The notes beneath the pieces were generated by a model, which was not told where the DNA came from, ran no database searches, and saw only the letters and a program-made list of their open reading frames with translations. Source: a bacterium (GTDB taxonomy: Bacteria > Myxococcota_A > Bradymonadia > UBA7976 > UBA1532). From it: a DNA stretch of 64,000 nt. Made by a program: the position numbers and the translations under genes. The stretch is taken from contig JAUHYW010000012.1 in the NCBI GenBank assembly GCA_030426085.1, forward strand, positions 84,509 through 148,508, given 5' to 3'. The first letter of the stretch is position 1, and each line of letters begins with the position of its first letter. Below are positions 1 through 64,000 of this stretch, piece by piece.

Positions 1-14
1 CCGGGCCCGACGCG

Positions 15-1235
15 GTGCGTGACCTGCTGCGCGGCCACGCCCGGGCCCCCCGGGTGCAGCGCATCGCGCTCGTCGGCGGGCCGGGGGTGGCCGACGTCAC
101 CGTCGAGTCGCCCACCTTCGGCGACCCCGCCCGGTGGCGCGTCCGCACGCTCGAGCTGCCCCTGACCGGGGTGCCGGGCTACGCCGCGCTGCGCTACACC
201 TTCGGCCTCGAGGCGGCCTTCCTCGACCGCTTCGAAGCGATGGAGGCCGAGGTCATCGCCCCCCGGGCCGCGCTGGAGACCTACCGCGAAGAGCTGGCCG
301 CCGACTTCGCCCTGCGCTTCCTGCTGCCGCTGTTCGGGGCGGTGCTCGTCGCCGGCATCATCAGCGTCGTCGTCGGGCGGCGCATCACCCTGCGGCTCAA
401 GACGCTGCGCCACGCCATGGAGCAGGTCGCCGCCGGCGACCTCGAGGTGCGGGTGGCCCCCACCGGGCGGGACGAGGTGGCCGACCTCGCCCGGGGCTTC
501 AACGACATGACCCGCCGCCTGCGCGAGAGCCGGACCCGCATCGAGCACCTGACCCGGGTCTCGGCCTTCCAGGGCATCGCCCGCCGGCTGGCCCACGAGA
601 TCAAGAACCCGCTGACCCCGATATTGCTCGCGGTGCAGCAGATCCACCGCAGCTACAAGGGCGACGACGCCCGCTACCGGCGCACCCTCGACAGCGCCCA
701 CGAGATCGTCGTCGACGAGGTCGCCACCCTCGAGCGGCTGGTGACCAACTTCAGCCGGTTCGCCAAGCTGCCCACCGCCGAGCGGGTCGACGAGGACCTC
801 GCCGCGTTCGCCCGGGACATCGTCGCCGCCCACCCCGAGATCGAGGGCCTGAGCGCCGAGACCCCCGACCGGCCGGCGGTCGCCGCGGTCGACAAGGGGC
901 TCTTGCGGCAGGCGCTGACCAACCTCGTCAAGAACGCCGGTGAAGCGCTGCGCGACGTCGAGCGGGCGCCGCGTGTCACACTGCGGGTCGAGCCGACGGC
1001 GGACGCGGTGCGGCTCGTCGTCGAGGACAACGGGCCGGGGGTGCCCCGGGACGCGCGGGAGCGCATCTTCGAGCCCTACGTCACCGGCAAGGACGACGGC
1101 ACCGGCCTGGGGCTGGCCATCGTCAAGAAGATCGTGCTCGATCACGATGGATCCATCGCGGTGACCGACAGCGCCCACGGCGGCGCCCGATTCGAGATCG
1201 TGCTGCCGCGCCACGTCGAAGGAGAGCCCGGGTGA
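15..1235 (+). CDS. Membrane sensor histidine kinase (HAMP-HisKA-HATPase, NtrY-like); probably 5'-truncated by the window edge
   Basis: TM segment, HAMP (GRDEVADLARGFNDM), H-box LAHEIKNPL, N-box NLVKNA, G-boxes DNGPG and GTGLGL. Confidence 0.9.
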   Translation: MRDLLRGHARAPRVQRIALVGGPGVADVTVESPTFGDPARWRVRTLELPLTGVPGYAALRYTFGLEAAFLDRFEAMEAEVIAPRAALETYREELAADFALRFLLPLFGAVLVAGIISVVVGRRITLRLKTLRHAMEQVAAGDLEVRVAPTGRDEVADLARGFNDMTRRLRESRTRIEHLTRVSAFQGIARRLAHEIKNPLTPILLAVQQIHRSYKGDDARYRRTLDSAHEIVVDEVATLERLVTNFSRFAKLPTAERVDEDLAAFARDIVAAHPEIEGLSAETPDRPAVAAVDKGLLRQALTNLVKNAGEALRDVERAPRVTLRVEPTADAVRLVVEDNGPGVPRDARERIFEPYVTGKDDGTGLGLAIVKKIVLDHDGSIAVTDSAHGGARFEIVLPRHVEGEPG

Positions 1236-3919
1236 TGCGCAATCGCCGGACGTCGCTGGCCCTGCTCGTGGGGGCCCTCTTCACCCCCGGCGTCGGCTGG
1301 GGCCAGACCCCCGCTGAAGAGGCGCCGCCCGCCGAAGAGGCGCCCCCCGCCGAAGAGGCGCCCCCCGCCGAAGAAGCGCCGGCCGAAGAGGCCGTCGCGC
1401 CCGCGCTGCCCGACGGCTTCGAGCCGCCGCGGCTGCTCCAGGAGGTCCAGGCGGCCTATCCCCCCGAGGCCCAGGCCGAGAAGCTCGCCGGCGACGTCGT
1501 CCTCCAGCTCACCGTCGACGAGGAGGGCGCCGTCAGCGAGGCCGCCGTCGTGCAGTCGGCCCACCCGCTGCTCGACCAGGCGGCGCTCGAGGCCGGGTTC
1601 CAGCTCGTCTTCGAGCCGGCGAAGATGAACGGCGAGCCGGTGCCGGTGCAGCTCAACTACCGCTACGGCTTCACCTACGTCGAAGAGAAGGTCGAGGTCG
1701 CCGCGCCGGTCGACGAAGAGCAGCCCACCGGCACCCTCGAAGGCCGGCTCTACGAGCGGGGCAGCGTCGACCCGCTGCCCGGGGTGCGGGTCATCCTGCG
1801 CGAGCTCGAGCTCGAGACCTTCAGCGACGCCGAGGGCCGCTTCCGCTTCGAGGCGGTGCCCGCCGGGCCGGTCATCATCGCCATCGAGGACGACGTCTAC
1901 GGCGACCTCGAAGACGAGGAGGTCATCCAGGCCGGCGAGGCGGTCGAGGTCACCTACCGGCTCGAGAAGGAGAGCTTCGGCGACCGCATCCAGGTGTTCG
2001 GCAAGCGCCCCAAGAAGGAGGTCGTGCGCCGCACCATCACCGTCGAGGAGATCCGGACCATCCCCGGCACCAACGGCGACGCGCTCGGCGTCGTGCAGAA
2101 CCTGCCCGGCGTCGCCCGGACCCCCTTCGGCCAGACCGACCTCATCCTGCGCGGCGGGGGCAACACCCAGGCCTTCCTCAACCAGCAGCCGATCCCGATC
2201 CCGTTCCACTTCGGCGGGGTGCGCTCGACGGTGGCCAGCGCGCTCATCGAGAGCATCGACGTCTACCCGGGCAACTTCGACCCGGAGTACGGCCGGGTGA
2301 GCGGAGGCATCGTCGACATCCGCCTGCGCGAGCCGCGCACCGACCGGCTGCACGGCTACGTCGAGGCCGACTTCTTCGACGCCGGGGTGCTCGTCGAGGG
2401 CCCGGTGGGCGACAACGGCGGCTTCGCCATCGCCCTGCGCCGCAGCTACTTCGACGTGCTGCTCGCCAACGCCCCCCTGCCCAGCAGCTTCAGCATCACC
2501 ACCGCGCCCCGGTGGTACGACGGGCAGATCCTCTACGAGTACAAGAAGGGCGGCCACCGCCTGCGGGCGCTGGCCTACGGGTCGAGCGACCAGTTCGAGT
2601 CGATCATCGAAGAGCCGCCCGAGCAGAACACCCTCATCCGGGGGGACGCGGTGGCCAAGCTCGAGTGGGTCGGGGGGCAGGTCGAGCACACCTGGGATCT
2701 CGACGAGACCGTGCAGCACACGCTCAACGTGGCCTACCTGCTCAGCGGCATCGAGTTCGGGGTGGGCGAGATCTTCCGGCTCGATTTCCTCTTCCACGAG
2801 CTGTACATCCGCGACACGCTGCGGGCGACGCTCGACGACGGGCTCGACCTGCGCCTGGGCATGGACGTCGTCAACCGCTGGGCCTCGATCGGGGCCCTCG
2901 GCGCGGCGACCGGCCCCCCTCGGGAAGGCGAGACCGGCGGCGGGTTCGGCTCCGACGAGACGGTCAGCATCGACTACGACGACTTCGAGGCCAACTGCGC
3001 GCTGTTCGGCGCCCTCGAGTGGAAGCTCGGCCCGGTCCTGCTCGTGCCCGGGGTGCGGTTCGACGTCTTCAGCACGATCGACGACTACCGGCTTCAGCCC
3101 CGGTTCTCGGCCCGGTGGGAGGTCACCGAAGGCACCGTGGTCAAGGCCGGCGTCGGGCGCTACGTCGAGCCGCCCGAGGGGCAGGACACCGCCCCCGGCT
3201 TCGGCAACCCGAACCTCGTCGCCGAGGACAGCCTGCACTACTCGGTGGGCTTCGAGCAGGACTTCACCGACGCGATCAACCTCGACGTGAGCGTCTACTA
3301 CAAGACCTTCGACGAGCTGGTGACCCGGGCCCAGAGCATCGACGCGGCCTCGGTCGACCCCAGCGCGGCGTTCGGGGGCACCGGGCCGTCGCTGCTCAAC
3401 CAGGGCGAGGGGCGGGCCTACGGCCTCGAGTTCCTGCTGCGGCACGACTTCAGCGACCGGGTCTTCGGCTGGATCAGCTACACCCTCCAGCGCAGCGAGC
3501 GCCGCGACCGGCCGGGCGAGGACTGGCGGCTGTTCGACTTCGACCAGACCCACAACCTGGTCCTGATCGGGCAGTACAAGCTGACCCCCAAGTGGAGCCT
3601 CGGCTTCCGGTTCCGGGTGGTCAGCGGCAACCCCGACACCCCGATCGTCGACGCGGTGTTCGACGCCAACACCGGCACCTATGTGTCGATCGCCGGCGAG
3701 GCCAACAGCACCCGCCAGCCGACGTTCAACCAGCTCGACATCCGGGTCGACCGGGAGTGGGTGTTCGACACCTGGCGCCTGATCGGCTACCTCGACCTGC
3801 GCAACGCCCTCAACGCGGCCAACGCGGCGGGCTTCCAGTACAACTACGACTACACCCAGCGCACGCGGGCCTTCGAGATCCCGATCTTCCCGTCGTTCGG
3901 CTTGAGGGGGGAGTTCTGA
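1232..3919 (+). CDS. TonB C-terminal domain fused to a TonB-dependent receptor (with carboxypeptidase-regulatory-like domain)
   Basis: Signal peptide; YPPEAQ..GDVVLQLTVDEEGAV..FEPAKMNGEPVPV (TonB_C); plug-like segment VVQNLPGV..YGRVSGGIVDI; barrel ending in GEF (terminal Phe); start overlaps the kinase stop. Confidence 0.85.
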   Translation: MMRNRRTSLALLVGALFTPGVGWGQTPAEEAPPAEEAPPAEEAPPAEEAPAEEAVAPALPDGFEPPRLLQEVQAAYPPEAQAEKLAGDVVLQLTVDEEGAVSEAAVVQSAHPLLDQAALEAGFQLVFEPAKMNGEPVPVQLNYRYGFTYVEEKVEVAAPVDEEQPTGTLEGRLYERGSVDPLPGVRVILRELELETFSDAEGRFRFEAVPAGPVIIAIEDDVYGDLEDEEVIQAGEAVEVTYRLEKESFGDRIQVFGKRPKKEVVRRTITVEEIRTIPGTNGDALGVVQNLPGVARTPFGQTDLILRGGGNTQAFLNQQPIPIPFHFGGVRSTVASALIESIDVYPGNFDPEYGRVSGGIVDIRLREPRTDRLHGYVEADFFDAGVLVEGPVGDNGGFAIALRRSYFDVLLANAPLPSSFSITTAPRWYDGQILYEYKKGGHRLRALAYGSSDQFESIIEEPPEQNTLIRGDAVAKLEWVGGQVEHTWDLDETVQHTLNVAYLLSGIEFGVGEIFRLDFLFHELYIRDTLRATLDDGLDLRLGMDVVNRWASIGALGAATGPPREGETGGGFGSDETVSIDYDDFEANCALFGALEWKLGPVLLVPGVRFDVFSTIDDYRLQPRFSARWEVTEGTVVKAGVGRYVEPPEGQDTAPGFGNPNLVAEDSLHYSVGFEQDFTDAINLDVSVYYKTFDELVTRAQSIDAASVDPSAAFGGTGPSLLNQGEGRAYGLEFLLRHDFSDRVFGWISYTLQRSERRDRPGEDWRLFDFDQTHNLVLIGQYKLTPKWSLGFRFRVVSGNPDTPIVDAVFDANTGTYVSIAGEANSTRQPTFNQLDIRVDREWVFDTWRLIGYLDLRNALNAANAAGFQYNYDYTQRTRAFEIPIFPSFGLRGEF
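1313..1392 (+). repeat. 18-bp tandem repeat encoding about four AEEAPP units (linker)
   Basis: gccgaagaggcgcccccc-type units read directly. Confidence 0.85.
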
Positions 3920-4809
3920 TGCGTCGCCTCGCCTTGATCATCGGCTTCGTGGGGCTCGTCGGCTGCGGGCCGGAGTTCGACCCGTTCCACCTCGCCAACA
4001 AGTTCCGCATCCTCACCATCAAGACCGAGCCGCCCGAGCTGGTGCTCGACCCGGGCCTGCTGACCGGCGAGATCACCGGCCCGGTGACCCTGCCTCCGCC
4101 GGTGGAGATGACCGCGCTGCACCCGCCGGCCGATGGCATCCGGTGGCGGTGGGACGTGTGCCTGCTCAGCCTCGACTCGCTCAACGGCTTCCAGTGTGTC
4201 ACCCCCGAGCTCGAGGTGACGCTGCCATCGACCGATGACACCGCGACGCTCGACCTGCTCCAGGTGCTGACCGCCATCGCGGGGGACTTCGGCGGGATCC
4301 CCGATGGCATGGGCGGCGCCGATGCCATGGACGGCGCCGCCTGCCCGCCCTTCCTGGCGCTGCCCGACGGGTCGTGCCTCGGCCGGCTCGACGTCCAGGT
4401 GAAGGTGACCGCCGGCCCGCCGGGCGAGGAGATCGTGGCGGTGCGCAAGGTGCCGGTGTACTTCGACGCCGAGCGCGAGCCGAACCGCAACCCGGACGTG
4501 ACCGGGATCACGGTGACCGGCGATCCGGTGCGGGGCGGCGAGATCACCCTGACCGCCGAGCTGGACGATGCGAGCCTGGAGACGTTCGTGAACCTCAGCG
4601 GCGACACCCGGACCGAGCGGCCGGTGATGAGCTGGTTCACCACCGCCGGGGAGCTCCAGCCGGGGGCCACGTTCGACGACGACCGCGACACGACGCTGGT
4701 GCTGCCGACCGACGAGACGCTCGACACGGTCGAGGTCTACGTCGTCGTACGGGACGGGGACGAGCGGCGGGGCATCGACTTCGAGACGGTCAGCATCACT
4801 CTGGAGTGA
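3919..4809 (+). CDS. Lipoprotein, probable partner of the TBDR
   Basis: ATG overlaps the TBDR stop (TGATG); lipobox-like LVGC after hydrophobic MRRLALIIGFVG. Confidence 0.8.
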   Translation: MRRLALIIGFVGLVGCGPEFDPFHLANKFRILTIKTEPPELVLDPGLLTGEITGPVTLPPPVEMTALHPPADGIRWRWDVCLLSLDSLNGFQCVTPELEVTLPSTDDTATLDLLQVLTAIAGDFGGIPDGMGGADAMDGAACPPFLALPDGSCLGRLDVQVKVTAGPPGEEIVAVRKVPVYFDAEREPNRNPDVTGITVTGDPVRGGEITLTAELDDASLETFVNLSGDTRTERPVMSWFTTAGELQPGATFDDDRDTTLVLPTDETLDTVEVYVVVRDGDERRGIDFETVSITLE

Positions 4810-4907
4810 GGCGGGCTGCGCCGGCTCGGTGATGCATTTCGCCCCGCCTGCGGGGCAAGGCTCCCCAGTCGGCGTCGCCCGACCGGCCGGAGGGCGCCTG
4901 GGGCGGG

Positions 4908-4925
4908 CTGGCCCGGGCCCTGCAA
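4908..4925 (+). promoter_or_regulatory. Putative sigma54 -24/-12 promoter of the pfpI-cls pair
   Basis: CTGGCCCGGGCCCTGCAA: GG-N10-GC spacing, about 35 bp upstream of the ATG at 4961 (AGGAG RBS). Confidence 0.55.
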
Positions 4926-4960
4926 TCATGAGGGGTATCCATCCACCGGAAGGAGACCCC

Positions 4961-5476
4961 ATGGCTCACATCGCCGCCCTCGTCGGGCCCGAATTCGAAG
5001 ACTGCGAACTGACCCACCCCGCCCGCGCGCTCGGCGAGGCGGGGCACACCCTCGACATCCTCGGGCGGGCGGCCGGCGAGACAGTCGAGGGCAAGTCCGA
5101 AGGCACCCGGGTCAAAGTCCAGAAGCGGGCCAGCCAGGCCGACCCCGCGGACTACGCGGCGCTGTTGATCCCCGGCGGCCACGCGCCCGACCACCTGCGC
5201 ATCGACCCCGGCGTGGTCGGCTTCGTGCGGGCGTTCGACAAGCTCGAGCGGCCCATCGCCGCCATCTGCCACGGGCCGCAGCTCCTCATCGAGGCCGGCG
5301 TCGTCCAGGGCCGCCGCCTGACGAGCTGGCCCTCGGTGCGCACCGACCTGAAGAACGCCGGGGCCGAGGTGGTCGACGCGCAGGTCTGCGAAGACGGGCA
5401 CCTGATCACGTCTCGGAAGCCGGACGACCTCGACGCCTTCTCGGTGGCGCTGCTCGAGCGCCTCGGCGGCCGCTGA
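4961..5476 (+). CDS. PfpI/DJ-1 family protein (type 1 glutamine amidotransferase-like)
   Basis: FED.E motif, IPGG, catalytic AICHGP, ITSR.PDDL; AGGAG RBS. Confidence 0.92.
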   Translation: MAHIAALVGPEFEDCELTHPARALGEAGHTLDILGRAAGETVEGKSEGTRVKVQKRASQADPADYAALLIPGGHAPDHLRIDPGVVGFVRAFDKLERPIAAICHGPQLLIEAGVVQGRRLTSWPSVRTDLKNAGAEVVDAQVCEDGHLITSRKPDDLDAFSVALLERLGGR

Positions 5477-6657
5477 TGGTGGTCGCCTTCGCCCGCGCCG
5501 ACGCCCCGGCGCCCGACCCGTACATCGCCGAGCGGGTCGAGGCGGTCACCGGCTTCCCCGCGACCCCCGGCAACCGGGTCGACGTGCTGCGCAACGGGGT
5601 CGAGATCTTCCCCGCGATGCTCGACGCCATCCGCAGCGCCGAGCGGGTCATCGAGTTCATGACCTTCGTCTACTGGAAGGGCGACATCGCCCGCCGCTTC
5701 GCCGACGCCCTCGCCGAGCGGGCCCGGGCGGGGATCACCGTGCGGGTGCTGCTCGACGCCTACGGGGCCCACCCCATGGATCGGGCGCTCATCGAGCGCA
5801 TGCGCGAGGCGTCGTGCCGGGTCGAGTGGCTGCGCCCGCTGAGCACCCGCCCGTGGAAGATCGAGAGCCGCAGCCACCGCAAGCTGCTCATCTGCGACAA
5901 CACCGTGGCCTTCACCGGCGGGGTCGGCATCGCCGCCGAGTGGGAGGGCGACGCCCGGGACGCCGACGAGTGGCGCGATACGCACTTCCGGGTGCAGGGG
6001 CCGGCGGTCGCCGGGCTGCGGGCGGCCTTCGCCGACAACTGGATCGAGGCCACCGGCCGGCTCGACGTCGCCCCCCACGAAGCCCGCCCCGAACCCCGGG
6101 ACGACGGGGCGCCGGTGCAGGTCATCCCGTCGTCCGACCGCGTCGGCTGGAACCCGGCGGCGCTGGTGCTGACGGTCCTGATCGAGCAGGCCCGGACCCG
6201 CATCCGCATCGCCACCCCCTACTTCACCCCGGCCACCGACCTGCTCGACCGGCTGTGCGCGGCGGTCGACCGGGGGGTCGAGCTGGAGCTGCTCGTGCCC
6301 GGCGAGCACATCGACTCCCGCCTCTCGCGGCTGGCCGGCGAGGCGGTGTTCGACCGGCTGCTCGAGTGCGGGGCGGCGATCTACCGCTTCGAGCCGTCGA
6401 TGCTGCACCAGAAGCTGATCCTGGTCGACGACCGGGCGGCCTGCGTCGGCTCGGCCAACGTCAACGGCCGCTCGATGCGCCAGGACGACGAGATCTCGAT
6501 GGTGCTCTACGGCGAGGCGGCCATCGCGCAGCTCTCGGCGGACTTCGAGGCCGACCTCGAGCGATCGACCCGGATCCCCGACGCCGCCTGGCGCGAGCGG
6601 CCGTGGTACCGGCGCCTCGTCGAGTGGTTCGTCTGGCGCTTCCGGCGCCACCTGTGA
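5476..6657 (+). CDS. Cardiolipin synthase / phospholipase D family (ClsB-like)
   Basis: Two HKD motifs (HRKLLICD, HQKLILVD), WRDTH, GSAN; translationally coupled to the pfpI-like gene. Confidence 0.9.
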   Translation: MVVAFARADAPAPDPYIAERVEAVTGFPATPGNRVDVLRNGVEIFPAMLDAIRSAERVIEFMTFVYWKGDIARRFADALAERARAGITVRVLLDAYGAHPMDRALIERMREASCRVEWLRPLSTRPWKIESRSHRKLLICDNTVAFTGGVGIAAEWEGDARDADEWRDTHFRVQGPAVAGLRAAFADNWIEATGRLDVAPHEARPEPRDDGAPVQVIPSSDRVGWNPAALVLTVLIEQARTRIRIATPYFTPATDLLDRLCAAVDRGVELELLVPGEHIDSRLSRLAGEAVFDRLLECGAAIYRFEPSMLHQKLILVDDRAACVGSANVNGRSMRQDDEISMVLYGEAAIAQLSADFEADLERSTRIPDAAWRERPWYRRLVEWFVWRFRRHL

Positions 6658-6661
6658 GCCC

Positions 6662-8116
6662 TCAGCAGGGGCAGTCCAGGTCGAGGATCGGCAGGGTGCT
6701 CGCCGGGGCGTAGGCCCCGTCCTTCGGGGCGTAGACCGCCCCGTCGCCGCTGTAGCCCTCGACCCCGATCAGGGACGGCAGCGCCCCCCCCAGATCCATG
6801 GCCGCGGCGGGGGTGAACGGCTCGGCGACCGGCTGCCCGATGGGCGTCAGCCGGAGGCCGTCGACGGTGAACGCCTGCCACAGCCCGCCCCCGAAGCCGC
6901 CGCAGCCCAGGCCGGCGTCCATCTTGATCACCGCCAGCGCCGCGCCGCCCGGCGCGGTGAAGCCCCGGGCCGTGATCCGGGTGACCCCCGCCCCGTCCCA
7001 CGGGCCCGCGCCCGCCCCGTGCTGCGCCTCGTAGGCCGCCTGGATGTCCTTCCAGGCGTCGCTGCGCCGGATCTGCTCGACCGCCGCGTTCTGCTGCGCG
7101 GGCGGCACCGGCGTCGGACGCCAGGTGGCGGCAGCCGGCCGGTCGGGCCCCTCGAGCCGGGCGAACACCGCGCCCGCGCAGTCGGTGGCCGCCTTGTCGA
7201 CCTTGCCCGCCAGGTAGCGCCCACCGCCGTCGCTCATCTGCCACACGGCGGCCGCGACCTCGTCCGCGCTCGCCTTCTTGCCGCCCGGCTGCATCTCGCC
7301 ATCCCAGGTCTGCACCGCCCCGAAGTGGGGGATGACCATGCCCAGCACGACGACCTCTTCGATGGTGCCCCCGCAGCGGCGGCCGTTGGGGCCGTAGAGG
7401 GTGACCGCCCGGCCGACGTGCGGCGATCGGGGGGCCGCGGCGGCGGCGACGTACGGCCGGCCGCGGGCGAGCAGGCGGGGGGCGGCGGCGGTCTCGACCG
7501 GCTCGCTCAGGATGACGTACGGCGCGTCGAGCATACGCACGAAGCGGACCCCGGCCGGGCCGGCGTCCTGGGGCGCGGGGCCGATCACCGTCGAGGCGAG
7601 CATCTCCTCCCGAGCGATGCGGGGCTGCTTCTCGTGCAGCGTCATCACGAGCTGCTTGGGCCCCACGTCGCGGTAGTCGCCCGAGGCCCAGGTCTGGGTG
7701 AAGCGCACCCGGGCCGTGCCCGGCCCGGGGGTGACGCGCAGGTCGTCGGCGGACACCGTCATCGGCTTCTCGAACATGCGCCGACGGTCCTTCATCCAGC
7801 CGTCACGGTCGAAGCGTGAGGTGCGGGGCCCGGCCCGCTTGATGCCGAAGAAGCGGGGGGCGTAGGTCGCCGCGTAGGCTTCGAAGTCGCCGTCGTTCTG
7901 GGCGGCGAGCCACCGATCGAAGACCGCCCGGGCGGCCTGCTCGGTCAGCGTCGGCGCGACGGACGTCGGCGGATCGACCGGCGTCGGCGGCGGATCGACC
8001 GGCTTCGGCGGCGGCTCGACCGGCGTCGGCGGGGTCACTGGCTTCGGCGGCGGGGGGTCGTCGCTGCACCCGGGCAGCAGGCAGGCGGCGAGGAGCGCGA
8101 GGGCGAGGCGGGTCAT
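6662..8116 (-). CDS. Lipoprotein with Pro-rich linker and NTF2-like domain
   Basis: Lipobox LPGC; P-rich PPTPVDPP repeats; W..AQNDGDFEAY..Y..F and VRFTQTW..GDYRDVGPKQL..IAREE resemble an NTF2-like (DUF4440/Cds6 C-terminal type) fold. Confidence 0.7.
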   Translation of the reverse strand: MTRLALALLAACLLPGCSDDPPPPKPVTPPTPVEPPPKPVDPPPTPVDPPTSVAPTLTEQAARAVFDRWLAAQNDGDFEAYAATYAPRFFGIKRAGPRTSRFDRDGWMKDRRRMFEKPMTVSADDLRVTPGPGTARVRFTQTWASGDYRDVGPKQLVMTLHEKQPRIAREEMLASTVIGPAPQDAGPAGVRFVRMLDAPYVILSEPVETAAAPRLLARGRPYVAAAAAPRSPHVGRAVTLYGPNGRRCGGTIEEVVVLGMVIPHFGAVQTWDGEMQPGGKKASADEVAAAVWQMSDGGGRYLAGKVDKAATDCAGAVFARLEGPDRPAAATWRPTPVPPAQQNAAVEQIRRSDAWKDIQAAYEAQHGAGAGPWDGAGVTRITARGFTAPGGAALAVIKMDAGLGCGGFGGGLWQAFTVDGLRLTPIGQPVAEPFTPAAAMDLGGALPSLIGVEGYSGDGAVYAPKDGAYAPASTLPILDLDCPC

Positions 8117-8184
8117 GGGGGCCTCCGGCGGTTGCTCGGCACACTCAACCGCAGCCGGCCGCCGGACGCAATGGCGGCCGCCAA

Positions 8185-8364
8185 GGGCTCGTCAGGAAAT
8201 ATCCTCGGGCCTGCGGACCCGATCTCGAATCGCCTGCGGCGCTTTCGTCCTCGCCTGCTTCGTCGACGCACCTCGGGTGCGTCTTCCTCGCAGCCTGCGG
8301 GCGCGCAGCCGCAGGCGCTCCGATCTCGGGCCCTCGGCGATCCGAGCTATTTCCTTCCAAGCCC
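8185..8364. mobile_element. MITE-like palindromic element (~180 bp)
   Basis: Imperfect 17-bp terminal inverted repeats GGGCTCGTCAGGAAATA (8185-8201) / TATTTCCTTCCAAGCCC (8348-8364); nested stems CGCCTGCGGC/GCCGCAGGCG and GACGCACC-TCG-GGTGCGTC. Confidence 0.6.
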
Positions 8365-9410
8365 TACCGCCCCTTGCGCTCGAGCTCGGCCCGGATGGCC
8401 GCCACGAACGCCGCGGTGGGCTGAGCACCCGACAGCGGGATACCGTTGACGAAGAAGGCCGGGGTGCCCTCGACCCCCAGCGCCTTGCCCGCCTGCTGGT
8501 CGGCGGAGATGCCCGCGAGGTGCTTCGGATCGGAGAAGCAGGCCTGGAACTTCGCCCCGTCCAGCCCCAGCGCCTCGGCGTAGCCCTTGAAAGTCGCCGG
8601 GTCGAGGCTCTTCTGATCGGCGAAGAGCTTGTCGTGCATCGCGTAGTACTTGCCCTGGGCCCCCGCGCAGCGGGCGGCGATGGCCGCCGGCACCGCGTTG
8701 GCGTGGAACTCGAGGGGGAAGTCGCGGAATACGACCCGCACCTTGCCCGGGAACTGCGCCGCGGCGGCCTTGAGGCTCTCGGCGGCCCGGGCGCAGTAGG
8801 GGCACTCGTAGTCGGCGAACGAGACGATGGTCACCGGCGCGTCGGCCGGCCCCCGGGCGGGCCCCACCGCCTCGACCGGCAGGCGGAAGGGCTCCAGCGT
8901 CACCCGGACCTTCGCCTTCTCCCTGAGCCCGGTCACCAGCGCGTCGAAGCGCCCCTGGCGGGCCTCCTGGGCCAGATGCTCGGCGATGCGGGGGGCCATG
9001 TCTTCGAAGCTCGCGCCGCCCATCCGGGCCTGGTTGGCGGTGTAGAACGCCCGGACCTCGGCCTCGGGCGGGGCGGCGACCGGCTTCACCACCTCGGCCT
9101 CGATCAGCGCCTCGGCCCCGGCCAGCCCCCGGGCCTTCGCCTCGGACTCGAGCAGGCGCTCGGCGACGAGCTGTTCGAGGGCCTGCTGACGCAGCTCGGC
9201 CTCCTTCTTGGCGAGCTCGATGCGGGCCTTGCAGAGCTGGTCGGCGATCTGGGCGTCGACGTCGGCCAGGGTGAGGGTCCGGTCGCCGATCGTCGCCGCG
9301 GCCGACTTCGCGTCCGGGCGGGGGATGGCGGGGCAGGTCGGCCCGGCGAGGGCCGGCGTGGCGGACAGCGCGATCAGCGCCAGGGCCGCCGCGAACGGGG
9401 GACGATGCAT
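8364..9410 (-). CDS. DsbA-family thioredoxin-domain protein with SurA-like N-terminal region
   Basis: Signal peptide from MHRPPF; FADYECPYC; cis-Pro loop GTPAFF. Confidence 0.9.
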   Translation of the reverse strand: MHRPPFAAALALIALSATPALAGPTCPAIPRPDAKSAAATIGDRTLTLADVDAQIADQLCKARIELAKKEAELRQQALEQLVAERLLESEAKARGLAGAEALIEAEVVKPVAAPPEAEVRAFYTANQARMGGASFEDMAPRIAEHLAQEARQGRFDALVTGLREKAKVRVTLEPFRLPVEAVGPARGPADAPVTIVSFADYECPYCARAAESLKAAAAQFPGKVRVVFRDFPLEFHANAVPAAIAARCAGAQGKYYAMHDKLFADQKSLDPATFKGYAEALGLDGAKFQACFSDPKHLAGISADQQAGKALGVEGTPAFFVNGIPLSGAQPTAAFVAAIRAELERKGR

Positions 9411-9439
9411 GGGGTCTCCGATGATCCGGGGGATCGGGG

Positions 9440-11644
9440 TCAGGGGCTGGTCGGGTCGGGGCTGGTCGGGTCGGGGGCCTCGAGCTGCGCCGGCGCCTCG
9501 GGCTGGGCCGGGGCCTCGGGCTGCGTCCCCGGCCGCTCCAGCGCCGTCAACTCGTCGGTCAGGGCCCGGCGGCGGGCGTAGAGCGGCTCGAGGGTCTCCT
9601 TCCACAGCGCGATCCCCGCCTCGTGGGTGGTGTGTACTTCGGTGGCGACGCTCACCACGAGCGCCGCCGGGTCGGACGCGCCGGGGTACAGCCCGCCGCG
9701 CCCCGAGAGGCCGCCGGGCACCCGCTCGACGCTGGCCGCGGCGTGACCGAACGCCGACAACAGCGCCCGCCCCCGCACCTGTTCCGCTGCGCGGTGGGCG
9801 GCGCGCAGGCGCTCGATCTCGACGTCGACCGCCGCGATCTGCGCCCGGATGGCCGCCGCCTTCGAGTCGCCCGGCGGCGCAGCCTCGGTCACCCGCGGGC
9901 GGTGGTCGAGCATGATCGGCGCCAGCCCGGCGATGTCCAGCCAGCCGCTCCAGCCGCCGTCGGACCCGTCGAGCATCGCCCGGGGCGTCGGCTCCAGCCC
10001 GGCGACGAAGCCGTCCCCCGTCGGCCCGGCGAGCAGCCGGCGCAGCGTCTCTTCGTCGAGGCTGAGGTAGAGCTGCGACCGGGCGATACCCATCCACAGG
10101 GTCGTCGTCGCGTCGACGGCCATGCGCCACAGCCGGGCGTCCTTCGGGGCCTCGGCCACCGGGACCACCTGCGACTGGGGCGACTTCGACAGCGCGTCGA
10201 TCGCCGCCGCCGCGCCGTCGGCGTCCTTCAGGCCGACGTGCCCCGCCAAGCGCACCCGGGCGATCAGCTCGTCCACCGTGCGCGAGCCGAGCACCCGCTC
10301 GGGGTCGACCTCCACCGCCCAGCCCAGGTCGCCGGCGCACAAGGCGGCCAGCGCGGCGGCGTCCCGCCCGAAGTGCTCCCGGGCGGCGCCGTCGAACAGG
10401 CTCAGGTCGCGGGCGCCGCCCGCCGCCGCGCCCACTGCCCGCAGCAGCTCCCAGGTGGCCGTCAGGTCGACGTTGGCCTCGACCAGCGCCGTCGGCGCCC
10501 GGGGGAACGCGTCGCGCAGCGCCAGCGGCCCGGTGCGGCTGGCGAAGACGCTGCCCACCGGCGACGCCAGATCGAGCTGATGCTCGACCCGCACCTGGAA
10601 GCCCGCCGGCTCGACGTTCAGCCCCACCGCCAGCCCGCCGAAGGGGGTCAGGTACGAGCGCAGCATCACCCCCAGCGCCAGCATGCCCGGGCCCCGTCCG
10701 GCGGCCGCCTCCCGGGCCTTCTCCAGCGCCTGCTCGGCCCGGGCGACCGCCTCGGCGTCCCCCAGGGCCTGCGCCCCGAGCAGCGCGCGCTCGAAGCGGC
10801 GGGTCGGCGCGGTCTCCAGCGCCTCGCGCATCACCCCGTCGATGATGGCCGGCAGGTTGACGAAGCCCGCCACCTCGCGCCCGTAGTTGAGCCGGGCGAT
10901 GGCCGGCGCGGCGTCGGGACGCTCGATCATGCGTTGGGGCGGCGTCTTCGCCAGGGCCCGGGCGTGGTGCAGCGCCTCGCCCGGCTCCAAGCGGTCGCCG
11001 AGCACGAGCCAGCCCTCCTTCTCGGTCATCCCGATCGCGATCCGGGCGTCCCACAGCAGGCTCAACCCGCCCTCGTCGGCGTGGGACAGGTCGATGACCC
11101 CCGCCGCCAGCGCCAGCAGCACCGTGCGCAGGGTCTGCTTGTCGGCCAGGGTCACCGCGATCGCCGCGATCGGGGGGTCGATCGACAGCATCGCGAAGCC
11201 CGCCGGGCCCGTGGGGTCGACCCCCAGCGCGCGCCACGCCGCGGGATCCGCCAGATCGTGCCCCAGGGTCTGCTTCAGCTCGGCCCGGTCGCGGGCCAGC
11301 CGGGGGCCCAGCGCGTCGAGCATCGCCGCCCAGCCGATCCGGCGGGCCAGATCGAGCGGGTTCCCGGTGGCGACGACCCCCGGCGCGTCGGCCGGCAATC
11401 GAGCGGTCAGCGGCAGCGCGTCGAACGCCGGCGGGGTCGGCATGAAGCCAGGGGCCGCGGTCCGCTCCGGCGGCTCGTCCGGCGCGGCCTCGGGGGCCTC
11501 GGCCTCGCCCGGGGCCCCGGGTGCGTCCGTCGTCGGCTCGGCCGGGGCCGGCTTCGGCCCGGCCGCCGGGGGCCCGTCGGCGGGGCGGTCGCCGCACCCC
11601 AGCGTCAGGCTCAGGGCCACGGTGAAGACGAAGACTGCGCGCAT
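9440..11644 (-). CDS. Large hypothetical lipoprotein
   Basis: MRAVFVFTVALSLTLGC lipobox; long ORF with GC3 bias; GGAGG upstream. Confidence 0.75.
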   Translation of the reverse strand: MRAVFVFTVALSLTLGCGDRPADGPPAAGPKPAPAEPTTDAPGAPGEAEAPEAAPDEPPERTAAPGFMPTPPAFDALPLTARLPADAPGVVATGNPLDLARRIGWAAMLDALGPRLARDRAELKQTLGHDLADPAAWRALGVDPTGPAGFAMLSIDPPIAAIAVTLADKQTLRTVLLALAAGVIDLSHADEGGLSLLWDARIAIGMTEKEGWLVLGDRLEPGEALHHARALAKTPPQRMIERPDAAPAIARLNYGREVAGFVNLPAIIDGVMREALETAPTRRFERALLGAQALGDAEAVARAEQALEKAREAAAGRGPGMLALGVMLRSYLTPFGGLAVGLNVEPAGFQVRVEHQLDLASPVGSVFASRTGPLALRDAFPRAPTALVEANVDLTATWELLRAVGAAAGGARDLSLFDGAAREHFGRDAAALAALCAGDLGWAVEVDPERVLGSRTVDELIARVRLAGHVGLKDADGAAAAIDALSKSPQSQVVPVAEAPKDARLWRMAVDATTTLWMGIARSQLYLSLDEETLRRLLAGPTGDGFVAGLEPTPRAMLDGSDGGWSGWLDIAGLAPIMLDHRPRVTEAAPPGDSKAAAIRAQIAAVDVEIERLRAAHRAAEQVRGRALLSAFGHAAASVERVPGGLSGRGGLYPGASDPAALVVSVATEVHTTHEAGIALWKETLEPLYARRRALTDELTALERPGTQPEAPAQPEAPAQLEAPDPTSPDPTSP

Positions 11645-11722
11645 CGGCACCTCCCGCTCGACGGAGGCCGCAGCATACCGCAAGCCGGCTCGGCTCGGGT
11701 CTCCTCGCAGCGGGGGCTCGCG

Positions 11723-13219
11723 TCACCCGGCCCGGTCGGGCCGATCCCGGTCGGCGTCCAGCTCGCGTCGGACCCGGACCAGCGCTCGCCGCAGCGGGCC
11801 CATGCCCGGGAATCGCGCGTCGGGCGCCCGGGCGAGGCAGCGGGCGACGATCGCGTCGACGGCGGGCGGCAGGTCGGGCCGCAGCTCCGACGGGACCGGC
11901 GCGTCCTCGGCGGTCTGGCGCACGACCCGGGTCAGCGGCGCGTCGCCCTCGAACAGCTCGTGTCCGGTCAGCGCGAAGTAGAGGGTCGCCCCGACCCCGT
12001 AGACGTCGGCGGCCTCGCCCCCCGCCTCGCCCCGGGCGCGCTCGGGCGCGAGGTAGCCCGGGGTGCCGGTCAGGCCCTCCGGCCGGCCGCCGGGGGCATC
12101 CATGAAGCGGGCGAGGCCGAAGTCGAGCACCTTGGCGTGCTCATCGGGCGGCGCGCCGCACACGACGATGTTCTCCGGCTTGATGTCCCGGTGCACGACG
12201 TCGGCGTCGTGGGCCGCGGCCAGGCCCGCGCAGCACTGCGCCGCCACCTCGAGCGCGCGCCGGAGCCCGAGCGGCCCTTCGCGGCGCACGATGGTCCCCA
12301 GGTCGTGCCCGTCGAGCAGCTCCATCGCATAGTACGGCCGGCCCTCGTCGGTGCGGCCGACGTCGTAGACCTGCACGACGTGCGGGCTGCGCACCCGCAG
12401 CATGGCCCGGATCTCGTCTTCGAAGGTGTCCAGGGCGTCCCCGTCGCCGCCCGGGGCAGTGAGGATCTTGACCGCGCACGCCCGCCCCAGGTGGCGGTCC
12501 CACGCCCGGTAGACGATGCCGAAGCCGCCCCGCCCCAGCTCGCCGCCCAGCCGGTAGCGATCCTGACTGCGGGCGCGGATCGCGTCACTGAAGAGCTGCT
12601 CCATGCGCCGCGCGCCGTAGATCGCCAGCGCCAGGTTGGCCAGCAGGATGACCAGGGTGCTGGACAGCATCGCCGGCTCGAGCGGCGCGGGGGAGGCGCC
12701 CGCGTAGCACACCGCCGCCGCGGCCCACGCCGAGAGCGAGCCGATCAGCGCCTGCCACCAGCGGCTGCGCACCATCAGGCAGCGGGCGAACACCAGCGTC
12801 GAGACCCCGCCCAGGTAGAGCGCGGCTTCATAGAGCGGCGCGAGGGCGGCGAACGCGCCCAGCATGGCCCCGCCGGCGAGGTGGCTCGCCGCGTCGATGG
12901 CCAGCAGCCGCCGTGAAGCCGGCCGCCGGGCGGGCTCGGCGAGCAGCGACAGGGCCCCCAGAAAGCCCCCGTAGAACAGGCGGATCAGGAGCAGGGCCCA
13001 CAAGGCCCGCCCGCTGGGCCGCTGCAGCTCGGCCAGGATCTCGATCGCGCCGAAGAGCACGAAGACGACCGCCGCGACCCGCAGGAACCGGCACAGCGTC
13101 TCGGCGTAGCCCAGCTTCGACGCGCTGCGGATGCGGCGGGAGATGTCGTCCGACAGGCGGGCGTCGGGCCGCCCGTCGGCGAGGTCGTCCGGTGCGGCCA
13201 CGGGTTCTGGAGGGTGCAT
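11723..13219 (-). CDS. Membrane-anchored Ser/Thr (Hanks-type) protein kinase
   Basis: Several N-terminal TM segments; GRGGFG, AVK, HRDIKPEN, DFG, APE motifs. Confidence 0.92.
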   Translation of the reverse strand: MHPPEPVAAPDDLADGRPDARLSDDISRRIRSASKLGYAETLCRFLRVAAVVFVLFGAIEILAELQRPSGRALWALLLIRLFYGGFLGALSLLAEPARRPASRRLLAIDAASHLAGGAMLGAFAALAPLYEAALYLGGVSTLVFARCLMVRSRWWQALIGSLSAWAAAAVCYAGASPAPLEPAMLSSTLVILLANLALAIYGARRMEQLFSDAIRARSQDRYRLGGELGRGGFGIVYRAWDRHLGRACAVKILTAPGGDGDALDTFEDEIRAMLRVRSPHVVQVYDVGRTDEGRPYYAMELLDGHDLGTIVRREGPLGLRRALEVAAQCCAGLAAAHDADVVHRDIKPENIVVCGAPPDEHAKVLDFGLARFMDAPGGRPEGLTGTPGYLAPERARGEAGGEAADVYGVGATLYFALTGHELFEGDAPLTRVVRQTAEDAPVPSELRPDLPPAVDAIVARCLARAPDARFPGMGPLRRALVRVRRELDADRDRPDRAG

Positions 13220-13252
13220 CGCCCCCGATCTTCCGCCGAACCGGCCCCGGGC

Positions 13253-15364
13253 TCAAGCTTCGCTCAGCAGGTGGTCCACCAGCCCGCTCAGATCCCGGTG
13301 CTGATGCAGCAGGTCCGCCGGCAGCGCCCGGCCCAGCTTCTCCTCGAGCGCGTCGACGAGCTGCACCGCCACCAGCGAGTCCACCCCCAGCGAGGCGAAC
13401 GGCGCGCCCCCGCGGAGCTGCGCGGCCAGCGGGCCCGGCGCCCGGCCCAGCTCGCGGGCCAGGGTCGCGACCATCCACGCCTCGAGCCGGGTCGCCGCCG
13501 GATCCCGACGGCCCGGGGCTGCGGCCGGCGCCGTCGGCGCGTCCGCGAGCAGATCCCGGGCGAGCACCGTCATCGAGCCGCCGGCGAAGCCCGCGGTGAA
13601 CGCCGCCCGGCAGGCGAAGCGCATCACCTTGCCGCTCGAGGTCTTGGGCAGGCTGCCCTTGGCCAGCAGCACCACCCCGTACACCTCGACCCCGTGGGCC
13701 TCGGTGACCGCCGCCCGCATGAGCGCCGCCGCCCGCCGCGGGTCGTGGTCCGGCGCCCGCCGGGGGTCGACCTCCTGGCAGACCACCAGCCGCTCGCGCC
13801 CGTCGACCTCGACCGGGAACGCCGCCGCGCAGCCGGGCCGCAGCTCGGGCAGCCGGGCCCGCAGGCCGTCGAGGGTGTGCTCGACATCGTGGGGGTAGAG
13901 GTTGCGCCCCCGGACGATGATCACGTCCTTCATGCGCCCGGTGACATACAGCTCGCCATCGTGCACGAAGCCCAGGTCGCCGGTGCGCAGGAACGGCCCC
14001 TCGCCCTCGGCCCCGACGACGCGGCCCCCGAACGTGCGCCCGGTCTCCTCCGGCCGCTGCCAGTAGCCCGCCGCGATGTGGGGCCCCGCCAGCCAGATCT
14101 CGCCCACCGCGCCCGGCGCGGCCCGGCGGCCGGTCTGCGGATCGACGACCTCGATCACCCCCTCGGCCCAGGCCACCCCGCAGCTCACCAGATCGACCCC
14201 CTCGGCCGCCTCGTCCACCGGCTGCACCCGGTGCTGCTCGAGCGCCGCCGCGTCGACCCGCAGCCCGCCGCCCCGCCGCTCGGCGCGGGCGCACGAGACG
14301 AACAGCCCCACCTCGGCCATGCCATACGACGGGGTCACCACCCCCGGGCGCAGGCCGGCCGGGGCGAAGTACGCCTCGAAGCGCCGCACGGTGGCCCGCC
14401 GCACCGGCTCGGCCCCGTTGACCATGACCGTCAGGCGGCTCAGGTCGAGCGCGTCGCGCACCGCGGCCGGCGTCTTGCGCACCGCGAGGTCGTAGGCGAA
14501 GTTCGGCGCGGCGGTGATGGTGCCCCCGACCCGGCTCACCAGCGCCAGCCAGCGGGACGGCGCCCGCAGGAAGACCCCCGGCGGCATCAGCCAGCTCTCG
14601 GCGCCCAGCCCCAGCGGGTTGAGCAGCTTACCCACCAGACCCATGTCGTGATACAGCGGCAGCCAGCTCACGAAGACCGAGTCACTCGACAAGCCATACG
14701 CCGCCCGGGACATGGCCAGGTTGGCCCAGATACCACCGTGGGTGACCATGACCCCCCGGGGCCGGCCGGTGGAGCCCGAGGTGTATTGCAGGAAGGCCAC
14801 CGTGTCGGCCGTGAGCGATGGCATCTGCCAGTCATCGGGGTCCGCGTCGCCGGTCTGATCGGGCGTCAGCCAGGTCAGCTCGGCGAGCGCGCCGGCCTTC
14901 GACTTCGCCAGGATGCCTTCGGCGAAGCCCCGGATGAGCGGCGAGGTCAGCACCACCGACGGATCGGCGTCGGCGACGATGCCTTCCAGGCGGGCCAGGG
15001 TGTGGGCCATGCGATGCGGCTCGGGGGGGTAGGCCGGCACCGGCACCACCCCCGCGAAGAGGCAGCCGACGAACGCGACGACGAAGTCCAGCCCCGGCTC
15101 GAAGACGAGCAGCGCCCGCTCGCCAGCGAGGCCGTCGGCCTGAAGCCGGGCGGCGAGGGCCCGCACCGCCCGGTCGAACCCGCCGTAGGTCAGCGCGGCG
15201 GTCTCGTCCTGCCCGTCGGCGAGGAAGGTCAGCGCCCGCCGCTCGGGCTGCGTCTCGGCGAAGTGGCGGATCGCTTCGACGAGGTCGCCCGGCGGGGCCG
15301 ACGTCGCGGTGAACGGCAGGGTGGAGGCGGACGGACGGACGGCGTCGTGGTGGATCTGGAACAT
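13253..15364 (-). CDS. Fatty acyl-AMP ligase fused to an acyl carrier protein (FAAL-ACP)
   Basis: FLQYTSGSTG, SWLPLYHDMGL, YGMAE, RTGDLG, PKTSSGK; C-terminal ACP with LGVDSL phosphopantetheine site. Confidence 0.92.
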   Translation of the reverse strand: MFQIHHDAVRPSASTLPFTATSAPPGDLVEAIRHFAETQPERRALTFLADGQDETAALTYGGFDRAVRALAARLQADGLAGERALLVFEPGLDFVVAFVGCLFAGVVPVPAYPPEPHRMAHTLARLEGIVADADPSVVLTSPLIRGFAEGILAKSKAGALAELTWLTPDQTGDADPDDWQMPSLTADTVAFLQYTSGSTGRPRGVMVTHGGIWANLAMSRAAYGLSSDSVFVSWLPLYHDMGLVGKLLNPLGLGAESWLMPPGVFLRAPSRWLALVSRVGGTITAAPNFAYDLAVRKTPAAVRDALDLSRLTVMVNGAEPVRRATVRRFEAYFAPAGLRPGVVTPSYGMAEVGLFVSCARAERRGGGLRVDAAALEQHRVQPVDEAAEGVDLVSCGVAWAEGVIEVVDPQTGRRAAPGAVGEIWLAGPHIAAGYWQRPEETGRTFGGRVVGAEGEGPFLRTGDLGFVHDGELYVTGRMKDVIIVRGRNLYPHDVEHTLDGLRARLPELRPGCAAAFPVEVDGRERLVVCQEVDPRRAPDHDPRRAAALMRAAVTEAHGVEVYGVVLLAKGSLPKTSSGKVMRFACRAAFTAGFAGGSMTVLARDLLADAPTAPAAAPGRRDPAATRLEAWMVATLARELGRAPGPLAAQLRGGAPFASLGVDSLVAVQLVDALEEKLGRALPADLLHQHRDLSGLVDHLLSEA

Positions 15365-15428
15365 GGGATGACTCCCGATGGGATGGATGTGAAGTCGAAA
15401 GAGCGCGGCGCGGCGGTGACCGTCGGGC

Positions 15429-17861
15429 TCAGCGGTGGCCGTCGACGGCCATCGCCTCGATGACCATGTGATTGAAGAGATCTTCGGTCTGCACGAAGGC
15501 GCAGGTGGCGTGGGGCCGGGCGCCGACCTTCTTCTTCTCGAGCTCGGCGGTGTAGGCGAGGTCGAGGCGGTCGCAGTCGAGCTGCCGGGCGCGCATCACC
15601 GTGCGATACAGCGCCTGCTTGTAGGTGTTGTGGCTGCGCTGCACCGCGCCGTCGAGGCCCACGATCAGGGCCCCGTACAGCCCGCCGCCCACGTAGCTGA
15701 ACATCACCGCCGCCGGCTCCGGCCGGCCGTCGAGGGACAGCCGCATCACCTCGTAGTCCGGGTGGCGGCACATCGCGGCGAAGAACCGGCGGGGCAGGGG
15801 GAAGACGTTGAGGTCGAAGCTGCGGGCGTGCACCTCGCGGTACAGCGCGTAGCAGGCGTCGATGTCGGCCTCGGTCTCGGGCGCGTCGAAGGTCACCCCG
15901 AAGGCGTCGGCGTAGGGCAGGATCTCCTTGCGCACGTTGTACCGGTAGCGGCTGCCGAGGGTCTTCATCCAGCCGTCGTGATCAGCCCAGGTCAGGTCGC
16001 GCACCTGCATGCTGTCGCCGAGGCCGAGCTGCACGAAGCCCTGGTCGAGCAGGTGCTGGCGCAGCGCCTCGTCGGCGTCGACCTCGAACTCCCGCAGCAT
16101 GATCTGGTTGGCCGCGCTCGCCGCGCGCACCTCGCCCATGACCCCCAGCAGCGCGTCGAGGGCCGCCTTCCACTCGGGGTGGTCCCGGTCGAGGAACAGG
16201 TGCTCGCCCTTGGTGATCAGGCCGCCGAGCATCACCGCCTTCGAGGTCAGGTCGTAGGGGTCGTCGGCCCGCATCGCCTCGATCTGCTGCGAGATACGGC
16301 CCGGCGCGGTCATGTCGTCCTTGACCAGCGCCACGGTGAACATCGTCGCCAGCACCAGCGCGCCCTCGGCGTCGCGCACCCGCAGGTAGTGGAAGTCCCA
16401 GAGGTTCTCCGGCGCGTCGTCGACCGAGAACACCTGCTCGAGCATCGCGAGGCTGGCGTGGGACAGGTTGCCCCGGCCGGCGAAGATGGGATCCCACTCG
16501 GCGGCGGGGATGGCGTCGATGGCGCGATCGTGGGTGACGCTCAGCCTCGCGGCCGGCGCGGCCGACGTCGCCCCGACGTCGGGCCGCAGGCCGGCGGTGT
16601 CCTCGTCCAGCTCGAACGCCCGCAGCACCTCGCGCAGCGAGCTGCCCTCCTCGGCCAGCGCCCGGGGGTAGTGATAGGCCACCCGCTCGAGCAGCGCGTC
16701 GACGTCGGCGATCGTCAGGTTGCGGTTGAGCATGAACCGCAGCCCGCCCTGGCGCATCGGGGTGGCGGGGAAGGTCGCCATGTTCACGTAGAACCCGTCG
16801 TCGAGCAGCCGCCGCACGAGGTTGCCCACCACCCGGGGCAGCCCGGTGGGGATGAAGAACAGCGGGCTGCGGGTGACCCGGTACTGGGGCAGGCCCAGCG
16901 CGGCGATGCGCCGGTTGCAGTGGTCGACGAGGTGCATCAGCTCGGCCTGCATCGCCGGCATCTCGTCGCTGAGGTGCAGCCGGGCCGCCGCCAGCGCCGC
17001 GCCCAGCATCGGCGGCTGGATGGGCCCCGAGAAGATCATCGTGCCCCCGGTGTTGCGCACCCGGTCGGCCATGCGCTGGTTCGGGAAGACGACGCAGCCC
17101 CCGGCGGCGGCGAACGCCTTGTTCAGCGAGACGGCGAGCACCAGCTTCTCGTGATGCTCGACCGCGCCCCGCACCGCGCCGCAGCCGTGGGGCCCGGCCC
17201 AGCTCATGCCGTGGGCGTCGTCGACGTAGCAGTGCAGCGCGGGGTAGCGATCCATCAGCTCGACGAGGCGGTCCATCGGCGCGACGTCGCCGAACATCGA
17301 GTAGACCCCGTCGGCCATGTACCAGATGCGGGGGTGGCGGTTCTGCAGGCGGCGGATCTTGCGCTCGAGCTGATCCATGTCGTTGTGCCGGACGACGTGC
17401 AGCGGCACCCCCCGGGCTTTGACGAGCTGAGCGGCGGTCTGCACGCTGTGGTGCACCTGCAAGTCGAGGATGACCGCGTCGTCGTCCCCCACCACGCCGG
17501 GGATGGCCGACATGTGGCCCAGGGTGGTCGAGGCGCTGATGAGCAATGGTCGCTCGAAGATCTGCCCCAGCAGGCGCTCCAGCTCGGCGTAGAGCCCCAG
17601 CGAGCAGAACGCCCGCGACGACGAGAACTGGGTCCCGTAGCGCATCGCCGCCTCGGCCGCGCCCCGGGCGAGGGCGGGGTGGGTCTCGAAGCCCATGTAG
17701 CTGCACGACCCGAAGTTGATCATCGACCGGCCCTCGAGGCCGATCGATCTGCCGTCGAGCGGGGTGTCGTCGGTGTAGTGCAGGGCCAGATCGCGGCGGA
17801 TGAAGTCCTGGGCCATCTGGTCGAGGATGTCGGCGGTGGAGTCGCGGGCTTCGCGGGACAT
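15429..17861 (-). CDS. PLP alpha-oxoamine synthase (BioF/SPT/KBL family) fused to a C-terminal GNAT/FemAB-like domain
   Basis: NFGSCSYMG, HHS, HNDM, DGVYSMFGD, DDAH, SLNK (PLP Lys); C-terminal ~380 aa with W..HDGWMKTLGSRYRYNVRKE and AELEKKKVGA typical of the Acetyltransf_6/FemAB-like GNAT. Confidence 0.85.
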   Translation of the reverse strand: MSREARDSTADILDQMAQDFIRRDLALHYTDDTPLDGRSIGLEGRSMINFGSCSYMGFETHPALARGAAEAAMRYGTQFSSSRAFCSLGLYAELERLLGQIFERPLLISASTTLGHMSAIPGVVGDDDAVILDLQVHHSVQTAAQLVKARGVPLHVVRHNDMDQLERKIRRLQNRHPRIWYMADGVYSMFGDVAPMDRLVELMDRYPALHCYVDDAHGMSWAGPHGCGAVRGAVEHHEKLVLAVSLNKAFAAAGGCVVFPNQRMADRVRNTGGTMIFSGPIQPPMLGAALAAARLHLSDEMPAMQAELMHLVDHCNRRIAALGLPQYRVTRSPLFFIPTGLPRVVGNLVRRLLDDGFYVNMATFPATPMRQGGLRFMLNRNLTIADVDALLERVAYHYPRALAEEGSSLREVLRAFELDEDTAGLRPDVGATSAAPAARLSVTHDRAIDAIPAAEWDPIFAGRGNLSHASLAMLEQVFSVDDAPENLWDFHYLRVRDAEGALVLATMFTVALVKDDMTAPGRISQQIEAMRADDPYDLTSKAVMLGGLITKGEHLFLDRDHPEWKAALDALLGVMGEVRAASAANQIMLREFEVDADEALRQHLLDQGFVQLGLGDSMQVRDLTWADHDGWMKTLGSRYRYNVRKEILPYADAFGVTFDAPETEADIDACYALYREVHARSFDLNVFPLPRRFFAAMCRHPDYEVMRLSLDGRPEPAAVMFSYVGGGLYGALIVGLDGAVQRSHNTYKQALYRTVMRARQLDCDRLDLAYTAELEKKKVGARPHATCAFVQTEDLFNHMVIEAMAVDGHR

Positions 17862-18097
17862 GGGCACCTCGGGTGGAGAAAGCGTTTTCGTCGAGAGTAT
17901 TTGCCCGGCTCCGGCGCGAACCGGTCCGAGCGGCAACCCGTGAGGCGCGATTTCGGGCAGGACTCCGCAATGAACCGGAGCCCCGACCCCCGCGGCGGCC
18001 CCCCAGGGCTACCCGACACCCGCCCGTATGTGGGATGCGGGGCGGGCCGGGACGTGATACGCCAGACCCATCACGATCTCCGCGGCGGGGGAGCGAC

Positions 18098-19567
18098 ATG
18101 GGCGAGCACGAGCCGGCCGGCGTCCGATACGAGGCCGTCGACCAGGACTACTTCGACAAGCGCGGCCTGCGGCGCTACGCCGGGGTGTGGTCCCTGTGGG
18201 CCCTGGGGGTCGGCGCGGTCATCTCGGGCGACTTCTTCGGCTGGAACTTCGGCCTCGCCGTCGGCGGCTTCGGGGGGCTGCTCGTCGCCACGGTGATCAT
18301 CACCGTGATGTACGCCGGCCTGTGCGCCTGCATCGCCGAGATGAGCCCCGCGCTGCCCCACACCGGCGGGGCCTATTCGTTCGGGCGCTCGACCATGGGC
18401 CCGTGGGGCGGCTTCGTCACCGGGCTCGGCGAGAACATGGAGTACGTCATCACCCCGGCGGTCATCGTCGTGGGCATCGGGGGCTACCTCGGCGCCGTCT
18501 TCGAGACCCCCGACGCCTTCGCCCCGGTGTGGTGGTTCGTGGCCTACGTGCTCTTCGTCGGCCTGAACATCGTCGGCGTCGAGATGACCTTCCGCTTCAC
18601 CGTCTTCATCACCTTCGTGGCCCTCGCCATCCTGGCGGTGTTCTTCGTGGGCGCCATCCCCCTGTTCGAGTGGGAGCATGCGTTGAACGTGCCCCCCGAC
18701 CCCGGCCAGAGTCAGTGGCTGCCCAAGGGGTGGCTCGGGGTGGCCCATGCCTTGCCGTTCGCCATCTGGTTCTTCCTGGCCATCGAGGAGCTGCCGCTCG
18801 CCGCCGAGGAGGCCCACGACCCCAAGCGGGACATGCCCCGGGGCATCCTGCTGGGCCTGCTGACGCTCATCATCACCGCGTTCGCCACGCTCTTCCTCAA
18901 CGCCGGCATCGCCCCCGGCGCGGCGGCGGTCGGCGCGAGCGAGGAGCCCTTGTTCCTGGCGTTCGGCACCATCTTCGGCGAAGGCCTCGGCAGCAAGGCG
19001 CTGGCATTGTTCGCGGTCGCCGGTCTCATCGCCAGCTTCCATGGCATCATCTATGCCTATGGGCGCAACATCTACTCGCTGTCCCGGGCGGGCTACTTCC
19101 CCCGCTGGCTCTCGGTGACCCACGCGACCCGCAAGACGCCGCACGTCGCCCTCATCGGCGGCGCGGCGCTGGGCTACGCCGCTGCGCTGGTCATCCACTA
19201 CGCCGGCGGCGGCAGCTCGGTGGGCGCGGTGCTCATCAACATGGCGGTGTTCGGGGCCATGATCTCGTATGTCATGCAATGCGTCGCGTTCGTGATCCTG
19301 CGCCGCAAGCACCCCCACATCGAGCGCCCGTTCAAGAGCCCCCTGGGCGTGGCCGGCGCGGTCGTGGCCCTGATCATCGCGCTGGGCACGCTGGCGTTCC
19401 TCTTCCTCAACGACGACTACCGCCCGGGTGTCATCGGCGCCGCGATCTGGTACGCCGCGGGGCTCTTGTGGTTCGGGCTCTACGCCCGCAAGCGCATGGT
19501 GCTCGCCCCCGAAGAGCAGTTCGCCATCGACGCGATGCGATCGGCCGGGCCGCAGAAGGAAGGGTAG
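18098..19567 (+). CDS. APC-family amino acid/amine permease, ethanolamine permease-like
   Basis: About 12 TM segments; GVGAVISGDFFGWN, WFFLAIE, AEE..DPKRD.PRG, RPFKSPLG. Confidence 0.88.
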   Translation: MGEHEPAGVRYEAVDQDYFDKRGLRRYAGVWSLWALGVGAVISGDFFGWNFGLAVGGFGGLLVATVIITVMYAGLCACIAEMSPALPHTGGAYSFGRSTMGPWGGFVTGLGENMEYVITPAVIVVGIGGYLGAVFETPDAFAPVWWFVAYVLFVGLNIVGVEMTFRFTVFITFVALAILAVFFVGAIPLFEWEHALNVPPDPGQSQWLPKGWLGVAHALPFAIWFFLAIEELPLAAEEAHDPKRDMPRGILLGLLTLIITAFATLFLNAGIAPGAAAVGASEEPLFLAFGTIFGEGLGSKALALFAVAGLIASFHGIIYAYGRNIYSLSRAGYFPRWLSVTHATRKTPHVALIGGAALGYAAALVIHYAGGGSSVGAVLINMAVFGAMISYVMQCVAFVILRRKHPHIERPFKSPLGVAGAVVALIIALGTLAFLFLNDDYRPGVIGAAIWYAAGLLWFGLYARKRMVLAPEEQFAIDAMRSAGPQKEG

Positions 19568-19582
19568 GCGCCCGGCTCGGTG

Positions 19583-20071
19583 TCAGTGCGCGATGGGTGG
19601 CCAGACGGCGAAGTTGTTGCGATAGATCCGAAGGTCGCGCCCGCTACAGGCCACCACCCCCGACCGGAACGACAAGTAGACTTGAAGCGATGGCTTGTCG
19701 CCCGCGATGACACTCCCGATGCCATGCACCCGGTGTTCTCGATACAGATCTTCGCGCGGGATGATCATGAAGTCCGACCAGCGATCCGCGTGGCGGACCG
19801 CCAGCACATAGTTCAGGTCGGGGGTCTGCGGGTCGCCGAGCTGCCGGAGGGGCAGGCTGAACTGCGCCGCGTAGCCCGCCGCCTTCAACGGACGGGCGTT
19901 CGCTGTCTTGACCTGGACCCGATGCAGGCTGCCCGAGTCGTCCTCGACCACGAACAGATCGTCGCCCCGATCGACCGCGGGCACGGCGACGTTGTAGCCC
20001 CGGATCAAGAACTCCGACATCACGGCAGCCTGCCCCGCCGAGCCCGTGTAGAGCGCCCTCATCCTCGACAT
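19583..20071 (-). CDS. PD-(D/E)XK family endonuclease (resembles the group I intron-associated type)
   Basis: G..G...V..EF...GYNVAVP..D.GDDL..(x)..RVQVKT catalytic pattern; weaker GC3 bias than neighbours. Confidence 0.7.
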   Translation of the reverse strand: MSRMRALYTGSAGQAAVMSEFLIRGYNVAVPAVDRGDDLFVVEDDSGSLHRVQVKTANARPLKAAGYAAQFSLPLRQLGDPQTPDLNYVLAVRHADRWSDFMIIPREDLYREHRVHGIGSVIAGDKPSLQVYLSFRSGVVACSGRDLRIYRNNFAVWPPIAH

Positions 20072-20073
20072 GG

Positions 20074-20367
20074 CTATGGTCGCACCTCCATCAGCTTGCC
20101 CGACGACGGTACGCGGATGATCACGCCCCCGAGCGTCTCGAGACGGTCGACGCTGACCCCGGTCAACAGGCTCGCGATCTGGGGCCACATCGGGCCATGC
20201 AGCGTCTCGAAGTCGGCCTGGGTCTCGTGGCCCACGAAGATCCGCGGGGCGGGCTTCGCGCCGGGGAGCGCGGCTTCGAGTCGGAGCTTCGACAGCGGAT
20301 CGAGCTGATATGTCGTGCCGTTCCGCTGCACGCCGGCCAGGATGATGATCGGTTCCTGCTGGTCCAT
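20074..20367 (-). CDS. Small hypothetical protein upstream of the nuclease
   Basis: GGAGG RBS about 8 nt before the ATG; stop lies 2 bp from the nuclease start. Confidence 0.6.
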   Translation of the reverse strand: MDQQEPIIILAGVQRNGTTYQLDPLSKLRLEAALPGAKPAPRIFVGHETQADFETLHGPMWPQIASLLTGVSVDRLETLGGVIIRVPSSGKLMEVRP

Positions 20368-20390
20368 GTCGCGCACCTCCGAACCACCGG

Positions 20391-20406
20391 GACATCGCCC
20401 GATGTC
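20391..20406. promoter_or_regulatory. Palindrome, possible operator of the nuclease cassette
   Basis: GACATCG-CC-CGATGTC about 25 bp upstream of the ATG at 20367. Confidence 0.35.
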
Positions 20407-20464
20407 GCCCTGACGATAGCTCAGGCCCGCAGCCCGGACAATGGCGACCGCAGGGTCATGTCGC

Positions 20465-20890
20465 TCACCGCCCGAGCAGCCGCTGGAAGAAGCCCTTGCC
20501 CGCCGCCTTGTCCTTCAGCGCGAGGACGCGCTTCTCGAGCTGCTTGCGGGTGCGCATGCCGACGAAGACGTCCTCGAGGCGGCCCTGCCAGTAGAAGCCG
20601 ATGGTCGGCAGGCTCTTGATGCCCACCGCGCGGGCGATCTCGGATGCGCGGTCGGTGTCGACCTTGGCGAAGCGCACCTCGGGGTGGTCGGCGGCGAGCG
20701 CGGTGAAGATGGGCGCCAGACGCATGCACGGCTGGCACCACGCGGCCCAGAAGTCGACGACGACCGGCACCTCGGCCTCGAAGACGTGGGCCACGAACTC
20801 TTCGCGGGTCCACAGCTCGGTGATGGGATCCGCCGAGGGTTCGAGGCCCTCGGGGGATGGCTCGGGTGTCTCTTGGCTCATGTCAGGCAC
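20465..20890 (-). CDS. Thioredoxin
   Basis: VVVDFWAAWCQPC, IKSLPT. Confidence 0.92.
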   Translation of the reverse strand: MPDMSQETPEPSPEGLEPSADPITELWTREEFVAHVFEAEVPVVVDFWAAWCQPCMRLAPIFTALAADHPEVRFAKVDTDRASEIARAVGIKSLPTIGFYWQGRLEDVFVGMRTRKQLEKRVLALKDKAAGKGFFQRLLGR

Positions 20891-21812
20891 TCATCAGCCG
20901 GGTGCGGCGCAGGTGGGTCATGGTGGCGTCGAGGTCGTGGGCCGGGGCGAAGCCGAGCACGTCCCGGGCCCGGGCGCCGTCGACCATGCAGACATAACGC
21001 AGGTGATCCAGCTCCGGCGCGGGGAAGCGGGCGAGCCGCAGGGCCCACGCCTTGTCGAGCAGGGTCTCGGCGAGCGGGTGGGGGATCGGGCGGGGCCGGC
21101 CGCGGGCCATCTCGATGAGCACGCTCAGCGGCGCCGGGCGGCAGCCGGGCAGGTTGAAGACCCCCCGGATGCCCGGCCGCAGCGCCTCTTCGATGGCCCG
21201 GGCCACGTCGTCCTCGTGGATGAGCTGCACCATCGGGTCGAAGCCGGCGAGGGTCCACGGCCGGCGCAGCCGCAGGTAGTTGCTCGGCGCGTTGTTCACC
21301 GCCCCGACGATGTGCACCGGGCGCAGGATGACCGTCTCGACGTCGGGGTACTTCCAGAAGAAGCTCTGCCCGAGCATGTCGACCGCGATGAGTGATCGGA
21401 TGTCGCTGAAGCGCTCCCCACCCATCAGCGGGGCGTCCTCGGTGAGGAACTGGGTGTTGTCGGCCCGGGGGCCGTAGACGTTGGCGCTGCTCATCAGGAC
21501 GAGCTTGCCGATGCCATGCTTCTGGCAGTACTCGACCACCCGGGCGGTGCCCTGCACGTTGAAGGTGTAGTGATCGGCGCTCGACGCCCGCAGGTCGTGC
21601 ATCAGGTTGAGGTGCACCACCGCGTCGAAGCCACCCCCCCGGAAGATGGCTTCGCTGCGCTTGCGGCGGATGTCGATGCGGTGCACCTCGACGTCGGCCG
21701 GGGCCCGGTTGAACGGGCGCCGGTCGAGGCCGACGACGGCGTGGTGCCGGTGCAGCCGGCGAGCGACCCGGGCTCCGAAGCGGCCGCTGATGCCGGTGAG
21801 GGCGATCCTCAT
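20883..21812 (-). CDS. NAD-dependent epimerase/dehydratase (extended SDR)
   Basis: LTGISGRFG Rossmann motif, NVQGT, SSANVYG, QLIHEDDVARA. Confidence 0.88.
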   Translation of the reverse strand: MRIALTGISGRFGARVARRLHRHHAVVGLDRRPFNRAPADVEVHRIDIRRKRSEAIFRGGGFDAVVHLNLMHDLRASSADHYTFNVQGTARVVEYCQKHGIGKLVLMSSANVYGPRADNTQFLTEDAPLMGGERFSDIRSLIAVDMLGQSFFWKYPDVETVILRPVHIVGAVNNAPSNYLRLRRPWTLAGFDPMVQLIHEDDVARAIEEALRPGIRGVFNLPGCRPAPLSVLIEMARGRPRPIPHPLAETLLDKAWALRLARFPAPELDHLRYVCMVDGARARDVLGFAPAHDLDATMTHLRRTRLMSA

Positions 21813-22666
21813 CGGAACCAGCCCTTGCGCTCGATCAGGCCCCGCCGCAGCAGGCCGTCGACCGCGTCCCGCACCACGCCCACCCGGGCCGCGATCTCGG
21901 CCTCGTCGTCGTCGGGGTCGCCGATGAACGTCAGCGGGCGGCCGAAGTAGATCCGGTACTTGACCGGCAGCGGCAGCAGGCCCAGGCCCGGGACGAGCGG
22001 GTTGAGCGGCACCGGCACCGCCGGCAGCCCGAGCGCCTTGGCCACGCCCGTCAGGTTCCACGGGGTGGGGTACTGCTCCTCGGCGCCGACGACGCCCACC
22101 GGCACGATGGGGGTGTTCGTCTCGAGCGCCAGCCGCATGAAACCGTGGCCGAAGGCCTGGAGCTCGTAGGCGTGGTCCCAGGTCTTGTTGATGCCCCGCA
22201 CGCCCTCGGGGAAGACGAGCACCGGGTGCTCTTCGCGCAGCAGCGTGCGGCAGTTCTCGGGGGTGCCGAGCACCTGCCCCAGCCGGCTGAAGAAGACGCT
22301 GACGAAGGGCAGCGAGGGCACCCACCGCTCGACCATCGAGCGCACCGCCCGCGGCGGATCGGCGTCGAGGATGAGCGCGGTGGCGATCATCATCGCGTCG
22401 ATGGGCACCTGGCCGCTGTGGTTGGCGATGAGCAGCACCCGACCCGGCGGGATGTGCTCGAGGCCGATGGGCTCGACCCGGAACCAGCGGCGGTAGACCT
22501 GCTCGACCACCGGCACGACGTACTTGATCTGCTCGGGGGTGAAGCCGAAGTCGTCCGCCGGGCGGTCGCCGATGGCCGCTTGCAGCTCGTCGATGCGGTC
22601 GAGCAGCTCCGACGGCAGCCGGCTGTCGACCGCTTCGACCAGGATGTCCTGCAAGGCGCTGAGCAT
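21809..22666 (-). CDS. Lysophospholipid/glycerol acyltransferase (PlsC-like)
   Basis: NHSG..PID (HX4D-like), VFPEG, PIVPVG motifs; overlaps the SDR start. Confidence 0.9.
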   Translation of the reverse strand: MLSALQDILVEAVDSRLPSELLDRIDELQAAIGDRPADDFGFTPEQIKYVVPVVEQVYRRWFRVEPIGLEHIPPGRVLLIANHSGQVPIDAMMIATALILDADPPRAVRSMVERWVPSLPFVSVFFSRLGQVLGTPENCRTLLREEHPVLVFPEGVRGINKTWDHAYELQAFGHGFMRLALETNTPIVPVGVVGAEEQYPTPWNLTGVAKALGLPAVPVPLNPLVPGLGLLPLPVKYRIYFGRPLTFIGDPDDDEAEIAARVGVVRDAVDGLLRRGLIERKGWFR

Positions 22667-22757
22667 GGGGGCGATTCTGGACGGTGCGCGGCCGGCGCGC
22701 AACCGGCGTGCATCGGGCGGCGCGGCGGGGCACGATCGACGCGACGGGAGGTGCAGC

Positions 22758-24185
22758 ATGCGCGCGTGGCGACGGGTCGTGATCGGATGGGCGCTCGCGC
22801 TGGCCGGGTGCGGGCTGCGCTCGGGCGACGCGCCGGGGCCCGTCGAGCGGGTGGACGCGGCGGTTCGGGCAGCGGTGATCGACGCGGGCGACGGACCCGA
22901 CGCGGGCGATGGACCCGACGCCGTTGCCGGGGAGCGCTGCGACGGCATCGACGACGACGGCGACGGGCGGACCGACGAGGGCTTCGCGGTGGGCGCGGCC
23001 TGCTTCGCCGGCCGGGGTGCCTGTCGGGCCGAGGGGGTCATGGCCTGCGCCCCGGAGAAGGGCACCGCCCGCTGCGTGACGATCGGGGGCGGCGCGCCGT
23101 CGGCCGAGGTCTGCGATCGGGTGGACAACGACTGCGATGGCCGGCTGGACGAAGGCTTCGCGGTGGATGAGATCTGCGGCGTGGGGCGGGGCGCGTGCCG
23201 CTCGACGGGGCTGGTGGCGTGCGGCGACGACGGCCTGCCCTACTGCGCGGCCGATCCGCCCCAGCGGCCGGCAGCCGAGTCCTGCGATGGCATCGACGAT
23301 GACTGCGACGGGTCCATCGACGAGGACTTCGGCATCGGGCAGCCATGCGCCGCGGGCCTCGGCGCCTGCCGGGCCGAAGGCGTGACGGTGTGCCACGGCC
23401 CGGACGCCGCCCGGTGCGACGCGACGCCCGGCGTGCCATCGGACGAGATCTGCGATGGCATCGACAACGACTGCGGCGGGGCGGTCGACGAGCGGTGGGG
23501 GCTGGGCCGCTATTGCAGCGTCGGGCGGGGCGGCTGCTGGGTCGAGGGGGAGCGGATCTGTGATGAAGAGACCGGGCGCACCCGCTGCAGCGCCGAGTGG
23601 GGGGCGCCCGCGGATGAGGTGTGCAATGGCATCGACGACGACTGTGACACCTGGACCGACGAGGACATGCCGCCCGGGCTGGCGTGCGCGTGCCGGGACG
23701 GGGCCTGCGCGCTGCGCCCGCTGGCCTGCGCCGACGTGCCGATTGAAGACTGCCCCGACGAGCCCGGCTGCGCGGTCTGGACCCGCCGCTGGTGCCGTGA
23801 CGACTGCGCGCCGATCTGCGCGCTGGCCCTCGAGAAGTGCCGGGGGCAGAGCTTCAGCACCTGCCAGCAGGAGCCCAACTGCCGGTGGCACGTCGACGAG
23901 GTGGAGTGCCCCGATCCGGTGCCGGGGGTGCGCCACCGGGGCTGCTTCGATCCCCGGGAGCGGTGCTGGCCGGCCGATCGCCACTGCGAATCCCTGGACC
24001 GGGTGCTCTGCCAGCGGGATCGGGCGTGCGAGTGGGAGACCCGCCAGGTCTGCCCCGACTGGGCCCCGGACTGCTGGTTCGAGCCGCGGGACGATGGCTG
24101 CCCATGCCTCGACCGGCTCTCGTGCATCGAGATGGACGATGCCTGTGACTGGGTCGGGCGCTGCGTGTATGCCCGCGGCGAGTGA
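22758..24185 (+). CDS. Cys-rich secreted lipoprotein with repeated C-D-G-x-D-(N/D)-D-C metal-binding (MopE-related) motifs
   Basis: Lipobox LAGC; five E.CDG(I/V)D(N/D)D(C)-type modules; further Cys-rich C-terminus. Confidence 0.8.
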   Translation: MRAWRRVVIGWALALAGCGLRSGDAPGPVERVDAAVRAAVIDAGDGPDAGDGPDAVAGERCDGIDDDGDGRTDEGFAVGAACFAGRGACRAEGVMACAPEKGTARCVTIGGGAPSAEVCDRVDNDCDGRLDEGFAVDEICGVGRGACRSTGLVACGDDGLPYCAADPPQRPAAESCDGIDDDCDGSIDEDFGIGQPCAAGLGACRAEGVTVCHGPDAARCDATPGVPSDEICDGIDNDCGGAVDERWGLGRYCSVGRGGCWVEGERICDEETGRTRCSAEWGAPADEVCNGIDDDCDTWTDEDMPPGLACACRDGACALRPLACADVPIEDCPDEPGCAVWTRRWCRDDCAPICALALEKCRGQSFSTCQQEPNCRWHVDEVECPDPVPGVRHRGCFDPRERCWPADRHCESLDRVLCQRDRACEWETRQVCPDWAPDCWFEPRDDGCPCLDRLSCIEMDDACDWVGRCVYARGE

Positions 24186-24272
24186 GCCCGGGTGATGCGG
24201 GGCGAGCCGGCTTGCGCCGACGGGCGGCCTGGATCCACGATGCGCGCCGATACGGCCGAGGTGGAGGTGCCC

Positions 24273-25550
24273 GTGAAGCTCGACGATCTGGTCCCGGTGA
24301 AGCTGCCCGATGACGCCCGGGCGATCCTGCCCGAAGAGGTCATCCTCGAGCGCGGCGCCCGGTCGGCGCTGCCGGCCGCCGTGAAGCGCCACATCGGCGG
24401 CGCGCCGCTGGTGGTGGGCGACCCCGATACGCTGGCGGCGGCCGGCCCGCTCGACCTGCCCCACCGGCTGCTGGACCTCGGGCCGCACCCCCACGCCGAC
24501 GACGCGACGGTCGCCCGGGTCCGGGCGGCCCGGGGCGATACGCCGGGCTACGTGGCGGTGGGCAGCGGCACGATCAACGACCTGTGCAAGCGGGCGGCCG
24601 AGCTGGACGGGGTGCCGTTCGTGGCCCTGGGCACCGCGGCGAGCATGAACGGCTACGCCAGCGGCATCGCGGCGATCCTCAGCGACGGTCTCAAGACGAC
24701 GGTGCCCAGCCGGCCGGCGCGGGCGGTGATCCTCGACACCGACATCCTCGCGGCGGCGCCGGCCCGGCTGGCGCAGGCCGGGCTGGGCGATCTGCTCAGC
24801 AAGCCGGTCAGCGACAGCGACTGGTGGCTGGCCGATCAGCTCGAGGGCACCGGCTACAGCGCGCTGCCGGGGCGGGTGGTCGACCGGGCGGTGGACGCGG
24901 CGGCGGCGGCGGCGAGCGGGCTGGCGGCGCGGGCGCCCGCGGCTCACGGGCGGCTGGGCGAGGCGCTGACCCTCAGCGGGGTGGCGATGGTGGTCGCCGG
25001 CAGCAGCGCCCCGGCGAGCGGCGGCGAGCACCTGCTGAGCCACCTGTGGGACATGGAGGCCATCGCCGCCGGGCGCGAGACCCGGCTGCACGGGGCGCAG
25101 GTGGGGGTGACGACCCTGATCAGCGCCGCGCTGTACGCCGCGCTGGTCGAGCTGGAGGCGCCCGATCTGACCGCGCCGCCTCCGTGGCCCGAGGAGGCGG
25201 CCCGCATCCGCCGCGAATTCGGCGGGCTGGCCGAGGCGATCCTGCCGCAAGCGAAGCGCAAGCACGCCCGGGCCGGGGACCGGCTGGACATCCTGCGCGA
25301 TCGGTGGGAGGAGCTGCGGGCGCGGCTGGCGGGGCGGGCGATCCCATCGCCCGAGTCGCTCAGGGCGACGCTGAAGGCCGCCGGCGCGCCGAGCACGCTG
25401 GCCGATCTGGGCGAGTCCCGAGTCAACGCGGCCCGGGTGTTCCGGCTGGCGCGGGACATCCGCGATCGGGTGACGGTGCTGGACGTGGCGTTCGAGGTGG
25501 GGTTGCTTCCGGGCGGGATCGAGGCGGTGCTGGACCGCGCGGGGGTCTGA
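24273..25550 (+). CDS. sn-glycerol-1-phosphate dehydrogenase family (EgsA/AraM-like)
   Basis: GSGTINDLCK, TAASMNGYAS, AGLGD.L.K, DW, PASGGEHLLSH.WDM, LHGAQVG; GGAGG before the GTG at 24273. Confidence 0.85.
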   Translation: MKLDDLVPVKLPDDARAILPEEVILERGARSALPAAVKRHIGGAPLVVGDPDTLAAAGPLDLPHRLLDLGPHPHADDATVARVRAARGDTPGYVAVGSGTINDLCKRAAELDGVPFVALGTAASMNGYASGIAAILSDGLKTTVPSRPARAVILDTDILAAAPARLAQAGLGDLLSKPVSDSDWWLADQLEGTGYSALPGRVVDRAVDAAAAAASGLAARAPAAHGRLGEALTLSGVAMVVAGSSAPASGGEHLLSHLWDMEAIAAGRETRLHGAQVGVTTLISAALYAALVELEAPDLTAPPPWPEEAARIRREFGGLAEAILPQAKRKHARAGDRLDILRDRWEELRARLAGRAIPSPESLRATLKAAGAPSTLADLGESRVNAARVFRLARDIRDRVTVLDVAFEVGLLPGGIEAVLDRAGV

Positions 25551-25574
25551 TCCCGCGCGGTCGGGGGCGTCGTC

Positions 25575-25922
25575 TCAGTCGACGAAGCCGAAGCAGGCGG
25601 GGGCGGCGTCGAAGACGAGGCAGCCGTAGAACTCGCCGCAGGCCTCCTCGACGCAGTTGTTGAGCGTGTCGATGGCTTCGCTGCGGTGGTCGGCGTCGCA
25701 GGTGTCGTCGAGGGTGTCGATGCACTCGTTGGTGCACTCCTCGTCTTCTTCGCTGCTCAGCGACTCGTCGGCGCAGTCCGACTTGCGATCACAGTAGTCA
25801 TCGCAGGCCTCCCACGAGCGCACGTCCTCGACGGCGTCTTCGGCCTCGCCGCAGCCGGCGATCATGGGGGCGACACCGAACAGCGAGAGCGCGACGACGG
25901 CGGCCTTGAGAGTGGGGTTCAT
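25575..25922 (-). CDS. Small acidic Cys-rich lipoprotein
   Basis: Lipobox IAGC, multiple paired Cys; AGGAGG RBS. Confidence 0.8.
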   Translation of the reverse strand: MNPTLKAAVVALSLFGVAPMIAGCGEAEDAVEDVRSWEACDDYCDRKSDCADESLSSEEDEECTNECIDTLDDTCDADHRSEAIDTLNNCVEEACGEFYGCLVFDAAPACFGFVD

Positions 25923-25969
25923 GGGATCCTCCTGATGAGTGTGTGGGTCAGCGTTCGCGACCCGGACTT

Positions 25970-25986
25970 TGCGAGCGCCGTGCCAG
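25970..25986 (-). promoter_or_regulatory. Putative sigma54 promoter
   Basis: Minus strand CTGGCACGGCGCTCGCA, close to TGGCAC-N5-TTGC, about 48 bp upstream of the ATG at 25922. Confidence 0.65.
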
Positions 25987-26181
25987 CCGCTGGAGGCCGC
26001 ATTCCACTGCCGTTCGGATCCGACCTCGGCGGCCGGATCGGGGACATCCGGTCACCGGCGCGGCCGATCGGGGCGCTCTGCCCCAGCCGGGGGGTGAGGT
26101 CGTCGCCCGGGGCGCTCGACAGGCTTGCGCCGGGCCGCCGGTCGGGCGAGGGTGGCCCGGCGACTGACGGGAGGCAGAGCG

Positions 26182-26952
26182 ATGCGCGGAATCCGATGGG
26201 GCCTGGCGATGGTGGGCCTGATGGGGCTGGCGGCCTGTGGCGGCAAGCAGTCCGGGGCGGTGGCCGGTCAGGCCGATCTGCTCGCCGAAGACGACGTGGT
26301 GGCGACGCCGGTGCAGAAGGGCGGGCTGCCCGCGGCGCCGGGCGCGCCCAAGGCGGCGCTGCCGGTGACGGCGGCCGAGCTGACCGAGACCCGCTGCCTG
26401 GGCTTCATGCCCGACGGCAAGGGGGTCTTCATCGCGCTCGAGGAGCGGCTGCCGAGCGAGAAGGGGCCGGTGCGGGTGGTGCGCACGGTGGCCGCGGCGC
26501 CCGGCGCGAAGCACGGCCTGCCCCAGATCGAGCTGGGGCGGATGTCGCCGGAGGATGAGTCGGAGGACGAGATGTTCGGCGACGGGCTCGAGCTGGACAT
26601 CTCGGAGCACCTCGAGGCGGTCAACCGGGTCATCGAGGGGCAGAAGCTGCTCGCCTGCCAGAAGGGCGTCGACCTCGAGATGGGGGCCGGCGGCTTCCGG
26701 CGCAAGGTGCGCGAGATGGCGGCGTATCCCGCGGGCAAGCCGTTCAAGGTGAGCTTCCGCGACGGGGCGGTCTTCGCCGGCCCGGCGGACGGCGCGGCCC
26801 GGCAGTTCGCCCAGGCCCCCGACGAGGAGGGGGCCGAGTACAAGCTGACCGACGTGTGGTTCACGACGAAGACCCCGGGCATCGTGGCGGTGATCTCGGA
26901 CGCGTCGAGCGAGCAGGCCCGGCGGGTGGTGGTCTACATTCCCGCGGGTTGA
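26182..26952 (+). CDS. Hypothetical lipoprotein
   Basis: MRGIRWGLAMVGLMGLAAC lipobox; GC3-biased ORF. Confidence 0.8.
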   Translation: MRGIRWGLAMVGLMGLAACGGKQSGAVAGQADLLAEDDVVATPVQKGGLPAAPGAPKAALPVTAAELTETRCLGFMPDGKGVFIALEERLPSEKGPVRVVRTVAAAPGAKHGLPQIELGRMSPEDESEDEMFGDGLELDISEHLEAVNRVIEGQKLLACQKGVDLEMGAGGFRRKVREMAAYPAGKPFKVSFRDGAVFAGPADGAARQFAQAPDEEGAEYKLTDVWFTTKTPGIVAVISDASSEQARRVVVYIPAG

Positions 26953-27037
26953 GCGGCGGGCGCCGATCGGGCAGGGCGGCCGGCGACATGATCCGTGGAC
27001 GCCGCGTGGGCGGCGCTCCAAGGAACGGGAGTCGGGA

Positions 27038-28297
27038 ATGACGGGCCTCGCGAAGCATCTTTTCACCGTGTTCTGTGCGCTGGCGCTGGCCGGCTGTCTG
27101 CCGTCGTCTTCGGGTGATGGCGGCGCCGAGAGCTGCGACGAGGGCGAGCTGGTCGTCTGCGTCTGCCCGGACGATACGCCGTCGGTTCAGACCTGCGGGG
27201 CGGACGGCGAGCTGTCGGCCTGCGCCTGCGATCCGGGCGGCGAGGGGGAAGGCGAGGGCGAGGGCGAAGGTGAGGGCGAGGGGGAAGGCGAGGGCGAGGG
27301 CGAGGGGGAAGGCGAGGGCGAAGGTGAGGGCGAGGGCGAAGGTGAGGGCGAAGGTGAGGGCGAGGGGGAAGGTGAGGGCGAAGGTGAGGGCGAGGGGGAA
27401 GGTGAGGGCGAGGGGGAAGGCGAGGGCGAGCAGTGCCCGGTCGGCATCCCGGCGGTCGACCGCTACGCGGTGTCGCCGCTCGATGTCGTGGAGCTGGACG
27501 GCGGGCCCTCCGTGGACCCCGATGGCCCCGATGGCCGCCCGGTCGGTTACGCCTGGACGGTGGTCCAGCGCCCGGTCGGTTCGGTCGCCCAGCCGGTGGA
27601 GAGGTTCTTCGACCCGCTCCGCCCGGCGGACGGTGGCCAGGAGGACGACCCGGCGACCTCGACCGCGCTCTTCTTCGTCGATCTGGCCGGAGAGTACGTC
27701 ATCGAGCTCCGGGTGACCGACGCGGCGGGCAACGTGGCCCCGACCGAAGAGTGCCCGACCGGAGCGCGGGTGACGATCCTCGCCACCGTCGACTCGGCGC
27801 TGCACATTCAACTCACCTGGGATACGCCGATGGATGAGGATCAGTCCGACAGCGAGGGCGCCGACGTCGACCTGTGGTTGCGGCACCCGTCGGCCGCGGG
27901 ATGGAGCGACGTCGACCATCGCTGCTACTACGCCAACGTGGCGCCCGATTGGGGAGAGTCGGGCGTCCTCGACGACAACCCCACCCTCGACATTGACGAC
28001 GTCAACGGCGCCGGTCCGGAGAACATCAACCTCGCCCGCCCCGAGGACACCGAGCTGCTGGGCGCCCCCTACCTGATCGGGGTGCACTACTACCGCAGCG
28101 AACTCGAGGGCAGGCTGGGCGACTACGGCGAGAGCACCGCCCGACTGCGGGTCTACTTGCGCGGTGTGCTGGCCTATGAGGCCGAGCAGGTGCTGCTCGG
28201 CACCAACAGTTTCTGGGTGCCGGCCGGTATCACCTCGACCGCCGACGGGCTCGATCTCGTGGAGGTGGGCGACGTCTACGAGATACCGCCGCAGTAG
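27038..28297 (+). CDS. (GE)n-repeat lipoprotein with PKD-like and DVDL-type C-terminal domains, copy 1
   Basis: Lipobox LAGC; Cys module; 32 GE units; LDG..S.DPDG..YAW and AGEYVIEL.VTD (PKD-like); LTWD..DVDL..DD.NG.GPENI. Confidence 0.85.
   Translation: MTGLAKHLFTVFCALALAGCLPSSSGDGGAESCDEGELVVCVCPDDTPSVQTCGADGELSACACDPGGEGEGEGEGEGEGEGEGEGEGEGEGEGEGEGEGEGEGEGEGEGEGEGEGEGEGEGEGEGEGEGEQCPVGIPAVDRYAVSPLDVVELDGGPSVDPDGPDGRPVGYAWTVVQRPVGSVAQPVERFFDPLRPADGGQEDDPATSTALFFVDLAGEYVIELRVTDAAGNVAPTEECPTGARVTILATVDSALHIQLTWDTPMDEDQSDSEGADVDLWLRHPSAAGWSDVDHRCYYANVAPDWGESGVLDDNPTLDIDDVNGAGPENINLARPEDTELLGAPYLIGVHYYRSELEGRLGDYGESTARLRVYLRGVLAYEAEQVLLGTNSFWVPAGITSTADGLDLVEVGDVYEIPPQ
27239..27430 (+). repeat. 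Hexamer repeat GGNGAR x32 encoding (GE)32
   Basis: 192 nt counted in frame. Confidence 0.95.
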
Positions 28298-28305
28298 TCC
28301 GGGCC

Positions 28306-28389
28306 TCAGCGCTCCCGCCGGCGGTGGCACAGGTCGCGTACAGCCGCCGGTGACAGCCCGGTCTCAGCCGGTCGGGGCCGAGGGCGGCG
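28306..28389 (-). pseudogene. Remnant of the 3' end of the HEAT/LRR gene (30046..32355)
   Basis: Encodes ETGLSPAAVRDLCHRRRER* versus ETGLSPAVVRDLCRRRRGG* in the intact gene. Confidence 0.8.
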
Positions 28390-28520
28390 ACCGGGCCATC
28401 GAGGGGCAGACGCTGTTCGCCTGCCAGAAGGCCTCGGATGGAGCGGACGGCTCCCGGCACATGGAGCGCAGGCGGCGGTGTACGGCCCGGCGGCGGGTGA
28501 TCGACATTCTCGCGGGTTGA
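28390..28520 (+). pseudogene. Internally deleted remnant of the 3' part of lipoprotein 26182..26952
   Basis: RAIEGQTLFACQK versus RVIEGQKLLACQK; ends acattctcgcgggttga versus acattcccgcgggttga. Confidence 0.8.
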
Positions 28521-28606
28521 GCGGCGGGCGCCGATCGGGTAGGGCCACCGAAGACATGATCCGGTCGGCGCCGCGTGGGCGGCGATCCAAGGAATGGGAG
28601 TCGGGA

Positions 28607-30037
28607 ATGACGGACCTCGCGAGGTGGCTTTTCACTGCGTTCTGTGCGCTGGCGCTGGCCGGCTGTCTGCCGTCGTCTTCGGGCGACGGGGACGACGAGA
28701 GCTGCGACGAGGGCGAGCTGGTCGCCTGCCTCTGCCCGGACGATACGCCGTCGGTGCAGATGTGCGGGGCGGACGGGGAGCTGTCGGCCTGCGCGTGTGA
28801 TCCGGGCGGCGAGGGTGAAGGGGAAGGCGAGGGCGAAGGGGAAGGTGAGGGCGAGGGCGAAGGGGAAGGCGAGGGCGAAGGGGAAGGTGAGGGCGAGGGC
28901 GAAGGGGAAGGTGAGGGCGAGGGCGAAGGGGAAGGTGAGGGCGAAGGCGAAGGGGAAGGTGAGGGCGAAGGCGAAGGGGAAGGTGAGGGCGAAGGCGAAG
29001 GGGAAGGTGAGGGCGAGGGCGAAGGGGAAGGTGAGGGCGAAGGCGAAGGCGAAGGCGAAGGTGAGGGCGAAGGGGAGGGTGAAGGTGAGGGCGAGGGCGA
29101 AGGTGAGGGGGAGGGCGAAGGGGAAGGCGAGGGCGAAGGTGAGGGCGAAGGCGAAGGCGAGGGCGAGGGCTGCCCGGTCCCGGCCGTCGAGGCCGCCGAG
29201 TTCCAGGTCCTGCCGCTCGACATCGTCCAGTTGGACGCCAGCCCTTCGACCGCGCCCGTCGGCCCCGACGGGCGGCCGGTGAGCTTCGCCTGGACCGTCA
29301 TCCAACGGCCCGACGGCTCGGTGAGTTCGCCGGTCGAGCGCTTCGGCGATCCGTTGCGCCCGGCGGACGGGGGCCAGCCCGATGACGAGATGACCCCCAC
29401 GGCGGTCTTCTTCGTCGATCTGGCCGGCGAGTACGTCATCGAACTCCGGGTGACCGACGCCGCGGGCAACGTGGCGCCCAGCGACGCCTGCCCCGAGCCG
29501 GTGGCCCAGGTGCGGATCACGGCGTTCAGCGAGTCCGATGTGCACATCCAGCTCACCTGGGACACGCCGATGGACATGGACCAGGCCGATCAGGACGGCA
29601 CCGACGTCGACCTGTGGCTGCGGCACCCGTCCGCCGCGTCGTGGGGCGACATCTCGCGGCGATGCTACTACGGCAACGCGTCCCCCGACTGGGGCGCGCT
29701 GGGCGCGGTGGACGACAACCCCAGCCTCGACATCGACGACATCAACGGCGCCGGGCCGGAGAACATCAGCTTCGACGGCCTCGAGGACACCGACGCGCTG
29801 GGCGCCCCGTACTTGATCGGGGTGCACTACTACCGCAGCGCCATGGAGGCCGGCGTCGGGGACTACGGCGAGAGCGCGGCCCACATCCGGATCTTCTTCG
29901 GCGGGGTGCTGGCCTACGAGGCCGATCGGCTGCTGCTCGACACCGACGACTTCTGGGTGCCGGCCGGCATCACCTGGACCGCGGACGGGCCGGGCATCGT
30001 GGAGATCGACGACTTCTTCGAGACGCCGCCGCAGTAG
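28607..30037 (+). CDS. (GE)n-repeat lipoprotein, copy 2 (paralog of 27038..28297)
   Basis: Same signal peptide, Cys module and C-terminal domains; ends PPQ*; 60 GE units. Confidence 0.85.
   Translation: MTDLARWLFTAFCALALAGCLPSSSGDGDDESCDEGELVACLCPDDTPSVQMCGADGELSACACDPGGEGEGEGEGEGEGEGEGEGEGEGEGEGEGEGEGEGEGEGEGEGEGEGEGEGEGEGEGEGEGEGEGEGEGEGEGEGEGEGEGEGEGEGEGEGEGEGEGEGEGEGEGEGEGEGEGEGEGEGEGCPVPAVEAAEFQVLPLDIVQLDASPSTAPVGPDGRPVSFAWTVIQRPDGSVSSPVERFGDPLRPADGGQPDDEMTPTAVFFVDLAGEYVIELRVTDAAGNVAPSDACPEPVAQVRITAFSESDVHIQLTWDTPMDMDQADQDGTDVDLWLRHPSAASWGDISRRCYYGNASPDWGALGAVDDNPSLDIDDINGAGPENISFDGLEDTDALGAPYLIGVHYYRSAMEAGVGDYGESAAHIRIFFGGVLAYEADRLLLDTDDFWVPAGITWTADGPGIVEIDDFFETPPQ
28808..29167 (+). 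repeat. Hexamer repeat GGNGAR x60 encoding (GE)60
   Basis: 360 nt counted in frame. Confidence 0.95.
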
Positions 30038-30045
30038 CCCGGGCG

Positions 30046-32355
30046 TCAGCCGCCCCGCCGCCGACGGCACAGGTCGCGCACCACCGCCGGCGACAGACCG
30101 GTCTCGACCAGCGAGAGCCGCAGGCCGGGGCCGAGGCCGGCGAGCACGTCGGCTGCGCCGGCGCCGAGCGGGGTCCGGATCAGCTCCAGGTGGGTCAACG
30201 CGGGCATGCGGGCGAGGCCGGCGAACTCGGCGTCGTGCACCGCGCAGCCGATCAGGGTCAGGCGGCGCAGAGCCGACAGGGGCGCGGCGTCCGCCAGCGC
30301 GCCCGGCCGCACGACGCAGGTTTCGAAGATCATCCGGGTCAGGCGGCTGCCGCCCCAGTCGCTCAGCGCGTCGGGGGGCAGCGTCATCTCGCTCAGCCGG
30401 AGCAGCCGCACGGCCTTGATTCGGGGCAGGGCCCGCCACGCGGCGGGCGTCAGGGGCCCGGCGAGGCACAGCTCGGCCAGCTTGGGGGTCGGCTCCAAGG
30501 GGTGCAGCCCGGCGCCCGGGGCGTGGGCCAGCCTCAGCCGGGACAGCCGGGGCAGGCCGGCCAGCGGGGCCAGGGCGTGGCCGTCGATCCGGGGCTCGAT
30601 CAGCGCCACCCGCCGGAGCTGCCTCGCCGCCGCCAGGGGCGCCAACGGGTCGGGGCCGTCGAGGGCGAGCCCGCTGATCGTCAGCTCGCGCAGGTGCCCC
30701 AGCCCGGTCAGCGGCGCCAGGGTCGTGATGCGGGGGCGGGTGAGCGCCAGCGTCTCGAGGCGGGGGCAGGCGGCGCACAGGATGCCCAGCACGTCGTCGG
30801 TCAGCTCGGGCCCCAGGCGCAGGCGGCGGATCGCGTCCCCCATCTGGCTCAGGTCGCCGTCGGCGTCGGTGACCACGTCCCGCACGATCTCGCCGGCCAG
30901 CTCGGCCGCCGGGCGGGGCCCGAACTCCACCGCGGCCCGCTCCGGGGGCAGCTCGGCCCGGGCGGGCATGGCCAGCACCCGGTCGCGCAGCTCCTCCCAC
31001 TCGGTCTCGGCGTCGAACGGCGCGGGCAGCACCTGCCGGTCGCCGCCCCGCCAGAAGCGCCGGTTACGGGCCAGCGCGGCCAGCGCGGCGACCTGGATCG
31101 GGTCGTGCCCCGCGTCGTCGGGCACCCGGCGATCGGGCCAGAACAGCCGGATGATCGGCCCCAGGCGGGCGCTGGAGCGGGCCCGGGCCAGCAGGTCGAT
31201 CAGGCGGTCGAGCACCGCGTCGGCCCGGGGGCGGCCGGCGGCGACGACCGCCTCGAGGATCTCGACCGGCGCGTGGGCCTCGGGGCCGTCCATCTCGTCG
31301 GGGAAGTGCGGGGGGTCGAACCAGCGGTCGACGCCGTCCAGGTCGCCGAGCACCTCGTCGACCACCGCCCACGCCCGCTCGGCGAGGTCGGGGTCGGTCA
31401 GCAGCGGCAGCGCGGCGAAGGTGCGCACCCGCAGCGCCGGGTCGTCGAGGGCCGGCCGCAGCCGGGCCCGCTCCCCGTCGGCGGCCAGCGCGCGCACCGC
31501 CAGCATGCGCATCGTCGGGTCGCGGTCGGCCCGGGCCAGCTCGACGACCGCGTCCAGCGGGCCGGCGGCTCCCGGGGCGGTCCGGCGCACGGCGAGGGCC
31601 AGCCGCAGCGCCGCCGCCCGCCGGGGGTTGCCCTCGGCGACCCGGACCCAGGTGGCGATGCGCTCGGCGCCAGCGCCCAGCATCATCGCGCACCGCCGGC
31701 TCCAGGCGGCCTCGTCGGGCGGCGCGTCGTCCAGCGGCAGCCCGGCCAGCTCGGCGATGTCGGTCAGCAGCCGCAGCACGCCGACGGCGTCGGGCCGCTC
31801 GCCGGCCGCGATCAGGAACGGGATCGAGGGCGCGGTGGCCTCGGCGAGGCTGACGGTCTGATGGCAGATGCCGAGGTACAGCCGATACACCGCGTCGGCC
31901 CGCTCGGCGGGATCGGCGGCGCTCAGCAGCGTGCGCAGGTGGTCCCGGGTGGCGGTGGCCGGGCCGTAGGCGTCGGTCAGCCGGCGCCAGTCGACGCTGT
32001 CCAGCGGGGCGTGGATCGGGGGGGCGCGGAACGCCTCGGCGTCGGGCAGGCGGTCGATGGCCACGATGCCCTCGGGGCCGACCCGCATGGCCAGCCCGTC
32101 CCCCGCCGCGCCGGTGCGCACCGCCCAGATGAAGCCCACATCGTCCCGGTCGCCGAGCAGCGCGGCGGTGGCCAGCACGATGCGCCGCCGCTCGACCAGC
32201 CCCTCGGCCCACCACACCAGGACCGCCGGCCGGCCGTCGACCAGCGCGACGCAGTGGGGCCCGTCGATCTCGGGGAGCGTGCCGAAGCCGCGGTAGCCGT
32301 AGAGGTCGGTCAGCGTGTGCTGCGCCCGGCGCAGCGCGAGGGGTTGCGGGGCCAT
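30046..32355 (-). CDS. HEAT-repeat + leucine-rich-repeat protein
   Basis: DWRRLTDAYGPA..ICHQ..ATAPSIPFL HEAT-like segment; C-terminal LxxLxL repeats (LETLAL, LRELTI, LSRLRL, LRRLTL, LTHLEL). Confidence 0.7.
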   Translation of the reverse strand: MAPQPLALRRAQHTLTDLYGYRGFGTLPEIDGPHCVALVDGRPAVLVWWAEGLVERRRIVLATAALLGDRDDVGFIWAVRTGAAGDGLAMRVGPEGIVAIDRLPDAEAFRAPPIHAPLDSVDWRRLTDAYGPATATRDHLRTLLSAADPAERADAVYRLYLGICHQTVSLAEATAPSIPFLIAAGERPDAVGVLRLLTDIAELAGLPLDDAPPDEAAWSRRCAMMLGAGAERIATWVRVAEGNPRRAAALRLALAVRRTAPGAAGPLDAVVELARADRDPTMRMLAVRALAADGERARLRPALDDPALRVRTFAALPLLTDPDLAERAWAVVDEVLGDLDGVDRWFDPPHFPDEMDGPEAHAPVEILEAVVAAGRPRADAVLDRLIDLLARARSSARLGPIIRLFWPDRRVPDDAGHDPIQVAALAALARNRRFWRGGDRQVLPAPFDAETEWEELRDRVLAMPARAELPPERAAVEFGPRPAAELAGEIVRDVVTDADGDLSQMGDAIRRLRLGPELTDDVLGILCAACPRLETLALTRPRITTLAPLTGLGHLRELTISGLALDGPDPLAPLAAARQLRRVALIEPRIDGHALAPLAGLPRLSRLRLAHAPGAGLHPLEPTPKLAELCLAGPLTPAAWRALPRIKAVRLLRLSEMTLPPDALSDWGGSRLTRMIFETCVVRPGALADAAPLSALRRLTLIGCAVHDAEFAGLARMPALTHLELIRTPLGAGAADVLAGLGPGLRLSLVETGLSPAVVRDLCRRRRGG

Positions 32356-32424
32356 CGGGGCGGTCCACTCCTGGCTTGGCCCCAGCCTACGCGGGCGATC
32401 GGGAGCGGTCCAACTCTCGGGGTC

Positions 32425-32964
32425 TCAGAGGCGCTCTTCCCAAGCGAACGGCTTGTCGGCGCGCCACAGGTTCAGCCGGCGGGTCAGCGCGCCCCCGTCG
32501 CCGGGCAGCGCGAGCGCCTGGCCGTCGGTCAGCCGCAGCCGGGCCGGCTGGCCCTCGTCGACGCCCGCGATCGCCGCCCGCGGGATCCAGCGGGGCTCGC
32601 CTTCGGGCTCGGCGAGCAGCAGGCCGTCGTCCTCCACGAAGAGCCCCACCCGCCAGCGCCCCCGGTCGAGCCGATCGCGCTGGGCCCGCGCCCGGCGCAG
32701 CGTGAGCCAGCCGCGGGCGGCCCAGGTCCAGGCGACCGCGGCCAGGAGCGGCGCGATGTACTGCCCGGCGGGGTCGGGCTCGCCGCCTTCGAACGTGCGG
32801 GCCCAGGCGTAGAGCGCGGCGCCGAAGAGCCCCAGCCCGAACGCGCCGCCGATGAGCAGCGCGGCGAACGCCTCGCCGACCGGGATCAAGCCGCCGGGCA
32901 CGAAGCGCTCGGGGCGCTCGAGCGGGGCGTCGGGGTCGAGCAGGCGGGCGTGGCGGGGCGACAT
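32425..32964 (-). CDS. Hypothetical membrane protein (2 TM)
   Basis: Two hydrophobic segments; fills the gap between the LRR gene and ggt. Confidence 0.65.
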   Translation of the reverse strand: MSPRHARLLDPDAPLERPERFVPGGLIPVGEAFAALLIGGAFGLGLFGAALYAWARTFEGGEPDPAGQYIAPLLAAVAWTWAARGWLTLRRARAQRDRLDRGRWRVGLFVEDDGLLLAEPEGEPRWIPRAAIAGVDEGQPARLRLTDGQALALPGDGGALTRRLNLWRADKPFAWEERL

Positions 32965-33062
32965 CGGCCGGCATCATGCCGGGCGGGGGCCTGCGATGCC
33001 AGTGCGGGTGGTGCCTCTCCGGTGGCCACGGTATGACGGATGGACCCGCCTTCGGAGATGCC

Positions 33063-34757
33063 ATGTCGACCTTGCGCCACCTTTTGATCGTGCTGCTTCT
33101 GCCGCTGACCGCGCACGCCGCGAGCCACCCGCCGGTCCGGGCGACGGGGGGCATGGTGGCCGCCGACAACGCCGCGGCCTCGGCGGCGGGCGCGGCGCTG
33201 CTCGCGGCCGGCGGGGACGCGGTGGACGCGGCGGTGGCGACGGCGCTGGTCCTGGGCGTGGTGCAGCCGTTCGCCTCGGGCATCGGCGGGGGCGGCTTCG
33301 CGGTGATCCATCGGGCGGACGGCAGCGCGCTGGCGCTCGACTTCCGCGAGACGGCGCCGGCCAAGGCCCACCGGGACATGTACCTCGACGAGAAGGGCGC
33401 GGTGATCGACGGCGCGAGCACCCGGGGGCCCAAGGCGGCGGGGGTGCCCGGCGAGCTGGCCGGGCTGTACGCGCTGCATCAGCGGTATGGCACCCGGCCG
33501 TGGCCCGAGGTCGTCGCTCCGGCGCTGGCCGCGGCTCGGGATGGCTTCCCGGTGGGCTCGCTGCTGCACGACCGCATCGCTCAGAAGCAGAAGGCCATCG
33601 CCGCCCGGCCGGCGCTGGCGAAGGTGTACCTGACCGCCGACGGGGCGCCGCTGCCGGTGGGGCACGTCCTGAAGCGGCCCGATCTGGCCCGCACGCTGGC
33701 CGCGGTGGCCGAGAAGGGCCCGGCGGCGTTCTACACCGGCGACGTGGCGCGGCGGCTGGTGGCGGCGATGGCGGCCGATGGCGGCCTGATCTCGGCGGCT
33801 GATCTGAAGGGCTACGCGCCCAAGGAGCGGCCCTTGATCCGGGCGAAGGTGATGGACTTCGAGATCGTGTCGATGCCCCCGCCGAGCAGCGGCGGCGCGG
33901 TGCTGGTGCAGGTGCTCCAGGCGCTGGACGGGGTCGACCTGAAGGCGCTGGGGCACAACAGCTCGGCTTATCTGCACCGGGTGGCCGAGGCGCTCAAGCA
34001 CGCCTTCGCCGATCGGGCCCGGGTGATGGGCGACCCCGACTTCGTCGACGTGCCGCTGGCGCAGATGCTCTCGGCCGAGGCGACGGCCCGCATCAAGGGC
34101 GCCTTCCGCCCCGACGCGACGCTGCCCCGCGCGGCGTACGGCGGCCGCTATGGCGTCCCCGAGGACGGGGGCACGAGCCACTTCTCGGTGGTCGACGCCC
34201 GGGGCAACGCGGTGGCGCTCACCAGCACGGTCAATACCAGCTTCGGCAGCCTGTACGTGGCCGGCGACACCGGGGTGCTGCTCAACAACGAGATGGACGA
34301 CTTCGTGGCCAAGCCGGGGGTGCCCAACGCCTTCGGGCTGGTGGGGCGCGAGGCGAATACGATCCGCCCCGGCAAGCGGCCGCTGTCGAGCATGAGCCCG
34401 ACCATCGTGCTCGACGAGAAGGGGCAGGTGCGGCTGGTCGTGGGGGCGTCGGGCGGACCGACGATCATCACCGGCACTTTGCAGGTGCTGCTCAATGTGA
34501 TGGTCTTCGGTATGGACGTTCGGGCGGCGGTCGAGGCGCCCCGCGTGCACCATCAGTGGGTGCCCGAGCTGCTGTTCGTCAGCCGCGACCTGCCCCGGGA
34601 CGTGCACGAGGCGCTGAAGGCGCGGGGGCACGCGCTGAAGCCGGTGGGGCGGTTCAACGCGGTGCAGGCGGTGGAGGTCGTCGGGGCGAGACAGGCGGGG
34701 GCCAGCGATCCGTCGAAGCGGGGCCGGCCGGCGGGGGTGGGTGAGATCGGGCGCTGA
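33063..34757 (+). CDS. ggt: Gamma-glutamyltransferase
   Basis: SGIGGGGF, DFRETAP, GVPGELAG, catalytic TSHFSVVD, LNNEMDDF, KRPLSSMSP, PRVHHQW. Confidence 0.95.
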   Translation: MSTLRHLLIVLLLPLTAHAASHPPVRATGGMVAADNAAASAAGAALLAAGGDAVDAAVATALVLGVVQPFASGIGGGGFAVIHRADGSALALDFRETAPAKAHRDMYLDEKGAVIDGASTRGPKAAGVPGELAGLYALHQRYGTRPWPEVVAPALAAARDGFPVGSLLHDRIAQKQKAIAARPALAKVYLTADGAPLPVGHVLKRPDLARTLAAVAEKGPAAFYTGDVARRLVAAMAADGGLISAADLKGYAPKERPLIRAKVMDFEIVSMPPPSSGGAVLVQVLQALDGVDLKALGHNSSAYLHRVAEALKHAFADRARVMGDPDFVDVPLAQMLSAEATARIKGAFRPDATLPRAAYGGRYGVPEDGGTSHFSVVDARGNAVALTSTVNTSFGSLYVAGDTGVLLNNEMDDFVAKPGVPNAFGLVGREANTIRPGKRPLSSMSPTIVLDEKGQVRLVVGASGGPTIITGTLQVLLNVMVFGMDVRAAVEAPRVHHQWVPELLFVSRDLPRDVHEALKARGHALKPVGRFNAVQAVEVVGARQAGASDPSKRGRPAGVGEIGR

Positions 34758-34766
34758 GCCCCGGGC

Positions 34767-35450
34767 TCACTTGCCCGCGGGGGTGTCCCAGCCCTCGTCC
34801 TCGAACTTGTACAGGATCTCGCGGCCGACGATGTTGGTCTCGACGAGGTACTTGTGCCCCGGCTCGAGCGCGACCGTCTGCCGGCTCATGCCCATGACCG
34901 GGCCCCGCAGCTTGGCCCGCAGGCGGATGGTGAAGTCGAACTCGCCCGCCGGCTGCTCCTCGTAGCTGGTGTAGCCCACCGCCAGCTTCTTGAAGCGGCC
35001 CTTCTTGCCCGACTTGTACTCGATGGCCCGGCCCCGGTTGAGGGCCCGGAAGCGCACCTGGGCCGCCGCCTGGGGCGAGACCGCCGCCGGCCGCTCGCTC
35101 TTGTCGTGGGTGATGATGTCGGCCGCGCCGGCCCGGCACTTCTCGAAGCGCACGTGGTAGGTGCCGCCGGGGTTCATGCCCAGCCAGCCCAGGTCGGCCG
35201 GCTTCTCGCCGGTGAGCTTGAGCGCGTAGGCCTTGTCCGAGTTGGCGGGCAGGGTCTGGGGATCGCTGGTCGCGCCGGCGGCCACGGTGACCGCGGCGGG
35301 GCCCAGCTTGAGGGCGAGGGGGGTCTTGCAGGTGTTCTCGAAGGTCACGCTGACCGGGGCCGTGGCTTCGCCGGCCTCGTCGCCGGCCAGGGCCGGCAGG
35401 GCGAGGGCCAGGGTGGCGCCGGCGGCGAGTCCACGCAGGATGCGATGCAT
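34767..35450 (-). CDS. Hypothetical secreted protein
   Basis: Signal peptide ending ALA; GGAG RBS; GC3-biased ORF. Confidence 0.75.
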   Translation of the reverse strand: MHRILRGLAAGATLALALPALAGDEAGEATAPVSVTFENTCKTPLALKLGPAAVTVAAGATSDPQTLPANSDKAYALKLTGEKPADLGWLGMNPGGTYHVRFEKCRAGAADIITHDKSERPAAVSPQAAAQVRFRALNRGRAIEYKSGKKGRFKKLAVGYTSYEEQPAGEFDFTIRLRAKLRGPVMGMSRQTVALEPGHKYLVETNIVGREILYKFEDEGWDTPAGK

Positions 35451-35604
35451 GCTGTCTCCAGGGTCGGGCCGAAAATCGCGGCGGAGTATAGGGGATCGAC
35501 CACGGCTGACGAAAGCCCGCCTCCGGGAGCGGCGGCCGGGGTCACTCGGCGGCGGCTGACCGGCGCCGGGGGTCGATATTCATCCGTGGGGGCCGCGAGA
35601 AGGA

Positions 35605-35640
35605 GGGGGCGCCGCGGGGGGGTGGTCCCGCGACGCCCCC
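35605..35640 (-). terminator. GC-rich hairpin downstream of ftsZ, possible terminator
   Basis: GGGGGCGCCGCGGG / CCCGCGACGCCCCC stem about 20 bp after the ftsZ stop; weak pyrimidine tail. Confidence 0.45.
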
Positions 35641-35661
35641 AGGGGGGAAGCGCAGCGGGCG

Positions 35662-37284
35662 CTACTTGCGCCCGATCTTGAGCCAGTCGGGCACCGCGGC
35701 GACCTCGACCTCGCTGCTGTCGTCCTCGAGGTCGAAGAAGCCGGCGCCGAGCTTGTCCTCGCCGACCTTGCGGTCGCCGGTCTTGCGGGTGAACGCCGGG
35801 GCCCGCAGCTCCTCGTCGTCGAGGGCCCGCCGCCGGGGCGGCACGGTCACCGGGCGGGGGTTGACGCTCATCGGGCCGGTGATCGGGCGCCGGGTGTTCG
35901 CCCGGGCCGGCGGCCGGGGGTTGGCCGGGCGGGACGTCGCGCCTCGGCGGGCGGCCTCGGGCAGCGGCGGCGGCGAGACGAGCCGCACCTGCTCCTGCAG
36001 CGACATCTGGGTCTGCGTCGGCTGGCCCTGCCGGGGGTGGCGGGCCGGCTGGCGGGCGGCGGGCTGCTCGTCCCGGAAGCCGCCGACGTGCTGGGCGCCG
36101 CTCTGGAACCCGCCCACCTGCTGGGCCCCGCTCTGCAGCCCGGCGACCGCCTGGGCCCCGCTCTGGTGCGGCGCCTGCTCGGTCGTCGGCTGGGACGCGG
36201 GCTCGGTCCAGCGGGGCATCGAGCCGGTCGTCAGCCGGGGGTCGGTGTTGCGCATGCCGGGCACGTTGAGCGCCCGCTCGGGGCGCCGGTCGGGCCGCTG
36301 GGCGTCGGCTTGCTGGAAGCCGGTGGCGATGACCGTGATCTTGATCTCGTCGCGCATGCTCTCGTCGATCACCGCGCCGAAGATCAGGTTGACGTCCTCG
36401 TGGGCCGCGTCCTCCACCAGGCTGGCCGCCTCTTCGATCTCGGTGATGCGCAGATCGGTGCCGCCGGTGAAGTTGATGAGGATGCCGGTGGCCCCCTCGA
36501 TGCTGATGTCGTCGAGCAGCGGCGAGCTGATCGCCGCCTGGGCCGCCACCAGCGCCCGGCGCTCGCCCGAGGCCCGGCCGCTGCCCATCAGCGCCAGCCC
36601 CTTGTTCGACATGATCGTGCGCACGTCGGCGAAGTCGACGTTGATCATGCCGTGCTCGGTGATGAGGTCGCTGATGCCCTGCACCGCGTTGTACAGCACC
36701 TGGTCGGCCATCTTGAAGGCGTCGACCATGGTGGTGTGCTCGTCGCTGATGGCGAGCAGCCGCTGGTTGGGGATGACGATGAGGGTGTCGACCTCGGCGG
36801 CGAGCGCTTCGATGCCGGCCTCGGCCCGCCGCCGGCGGGCGCGGCCCTCGAAGTTGAACGGGCGAGTCACGACACCGACAGTCAGCGCGCCGGCCTCCCG
36901 GGCGGCGCGGGCGATGACCGGCGCGGCGCCGGTGCCGGTGCCTCCGCCCATGCCCGCGGTCACGAAGACCATGTCCGAGCCGCCGAGCGCGTCGGTGATG
37001 AGCCGCTGGTCCTCGAGCGCCGCGTTGCGCCCGATCTCGGGGTTGGCGCCTGCGCCGAGCCCCTGGGTCAGCGTCGCCCCGATCTGGAGCCGGGTGCCGG
37101 CCCCGGCGTGTTCGAGCGCCTGGGCGTCGGTGTTGGCGACGATGAAGTCGACGCCGTTGAGGCCGCTCTGGACCATCGTGTTGACGGCGTTGCTCCCCCC
37201 ACCGCCGACGCCGATGACCTTCAGCCGGGCCCCAGAGTTGCCTACATATTCGAAGATACTGTCCACGAGACTGTTCCATCCCAT
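35662..37284 (-). CDS. ftsZ: Cell division GTPase FtsZ with long C-terminal linker
   Basis: [38 protein letters not shown]; start codon uncertain (37284 ATG or 37266 GTG). Confidence 0.97.
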
Positions 37285-37435
37285 TCGTGCCTCGATCCAC
37301 CCCGATCGAAGCACGGATATAACCCGATTAGGTTCGGTTCCTGCCGGATGACTGACGGTTTGTTCCGAGTTGTGGCATCCTATGCCGCCGCCGATCCCAT
37401 CGCAATGGGGGGCGGCCTGTTTTTGTCAACTTTTC

Positions 37436-38659
37436 TCAAACCCGGCGGCTGCGGCCGAAGATGCGGCCCCAGGTGCGCTTGCGCGGTCGGGTCAGCCGGG
37501 TCGAGAACCACTGCACGTCCCGCCGGTTGACCCCACACAGCACCAGCCCGGTGCCGGTCGCGTAGCGCGGGTTGCGCACGACGTCCACCAGCCCGTGCAG
37601 CCCCTTGGGCTGGGCCCGGGCGGCGGGCATGCCCATGACCTGCTCGGCCAGCTCGACCAGCCCCGGCAGGTTGGCGGTGCCCCCGGTGAGCACCACCCCG
37701 CCGGGCAGGCCGTTGGCGTAGCCCAGCGGGCGCAGCTCCTCGGCGACGAGCCGCAGGATCTCCTCGGCCCGGGCCTCGATGATCTGGCACAGCAGCGTGC
37801 GCTCGATCTCCCGCGGCTTGCGGCCGCCGACCCCGGGCACCGAGACCCGCTCGTCGGCGTCGATCAGCTCGGCGAGCGCGCAGCCGTGGGCCTGCTTGAG
37901 GTGCTCGGCCTCGACGGTCGGCGTATTGAGGCAGTCCTTGATGTCGCTGGTGACGTGCTGCCCGCCGATGCCGAGCACCGTCGAGTGCACGATCTGGCCC
38001 TGGTCGAAGACCGCGATGTCGGTGGTGTCGCCCCCGATGTCGACCAGCACCACCCCCAGGTCGCGCCCCTGGGGGCTCAGCAGCGCCTCGGCCTGGGCCA
38101 GCGGGGCCAGGATCATGTCGATCACCCGCAGCTTCGCCTGCCGGATGCACTGTTCGAGCTGCTTGAGCGCCTGGATATCCCCCACGACGAGGTGCGCGTG
38201 CACCTCGAGCCGCACCCCCTCGACGCCCACCGGGCGGGTGATGCCCGCCTGACCGTCGATGATGAACGACTGGGGCACCGCGTGCAGGATGGCCTTGTCC
38301 GGGGGCAGCTTGACCGCGCAGGCCATGTCCATGCAGGCCCGCACGTCGTCGGTGTCGACGGTGCCGCTGCGGATGCGCACCATGCCGTGGCTGTTGAAGC
38401 TCTCCAGGTGGCGCCCGCTGACCGAGACGTAGATCTCCTTGATCTCGCAGCCGGCCATCAGCTCGGCCTCTTCGACCGCCTCCCGGATGCTGGTCACCGC
38501 CTGCTGCTGGTCGCAGACGGTGCCCGCCTTGAGCCCGGCCGCGGGGTGGGTCCCGGTGCCGATGATGTCGATCTGGCCGTCTTCGTGGCGCACGCCGATG
38601 ACGCACTTCACCGCGTTGGTCCCCAGGTCGAGCCCGGCCACGATCATCTGCTTGCTCAT
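37436..38659 (-). CDS. ftsA: Cell division protein FtsA
   Basis: GLDLGT, VDIGGDTTD, GGQHVT.DI, AEHLK, VLTGG, P.YAT..GL. Confidence 0.95.
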   Translation of the reverse strand: MSKQMIVAGLDLGTNAVKCVIGVRHEDGQIDIIGTGTHPAAGLKAGTVCDQQQAVTSIREAVEEAELMAGCEIKEIYVSVSGRHLESFNSHGMVRIRSGTVDTDDVRACMDMACAVKLPPDKAILHAVPQSFIIDGQAGITRPVGVEGVRLEVHAHLVVGDIQALKQLEQCIRQAKLRVIDMILAPLAQAEALLSPQGRDLGVVLVDIGGDTTDIAVFDQGQIVHSTVLGIGGQHVTSDIKDCLNTPTVEAEHLKQAHGCALAELIDADERVSVPGVGGRKPREIERTLLCQIIEARAEEILRLVAEELRPLGYANGLPGGVVLTGGTANLPGLVELAEQVMGMPAARAQPKGLHGLVDVVRNPRYATGTGLVLCGVNRRDVQWFSTRLTRPRKRTWGRIFGRSRRV

Positions 38660-38661
38660 CT

Positions 38662-39534
38662 TCAGCTCCCTTTCGGTTCGTCGTGTCGGCCGCCGAGCTC
38701 TTCGCCCAGGCCCCGCTGTCTCGGAATCTCGTCGACGATCGCCCGCTGGCGGTCCTCGCTGAGCAGGATGTAGCCGGCGTCCATGCGCCGGGCGGCCAGC
38801 GTGTCGAGGATCTGCTCGACGCGGCCGATCTTGTCCCGGAAGTCGCCCTGCCCCAGCGCCACCCGGGTGCGGCCGAGCATCAGCTCGAGTCGGCCGGCGG
38901 GGGCGAGGTGCACGCTGCCCAGCGGGCGGCGGGCGGCCAGCGGGCTCAGGGCGTAGCGCCGGGCGACGGCCAGCGCGGTCTGCACCCGCTCGCAGGCCCC
39001 CTCGGGGTCGAGGTCGAAGTCCTCCCGGCTCAGCCCGGTCACCAGCGGCAGCCCCTGCATCTCGTCGGGGCCGGCCTGGGCGAACGGGTGGCCGGTGGCG
39101 TCGACGAGGTAGGGCACGTCGAGCACCACCGCGCCCGAGGCCCGCCGCTCTTCGAGGCGGATGACGACCCGCTCGGGCAGCACCTTGGTCACCCGGGCGG
39201 TGGCGACCCACGGGTGCAGCAGCAGCGCCTCGCGGGCGGCGTCGGCGTCGAAGTCGAAGATGTTGCGCGGCGTCGCCAGCCCGGTGGCCTCGATGATCGC
39301 CGGGCGGTCGAGGTGGGCGGTGGACTCGACGTCGATGTCGCGCACCAGGAAGTACGCCGACTGGTGCACCGCCCGGTAGCCGGCGAAGGCGAAGCCGGCG
39401 ACGAAGCCGACGATGATCGCGAAGCGCACCACCGGCCGCAGGCCGTGCCACACCCAGGCCGTCAGCTCGGCGAGGCCGCCGAAGAAGCGCTTGACCCCGG
39501 CGAGGCGCTGCCCCTTGAAGCGGTTACCGGCCAT
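38662..39534 (-). CDS. ftsQ: Cell division protein FtsQ (POTRA)
   Basis: Single TM, NIF..D..PWV..A.V.K.LP..V.I.LEER POTRA pattern; position between ddl and ftsA. Confidence 0.85.
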   Translation of the reverse strand: MAGNRFKGQRLAGVKRFFGGLAELTAWVWHGLRPVVRFAIIVGFVAGFAFAGYRAVHQSAYFLVRDIDVESTAHLDRPAIIEATGLATPRNIFDFDADAAREALLLHPWVATARVTKVLPERVVIRLEERRASGAVVLDVPYLVDATGHPFAQAGPDEMQGLPLVTGLSREDFDLDPEGACERVQTALAVARRYALSPLAARRPLGSVHLAPAGRLELMLGRTRVALGQGDFRDKIGRVEQILDTLAARRMDAGYILLSEDRQRAIVDEIPRQRGLGEELGGRHDEPKGS

Positions 39535-40501
39535 CGGGGCCTCCTCCGCTCGGGAGCAGATCGGCGTGCATCGCCTCGACCCCCGGCGCGCAGCGGGCGG
39601 CCTCGAGGATGCGCACGCACAGCGCGCCGAAGGCGATGCCGGCGTGGGCCGCGATCTTGGGCAGCAGGCTGGTCGGGGTCATGCCGGGCAGGGTGTTCAC
39701 CTCGATGATCACCGGCCCGTCGGACCCCAGGATCACGTCGGTCCGGGTCGCGCCCCGGCAGCCGAGGCTGCGGTGGGCGGCGAGCGCGGCGGCCTCGACG
39801 GCGGCGGTGTCGGCGGCGTCGAGCCGGGGCGGCAGGTGGTAGCGGGTGCCGCTCTGGCCGTACTTGGCCTCGTAGTCGTAGAAGTCGCGGGCCGGCTCGA
39901 TCTCGACGCTGCCCAGCACGGCGTCGCCCATCACGCCCACCGACAGCTCGGGGCCCCGCACGAAGCGCTCGATGAGGGCCCGGGGCGCGGCGGCGGCCAG
40001 CGCGGCGGGCACCTGCGCCGCGTCGTGCACCAGGGTCACCCCCACGCTGCTGCCGTCGGCCACCGGCTTGATCGCGACCGGCAAGGGGAACGGCAGATCG
40101 GCGGCGCTCTTGCCCTTCAGGTCGTCGCCGCTCCACACGACGTCCTCGGCGACCCGCAGGCCGGCGGCAGCGAAGCGCTGCTTGGCCAGGGCCTTGTCGA
40201 AGGCGAACAGGCTCGCCGCCAGCCCCTCGCCGGTGTAGGGGATGCCCATCCAGTCGAGCAGGCCCTGCACCCGGCCGTCCTCGCCCCACACCCCGTGCAG
40301 CGCGTTGTAGACCACGTCGACCCCGTGCTCGACGAGGCGGGCCGGCAGGTCGCGGCGGGCGTCGATGCGCACCACCCGGTAGCCCTCGCCCTCGAGCGCC
40401 TCGGCGATGGCCGCGCCGGTGGTCAGGCTGACGTCCCGCTCGCGGCTGAGGCCGCCGAGCAGCACGCCCACGGTGGCGTCCTTCCAGATGCCTCGGCTCA
40501 T
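39524..40501 (-). CDS. ddl: D-alanine-D-alanine ligase
   Basis: GGLSRERDVSL, LHG..GEDG, GSSVG, YDYEAKY, EVNTLPGMT. Confidence 0.95.
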   Translation of the reverse strand: MSRGIWKDATVGVLLGGLSRERDVSLTTGAAIAEALEGEGYRVVRIDARRDLPARLVEHGVDVVYNALHGVWGEDGRVQGLLDWMGIPYTGEGLAASLFAFDKALAKQRFAAAGLRVAEDVVWSGDDLKGKSAADLPFPLPVAIKPVADGSSVGVTLVHDAAQVPAALAAAAPRALIERFVRGPELSVGVMGDAVLGSVEIEPARDFYDYEAKYGQSGTRYHLPPRLDAADTAAVEAAALAAHRSLGCRGATRTDVILGSDGPVIIEVNTLPGMTPTSLLPKIAAHAGIAFGALCVRILEAARCAPGVEAMHADLLPSGGGPDGR

Positions 40502-41625
40502 GACGGATCCCTCCCGGCCAGCGCGCACAGCGCCTCGACGATGCGGGCCCCCGCCTCGGGGCGGCCCCGGGCCCTGGCCTTCTGGGCCATCGCGGTCAGC
40601 GTCGCCGGGTCTTCGAGCAGCGACCCGATCTGCTCGACGAGGCCCTCGGTGGTGAGCGTATGCTCCGGGGCCAGGATCGCGGCGCCGTGGTCGGCGAGCG
40701 AGGCGGCGTTGGCGGTCTGGTGGTCGTCGGCGGCGCTGGGGAACGGCACGAACACCGCCGGCCGGCCGACGCAGGCCAGCTCGGCGACGGTGGTCGCCCC
40801 GGCCCGGGCGATGATCAGATCGGCCCACAGCATGGCCTCGACCATGTCGTCGATGAACGGCTCGACCCGCACGTCGGGCGCGTCGCCGTAGGCCGCCCGC
40901 ACCGGGGCGTCCTTGTCCCGGCCGGTCTGGTGGCGCACGGCCAGATCGGGCAGCCGCTGCTTGAGCTGCATCAGCGCCGGGGGCAGCTTCTGGTTGAGCG
41001 CCCGGGCCCCCTGGCTGCCGCCGAGGATGAGCACGTTGCGCGTTCCGCCGGGCAGCGGGGCGCCCTCGACCGCGGCGATGAAGTCGGCCCGCACCGGGTT
41101 GCCGAGCATGCGCACCTTCTTCGCCGGGAAGCCGGCCGCCGCCTCGGGGAAGGCGGTGAAGATCCGCTGCACGAACCGGCCGAGGATGCGGTTGGTGAGC
41201 CCCGGGCGGGCGTTCTGCTCGGCGATGGCGCTGGGGCGGCCGGCGAGCGCGGCGGCGAGCACCACCGGGCCCGAGATGTAGCCCCCGACGCCGAGCACCG
41301 CGGTCGGATCGTGCTCGCGCACGACCTTGAACCCGCGCCAGATGGCCAGCGGCATCGACAGCAGGCTGCGCAGCCGCTCGACGAGGCCGGCGTTCTTGAG
41401 CCGGCGGGCCTCGACGGCGACGAACGGGTGCCCCAGGCCGGGGATGACCCGGGCCTCCATGCCCCGGGGGCTGCCGACGAAGACCACCTCGCCCCCGGTG
41501 ATCTGCGCCAGCCACGCCTGGGCCACCGCCACCCCGGGGAAGACGTGGCCTCCGGTGCCGCCGCCGACGACCATCAGTCGGGGCGGCGCGCCCGGCGCGG
41601 GGCGCTTGTCGCCGCGCAGCATCAT
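40498..41625 (-). CDS. murG: UDP-GlcNAc:lipid I GlcNAc transferase
   Basis: GGGTGGHVFP, GGYIS.P, EQN..PG..N, GGSQGA, RAGATT..E, DHQ..NA. Confidence 0.96.
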   Translation of the reverse strand: MMLRGDKRPAPGAPPRLMVVGGGTGGHVFPGVAVAQAWLAQITGGEVVFVGSPRGMEARVIPGLGHPFVAVEARRLKNAGLVERLRSLLSMPLAIWRGFKVVREHDPTAVLGVGGYISGPVVLAAALAGRPSAIAEQNARPGLTNRILGRFVQRIFTAFPEAAAGFPAKKVRMLGNPVRADFIAAVEGAPLPGGTRNVLILGGSQGARALNQKLPPALMQLKQRLPDLAVRHQTGRDKDAPVRAAYGDAPDVRVEPFIDDMVEAMLWADLIIARAGATTVAELACVGRPAVFVPFPSAADDHQTANAASLADHGAAILAPEHTLTTEGLVEQIGSLLEDPATLTAMAQKARARGRPEAGARIVEALCALAGRDPS

Positions 41626-42868
41626 GCGGCCCCCTTCGCGGCCTTGCGCGGCCGGCCGCGGGCCTTCTTCTGCTTCTGCTTGACGTCGGCGTCGGGCAGC
41701 AGCCGGTGCAGCCACGCCGGGGGCGGCTCCTGGCGGCTGATGTTGAGCAGGATGCCGACGCCGACGCAGGTCAGCAGCATCGAGCTGCCGCCGTAGCTGA
41801 CGAGGGGCAGCGTCAGCCCCTTGGTGGGCAGGAGCGCGGTGGCGACGGCCATGTTGGTCGCCGCCTGGAAGCCGATCTGGGCGGTGATGCCGAATGCCAG
41901 CAGCGCCCCGAACGCGGTGGGCGCGCTGCGGGCGATGGAGAAGCCGCGCCAGACGAAGATCGCGAACAGGGTGATGACGAAGGCGACGCCGACCCAGCCC
42001 AGCTCCTCGCCATAGATGCTGAAGATGAAGTCGGTGTGGGCCTCGGGCAGATACAGGAGCTTCTGCCGGCTGTTGCCCAGCCCCATGCCGAACCAGTCGC
42101 CGCTGCCGAAGCTGATGAGCGCCTGGTTGATGTGATACGAGACGCCCTGCGGGTCGTGCTCCGGGTCGAGGAAGGCCAGCAGCCGCTTGACCCGGTACGG
42201 CTCGGCGATGATCGCCAGCGGCACCAGCGCCGCGCCGATGCCCACCAGCCCGCCGACGTGCAGCCAGCGCCCGCCGGCGGCCCACACCATCAGCACCATG
42301 ATGCCGCCGCAGATGAGCGTGCTGCCGAAGTCGGGCTGCAGCATGAGCAGGCCGGCGATGGCCCCCAGCGCCAGGATGGGCTTGCCCCAGGCGGTCTTGA
42401 GGTCGTCGAGCTGCGCCTGACGGGCGCTGAGGTACCACGCCAGCAGCACGATCCAGGTGACCTTGATCGCCTCGCTCGGCTGGAAGCGCACCGGGCCGAA
42501 GCCGATCCAGCGGGCGGCGCCCTTGGCCGAGGCCGACATGCCCGGGATGAGCACGACGACGAGCAGCGCCATCGCCGCCAGGAACAGCGGCTTCGCCAGC
42601 CGGCGCCACAGGTCGTGGTGGATGTTGAGGCACGCGATCAGCGCCAGCAGGCCGATGCCGCAGTAGGCCATCTGCCGCTCGAGGTAGAACGCGCCGTTGC
42701 CGGTGCGGGTCTCGGCGCTGACGATGCTGGCCGAGTAGACCATCACCACCCCGATGCCCATCAGCACGAACACCACCCCCAGCAGCACCCGGTCGTAGCG
42801 GAACTGCACGATCCGGGTGGAGTCGGCGCCCTCCTCGGGGCGCAGGCGATGGCGCAGCCGGTCCAGCA

Positions 42869-42869
<1 letters not shown>
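41622..42869 (-). CDS. ftsW: SEDS peptidoglycan polymerase FtsW
   Basis: MVYSAS, RWI..G..FQPSE, QPDFG, LPEAHTDFIF, EELG, KGLTLP.VSYGGSS. Confidence 0.95.
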
Positions 42870-44004
<1,135 letters not shown>

Positions 44005-44008
<4 letters not shown>

Positions 44009-45417
44009 CGGGCGGGGCCCTCCTCGCGATCGCGCAGCGCTTCGTAGACCCGCTCGAGGCGCACGCCCCGGGACCCCTTGAGCAGAATCGGCTGGCCCGG
44101 CCGGCGCAGGTCGATCACCGCGGCCGCGGCGGCCTCGGCGTCCTCCCGATGACGGGCCCGCTCGGGCGGCATGCCGGCGGCCCGGGCGGCCTCGACGAGG
44201 TGGGCCGACAGCCGGCCGACCCCGATGAGCGTCGGCTCGCCCGGCAGCCGGGCCACCGCCTCGCCCGCTGCCCGGTGGGCGTCGACCCCGCCCGGCCCCA
44301 GCTCGAGCATGTCGCCGAGCACCAGCAGCCCGTCGGGGGCCCGGTCGGCGAAGGTGCGCACCGCCACCGCCATCGACTGGGGGTTGGCGTTGTAGCAGTC
44401 GAGCACCACCGGCGTGCCGTCGGCCAGGGTTCGCATCTCGCCCCGCATCGACGGCGGCTCGACCTCGGCCAGCGCGGCGACGGCGGCCTCGGGGTCGACC
44501 CCCAGCGCCCGGCCCACCGCGATGGCGAGCAGCGCGTTGTGCAGGTTGTGGCGCCCGTCGAGCTTCAGCCGCAGGCGGTGGAGGCGGCCGTCGACCTCCA
44601 CCGTGCCGGCGACGCCCCGCGTCGTCGTGCGCACCGCGCGCAGCCGCACGGCGTCGGCCGGCCGCTCGCCGACGCAGATCAGCGGCGCCCGCAGGCCGGC
44701 GGTGACCCGCCAGGGGAAGGGCACCCGGCTGGGCATGATCGCCAGCCCGACCGGAGGCAGCGCGTCGAACAGCTCGCCCTTGGCCCGGGCGATGGCCTCG
44801 ACCGAGCCCAGCCCGGCGAGGTGGGCCGCGCCGACGCTGGTGAGGACCCCGATGCGGGGCCCGGCCAGGCTGGACAGGTAGCGGATCTCGCCGGCCGCGT
44901 TCATGCCCATCTCGACCACCGCGAAGCGGTACGGGGGGGCGTCGGGCTCGGCCAGCCGGAGCAGCGTCAGCGGCACGCCGAGGTGGTTGTTGAGGTTGCC
45001 CGCGGTGGCCAGGGTCGGGCCGGCGGTGGCCAGGACCGCGGCGACCATCTCCTTGGTGGTGGTCTTGCCGCTCGAGCCGGTCAGGCCCACCACGGTGCCC
45101 CGGAACTGCACCCGGGTCGCCGCCGCCAGCCGCCCCAGGGCCCGCACGGTGTCCGAGACGACCACCACGGTCGTGTCGCCCCCGAGCATCGGCAGCGCCG
45201 AGACGCCCCGCCGGTCGGCCACGATCACCGTCGCGCCCCGGTCGACCGCCTGCCCGGCGAAGCGATGCCCGTCGAAGCGCGGCCCGCGGATGCAGAAGAA
45301 GGCCGCCCCCGGGGGGCTGGTGCGGCTGTCGATCGAGATCGGGCCCAGCGGGCGATGCTCGCCGTCCATCAGCCGCCCGCCGGCCGCCCGGCACAAGGTC
45401 TGGGAGTCGAGCAGCAT
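44005..45417 (-). CDS. murF: UDP-MurNAc-tripeptide:D-Ala-D-Ala ligase
   Basis: DSR, TGSSGKTTTKE, NNHLGVPLT, EMGM, DCYNANP.SM, GDMLELG, KGSRG. Confidence 0.95.
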
Positions 45418-46931
45418 CAGCGCGCCCCCTCGGCTTCGAGGGCCGCCCGGGCCACCGCGGCGTCGTCGAACGGCCGCCGCACCCCGCCCACCTCTTGATA
45501 GCTCTCGTGGCCCTTGCCGGCGATGAGCACCGTGTCGCCCGGGCGGGCGGCGGCGATGGTGGCGCCGATGGCTTTCGCCCGATCGGGCTCGACCCAGACG
45601 TGCCCCGCTCGGGGGCCGTCGCTCTCCGGGCGCCCGGCGTCGAGCGCGCCCCGGGCGACCTCGGCGGCGATGGCCGCCGGGTCTTCGCTGCGGGGGTTGT
45701 CGCTGGTGACCACCACCCCGTCGGCGGTGGCCCCGGCGGCGCCCATCGGGGCCCGCTTGGTGCGATCGCGGTCGCCGGCCGAGCCGAAGACGCACCACAG
45801 CGCGCCCCGGGTCAGCGGGCGCAGCGTCTCGACGACCTGGCGCAGCGCGGCGGGGGTGTGGGCGTAGTCGACGAAGACCGCCAGCCCCCGGGTGTTGCCG
45901 ATGCGCTGCAAGCGGCCGGGCACCTGGGCCTTGGCCAGCCCGGCGGCGATGGCGTCGGTCGGCAGCCCGATCGCGAGCGCCAGCGCCGCGGCCAGCGCCA
46001 CGTTGCTCGCGTTGAACCGCCCCACCAGCGGGCTGGCCAGCGCCAGCGCGCCCCGGGGCGTCTGCAGCGTGCCCCGCAGGCCGTCGCCGTCGATGATGAG
46101 GTCGACGAAGGCCACGTCGGTCGAGCCGGCCAGCGACAGCCGCCACAGGATCAGCTCGGGGCGGGCGGCGGCCAGGGCGTCGGCCAGCGCGGCCCCGAAC
46201 GGATCGTCGACGTCGATGACCGCCACCCCGTCGGCGCGCAGGTGCGTGAAGAACAGCGGCTTCTTGGCCTCGCCGTAGGCCTGCATGTCGCCGTGGTAGT
46301 CGAGGTGGTCGACGCTCAGGTTCGAGAAGCCCGCCGCCGCGAAGCGCACCCCGTCCACCCGGCGCTCGGCCAGCCCGACCGAGGTGACCTCCATCACCGC
46401 GGTCTCGACCCCGGCCTCGACCATGCGGGCCAGCAGCCGGTGCAGCGCCGGCGCCTCGGGGGTGGTAAAGCGGGTGGCGTGGGTCGTGCCGGCGACCCGG
46501 TTGCCGAGGGTGCCGATCACGCCCTCCGGGCGGCCGGCGGCCCGCATCATCGCCGCCATCAGCGTGGCGATGGTGCTCTTGCCGTTGGTGCCGGTCACCC
46601 CCACCAGCCGCAGCGCCTCGGCCGGATCACCCCACAGCCGCGCCGCCAGCCGGGCCATCGCCGGGCGGGGGTCGTCGAGCCAGACCACCGGGCGATCACC
46701 CAGGCCCTCGACCGCGCCCCGATCGCTGCCCGCGGGCAGCGCCACCGCCACCGCGCCGGCCGCGACCGCCTGGGCCACGAAGCGCCGCCCGTCCGCCTGC
46801 CGCCCGGGCAGCGCCACGAACAGGGCCCCGGGCCGCACATCGCGGCTGTCGTGGGTCAGATCGGCCACCTCGACGTCGGCCCCGTCGAGCCGGGCGCCCG
46901 CGATCCCGTCCACCAGCGCGGAGAGCTTCAT
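45417..46931 (-). CDS. murE: UDP-MurNAc-dipeptide:meso-DAP ligase
   Basis: TGTNGKST, TTP, DHLDYH, DYAHTP, DNPR (meso-DAP type), GKGHE. Confidence 0.95.
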   Translation of the reverse strand: MKLSALVDGIAGARLDGADVEVADLTHDSRDVRPGALFVALPGRQADGRRFVAQAVAAGAVAVALPAGSDRGAVEGLGDRPVVWLDDPRPAMARLAARLWGDPAEALRLVGVTGTNGKSTIATLMAAMMRAAGRPEGVIGTLGNRVAGTTHATRFTTPEAPALHRLLARMVEAGVETAVMEVTSVGLAERRVDGVRFAAAGFSNLSVDHLDYHGDMQAYGEAKKPLFFTHLRADGVAVIDVDDPFGAALADALAAARPELILWRLSLAGSTDVAFVDLIIDGDGLRGTLQTPRGALALASPLVGRFNASNVALAAALALAIGLPTDAIAAGLAKAQVPGRLQRIGNTRGLAVFVDYAHTPAALRQVVETLRPLTRGALWCVFGSAGDRDRTKRAPMGAAGATADGVVVTSDNPRSEDPAAIAAEVARGALDAGRPESDGPRAGHVWVEPDRAKAIGATIAAARPGDTVLIAGKGHESYQEVGGVRRPFDDAAVARAALEAEGAR

Positions 46932-48982
46932 CGGTCGCCCTCCGGATCACGGGCCGGCGGCGGGGTGCCGGGCATCGCCAGGGCCACGCTGATCGCGCCA
47001 TCGGGGGGCAGCAGCGAGCCGGCCTGCGGGGTCTGCGAGACGACCAGCCCCGAGCCGCTCACCCGGACCTGGAGCTTCGACTCGCCGGCCCGGGCCATCA
47101 CCTCGGCCAGCGCCTGCCCCTTGAGGTCGGGCACCACCATGTGGCTCGGCGCGCCGCTGAGCACGGCCTCTTCGAACCACCACGGGCGGGCCTGGGGGTC
47201 GATGCCCTCGGCGACCTCTTCCCAGTCGTCGTCCTCGTCGAGCGAGCCGGTGAACGCCGTCGTCGCCTCGACCCCGAGGTAGGGCAGCGACTCCCGGGCG
47301 ATCGTGCGGAAGATGGGCGCCGCGACGACGCCTCCGTAGCGGGCCTCGGTCGGCTCGTCGACCATCACGTAGATCACCAGCCGGGGGTCCTCGGCGGGCA
47401 CGAAGCCGGTGAACGACGAGCGGTACTTGCTCTTGTCGTAGCCCCCGAGCACCGGGTCGACCTTGTGGGCGGTGCCCGTCTTGCCGGCGACCGTATAGCC
47501 CGGGACCCGCGCCCGGCGGCCGGTGCCGCCCTCGGAGGTCACCATCACCATGCCCTGCTTCGCCGCCCGGGCCGCCGCCGTCGAGACCACCCGCCGCAGC
47601 GGCCGGGCAGGGAACGCCTCGATCGTCTCGCCCCGGGCCCCGACGACCGCCCGGACCAGCCGGGTGCGCATCAGCACCCCGTCGTTGGCGATCACCGCCG
47701 TCGCCCGGGCCATCTGCAGCGGCGTCACGCTCAGCGCGTAGCCGTAGCTCAACGTCGCGAGGTGGATGATGCCCCACCGCTTGGGCGAGCTGAGCATGCC
47801 CCGCTGCTCGCCGCGCAGGCCGAGGCCGGTCGTCTCGCCGAAGCCATAGGCCCGGAGGTACGAGTACCAGGCCTCCTTGCCCAGCCGCTGCCCGACCTGG
47901 GCCGCGCCGACGTTGCTCGACTTCTGGATGATCTCGAGCGTGGTCAGCGTCTTCTCGCCGTGCACGTCGGTGATCGTCTTCGAGCCGATCTTGAGCCGCC
48001 CGTAATGCCCGTTCCAGATCGCGTCGGCCGTCGTCTTGCCAGCGTCGATGGCCGCCGCGATCAAGAGCGGCTTGATGGTCGAGCCCGGCTCGAGCACGTC
48101 GGTGATCGCCCGCAGCCGCCAGTCGCCCGGCTCGGCCTCGCGAAAATGGTTCGGGTCGAAGCGCGGGGTCTGGGCCAGCGCCAGGATGTCGCCCGAGCCC
48201 GGCTCGAGCACCACCACCACGCCGCCCTTGGCCTTCATCTCCTCGACCTGGGCGGTCAGCGCGTCCTCGGCGATCTGCTGGATGCGGGCGTCGATGGTCA
48301 GGCCCAGGGTGTAGCCCGAGAGCTGATCCACCGGCAGCACGCCCTCGGGCATCGCCCGCCGCCCCGAGGCGTCGCGCACCGCGTCGAAGGTGTAGGTCCG
48401 CCCCTGGAGGTAGCGGTCGAAGTCCCGCTCGATGCCCTCGAGGCCGGCCCCGTCGATGCCGGCGAAGCCCAGCAGCGCGCCGGCCAGGGCCCGGTTGGGG
48501 TAGAACCGCCGCGGCTCGTCGCGGAGCTGGAGCCCGGGGTGGCCCAGCGCCTCGATCTGCGCCGCCCGCTTGGGGGCGACGTGCCGCTTCAGCCAGACGA
48601 ACTGCTTGTCGGTCGACAGCCGCCGGCGCACGGTCTCGACGTCGACGTCGAGGATGCGGGCCACCTCGGGCGCCAGCCGGGCCACGTCGGCGTCGTTCAC
48701 CTTCGCCGGCACCGCGAAGATCGAGGGCACCATCGCCGACAGGGCCAGCTCGCGCCCGTTGCGGTCGTGGATCGCGCCCCGGCTCGCCCGCAGGGTCACC
48801 ATGCTGCGGTGCTGGCCCTCCGAGCGGGCCACGTAGTGATCGTGCTTGCGCACCTGGAGATCCCACGCCCGCAGCATCAGCGCGCACAGGCCCAGGGCGA
48901 AGATGGTCGACACCAGCAGCATGCGCCCCTTGCGGGGGCCCGGCTCGACCGGCGCCCGGCGGCGGAAGACGTTACGGCCCAT
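46928..48982 (-). CDS. ftsI: Class B PBP FtsI with PASTA domain
   Basis: RGAIHDRNG, EPGSTIK (SxxK), SSN, KTGTA; C-terminal VPDLKG..Q.P PASTA. Confidence 0.95.
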   Translation of the reverse strand: MGRNVFRRRAPVEPGPRKGRMLLVSTIFALGLCALMLRAWDLQVRKHDHYVARSEGQHRSMVTLRASRGAIHDRNGRELALSAMVPSIFAVPAKVNDADVARLAPEVARILDVDVETVRRRLSTDKQFVWLKRHVAPKRAAQIEALGHPGLQLRDEPRRFYPNRALAGALLGFAGIDGAGLEGIERDFDRYLQGRTYTFDAVRDASGRRAMPEGVLPVDQLSGYTLGLTIDARIQQIAEDALTAQVEEMKAKGGVVVVLEPGSGDILALAQTPRFDPNHFREAEPGDWRLRAITDVLEPGSTIKPLLIAAAIDAGKTTADAIWNGHYGRLKIGSKTITDVHGEKTLTTLEIIQKSSNVGAAQVGQRLGKEAWYSYLRAYGFGETTGLGLRGEQRGMLSSPKRWGIIHLATLSYGYALSVTPLQMARATAVIANDGVLMRTRLVRAVVGARGETIEAFPARPLRRVVSTAAARAAKQGMVMVTSEGGTGRRARVPGYTVAGKTGTAHKVDPVLGGYDKSKYRSSFTGFVPAEDPRLVIYVMVDEPTEARYGGVVAAPIFRTIARESLPYLGVEATTAFTGSLDEDDDWEEVAEGIDPQARPWWFEEAVLSGAPSHMVVPDLKGQALAEVMARAGESKLQVRVSGSGLVVSQTPQAGSLLPPDGAISVALAMPGTPPPARDPEGDR

Positions 48983-49292
48983 CGGCGCCCTCCCGCCGGG
49001 TGGCCCGGGCCGTCTCGGTCGCCTTCGCGGGGGGCGGGACGACCACGATCTCGTCGGGGCTCGGGGTGCGTAGCCCGTGGCGCTCGGCCAGCGGAGCCAG
49101 CCGGACCGGGTCGAGCAGGGCCGCCCGGTCGATGCGGAGCTGGCGCAGCTCCTCCTCCAGCGCCCGCTGATCGCTCGACGCCGCCGCCAGCTCGTAGCCG
49201 AGCTGCACCGCCCGGTTGCGCTCGGCGACCAGCCGCACCGTCGCCGCGGTCAGCGCGGCCACCGCCGCCAGCGCCATGACGAAGAACCTCAC
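48972..49292 (-). CDS. ftsL: Cell division protein FtsL
   Basis: TM plus coiled coil (LGYEL..LEEELRQL..L.DP.RL...A); position between rsmH and ftsI; GTG start overlaps the rsmH stop. Confidence 0.8.
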   Translation of the reverse strand: MRFFVMALAAVAALTAATVRLVAERNRAVQLGYELAAASSDQRALEEELRQLRIDRAALLDPVRLAPLAERHGLRTPSPDEIVVVPPPAKATETARATRREGADGP

Positions 49293-50227
49293 GCCGCCAC
49301 CCCCTCGCGCTTCTGCACCGCGCGCAGCTTCGCGCTGCGGGCCCGGGGGTTGTCGTCCAGCTCGTCGGCCTCGGCGGTCACCGGCTTGCGGGTGAGCAGA
49401 TCGAAAGCGGCCGGGGGGGCCGGCGGCGGGGGCAGCCCCCGGCGGGGGGCCTGGGGCCGGTTGCGCCCGCTCAGATCGGCGAAGCGCCGCTTGACCAGCC
49501 GGTCTTCGAGGGAGTGGAAGCTGATGATCAGGGCCCGCCCGCCCGGCGCGAGCACCCCGGGCAGGGCCGCCAGCAGCGCCTCGAGCGCGCCCAGCTCGTC
49601 GTTGACCGCGATGCGCAGCGCCTGGAAGGTCTTCGTCGCCGGGTGGTGCCGCCGCTTGGCCGCCGCCTTCCTGGGCAGGGCCCCGACCACCGCCCGGGCC
49701 AGCGTCGTCGTGTCGAACGGCCCCGGCCCGGCGGCCCACGTCGCCAGCGCCCGGGCGATGGGGCCGGCGAAGGGCTCCTCGCCGTAGCGCCGGATCACCT
49801 CGGCCAGCTCGGGCACCGACAGCCGGCGGATGAGGGCCTCGGCCGGCTCGCCCCGGGAGCGATCCATGCGCATGTCGACCGGGCCCGTCGCCTGGAACGA
49901 GAACCCCCGCTCGGGCCGGTCGAGCTGCCACGAGCTGACCCCCAGGTCGGCCAGCAGCCCGTCCACCGGGCCCAGGTCGGCCAGCAGCGCCTGCACGTCG
50001 CGGAAGTCCCCGTGCACGAAGTTGACACGATCGGCGAAGGGGGCCAGGGTCTGCCGGGCGTGCCCCAGGGCGTCGGGGTCCCGGTCGAAGCCGACGAGGC
50101 GGGCCCCGGCCTCGAGCAGCCGGCCGGCGTGGCCGGCGAAGCCCAGGGTGCAGTCGACCCACAGCTCACCGGGGCGCACCGCGGCCAGGCGCGACACGGC
50201 TCGGGCGAGGACCGGGCGATGGTGCAT
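49289..50227 (-). CDS. rsmH: 16S rRNA m4C1402 methyltransferase
   Basis: H.PVL, DCTLG.AGH, DLGVSS.QLD...RGFSF, DMRM, FQALRIAVN.EL, ISFHSLEDR, NPRARSAKLR. Confidence 0.96.
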   Translation of the reverse strand: MHHRPVLARAVSRLAAVRPGELWVDCTLGFAGHAGRLLEAGARLVGFDRDPDALGHARQTLAPFADRVNFVHGDFRDVQALLADLGPVDGLLADLGVSSWQLDRPERGFSFQATGPVDMRMDRSRGEPAEALIRRLSVPELAEVIRRYGEEPFAGPIARALATWAAGPGPFDTTTLARAVVGALPRKAAAKRRHHPATKTFQALRIAVNDELGALEALLAALPGVLAPGGRALIISFHSLEDRLVKRRFADLSGRNRPQAPRRGLPPPPAPPAAFDLLTRKPVTAEADELDDNPRARSAKLRAVQKREGVAA

Positions 50228-50397
50228 CGGCCGGTTGATGGGCCTCTCCTTCGACGGCGACCGCCGGGCGATCGCAGGTCATGACGGCCACCGCGCGAGG
50301 CGCGGCCCCCGACGCATGGGCGAAACGCCCGGCATCGACGGGACTCCGCCGCTCGGCGGAGGGCGCGGCGAGAGCCCGGGGCGGGCCCGGGCTCACG

Positions 50398-50862
50398 TCA
50401 CAGGTTGAACTCGCTCAGATCGAACTCGGCGTACGCCTCGGGGCCGTGGGTCAGATCCCACATGGCCATCGACCAGATCTCGAGGTAGGACCCCTGGCCG
50501 TTGACGAAGCACTTGCCATCCAGATCCGCGTACTTGCGCAGCACCAGGGGGATCTGGATCCGGCCGAGGCGATCGACCTTCACCCGGCGCGCCGTCCCGC
50601 AGACGACCCGCCGCAGCGCGCTCTGGACCCGGGCCGGCGCCGCGTCGACCTTCGCCTTGAACGCCGCCCACGCCTCGGGCCAGTAGACCAGCAGACAGCG
50701 CTCCTTGAGGTGCCGGGTCACCATGACCTCGCGGCCCTCGTCGAGATCCAGCTCTGCGCGGAACTCGGAGGGGATGCTCAGCCGACCCTTGCCGTCCACC
50801 GTGTGCTCGTGCTGGCCCTCGACATAGCCGGGGTCGGCGTCGCTCGGGGACGGGTGGCTCAT
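50398..50862 (-). CDS. mraZ: Transcriptional regulator MraZ
   Basis: Two DxxGR motifs (DGKGRL.IP..FR; DRLGRIQIP), EIW; GGAGG RBS. Confidence 0.93.
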   Translation of the reverse strand: MSHPSPSDADPGYVEGQHEHTVDGKGRLSIPSEFRAELDLDEGREVMVTRHLKERCLLVYWPEAWAAFKAKVDAAPARVQSALRRVVCGTARRVKVDRLGRIQIPLVLRKYADLDGKCFVNGQGSYLEIWSMAMWDLTHGPEAYAEFDLSEFNL

Positions 50863-50881
50863 GGTCCTCCATGGGAGCGGG

Positions 50882-50905
50882 ATCCACTGATTCCCACCGG
50901 CCCCA
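50882..50905 (-). promoter_or_regulatory. Putative MraZ-binding repeats
   Basis: Minus strand TGGGG..TGGGA..TGGAT at 9-10 bp spacing just upstream of the mraZ RBS, like the phased TGGGN boxes known upstream of mraZ. Confidence 0.55.
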
Positions 50906-50978
50906 TCCTAATGCACCGGGTTCGTGAGTCAACGCCCAATTCGGATCAAAAAACGATTCGCCCGGGCCTCGCCCGATG

Positions 50979-51026
50979 GCTCTACATCTTGTGGTCGCAG
51001 CGCGTCATGGACCCAATATGTGGGTG
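50979..51026. promoter_or_regulatory. Tandem NrdR-box-like sites
   Basis: GCTCTACATCTTGTGG (50979-50994) and ACCCAATATGTGGGTG (51011-51026; reverse complement CACCCACATATTGGGT), 32 bp apart; compare consensus acaCwAtATaTwGtgt. Confidence 0.55.
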
Positions 51027-51325
51027 TCGCCAAACGCCGCCCGACGAGGCCCGCCCCACGCAACCGGTGGGATCGGGTGTGAAAAGTCGTGCGGATCCGG
51101 TGATTTGAACGCGCGTTCAGTGTGCCGACCCCGCGCACCGCGCCCCGCCGGGCGCCGAGCGCCCCGATCCGGCGCCGCGATCGGGGGCCCTCCATCGCCC
51201 GATCCGAGCCCCCCGATCCGCCGATCGCGCCCCATCCAACGCCCGATCCGCGCCGTCTGCGGCATGCCATGGAGCGTAGCCCGATCGGCGGCGTCGAGGC
51301 CCGCTCGGGGTGTGGATCGAGTGGG

Positions 51326-51385
51326 GATCCACGCCCCGATCCGCGCCGCCCGCGGCCCCCGACACCGCGGATCGGGGCGTGGATC
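51326..51385. repeat. Perfect 20-bp inverted repeat with 20-nt loop
   Basis: GATCCACGCCCCGATCCGCG (51326-51345) / CGCGGATCGGGGCGTGGATC (51366-51385). Confidence 0.9.
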
Positions 51386-51548
51386 AGCCTCGGATCACCC
51401 GCCTCCAGCCCCCGTTTCACCGCGCGGCCCGCGAGACGGTGGATCAAGGTGTGATCCGGGGGGATCGGCCGCTCGAGGCCCCGGAGCGCGGCGTCTCGCG
51501 CCCCCGATCCGGGTGGCCCGTGGGGCCCGGCCGTGCTAGATCGGACCC

Positions 51549-51821
51549 ATGAGCGACACCTCCGCGCCCGAGGCGCCCGAAGATCCCCCGCTCGCCGCGC
51601 CCGCCGATCCGGCGCTGGCCGGCGCGCTCGACGCCTTCCGCCGGGGCGACTACCGGGCCGCCGCCGAGCAGGCTCCGGCCACGGTCGACGACGCCGCCGA
51701 CGACCGGATCCACCTCTCCCGCCTCGAGCGGGCCCTGGCCTGGGAGCCCACCTTGTGGATCGCCGCCGCGGTCTGCGGCGCGGTCTGGCTGTGGGCCTTC
51801 GCCGCGGCCCAATCCTCCTGA
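51549..51821 (+). CDS. Small hypothetical protein with C-terminal TM
   Basis: 90 aa, AFRRGDYRAA helix motif, C-terminal hydrophobic segment, GC3 bias. Confidence 0.6.
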   Translation: MSDTSAPEAPEDPPLAAPADPALAGALDAFRRGDYRAAAEQAPATVDDAADDRIHLSRLERALAWEPTLWIAAAVCGAVWLWAFAAAQSS

Positions 51822-51898
51822 CATCTCTCGTAAACTGCTGATATATATGGGCTTCGCGCCGCGCGCTACCCCGCGGGACGGGCGGGGTGTCGCCCCCG

Positions 51899-51997
51899 TG
51901 TCAGCATCCGTCGCCCGCCGTTGTCAGCGGCCCGCCGACCGCCGTGTCAGCAGCCCCGCCGGGCGATTGTCAGGATGTCGCGGGGCCCGATGTCAGC
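51899..51997 (+). repeat. Five TGTCAG motifs at an exact 23-bp period
   Basis: TGTCAG starts at 51899, 51922, 51945, 51968, 51991; intervening bases not conserved. Confidence 0.9.
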
Positions 51998-52073
51998 GTC
52001 CCTCACGCGCGCGCGCGATCTATATAAGCTGTAGGACCGGGCCCCGATCGGGCCCTCTGCCCCCGAGCTGCCG

Positions 52074-53492
52074 ATGAGCCGCGAGCCGACCGACCCGCCC
52101 CCGCCGCCGCCCGATCCGACGCCCGATCGCGAGGTGCGCGGCCCGGATCATACCCGCCGGCTCACCCGCCGGGCCGAGCGCCAGTCGCAGTGGCTCGCGC
52201 TCTTCGTCGGCTTCGCCAGCGCCCTGGCGATGAGCGTGATCTGGGCCGCCGACACCCTCGACTCGGTGGCCGACGAGATCCGCACGATCACCGTCGCCGT
52301 CGCCGCCGCGGTGCTGGCCGCGGGGGTGCTGCTGGTGGTGGTCTACGCCACCCGCCACCGGCTCTTCCGCCTGCTGAGCCTGCCGACCCCCGGCACGCTG
52401 AGCGACGTCATGCTCAAGCTGCGCCGGGGCATGCAGGCGTGGACCGCCGACGATCGGCCCTCGGCGATCGAGCGGCTGTACGAGGGCGCGGCGAGCCTCG
52501 CGGCGTGGATGGCCTGGACCCGGCTGCGGGCGTGGATGCTGGCGACCCTGGTCGGCACCGCCTCGATCTTCGCCCTGCTCGTCGGCGAGGTGCTCATCCT
52601 GCGCCAGAACCGGCTGATCGAGGAGCAGAACGCCTACCTGCGCGAGCAGAACCGCAACATCCAGAGCCAGCTCCGGCTGGAGACCGAGCAGAACTATCAG
52701 GCCCGGCGCACCCGGCTGCTGGCGGCGCTCTACGATCGGGCGGCCTGCCGCACTCCGCCATGCGCCCTCGTCTCGAGCTTGCGGGCTCGCTCCGACGCCG
52801 CCCGAGCGTTCACCGAGATCGAGCTGGGCCGCCGGGCCGACCTCGTGGGCACCACCGCCGGCGAGCTGTGCGCCACCGGCGCGGCGGCCCACCCCCGGCT
52901 CGACCTGCGCCACCTCGACCTGTCCCCGATCGCCGGCCGGGGTGAGGACGCGCCGCCGATGGAGGCCGCCCTGCCCCGGTGGACCGCCTGCGGGGCCGAT
53001 CTGCGCCACGCCGATCTGACGGCGGTGGTGCTGGCCGACGCCGACCTGCGCCGGGCCGACCTCGGCCGGTCGACGCTGACCGGGGCCGACCTGAGCCGGG
53101 CCGACCTGCGCCGGGCCGACCTGACCGGGGCCCGGCTGGCCGACGCGGGCCTGCGGGGCGCGGCGCTGGCCGGGGCCCGGCTCGATCAGGCGTGGCTGCG
53201 GGGGGCCGATCTGTCGCCGGCCGGGGAGGGGGGCGCCCGGCCGACCGATCTGAGCGACGCTCACCTGCGCCGGGCGACGCTGACCGGGGCCGACCTGAGC
53301 CGGGCGATCCTGGGGGGGGCCGATCTGACGGGCAGCGATCTGACCGACGCCGACCTCTCGGGGGCCGACCTGACCGGCGCCCGCCTCGACGACAGCGCCC
53401 GCCGGGGGGTGAAGTGGAGCGGCGCGACCTGCCCCGACGGCTCGCCGGCGCCGGGCTCGTGCGAGGGCCGCCTGCGCCCGGCCGGGCCATGA
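52074..53492 (+). CDS. Membrane protein with C-terminal pentapeptide repeats
   Basis: About 3 TM segments, coiled coil (QNRLIEEQN..EQN), many A(D/R)LxG pentapeptides, W.GATCPDG end. Confidence 0.85.
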   Translation: MSREPTDPPPPPPDPTPDREVRGPDHTRRLTRRAERQSQWLALFVGFASALAMSVIWAADTLDSVADEIRTITVAVAAAVLAAGVLLVVVYATRHRLFRLLSLPTPGTLSDVMLKLRRGMQAWTADDRPSAIERLYEGAASLAAWMAWTRLRAWMLATLVGTASIFALLVGEVLILRQNRLIEEQNAYLREQNRNIQSQLRLETEQNYQARRTRLLAALYDRAACRTPPCALVSSLRARSDAARAFTEIELGRRADLVGTTAGELCATGAAAHPRLDLRHLDLSPIAGRGEDAPPMEAALPRWTACGADLRHADLTAVVLADADLRRADLGRSTLTGADLSRADLRRADLTGARLADAGLRGAALAGARLDQAWLRGADLSPAGEGGARPTDLSDAHLRRATLTGADLSRAILGGADLTGSDLTDADLSGADLTGARLDDSARRGVKWSGATCPDGSPAPGSCEGRLRPAGP

Positions 53493-53568
53493 GCCGCCGC
53501 GGCCGCCCTGCCCGTTGCCCGACGGTGAGCGGTGTTCGATACTGCCCCCCACTGCGCCGGGGCGAGAC

Positions 53569-54807
53569 ATGAGCCTGACCATCGCCGACATCTGGGCCGC
53601 GGCCCGCACCATCGAGGGGCAGGTGGTCAAGACGCCGGCCATCCGCGCGGCCCGGCTCAGCGCCGATCTGGGCCTCGACCTCTTCCTCAAGCTGGAGAAC
53701 ATGCAGGCCACCGGCTCCTTCAAGGAGCGGGGCGCCATCAACAAGCTGTCGAGCCTCACCGCCGAGCAGCGCAAGGCGGGCGTGATCGCGATGTCGGCCG
53801 GCAACCACGCTCAGGCCGTCGCCTACCACGCCACCCGCATGGGCATCCCGTCGACGGTGGTGATGCCCGACTTCGCCCCCCTGACCAAGATCGAGCGCAC
53901 CGAGGCGTTCGGGGCCCGGGTGATCCTCAGCGGCGACACCCTCGACGCCTCGGCCGAGGCGGCGTCCGCGATCGCCGAGGCCGAGGGGCTGACCCTGGTG
54001 CACCCCTACGACGACGAGCAGGTCATCGCCGGCCAGGGCACCATCGGCCTCGAGCTGATGGATCAGCGCCCGGGGCTCGAGGTCCTGGTCGTGCCGATCG
54101 GCGGCGGGGGCCTGATCTCGGGCATCGCCCTGGCGGCCAAGGCGCTCAAGCCCGACATCGAGATCTACGGGGTGGAGGCGGCCTTCTACCCGTCGATGCA
54201 CCACGCGGTGAACGGGCTCGACCCCCGCTGCGGGGGGCACACCCTGGCCGACGGCATCGCGGTGAAGAACCCCGGGCGCCTGACCCGGCCGGTCATCGAG
54301 CGCTGCGTCGACGACATCATCCTGGTCGACGAGGGCGCCATCGAGAGCGCCATCGCCGCGCTGGCCGAGAAGCAGAAGCTGGTCGCCGAGGGGGCCGGCG
54401 CCGCCGGGGTGGCCGCGCTGCTGGCCCAGCCGGGGCGGTTCCGCAATCGGCGGGTGGGGGTCGTCATCTGCGGGGGCAACCTCGACAACCGCATCCTGGC
54501 GGGGGTGCTGACCCGGGGGCTCGTGCGCGACGGGCGCATGGCCAGCCTGCGCATCCAGATCACCGACCGCCCGGGGGTGCTGGCCCGCATCGCCCAGGTC
54601 ATCGGCGAGGCGGGGGGCAACATCATCGAGGTGCACCACCAGCGGCACTTCCAGGACATCCCGGTGCGCAACGCCGAGATCGACGTGCTCGTCGAGACCC
54701 GCAGCGCCGCCGAGCGCGACGCGCTCGTCGATCGGCTGGCGGCGATCGGGTTCCCCACCCGGGTGCTGTCGAATCAGTCGATGTACATCCAGCGGCCGGG
54801 CAAGTGA
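53569..54807 (+). CDS. ilvA: Threonine ammonia-lyase with ACT domain
   Basis: KLENMQ.TGSFKERGA, SAGNHAQ, PIGGGGL, EGAGA, GGN.D; ACT DRPG.LA. Confidence 0.9.
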   Translation: MSLTIADIWAAARTIEGQVVKTPAIRAARLSADLGLDLFLKLENMQATGSFKERGAINKLSSLTAEQRKAGVIAMSAGNHAQAVAYHATRMGIPSTVVMPDFAPLTKIERTEAFGARVILSGDTLDASAEAASAIAEAEGLTLVHPYDDEQVIAGQGTIGLELMDQRPGLEVLVVPIGGGGLISGIALAAKALKPDIEIYGVEAAFYPSMHHAVNGLDPRCGGHTLADGIAVKNPGRLTRPVIERCVDDIILVDEGAIESAIAALAEKQKLVAEGAGAAGVAALLAQPGRFRNRRVGVVICGGNLDNRILAGVLTRGLVRDGRMASLRIQITDRPGVLARIAQVIGEAGGNIIEVHHQRHFQDIPVRNAEIDVLVETRSAAERDALVDRLAAIGFPTRVLSNQSMYIQRPGK

Positions 54808-54835
54808 CCCCCGGCCCGGCGCCCGGACGGGCCGA

Positions 54836-55735
54836 TCAGGCGGGCGGGCGCTCGACGATCTCGGCGTCGGCGTAGCCCTGGAAGTACAGCGCGGTGCGCA
54901 GGTCGGTGTGGTCGATGCGGGCCCGGGCGGCGGCCCGCAGGATGGGCTTGCCCCGGTAGGCGATGCCCAGCCCGGCGGCCTCGATCATCGCGAGGTCGTT
55001 GGCCCCGTCCCCGATCGCGAGGGCCGCGCCCCGCGGGATCCCGTGCTGCCCGGCCAGCTCGACCAGCCACGCCTGCTTGGTCTCGCGGCTCACGAGCGGG
55101 CCCCCGAGGCGGCCGGTGAGCCGGCCGTCGACGATCTCGAAGACGTTGGCCTTGGCGGCGTTGAAGCCCAGCTCGGCCCGTACCTTGTCGGTGAAGATCG
55201 TGAAGCCGCCCGAGACCAGGGCGCACACCGCGCCGTGGGCCCGCATCGTGGCGACCAGCGCCCGGGCCCCGGGGGAGTAGGTCAGGCCGGCCAGCACCGG
55301 CTCGATGATCGCCGCGTCGCGGCCGGTGAGCAGGGCCACCCGCGAGGTCAGGCTCTCGGCGAAGTCGATCTCACCCCGCATGCCGCGGGCGGTGATCGCG
55401 GCGACCTTCTCCCCGATGCCGGTCTGGTGGGCCACCGCGTCGAGGGTCTCGTCGGTGACGATCGTCGAGTCCATGTCGGCGAAGAGCAGCCGCTTGCGGC
55501 GGCCGTCGACCGGCAGGGCGCAGCGGTCGACCGGGGCGTCGCCCAGGGCTTCGCCCGCGGCGGCCTCGATGGCCTCGGGGTCCCCCTCGACCGCCAGCTC
55601 GGCGGCGCGGTCGGGGGACAGCCAGCGGGTCGGGCCGGGCGCCAGACCGGCGGCGGACAGCGCCCGGGCGACGGCGTCGACATGCTTCGCTTCGAGGTCG
55701 CCGGGGGCGGCGACGAGGGTCAGGGCGCTGCGCAT
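54836..55735 (-). CDS. serB: Phosphoserine phosphatase
   Basis: DMDST HAD motif I, MRGEIDF.ESL..RV, VSGGF, GDGANDL.MI. Confidence 0.93.
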   Translation of the reverse strand: MRSALTLVAAPGDLEAKHVDAVARALSAAGLAPGPTRWLSPDRAAELAVEGDPEAIEAAAGEALGDAPVDRCALPVDGRRKRLLFADMDSTIVTDETLDAVAHQTGIGEKVAAITARGMRGEIDFAESLTSRVALLTGRDAAIIEPVLAGLTYSPGARALVATMRAHGAVCALVSGGFTIFTDKVRAELGFNAAKANVFEIVDGRLTGRLGGPLVSRETKQAWLVELAGQHGIPRGAALAIGDGANDLAMIEAAGLGIAYRGKPILRAAARARIDHTDLRTALYFQGYADAEIVERPPA

Positions 55736-55759
55736 GGGATCTCTCCCCGGTGGGGTGGC

Positions 55760-57959
<2,200 letters not shown>

Positions 57960-57960
<1 letters not shown>

Positions 57961-58844
57961 TGCGCTGGGAGACGGGGATGCGCTGGACGACGACGCTCGG
58001 GGTGATGGCGGCGCTGCTCGCGGGGTGCGCCGGCGGCGAGATGGTGGGCGACGACGCGATCGGCGAGCGGCCGCACTCGCTGCGGGGCACCGAGGTCGAC
58101 GGGCGGCTGGACGTCGACGCCGACGGCCGCTTCGTGCCCACCGAGGACGCCGTGCGGCTGTTCGACTACTTCCTGACGACCGAGGGCGAGGTCGACGACG
58201 GCGCCCGCCGGGTGCTGGTGGCGGCCGAGGCCCGCAAGCTGGGCCCGGCGGCGTTCGACGCGATGGCGTTCTACGACGACTACGTCGAGTACCGCCGCCG
58301 GTTCGACGCGGCCATCGCCAAGGCCGGGCCCCAGGCCGACGGCGAGGCGCTGGTGCAGCAGCTCCGGCAGGTGCGGCGGGAGACCGTCGGCGACCACCCG
58401 CTCTTCGCCGAGGACGACGCGCTGGTCGAGCAGGCCATCGCCGCCAAGCGGGCGATGCGGGACGGCGACCTGGGCGCGCTCGCCCGCCGGATGCAGGTCG
58501 CGGCGCTGTTCACCCCGAAGTCGGCGGCCGAGGTCGACGCCGAGCGCGCCGCCCGGATCCCGCTGATGCTGCGCGAGTACGAGGCCATCGAGCGGGCCGC
58601 CGGGGGCGACGACGCGGCCATCCGGGCGTTGCGGGTCGAGCGGGTCGGTCCGGCCGCCGCCGAGCGCCTGGCCCGGCTGGACGCCGAGCGCGCCGCGTGG
58701 GACGCCCGGGTCGCCGAGGCCGGGGCGGCCATCGCCGGGCTGGCGCCGGGCGCCGACCTCGAGGCCCGCCGCGACGCCCTGCTCGCCGAGCGCTTCGACG
58801 CCCGCGAACTGCGCCGGGTGCGCACGCTGCTGCGCCTGCGCTGA
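57960..58844 (+). CDS. Lipase chaperone (foldase, Lif)
   Basis: P.SLRGTEVDG, R.LFDYFLT..GE, G..AAERLA.LD...W; coupled to the lipase (TGATG). Confidence 0.85.
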
Positions 58845-58983
58845 CACCTCCGGTCGGGCGCGGGCGATCCCGTGCATCACCGTCGAGGACGAAGGCCGCG
58901 CGGCCGAGGCCCGCTGAGCCCGGCGGATCCCGCCCGATCTGCACCCGCTCGCGCTCGGTCCGCCGGGCCGGTATCCTCCCGCC

Positions 58984-61977
58984 ATGCCCCGTCGCCCGCT
59001 GCTCCCGCTGGTCCTGTCGATCGCCGCGCTGCTCGTCGGCTGCCTGCCCGACGAAGCGCCCCGGGGCCTGCGCCCGTCGCCCGGCGGCAGCGGGCCGCGG
59101 GTCATCTTCCAGCTCGACACCCGGCCGCTGCCCGACATCCCGTTCCCCAACGACCTGCTCGCCCGCCCCGACCCCGACTCGCCCACCGGCCTGCGGCTCA
59201 ACCTCGCGGTGCTCGCCCCCTCGACGGCCGAGCGCCGGCTGCGGCAGGCGGCCCTCGACCTCGACGGCTTCGGCACCTCGGGGACGATCCACGTGCGCTT
59301 CGACGCGCCGCTCGACCTCGTGGCCCTCTCGGGCGTGGGGCGCGACCCGGCGGACGATCCGATCCTGGTCGTCGACGTGAGCGAGGGCCCCACCTTCGGC
59401 GAGCGCATCCCGCTCGACCTCGGGCGAGGGCACTTCCCGGTGGAGCACGCCGACCCCTCGACGGTCGCCTTCGCCCGCGACCCCCGGGCCGAGGCGGGCA
59501 ACCTCGTCTTCGAGACGGTCGACGAGGACCTCGACGGCGACGGGGTGCTCGACCCCGGCGAAGACACCGACGGCGACGGGGTGCTCGACCGCTCGAACCT
59601 GAGCCCCGACGGCCGCCCGATGACCTTCTACGAGCGGGCGACGAACACCTTGCTGTTGCGCCCCATCGTGCCGCTGCGCCCCGGGCGGCGCTACGCGGTC
59701 GTGCTCACCGATCGGGTGGTCGGCCTCGACGGGGCGCCGGTGCGCTCGCCGTTCCCCTTCATCCACCACATCCAGCACGCCGACGCGCTCGCCCGGCTGC
59801 CCGAGGCGCTCACCCCCCACGGCGTCGCGCTGAACGATGTGGGCTACGTGTGGGCCTTCACCACCCAGAACGCGACCCGCGACCTCGAGGCGCTGCGGGC
59901 CGGGCTCTACGGCTGGGGGCCGTTCGACTGGCTGAGCCGCTGCGTGCCCGACGGGCTCATCGAGTCCAGCGACCCCGACGTGCTCGTGCTGCCCGGCGAG
60001 GCGCTGGCGGGCATCGGGGCCCGGGTGGGCGACGACGTGGTCGACGCCGCCCGCATCGAGGCCGACTGGCGGGCGGTGGGCCAGCTCGTCGCCGGCAGCG
60101 TCGGGGTGCCCTACCTGCTCGACGACCGGGACCAGGGTGGCCCGACCCGACTGGCGGCGCTGGGCGCGGTGCGGCTGGACGACGCCGGCTGCCTGCAACG
60201 CCTGGGCGACATCCGCAGCGGCCTGCGCCGGGTGCCGGGGGACGACGACGAGACCTGGCGGGTGGACGTCGATCGGGGCACGCTCTCGGCGGTGCTGGCC
60301 GAGGTGCCGTTCTGGTGCACCGTGCCCCGCCGGGGCGACGCGACGACCCCCGCGCCGGTGGTGCTGTGGGCCCACGACGTGGGCGGCTCCCGGCTCGACG
60401 CGCTGCGCTACGCCGGGCGCTTCGCCCGCTGGGGGCTGGCCACCTGCGCGCTCGACGCGGTGGGCCACGGCGCGGTCGGGGTCGAGCCGCTGGGGGTCGA
60501 GCCGTTCGACGCGGTGCTCGCCCGCCACCGGGCCCGGGACCTCGACGGCGACGGGGTGGCGGACCCGGGGGTCGACACCTTCACCGCCGACGCGCTGCAC
60601 ACTCGGGACGTCATCCGCCAGAGCGCGCTCGACTGGCTCCAGCTCATCCGGGTGCTGCGCAGCTTCGACGGCCGCACCTGGCGCACCCGACCGGCGGTGC
60701 GCAGCGGCATCGCCGGCGACTTCGACGACGACGGCGAGGTCGACCTCGGCGGGCCGGACGCCGCGTTCCACATGGGCGGCGTGGGCTACGGCGGCACGCT
60801 CGCGGCCATCGTCGCCGGCCTCGAGCCGGCCATCACCTCGGTGGCCCCGGTCTCGCCCGCCGCCGGGCTCACCGACACCTTCATCCGCAGCGCGCACCTC
60901 TCGATCACCGCCGGGGTCATCCTGCCGACGCTCGGCCCGCTCGTCGTCGGCCTGCCCGAGATCGGCCCCGGGGGCCAGGACCGCCGGGGCACGCTCGTCT
61001 CGGTGTGGACCCCCGCGCTCGACCGCGTCGCCCACGCCGACCCCGAAGCGCGGCTGGGCATCCCGGTGCTGCAGCTCCCCCCGCTCGCCGCGGGCCAGAC
61101 CGTGGTGCTGACCAACGTCGACACCGGCCAGCGCATCGTGACCCGGGCCGCGCCCGACGGTGGATTCCGGCTCGCGATCGGCACCGACGCCCTGCTCGGC
61201 AGCGACCGCCTCGCCCACCTCGCCGCCGGCCTGTCGACCACCGGCCTCGGCGACCGCATCCGGCTCGAGCTGCCCGGCCTCGACCCGCCGACCCAGGTCA
61301 GCTTCGACTACGCCGTCGAGCTGATGAGCGCGCTCTACCCCCCGCAGTCGCCGCTCGTCGCGCTCGGCAGCGGCTGGGCCGTCGACCGCCAGAGCCCCGC
61401 CTTCCGCCGGTTCACCCAGATCCTGCAGACCGTGCTCGAGCCGGCCGACCCCCTCAACTACGCCCGGCGCCTGTTCACCGAGCCGACCGGCGCCGTCGGC
61501 GGCGGGGCCCCGGGGGCCGACCTGCTCTTGCTCGCCACCGCCGGCGACCCGCTGATGCCCATCGCCGGCGCGCTGTCCCTCGGCCGGGCGGCCGGGCTGT
61601 GGCCGGTGGGCGGAGCGGTCGACACGCTGCTGCTCGAAGCCGGCGTGGTCGAGGGCCTGCCCGACCGCGCGCCGCTGCTCGACGTCGACCTGCTCCCGGG
61701 CACGACGCTCGGCGAGCGGGTCTGGGATCCGCCCCTGCGCCACACCCTCGCCGCCGGCGAGCGGGGCGAGAGCGCCTTGCGCATCGCCCACCTCGACCCG
61801 TTGGGCGCCCACGGCCCGGGCGACAATACGGCGCTCATCGAGCTGATCGCCCGCTTCTTCGCCACCGGCGACACCGCCGCCGACCCCTGCCTCGCCACCG
61901 CCGACTGCCCCGGCGCCCCGCCCGCGCCCCGGGTCGACCTGCCCCCGGCCCAGCCCGACCCGCCGCAGGGGGAGTGA
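58984..61977 (+). CDS. Large lipoprotein with Ig-like region, DxDxDG motifs and alpha/beta-hydrolase-like domain
   Basis: Lipobox LVGC; IPFPND, LDGFGT, DLDGDG repeats, TRDVIRQSALD, DP.NYA, GD..MP. Confidence 0.75.
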   Translation: MPRRPLLPLVLSIAALLVGCLPDEAPRGLRPSPGGSGPRVIFQLDTRPLPDIPFPNDLLARPDPDSPTGLRLNLAVLAPSTAERRLRQAALDLDGFGTSGTIHVRFDAPLDLVALSGVGRDPADDPILVVDVSEGPTFGERIPLDLGRGHFPVEHADPSTVAFARDPRAEAGNLVFETVDEDLDGDGVLDPGEDTDGDGVLDRSNLSPDGRPMTFYERATNTLLLRPIVPLRPGRRYAVVLTDRVVGLDGAPVRSPFPFIHHIQHADALARLPEALTPHGVALNDVGYVWAFTTQNATRDLEALRAGLYGWGPFDWLSRCVPDGLIESSDPDVLVLPGEALAGIGARVGDDVVDAARIEADWRAVGQLVAGSVGVPYLLDDRDQGGPTRLAALGAVRLDDAGCLQRLGDIRSGLRRVPGDDDETWRVDVDRGTLSAVLAEVPFWCTVPRRGDATTPAPVVLWAHDVGGSRLDALRYAGRFARWGLATCALDAVGHGAVGVEPLGVEPFDAVLARHRARDLDGDGVADPGVDTFTADALHTRDVIRQSALDWLQLIRVLRSFDGRTWRTRPAVRSGIAGDFDDDGEVDLGGPDAAFHMGGVGYGGTLAAIVAGLEPAITSVAPVSPAAGLTDTFIRSAHLSITAGVILPTLGPLVVGLPEIGPGGQDRRGTLVSVWTPALDRVAHADPEARLGIPVLQLPPLAAGQTVVLTNVDTGQRIVTRAAPDGGFRLAIGTDALLGSDRLAHLAAGLSTTGLGDRIRLELPGLDPPTQVSFDYAVELMSALYPPQSPLVALGSGWAVDRQSPAFRRFTQILQTVLEPADPLNYARRLFTEPTGAVGGGAPGADLLLLATAGDPLMPIAGALSLGRAAGLWPVGGAVDTLLLEAGVVEGLPDRAPLLDVDLLPGTTLGERVWDPPLRHTLAAGERGESALRIAHLDPLGAHGPGDNTALIELIARFFATGDTAADPCLATADCPGAPPAPRVDLPPAQPDPPQGE

Positions 61978-62223
61978 CGCCCTCGGGCCATCGCCCGCAG
62001 GCATAACAACAGCATTACATGAGCCATCGGCCGGTTGCGATTCGCTCGGATTCGTGACAATCCTGTTGTGACATATCGCAGGGGGGCTCACCCACCGCGC
62101 GCAGCGCTGTGTTCGACGGCGCGGTGTGTGATGCCATGGCGATGCATGCTTGAGTCGAGCCGCGCTGGGTGACGGCCGAACACCCCTGTGTGCGCATGTG
62201 ATGATGACTGCGTCGAAGGTGCT

Positions 62224-63906
62224 ATGCCCGCCGTCCGTCGAGATCTCTTCAACGAAGCCACGCCCCACGAGCGAGATCTGCTCGACCACGACCCGCTCGT
62301 GGAAGAGGTCGCCGGCATCCTGCAGTCGGAGCGCACCCCGCTCACCGTGATGATCAACGGCCCCTGGGGTGCGGGCAAGACGAGCTTCCTGCGGGCGCTG
62401 GTTCGCCACATCCACACCAGCAATCCCGCGGGGCGGCACATGCGTCGCAGCGCCACCGTCTGGTTCGACCCCTGGGAGCACGAAGACGCGCCCAATATCA
62501 TCGTGCCCTTCCTCAGCCGCCTGCGGGAGGTCGCCTACCAGGACGACGACGACCGGCGGGGTCAGTACAGCGCCCAGGAGAAGAGCCTGCTCGCTGAGCT
62601 CGTATGGATGCTCGTGCCCGACGAGTTCCAGCACTTGCTGCCCGGCGGCACCGTGCATCCCCACACGCTGCGAGAGCGATTCAAGCACGTCTTCCCCCTG
62701 CGTCGCCCGCGAGCCATGGCGCGCCGGATGCTGCCCTTCCACGACAAGCCGCAGGAGCACCTCTCGGCGCGGGTGCGGCGGCAGTTCGTGGAGTACGTCA
62801 GGGCCATCCTCGACAAGGGCTACCAGCGGGTCGTGATCTTCCTCGACGACCTCGACCGGTGCCAGCCGAAGGTCATGCGCAAGCTGCTCGAGCTGGTCAA
62901 GGTCAACCTCATCGGGGCCACCCGCCCCGACCGGCGGGCCATGGCCGGGCTCGACGTGGTCTTCGTCTTCGCCATCGACCACCAGACGCTCATCCGGGCG
63001 GTCAACGAGCCGGAGAGCGCGACGCCCACGGCGGACTATGCCCGCTACCTCGACAAGATCTTCGACCTGCGCATCAGCCTGCCCCGGGTCTCCAACGACG
63101 ACGTGCAGGGGCTCGTCCGGGGGCTTGTGGAGTCGCGGCACCCCGACGTCAAGACCTACCTCACCCGGCCCGTGGGCGACGGGGACCCCCAGCGCGACAC
63201 CTACCTCGAGCTGCTGGTCCAGCTCGTCTCGGATTACGAGGAGCTGCGCTCGGCCCGTTTCCTGCGGCGTATCATCAACAAGCTGATGGTCTTCTCCTAC
63301 GTGCGGGACGCGGAGCAGGCCATCCTCGGCGATCGTGATATCCCTCTCGAGCCGCTCGAGGGCGAGAGCCGACTCCGGGCCGCGGCCCGGCTGGTCATCG
63401 CGTGGCACATCCTCGGCCAGGCCTGGATGACCACCCGGACCGCCGCCCTGCGGGACGATGGCTTCGGTCTGCTGTTTCTGCGTGGCCTGTGGGCCAAGGC
63501 CCGAACGGCGAGCGACCTGCCCGGCATGCTCGAAGCGGCGCGCAAGCACAACCTGTCGCTGTCGGGCATCCACTTCCTGGAGAACGAGATCTTGAGTCTG
63601 CTCCGCACCCTCGACCGACAGAGCCCGCCCGATGACACACAGACCCCTGGCGACGACTCGCCCGAGGGCGAAGAGGTGACCGACGAGCCTCCACCGCCGC
63701 AGCCCGGGGATCCGGAACTCGTCGCCGAGACCGCAGCCCTCGCCGACGCGGACGGGGGCGGGGCCCACGTCCCGGGTTCGAGCGGCGCCTCGCCCCACCC
63801 CGGGTCACCGCCGGCCGCCGACCCCGCCCTCGGTCTCCGCAACTGCAAGTCGATCACCACAGCCCTCGTGAGGCTCGATACCCATGTCCGCCGCATCCGC
63901 CGCTGA
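62224..63906 (+). CDS. KAP family P-loop NTPase
   Basis: Walker A GPWGAGKT, F.PW, Walker B VIFLDDLDRC, YLDKIF. Confidence 0.88.
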   Translation: MPAVRRDLFNEATPHERDLLDHDPLVEEVAGILQSERTPLTVMINGPWGAGKTSFLRALVRHIHTSNPAGRHMRRSATVWFDPWEHEDAPNIIVPFLSRLREVAYQDDDDRRGQYSAQEKSLLAELVWMLVPDEFQHLLPGGTVHPHTLRERFKHVFPLRRPRAMARRMLPFHDKPQEHLSARVRRQFVEYVRAILDKGYQRVVIFLDDLDRCQPKVMRKLLELVKVNLIGATRPDRRAMAGLDVVFVFAIDHQTLIRAVNEPESATPTADYARYLDKIFDLRISLPRVSNDDVQGLVRGLVESRHPDVKTYLTRPVGDGDPQRDTYLELLVQLVSDYEELRSARFLRRIINKLMVFSYVRDAEQAILGDRDIPLEPLEGESRLRAAARLVIAWHILGQAWMTTRTAALRDDGFGLLFLRGLWAKARTASDLPGMLEAARKHNLSLSGIHFLENEILSLLRTLDRQSPPDDTQTPGDDSPEGEEVTDEPPPPQPGDPELVAETAALADADGGGAHVPGSSGASPHPGSPPAADPALGLRNCKSITTALVRLDTHVRRIRR

Positions 63907-64000
63907 GCGATCGACCGGCCGGCGCATCGCCGACGCGGTGCTCGACGCCGTCGCCGCGCCGCTGTCCGCCTTCGACCAGAGCACCTCCTACAGCCGCTAC

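Follow-up and report, generated by a model that had tools for sequence, protein, structure and literature searches.

A 23-bp-phased TGTCAG array as a tentative lineage-specific operator upstream of a membrane pentapeptide-repeat gene

In the 64,000-nucleotide stretch of bacterial DNA analysed here (the window), five copies of TGTCAG, spaced exactly 23 bp apart and all in one orientation, precede a gene for a membrane protein with pentapeptide repeats. The array is unique in its genome, its core and phase are conserved in one species of the same genus, and promoter-like sequences flank it. Our preferred reading, which we hold tentatively and at slightly less than even confidence, is that of a lineage-specific cis-regulatory operator array for a DNA-binding protein not encoded beside it. 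An initial annotation of this DNA had proposed a cooperative protein-binding scaffold, in the form of iteron-like sites, a transposon-end-like array or an operator for the gene at 52074. A scaffold of this kind remains the best available explanation, and the operator fits best of the three options, given the location of the array in the leader or promoter region, the uniform orientation of its motifs and its co-occurrence with the gene; the iteron and transposon-end forms are without support.

Features of the locus, by position in the window:
51549..51821, + strand: gene for a 90-aa protein with a C-terminal hydrophobic helix (GC3 0.93; conserved in the congener, G001)
51818..51823, + strand: CTGACA, putative -35 box of promoter P1, a 5/6 match to TTGACA (sequence; G001 counterpart)
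51839..51847, + strand: TGATATATA, putative extended -10 (TGn) and -10 hexamer TATATA of P1 (sequence; G001 counterpart)
51876..51898, + strand: degenerate unit 0, with GGACGG at the core position and an off-phase TGTC at 51888 (G001 alignment, unit table)
51899..52013, + strand: five 23-bp units, each opening with TGTCAG (sequence read, genome chain scans, unit table)
52001..52026, + strand: CCTCA(CG)6-ATC-TATATA block, with (CG)6 at 52006-52017 and TATATA at 52021-52026 (G001 alignment)
52040..52055, + strand: GC-rich palindrome GGCCCCGATCGGGCCC (sequence, G001 alignment)
52074..53492, + strand: gene for a 472-aa membrane protein with C-terminal pentapeptide repeats (Pfam Pentapeptide, E 1e-30; GC3 0.95)

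The array is unique in its genome

TGTCAG begins on the + strand at 51899, 51922, 51945, 51968 and 51991, and AT-rich patches lie at 51840-51848 (GATATATAT) and 52017-52028 (GATCTATATAAG). On re-reading of the sequence, the coordinates first given for the five motifs, for CTGACA and for the AT-rich patches were all correct. Both strands of the window together hold nine copies of TGTCAG, compared with 17.5 expected from shuffles of the whole window, and six of the nine fall within the 180-bp stretch 51818-51996. The source genome (G000; 10.1 Mb, 73.6% GC, 178 contigs) has 838 copies on its two strands, yet only one chain of three or more at 23 bp, namely the array at 51899. No other chain of at least four motifs at this period appeared when up to one mismatch was allowed. 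The entire genome has 19 TATATA positions, two of which flank the array, in agreement with the suggestion that the bracketing islands are rare. Motif densities would put the chance expectation for the array at ~1e-15. The array is non-random and chance is excluded as its source.

All hexamers were scanned at periods of 12-40 bp, multiples of 3 excepted, for core-only arrays of at least four copies. The few arrays listed were inspected, and all but the 51899 array were whole-unit repeats. The intergenic gap that holds the array is 252 bp long and non-coding, with a GC content by codon phase of 0.70/0.81/0.73 and no codon periodicity. Together with a period and interspecies indels that are not multiples of 3, these values indicate that the array is not coding.

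The array lies beside a division and cell-wall cluster

The 90-aa protein encoded upstream of the array matched no Pfam family. The N-terminal 300 aa of the 472-aa protein encoded downstream are 81-82% identical to the G001 orthologue. Farther upstream, on the opposite strand, lies a division and cell-wall cluster that runs from mraZ, rsmH, a PBP gene and murE on to ftsQ and ftsZ, and farther downstream is a threonine-dehydratase-like gene (a PALP/ACT enzyme). Pfam assigned the flanking ORFs to MraZ, RsmH, pentapeptide repeats, PALP/ACT, HAD and division-cluster families. The small gene and the pentapeptide-repeat gene constitute a genus-specific insertion between mraZ and the threonine-dehydratase-like gene. 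MraZ, whose gene is ~1 kb from the array, is the sole DNA-binding protein encoded nearby. The remark that no cognate protein is evident next to the array therefore holds, the neighbours being MraZ, RsmH, the 90-aa membrane protein, the pentapeptide-repeat protein and the threonine-dehydratase-like enzyme.

Two further features of this locus were noted. Residues 27-42 of the 472-aa protein (52152-52199) form an arginine-rich segment, TRRLTRRAERQSQW, directly before the first membrane helix. Pfam matches the segment, below threshold, to N36, the RNA-binding peptide of lambda N (E 0.0015, 18.8 bits versus a cut-off of 25); a positively charged tail beside the membrane might give such a match by coincidence. 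Upstream of mraZ, 686 bp of non-coding DNA (50863-51548) carry the densest GTGGATC/GATCCAC cluster of the genome, with six copies in 600 bp where the next-best cluster has four. Within it, direct repeats with a GATC core, 10-11 bp apart, lie at 51066-51126 and 51438-51466 and are conserved in G001. These GTGGATC-type repeats are candidate MraZ boxes; they are also similar to DnaA boxes of the TGATCCACA type. A tandem repeat of 22 bp built on a CCGATCC core occupies 51173-51254, between mraZ and the small gene, in 3.7 copies, and the corresponding region of G001 (L005:1259-1380) has five to six 21-bp units. Arrays with a period of about two helical turns seem to be common in these intergenic regions.

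Core and phase are conserved in one congener

A DNA search of 41 relatives found one genome of the same genus (G001, 11.4 Mb) with a syntenic match, at 68% identity. There, four TGTCAG motifs begin at L005:1808, 1831, 1854 and 1877, exactly 23 bp apart and in the same syntenic place, and the whole G001 genome holds no 23-bp TGTCAG pair beyond this array. The search for three or more phased motifs that had been recommended for this genome and its relatives thus showed phase and synteny to be kept in G001, with no other array in G000. In the alignment, units 1-3 of G000 pair with units 2-4 of G001, and the degenerate unit 0 of G000 pairs with the first perfect unit of G001, while units 4 and 5 of G000 have no perfect partner. 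This pairing, with its unpaired units, suggests that the array grows and shrinks by complete units. The lineage-specific units (4 and 5 in G000, 1 in G001) have unrelated spacers, perfect cores and perfect register.

The array was present in 2 of 113 genomes of the class (G000 and G001) and was not found in the other 111. Likewise, among the mraZ-upstream regions of the family it was present at 2 of 23 loci, again those of G000 and G001; these counts follow the dropping of three fragmentary or secondary matches (L162, L164 and L165), and five of the loci read had less than 900 bp of flank. Close orthologues of the 472-aa protein (82% identity) were confined to the same two of 28 family genomes, so that array and downstream gene co-occur. 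A 32%-identical homologue in G016 is without the array, and G408 encodes a partial homologue (43% identity over ~100 residues). A near-identical strain, represented by run contigs X4 and X5, differed at 13 positions in 1201 bp; it has four intergenic SNPs, none of them in a core, a comparison without statistical power. The contig X9, from a more distant relative, does not cover 51751-52078. Core conservation rests on two species and this one near-identical strain.

Wider searches covered metagenome and other contigs. A pattern scan for three TGTCAG motifs at 23 bp gave at least 119 loci, most of which were judged by eye to be whole-unit tandem repeats in unrelated phyla; among the matches listed, L116, a G001 contig, was alone in being homologous to the array. 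In metagenome contigs, 597 pattern matches came from a protein scan, and not one was confirmed. The conserved 18-mer of the second TATATA block had 54 metagenome matches, none with TGTCAG within 300 bp upstream.

The core is invariant and the spacers diverge

Across the five units of G000 and four of G001, the TGTCAG core is identical in 9/9 units, or 54/54 positions. Beyond the core, columns 7-14 of the nine-unit table carry a weak consensus, TGTCAGCAKCCsTC, and columns 15-23 are near background. The extended consensus of the unit, TGTCAGCAKCC, is weaker than the core. Some units also have a weak secondary GTC ~10-12 bp past the core (columns 12-15). Mean pairwise spacer identity is 0.41 versus 0.30 for random 16-mers, a value reached or exceeded in a fraction of 0.017. 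Tandem Repeats Finder (TRF) detected a repeat in units 1-3 with a period of 23/24, 2.8-2.9 copies, 77-80% matches and 8-11% indels, whereas units 4 and 5 share the core alone with the other units.

These data qualify the initial view that the spacers are unrelated, there being a weak consensus in columns 7-14 and a TRF repeat in units 1-3. They also make the statement that the array is not tandem-repeat slippage doubtful as a claim about origin. The TRF repeat, the weak consensus and the spacer identity of 0.41 together render an origin by tandem duplication likely. A 23-bp tandem duplication was probably the starting point of the array, selection later holding the core while the spacers drifted. 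Retention of a core amid drifting spacers is the pattern that selection on a short recognition sequence would give, and the TGTCAG core appears to be under such selection. An inverted repeat that brackets the array (51860-51880 and 51997-52017) was considered and rejected; at 71% complementarity it is unremarkable in GC-rich DNA, and the fold z-score of the leader is not significant.

A candidate promoter precedes the array

Upstream of the array, G000 has the layout CTGACA-N18-TG-A-TATATA, which we term P1. In G001, CTGACA at L005:1728-1733 is followed by N18 and then by TG-A-TATCAA (TGATATCAA). CTGACA and the start of the first perfect unit downstream of it are 81 bp apart in G000 and 80 bp apart in G001. 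P1 combines the elements of a sigma-70-type promoter: a -35 near TTGACA, a spacer of 16-18 bp, a -10 near TATAAT and the optional TGn. A tRNA gene on G000 contig C89 is preceded by TTGACA-N17-TATATA, and the pattern TGACA-N16-18-TAT[AC][AT][AT] has five sites in the genome, all five non-coding-like and one of them before a tRNA gene, compared with none for a reversed control. On sequence grounds, TATATA is a genuine -10 hexamer in the source organism. P1 was missed by a generic consensus promoter scan, the last base of the P1 -10 hexamer being A.

CTGACA, which overlaps the stop codon TGA (51819-51821) of the 90-aa gene, had been described as an inverted copy of TGTCAG. The hexamer is indeed present at 51818-51823, but with TATATA usable as a -10 in this organism and in the layout above, which is kept in G001, it is better read as the -35 box of P1. 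P1 looks like a near-consensus sigma-70-type promoter and is a strong candidate. Its predicted start, near 51854, would place the array at ~+45 to +143 of a ~220-nt leader of the pentapeptide-repeat gene.

A second TATATA follows the array within the block 52001-52026, the best-conserved intergenic block, which is 25/26 identical to G001 versus 68% for the region. Seventeen bp upstream of this TATATA is GTCCCT in G000 and CGGCCT in G001, with no recognisable -35. Possible roles for the block are a -35-less -10 box (P2) or an element acting in RNA or translation. The second TATATA lies 30 bp past the last perfect TGTCAG in G000 and 97 bp past it in G001, so a fixed activator position is not conserved. 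The (CG)6 tract at 52006-52017 adjoins the second TATATA on its upstream side; as speculation, such an alternating tract could form Z-DNA and act as a supercoiling-sensitive element. Between the second TATATA and the start codon, the palindrome GGCCCCGATCGGGCCC sits in a ~38-bp stretch that is absent from G001.

The array resembles several known systems in layout

In layout the array resembles both response-regulator direct-repeat operators and iterons, yet it fails membership tests for each. OmpR/PhoB-type boxes are direct repeats 10-11 bp apart, and LytTR-type sites are 9-bp repeats 21-22 bp apart. Like response-regulator operators, the array has short same-orientation cores at a fixed distance, a position in a promoter or leader region and poorly conserved spacers; unlike OmpR/PhoB and LytTR sites, it has a 23-bp period, five full units and no adjacent response-regulator gene. 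The hexamer repeats at one helical turn and the nearby regulator or regulon that characterize OmpR/PhoB-type operators were not found. A literature search for TGTCAG and TGTCA motifs yielded nothing relevant, and no published box matching the TGTCAG consensus was found.

Plasmid iteron origins such as RK2 oriV have about five direct repeats at 22-23 bp beside AT-rich and GC-rich tracts. The array is similar in its number of direct repeats, their spacing and its AT-rich and GC-rich neighbours, but differs from RK2 oriV in having no initiator gene, tiny AT tracts and a core of 6-12 bp, and in being chromosomal, syntenic and single-copy. Among the flanking ORFs there is no Rep gene, and the locus has neither 17-22 bp iterons nor an AT-rich unwinding element of tens of bp; the conserved core spans 6 bp and extends weakly to ~12-14 bp. 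The hallmarks of a transposon end are likewise missing: no transposase gene was found in the ORFs examined, there is no inverted counterpart of the array, and the array is single-copy in G000 and G001.

MraZ boxes are spaced ~10 bp apart. One study describes them in the mraZ promoter, upstream of division gene clusters (PMC8475190). The array shares with MraZ boxes direct repeats near mraZ, but it lies ~1 kb from mraZ, beyond another gene, and has a 23-bp period. The GTGGATC-type repeats at 51066-51126 and 51438-51466 are better MraZ-box candidates than the array.

A final resemblance is to ECF41 promoters, whose signature is given as TGTCACA-n16(+/-1)-CGTC, with -10 variants TGTC (in Table 5) and TGTT (Wecke et al. 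2012, PMC3426412). In that signature, TGTCA opens the 7-mer and a GTC-containing tetramer lies exactly 23 bp on, toward the gene, just as in the array. The array departs from ECF41 promoters in having G rather than C at position 6, five iterations, and neither a linked ECF41 sigma nor the usual targets (PMC3426412).

An operator array is the preferred, tentative explanation

We infer binding of the array by a protein, and with it the kind of protein and the sign of regulation, along the following lines. A single sequence-specific protein would bind the five same-orientation sites, with TGTCAG as the core, and would fill them cooperatively. The bound protein might block or throttle transcription from P1, possibly also touching the -35 box CTGACA; alternatively or additionally, it might help RNA polymerase at the second TATATA, which has no -35. 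Either way, the array would set the level of the downstream pentapeptide-repeat gene.

Several observations count against an operator. A single-target regulator is usually encoded next to its target, and no DNA-binding gene lies beside the array except mraZ, ~1 kb away. At 23 bp, or 2.19 helical turns, successive sites would not lie on one helix face. No second class of sites was found in the genome: a regulon search of G000 found no other 23-bp TGTCAG pairs or clusters and no preferred palindromic or inverted spacing, and a genome search for TGTCAG with YGTC at +22 to +24 gave no clear signal. Nor was TGTCAG clearly enriched upstream of genes, a mild non-coding excess being shared with other AT-containing hexamers. 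Conservation, finally, is thin, extending to two species and a strain.

Among the alternatives, an RNA-level element is unlikely without being negligible. In this case an RNA-binding protein would recognise the five UGUCAG motifs, carried either by the ~220-nt leader or by a distinct small RNA, and would control translation, stability or termination. The P1 candidate is placed so that the whole array would be transcribed as the sense strand, all motifs are oriented as the gene, and the arginine-rich N-terminus of the 472-aa protein has its sub-threshold lambda N match. Against this, the predicted leader has a fold z-score of +0.35 in G000, where 125/200 shuffles fold as well, and -1.94 in G001, and the two minimum-free-energy structures do not place the motifs in hairpin loops with any consistency. 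Neither a fold beyond that of shuffles nor a curated family marks the leader as a structured non-coding RNA, Rfam having given nothing above thresholds and sub-threshold matches to eukaryotic families only. No bacterial protein is known to us that recognises UGUCAG in RNA. Slightly less likely is a functionless, decaying 23-bp tandem repeat whose identical hexamers are a remnant of recent duplication or gene conversion. The 23/24-bp repeat that TRF detects in units 1-3, the residual spacer similarity, the copy number of five in G000 and four in G001, and the whole-unit intergenic repeats of 21-23 bp found elsewhere (23 bp in five copies at C165:43871, 22 bp at 51173-51254, and 21 bp in five to six copies in G001) are what such decay would leave. 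It is harder to reconcile with 54/54 identical core positions in DNA that is 68% identical between species and has near-random 3' spacer columns, with lineage-specific units that combine unrelated spacers and perfect cores in register, or with the position of the array as the sole core-only array of at least four copies and non-multiple-of-3 period in the genome-wide scan.

Because the ECF41 signature has the same 23-bp geometry, adjacent units could also form nested promoters, with TGTCAG(C) as a -35 and the TGTC of the next unit as its -10 (7 + 16 = 23 bp), so that five units would make four promoters toward the gene. We consider this improbable. The published ECF41 spacing equals the period exactly and the orientation is toward the gene; the unit matches the ECF41 -35 at 5/7 positions and its -10, TGTC, is a listed variant (PMC3426412). 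The genome encodes at least 40 ECF-type sigma factors, one with ECF41 architecture (r2, r4_2 and a SnoaL_2-like tail). However, position 6 of the -35 is G in 9/9 units and C in the ECF41 signature (PMC3426412), and the array is beside neither the ECF41 sigma gene, which is on contig C40, nor a usual target (decarboxylase, oxidoreductase or epimerase). None of 47 sigma-gene upstream regions had TGTCA followed by YGTY at 22-24 bp, and YGTC lay at +23 from non-coding TGTCAG at nine sites, with 1-10 at other distances and no peak. Somewhat more improbable again is the specific design in which each TGTCAG doubles as a -35 and as the -10 of the preceding promoter, tandem duplication having built a self-expanding ladder of four. 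The least credible alternative is a scaffold of mobile-element type, whether replication iterons, a partition centromere or a transposase-binding end, which we regard as very improbable. Five direct repeats at about two helical turns beside AT-rich and GC-rich tracts do resemble iteron origins, and the two genes flanking the array are a genus-specific insertion. Yet the surrounding ORFs examined include no Rep, Par, transposase or integrase gene, the AT islands span 7-9 bp, and the conserved core is 6-12 bp rather than 17-22 bp. The array is moreover single-copy in G000 and G001, has no matching second end, is syntenic between housekeeping genes, and lies at a point where the GC skew of the contig does not switch. 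On the same grounds, the initial annotation's options of iterons and a transposon end lack support: no Rep or transposase gene, short islands, a single copy and synteny.

Returning to the operator array, a protein that read it would define a recognition motif that is new, together with an operator of unusual design, two helical turns in period and conserved in the core only. It would also open a way to study how the lineage-specific membrane pentapeptide-repeat protein encoded beside the cell-division cluster is regulated. The locus would in addition be a clean example of a tandem duplication decaying until the functional core alone survives. The element is probably an ordinary kind of regulatory device confined to one genus, which limits its wider importance.

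Other repeats and motifs

Other loci came to light in these searches. An intergenic whole-unit 23-bp tandem repeat, CAACCCGACCACGAACTCGCCAG, occurs in five copies at G000 contig C165:43871-43985. On the 8.5-kb G000 contig C178, at 3165-3490, seven copies of GAAGCGTGTCAACCATCTGTAG at an irregular spacing of 16-122 bp have an iteron-like look. On C40, at ~132.6-133.7 kb (L223:1300-2340), a TGTCACC-N16-CGTA match lies 100 bp past the ECF41-type sigma gene and immediately in front of a Ser/Thr kinase ORF. We considered this match as a local ECF41 promoter and set it aside, since the Ser/Thr kinase ORF is not a typical ECF41 target.

Actinobacterial arrays of TGTCAGTGG..CGACA at 23 bp were likewise considered as homologues of the TGTCAG array and were not treated as such because of their palindromic units and mixed gene contexts. 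They comprise 3-4 units with a 23-bp period at L051:1101-1152 and 2501-2590 and at L027, L061, L063, L080 and L112. These arrays may represent an undescribed operator family. At L051, two oppositely oriented TGTCAGTGG arrays flank toxin-antitoxin-like and PadR-like genes.
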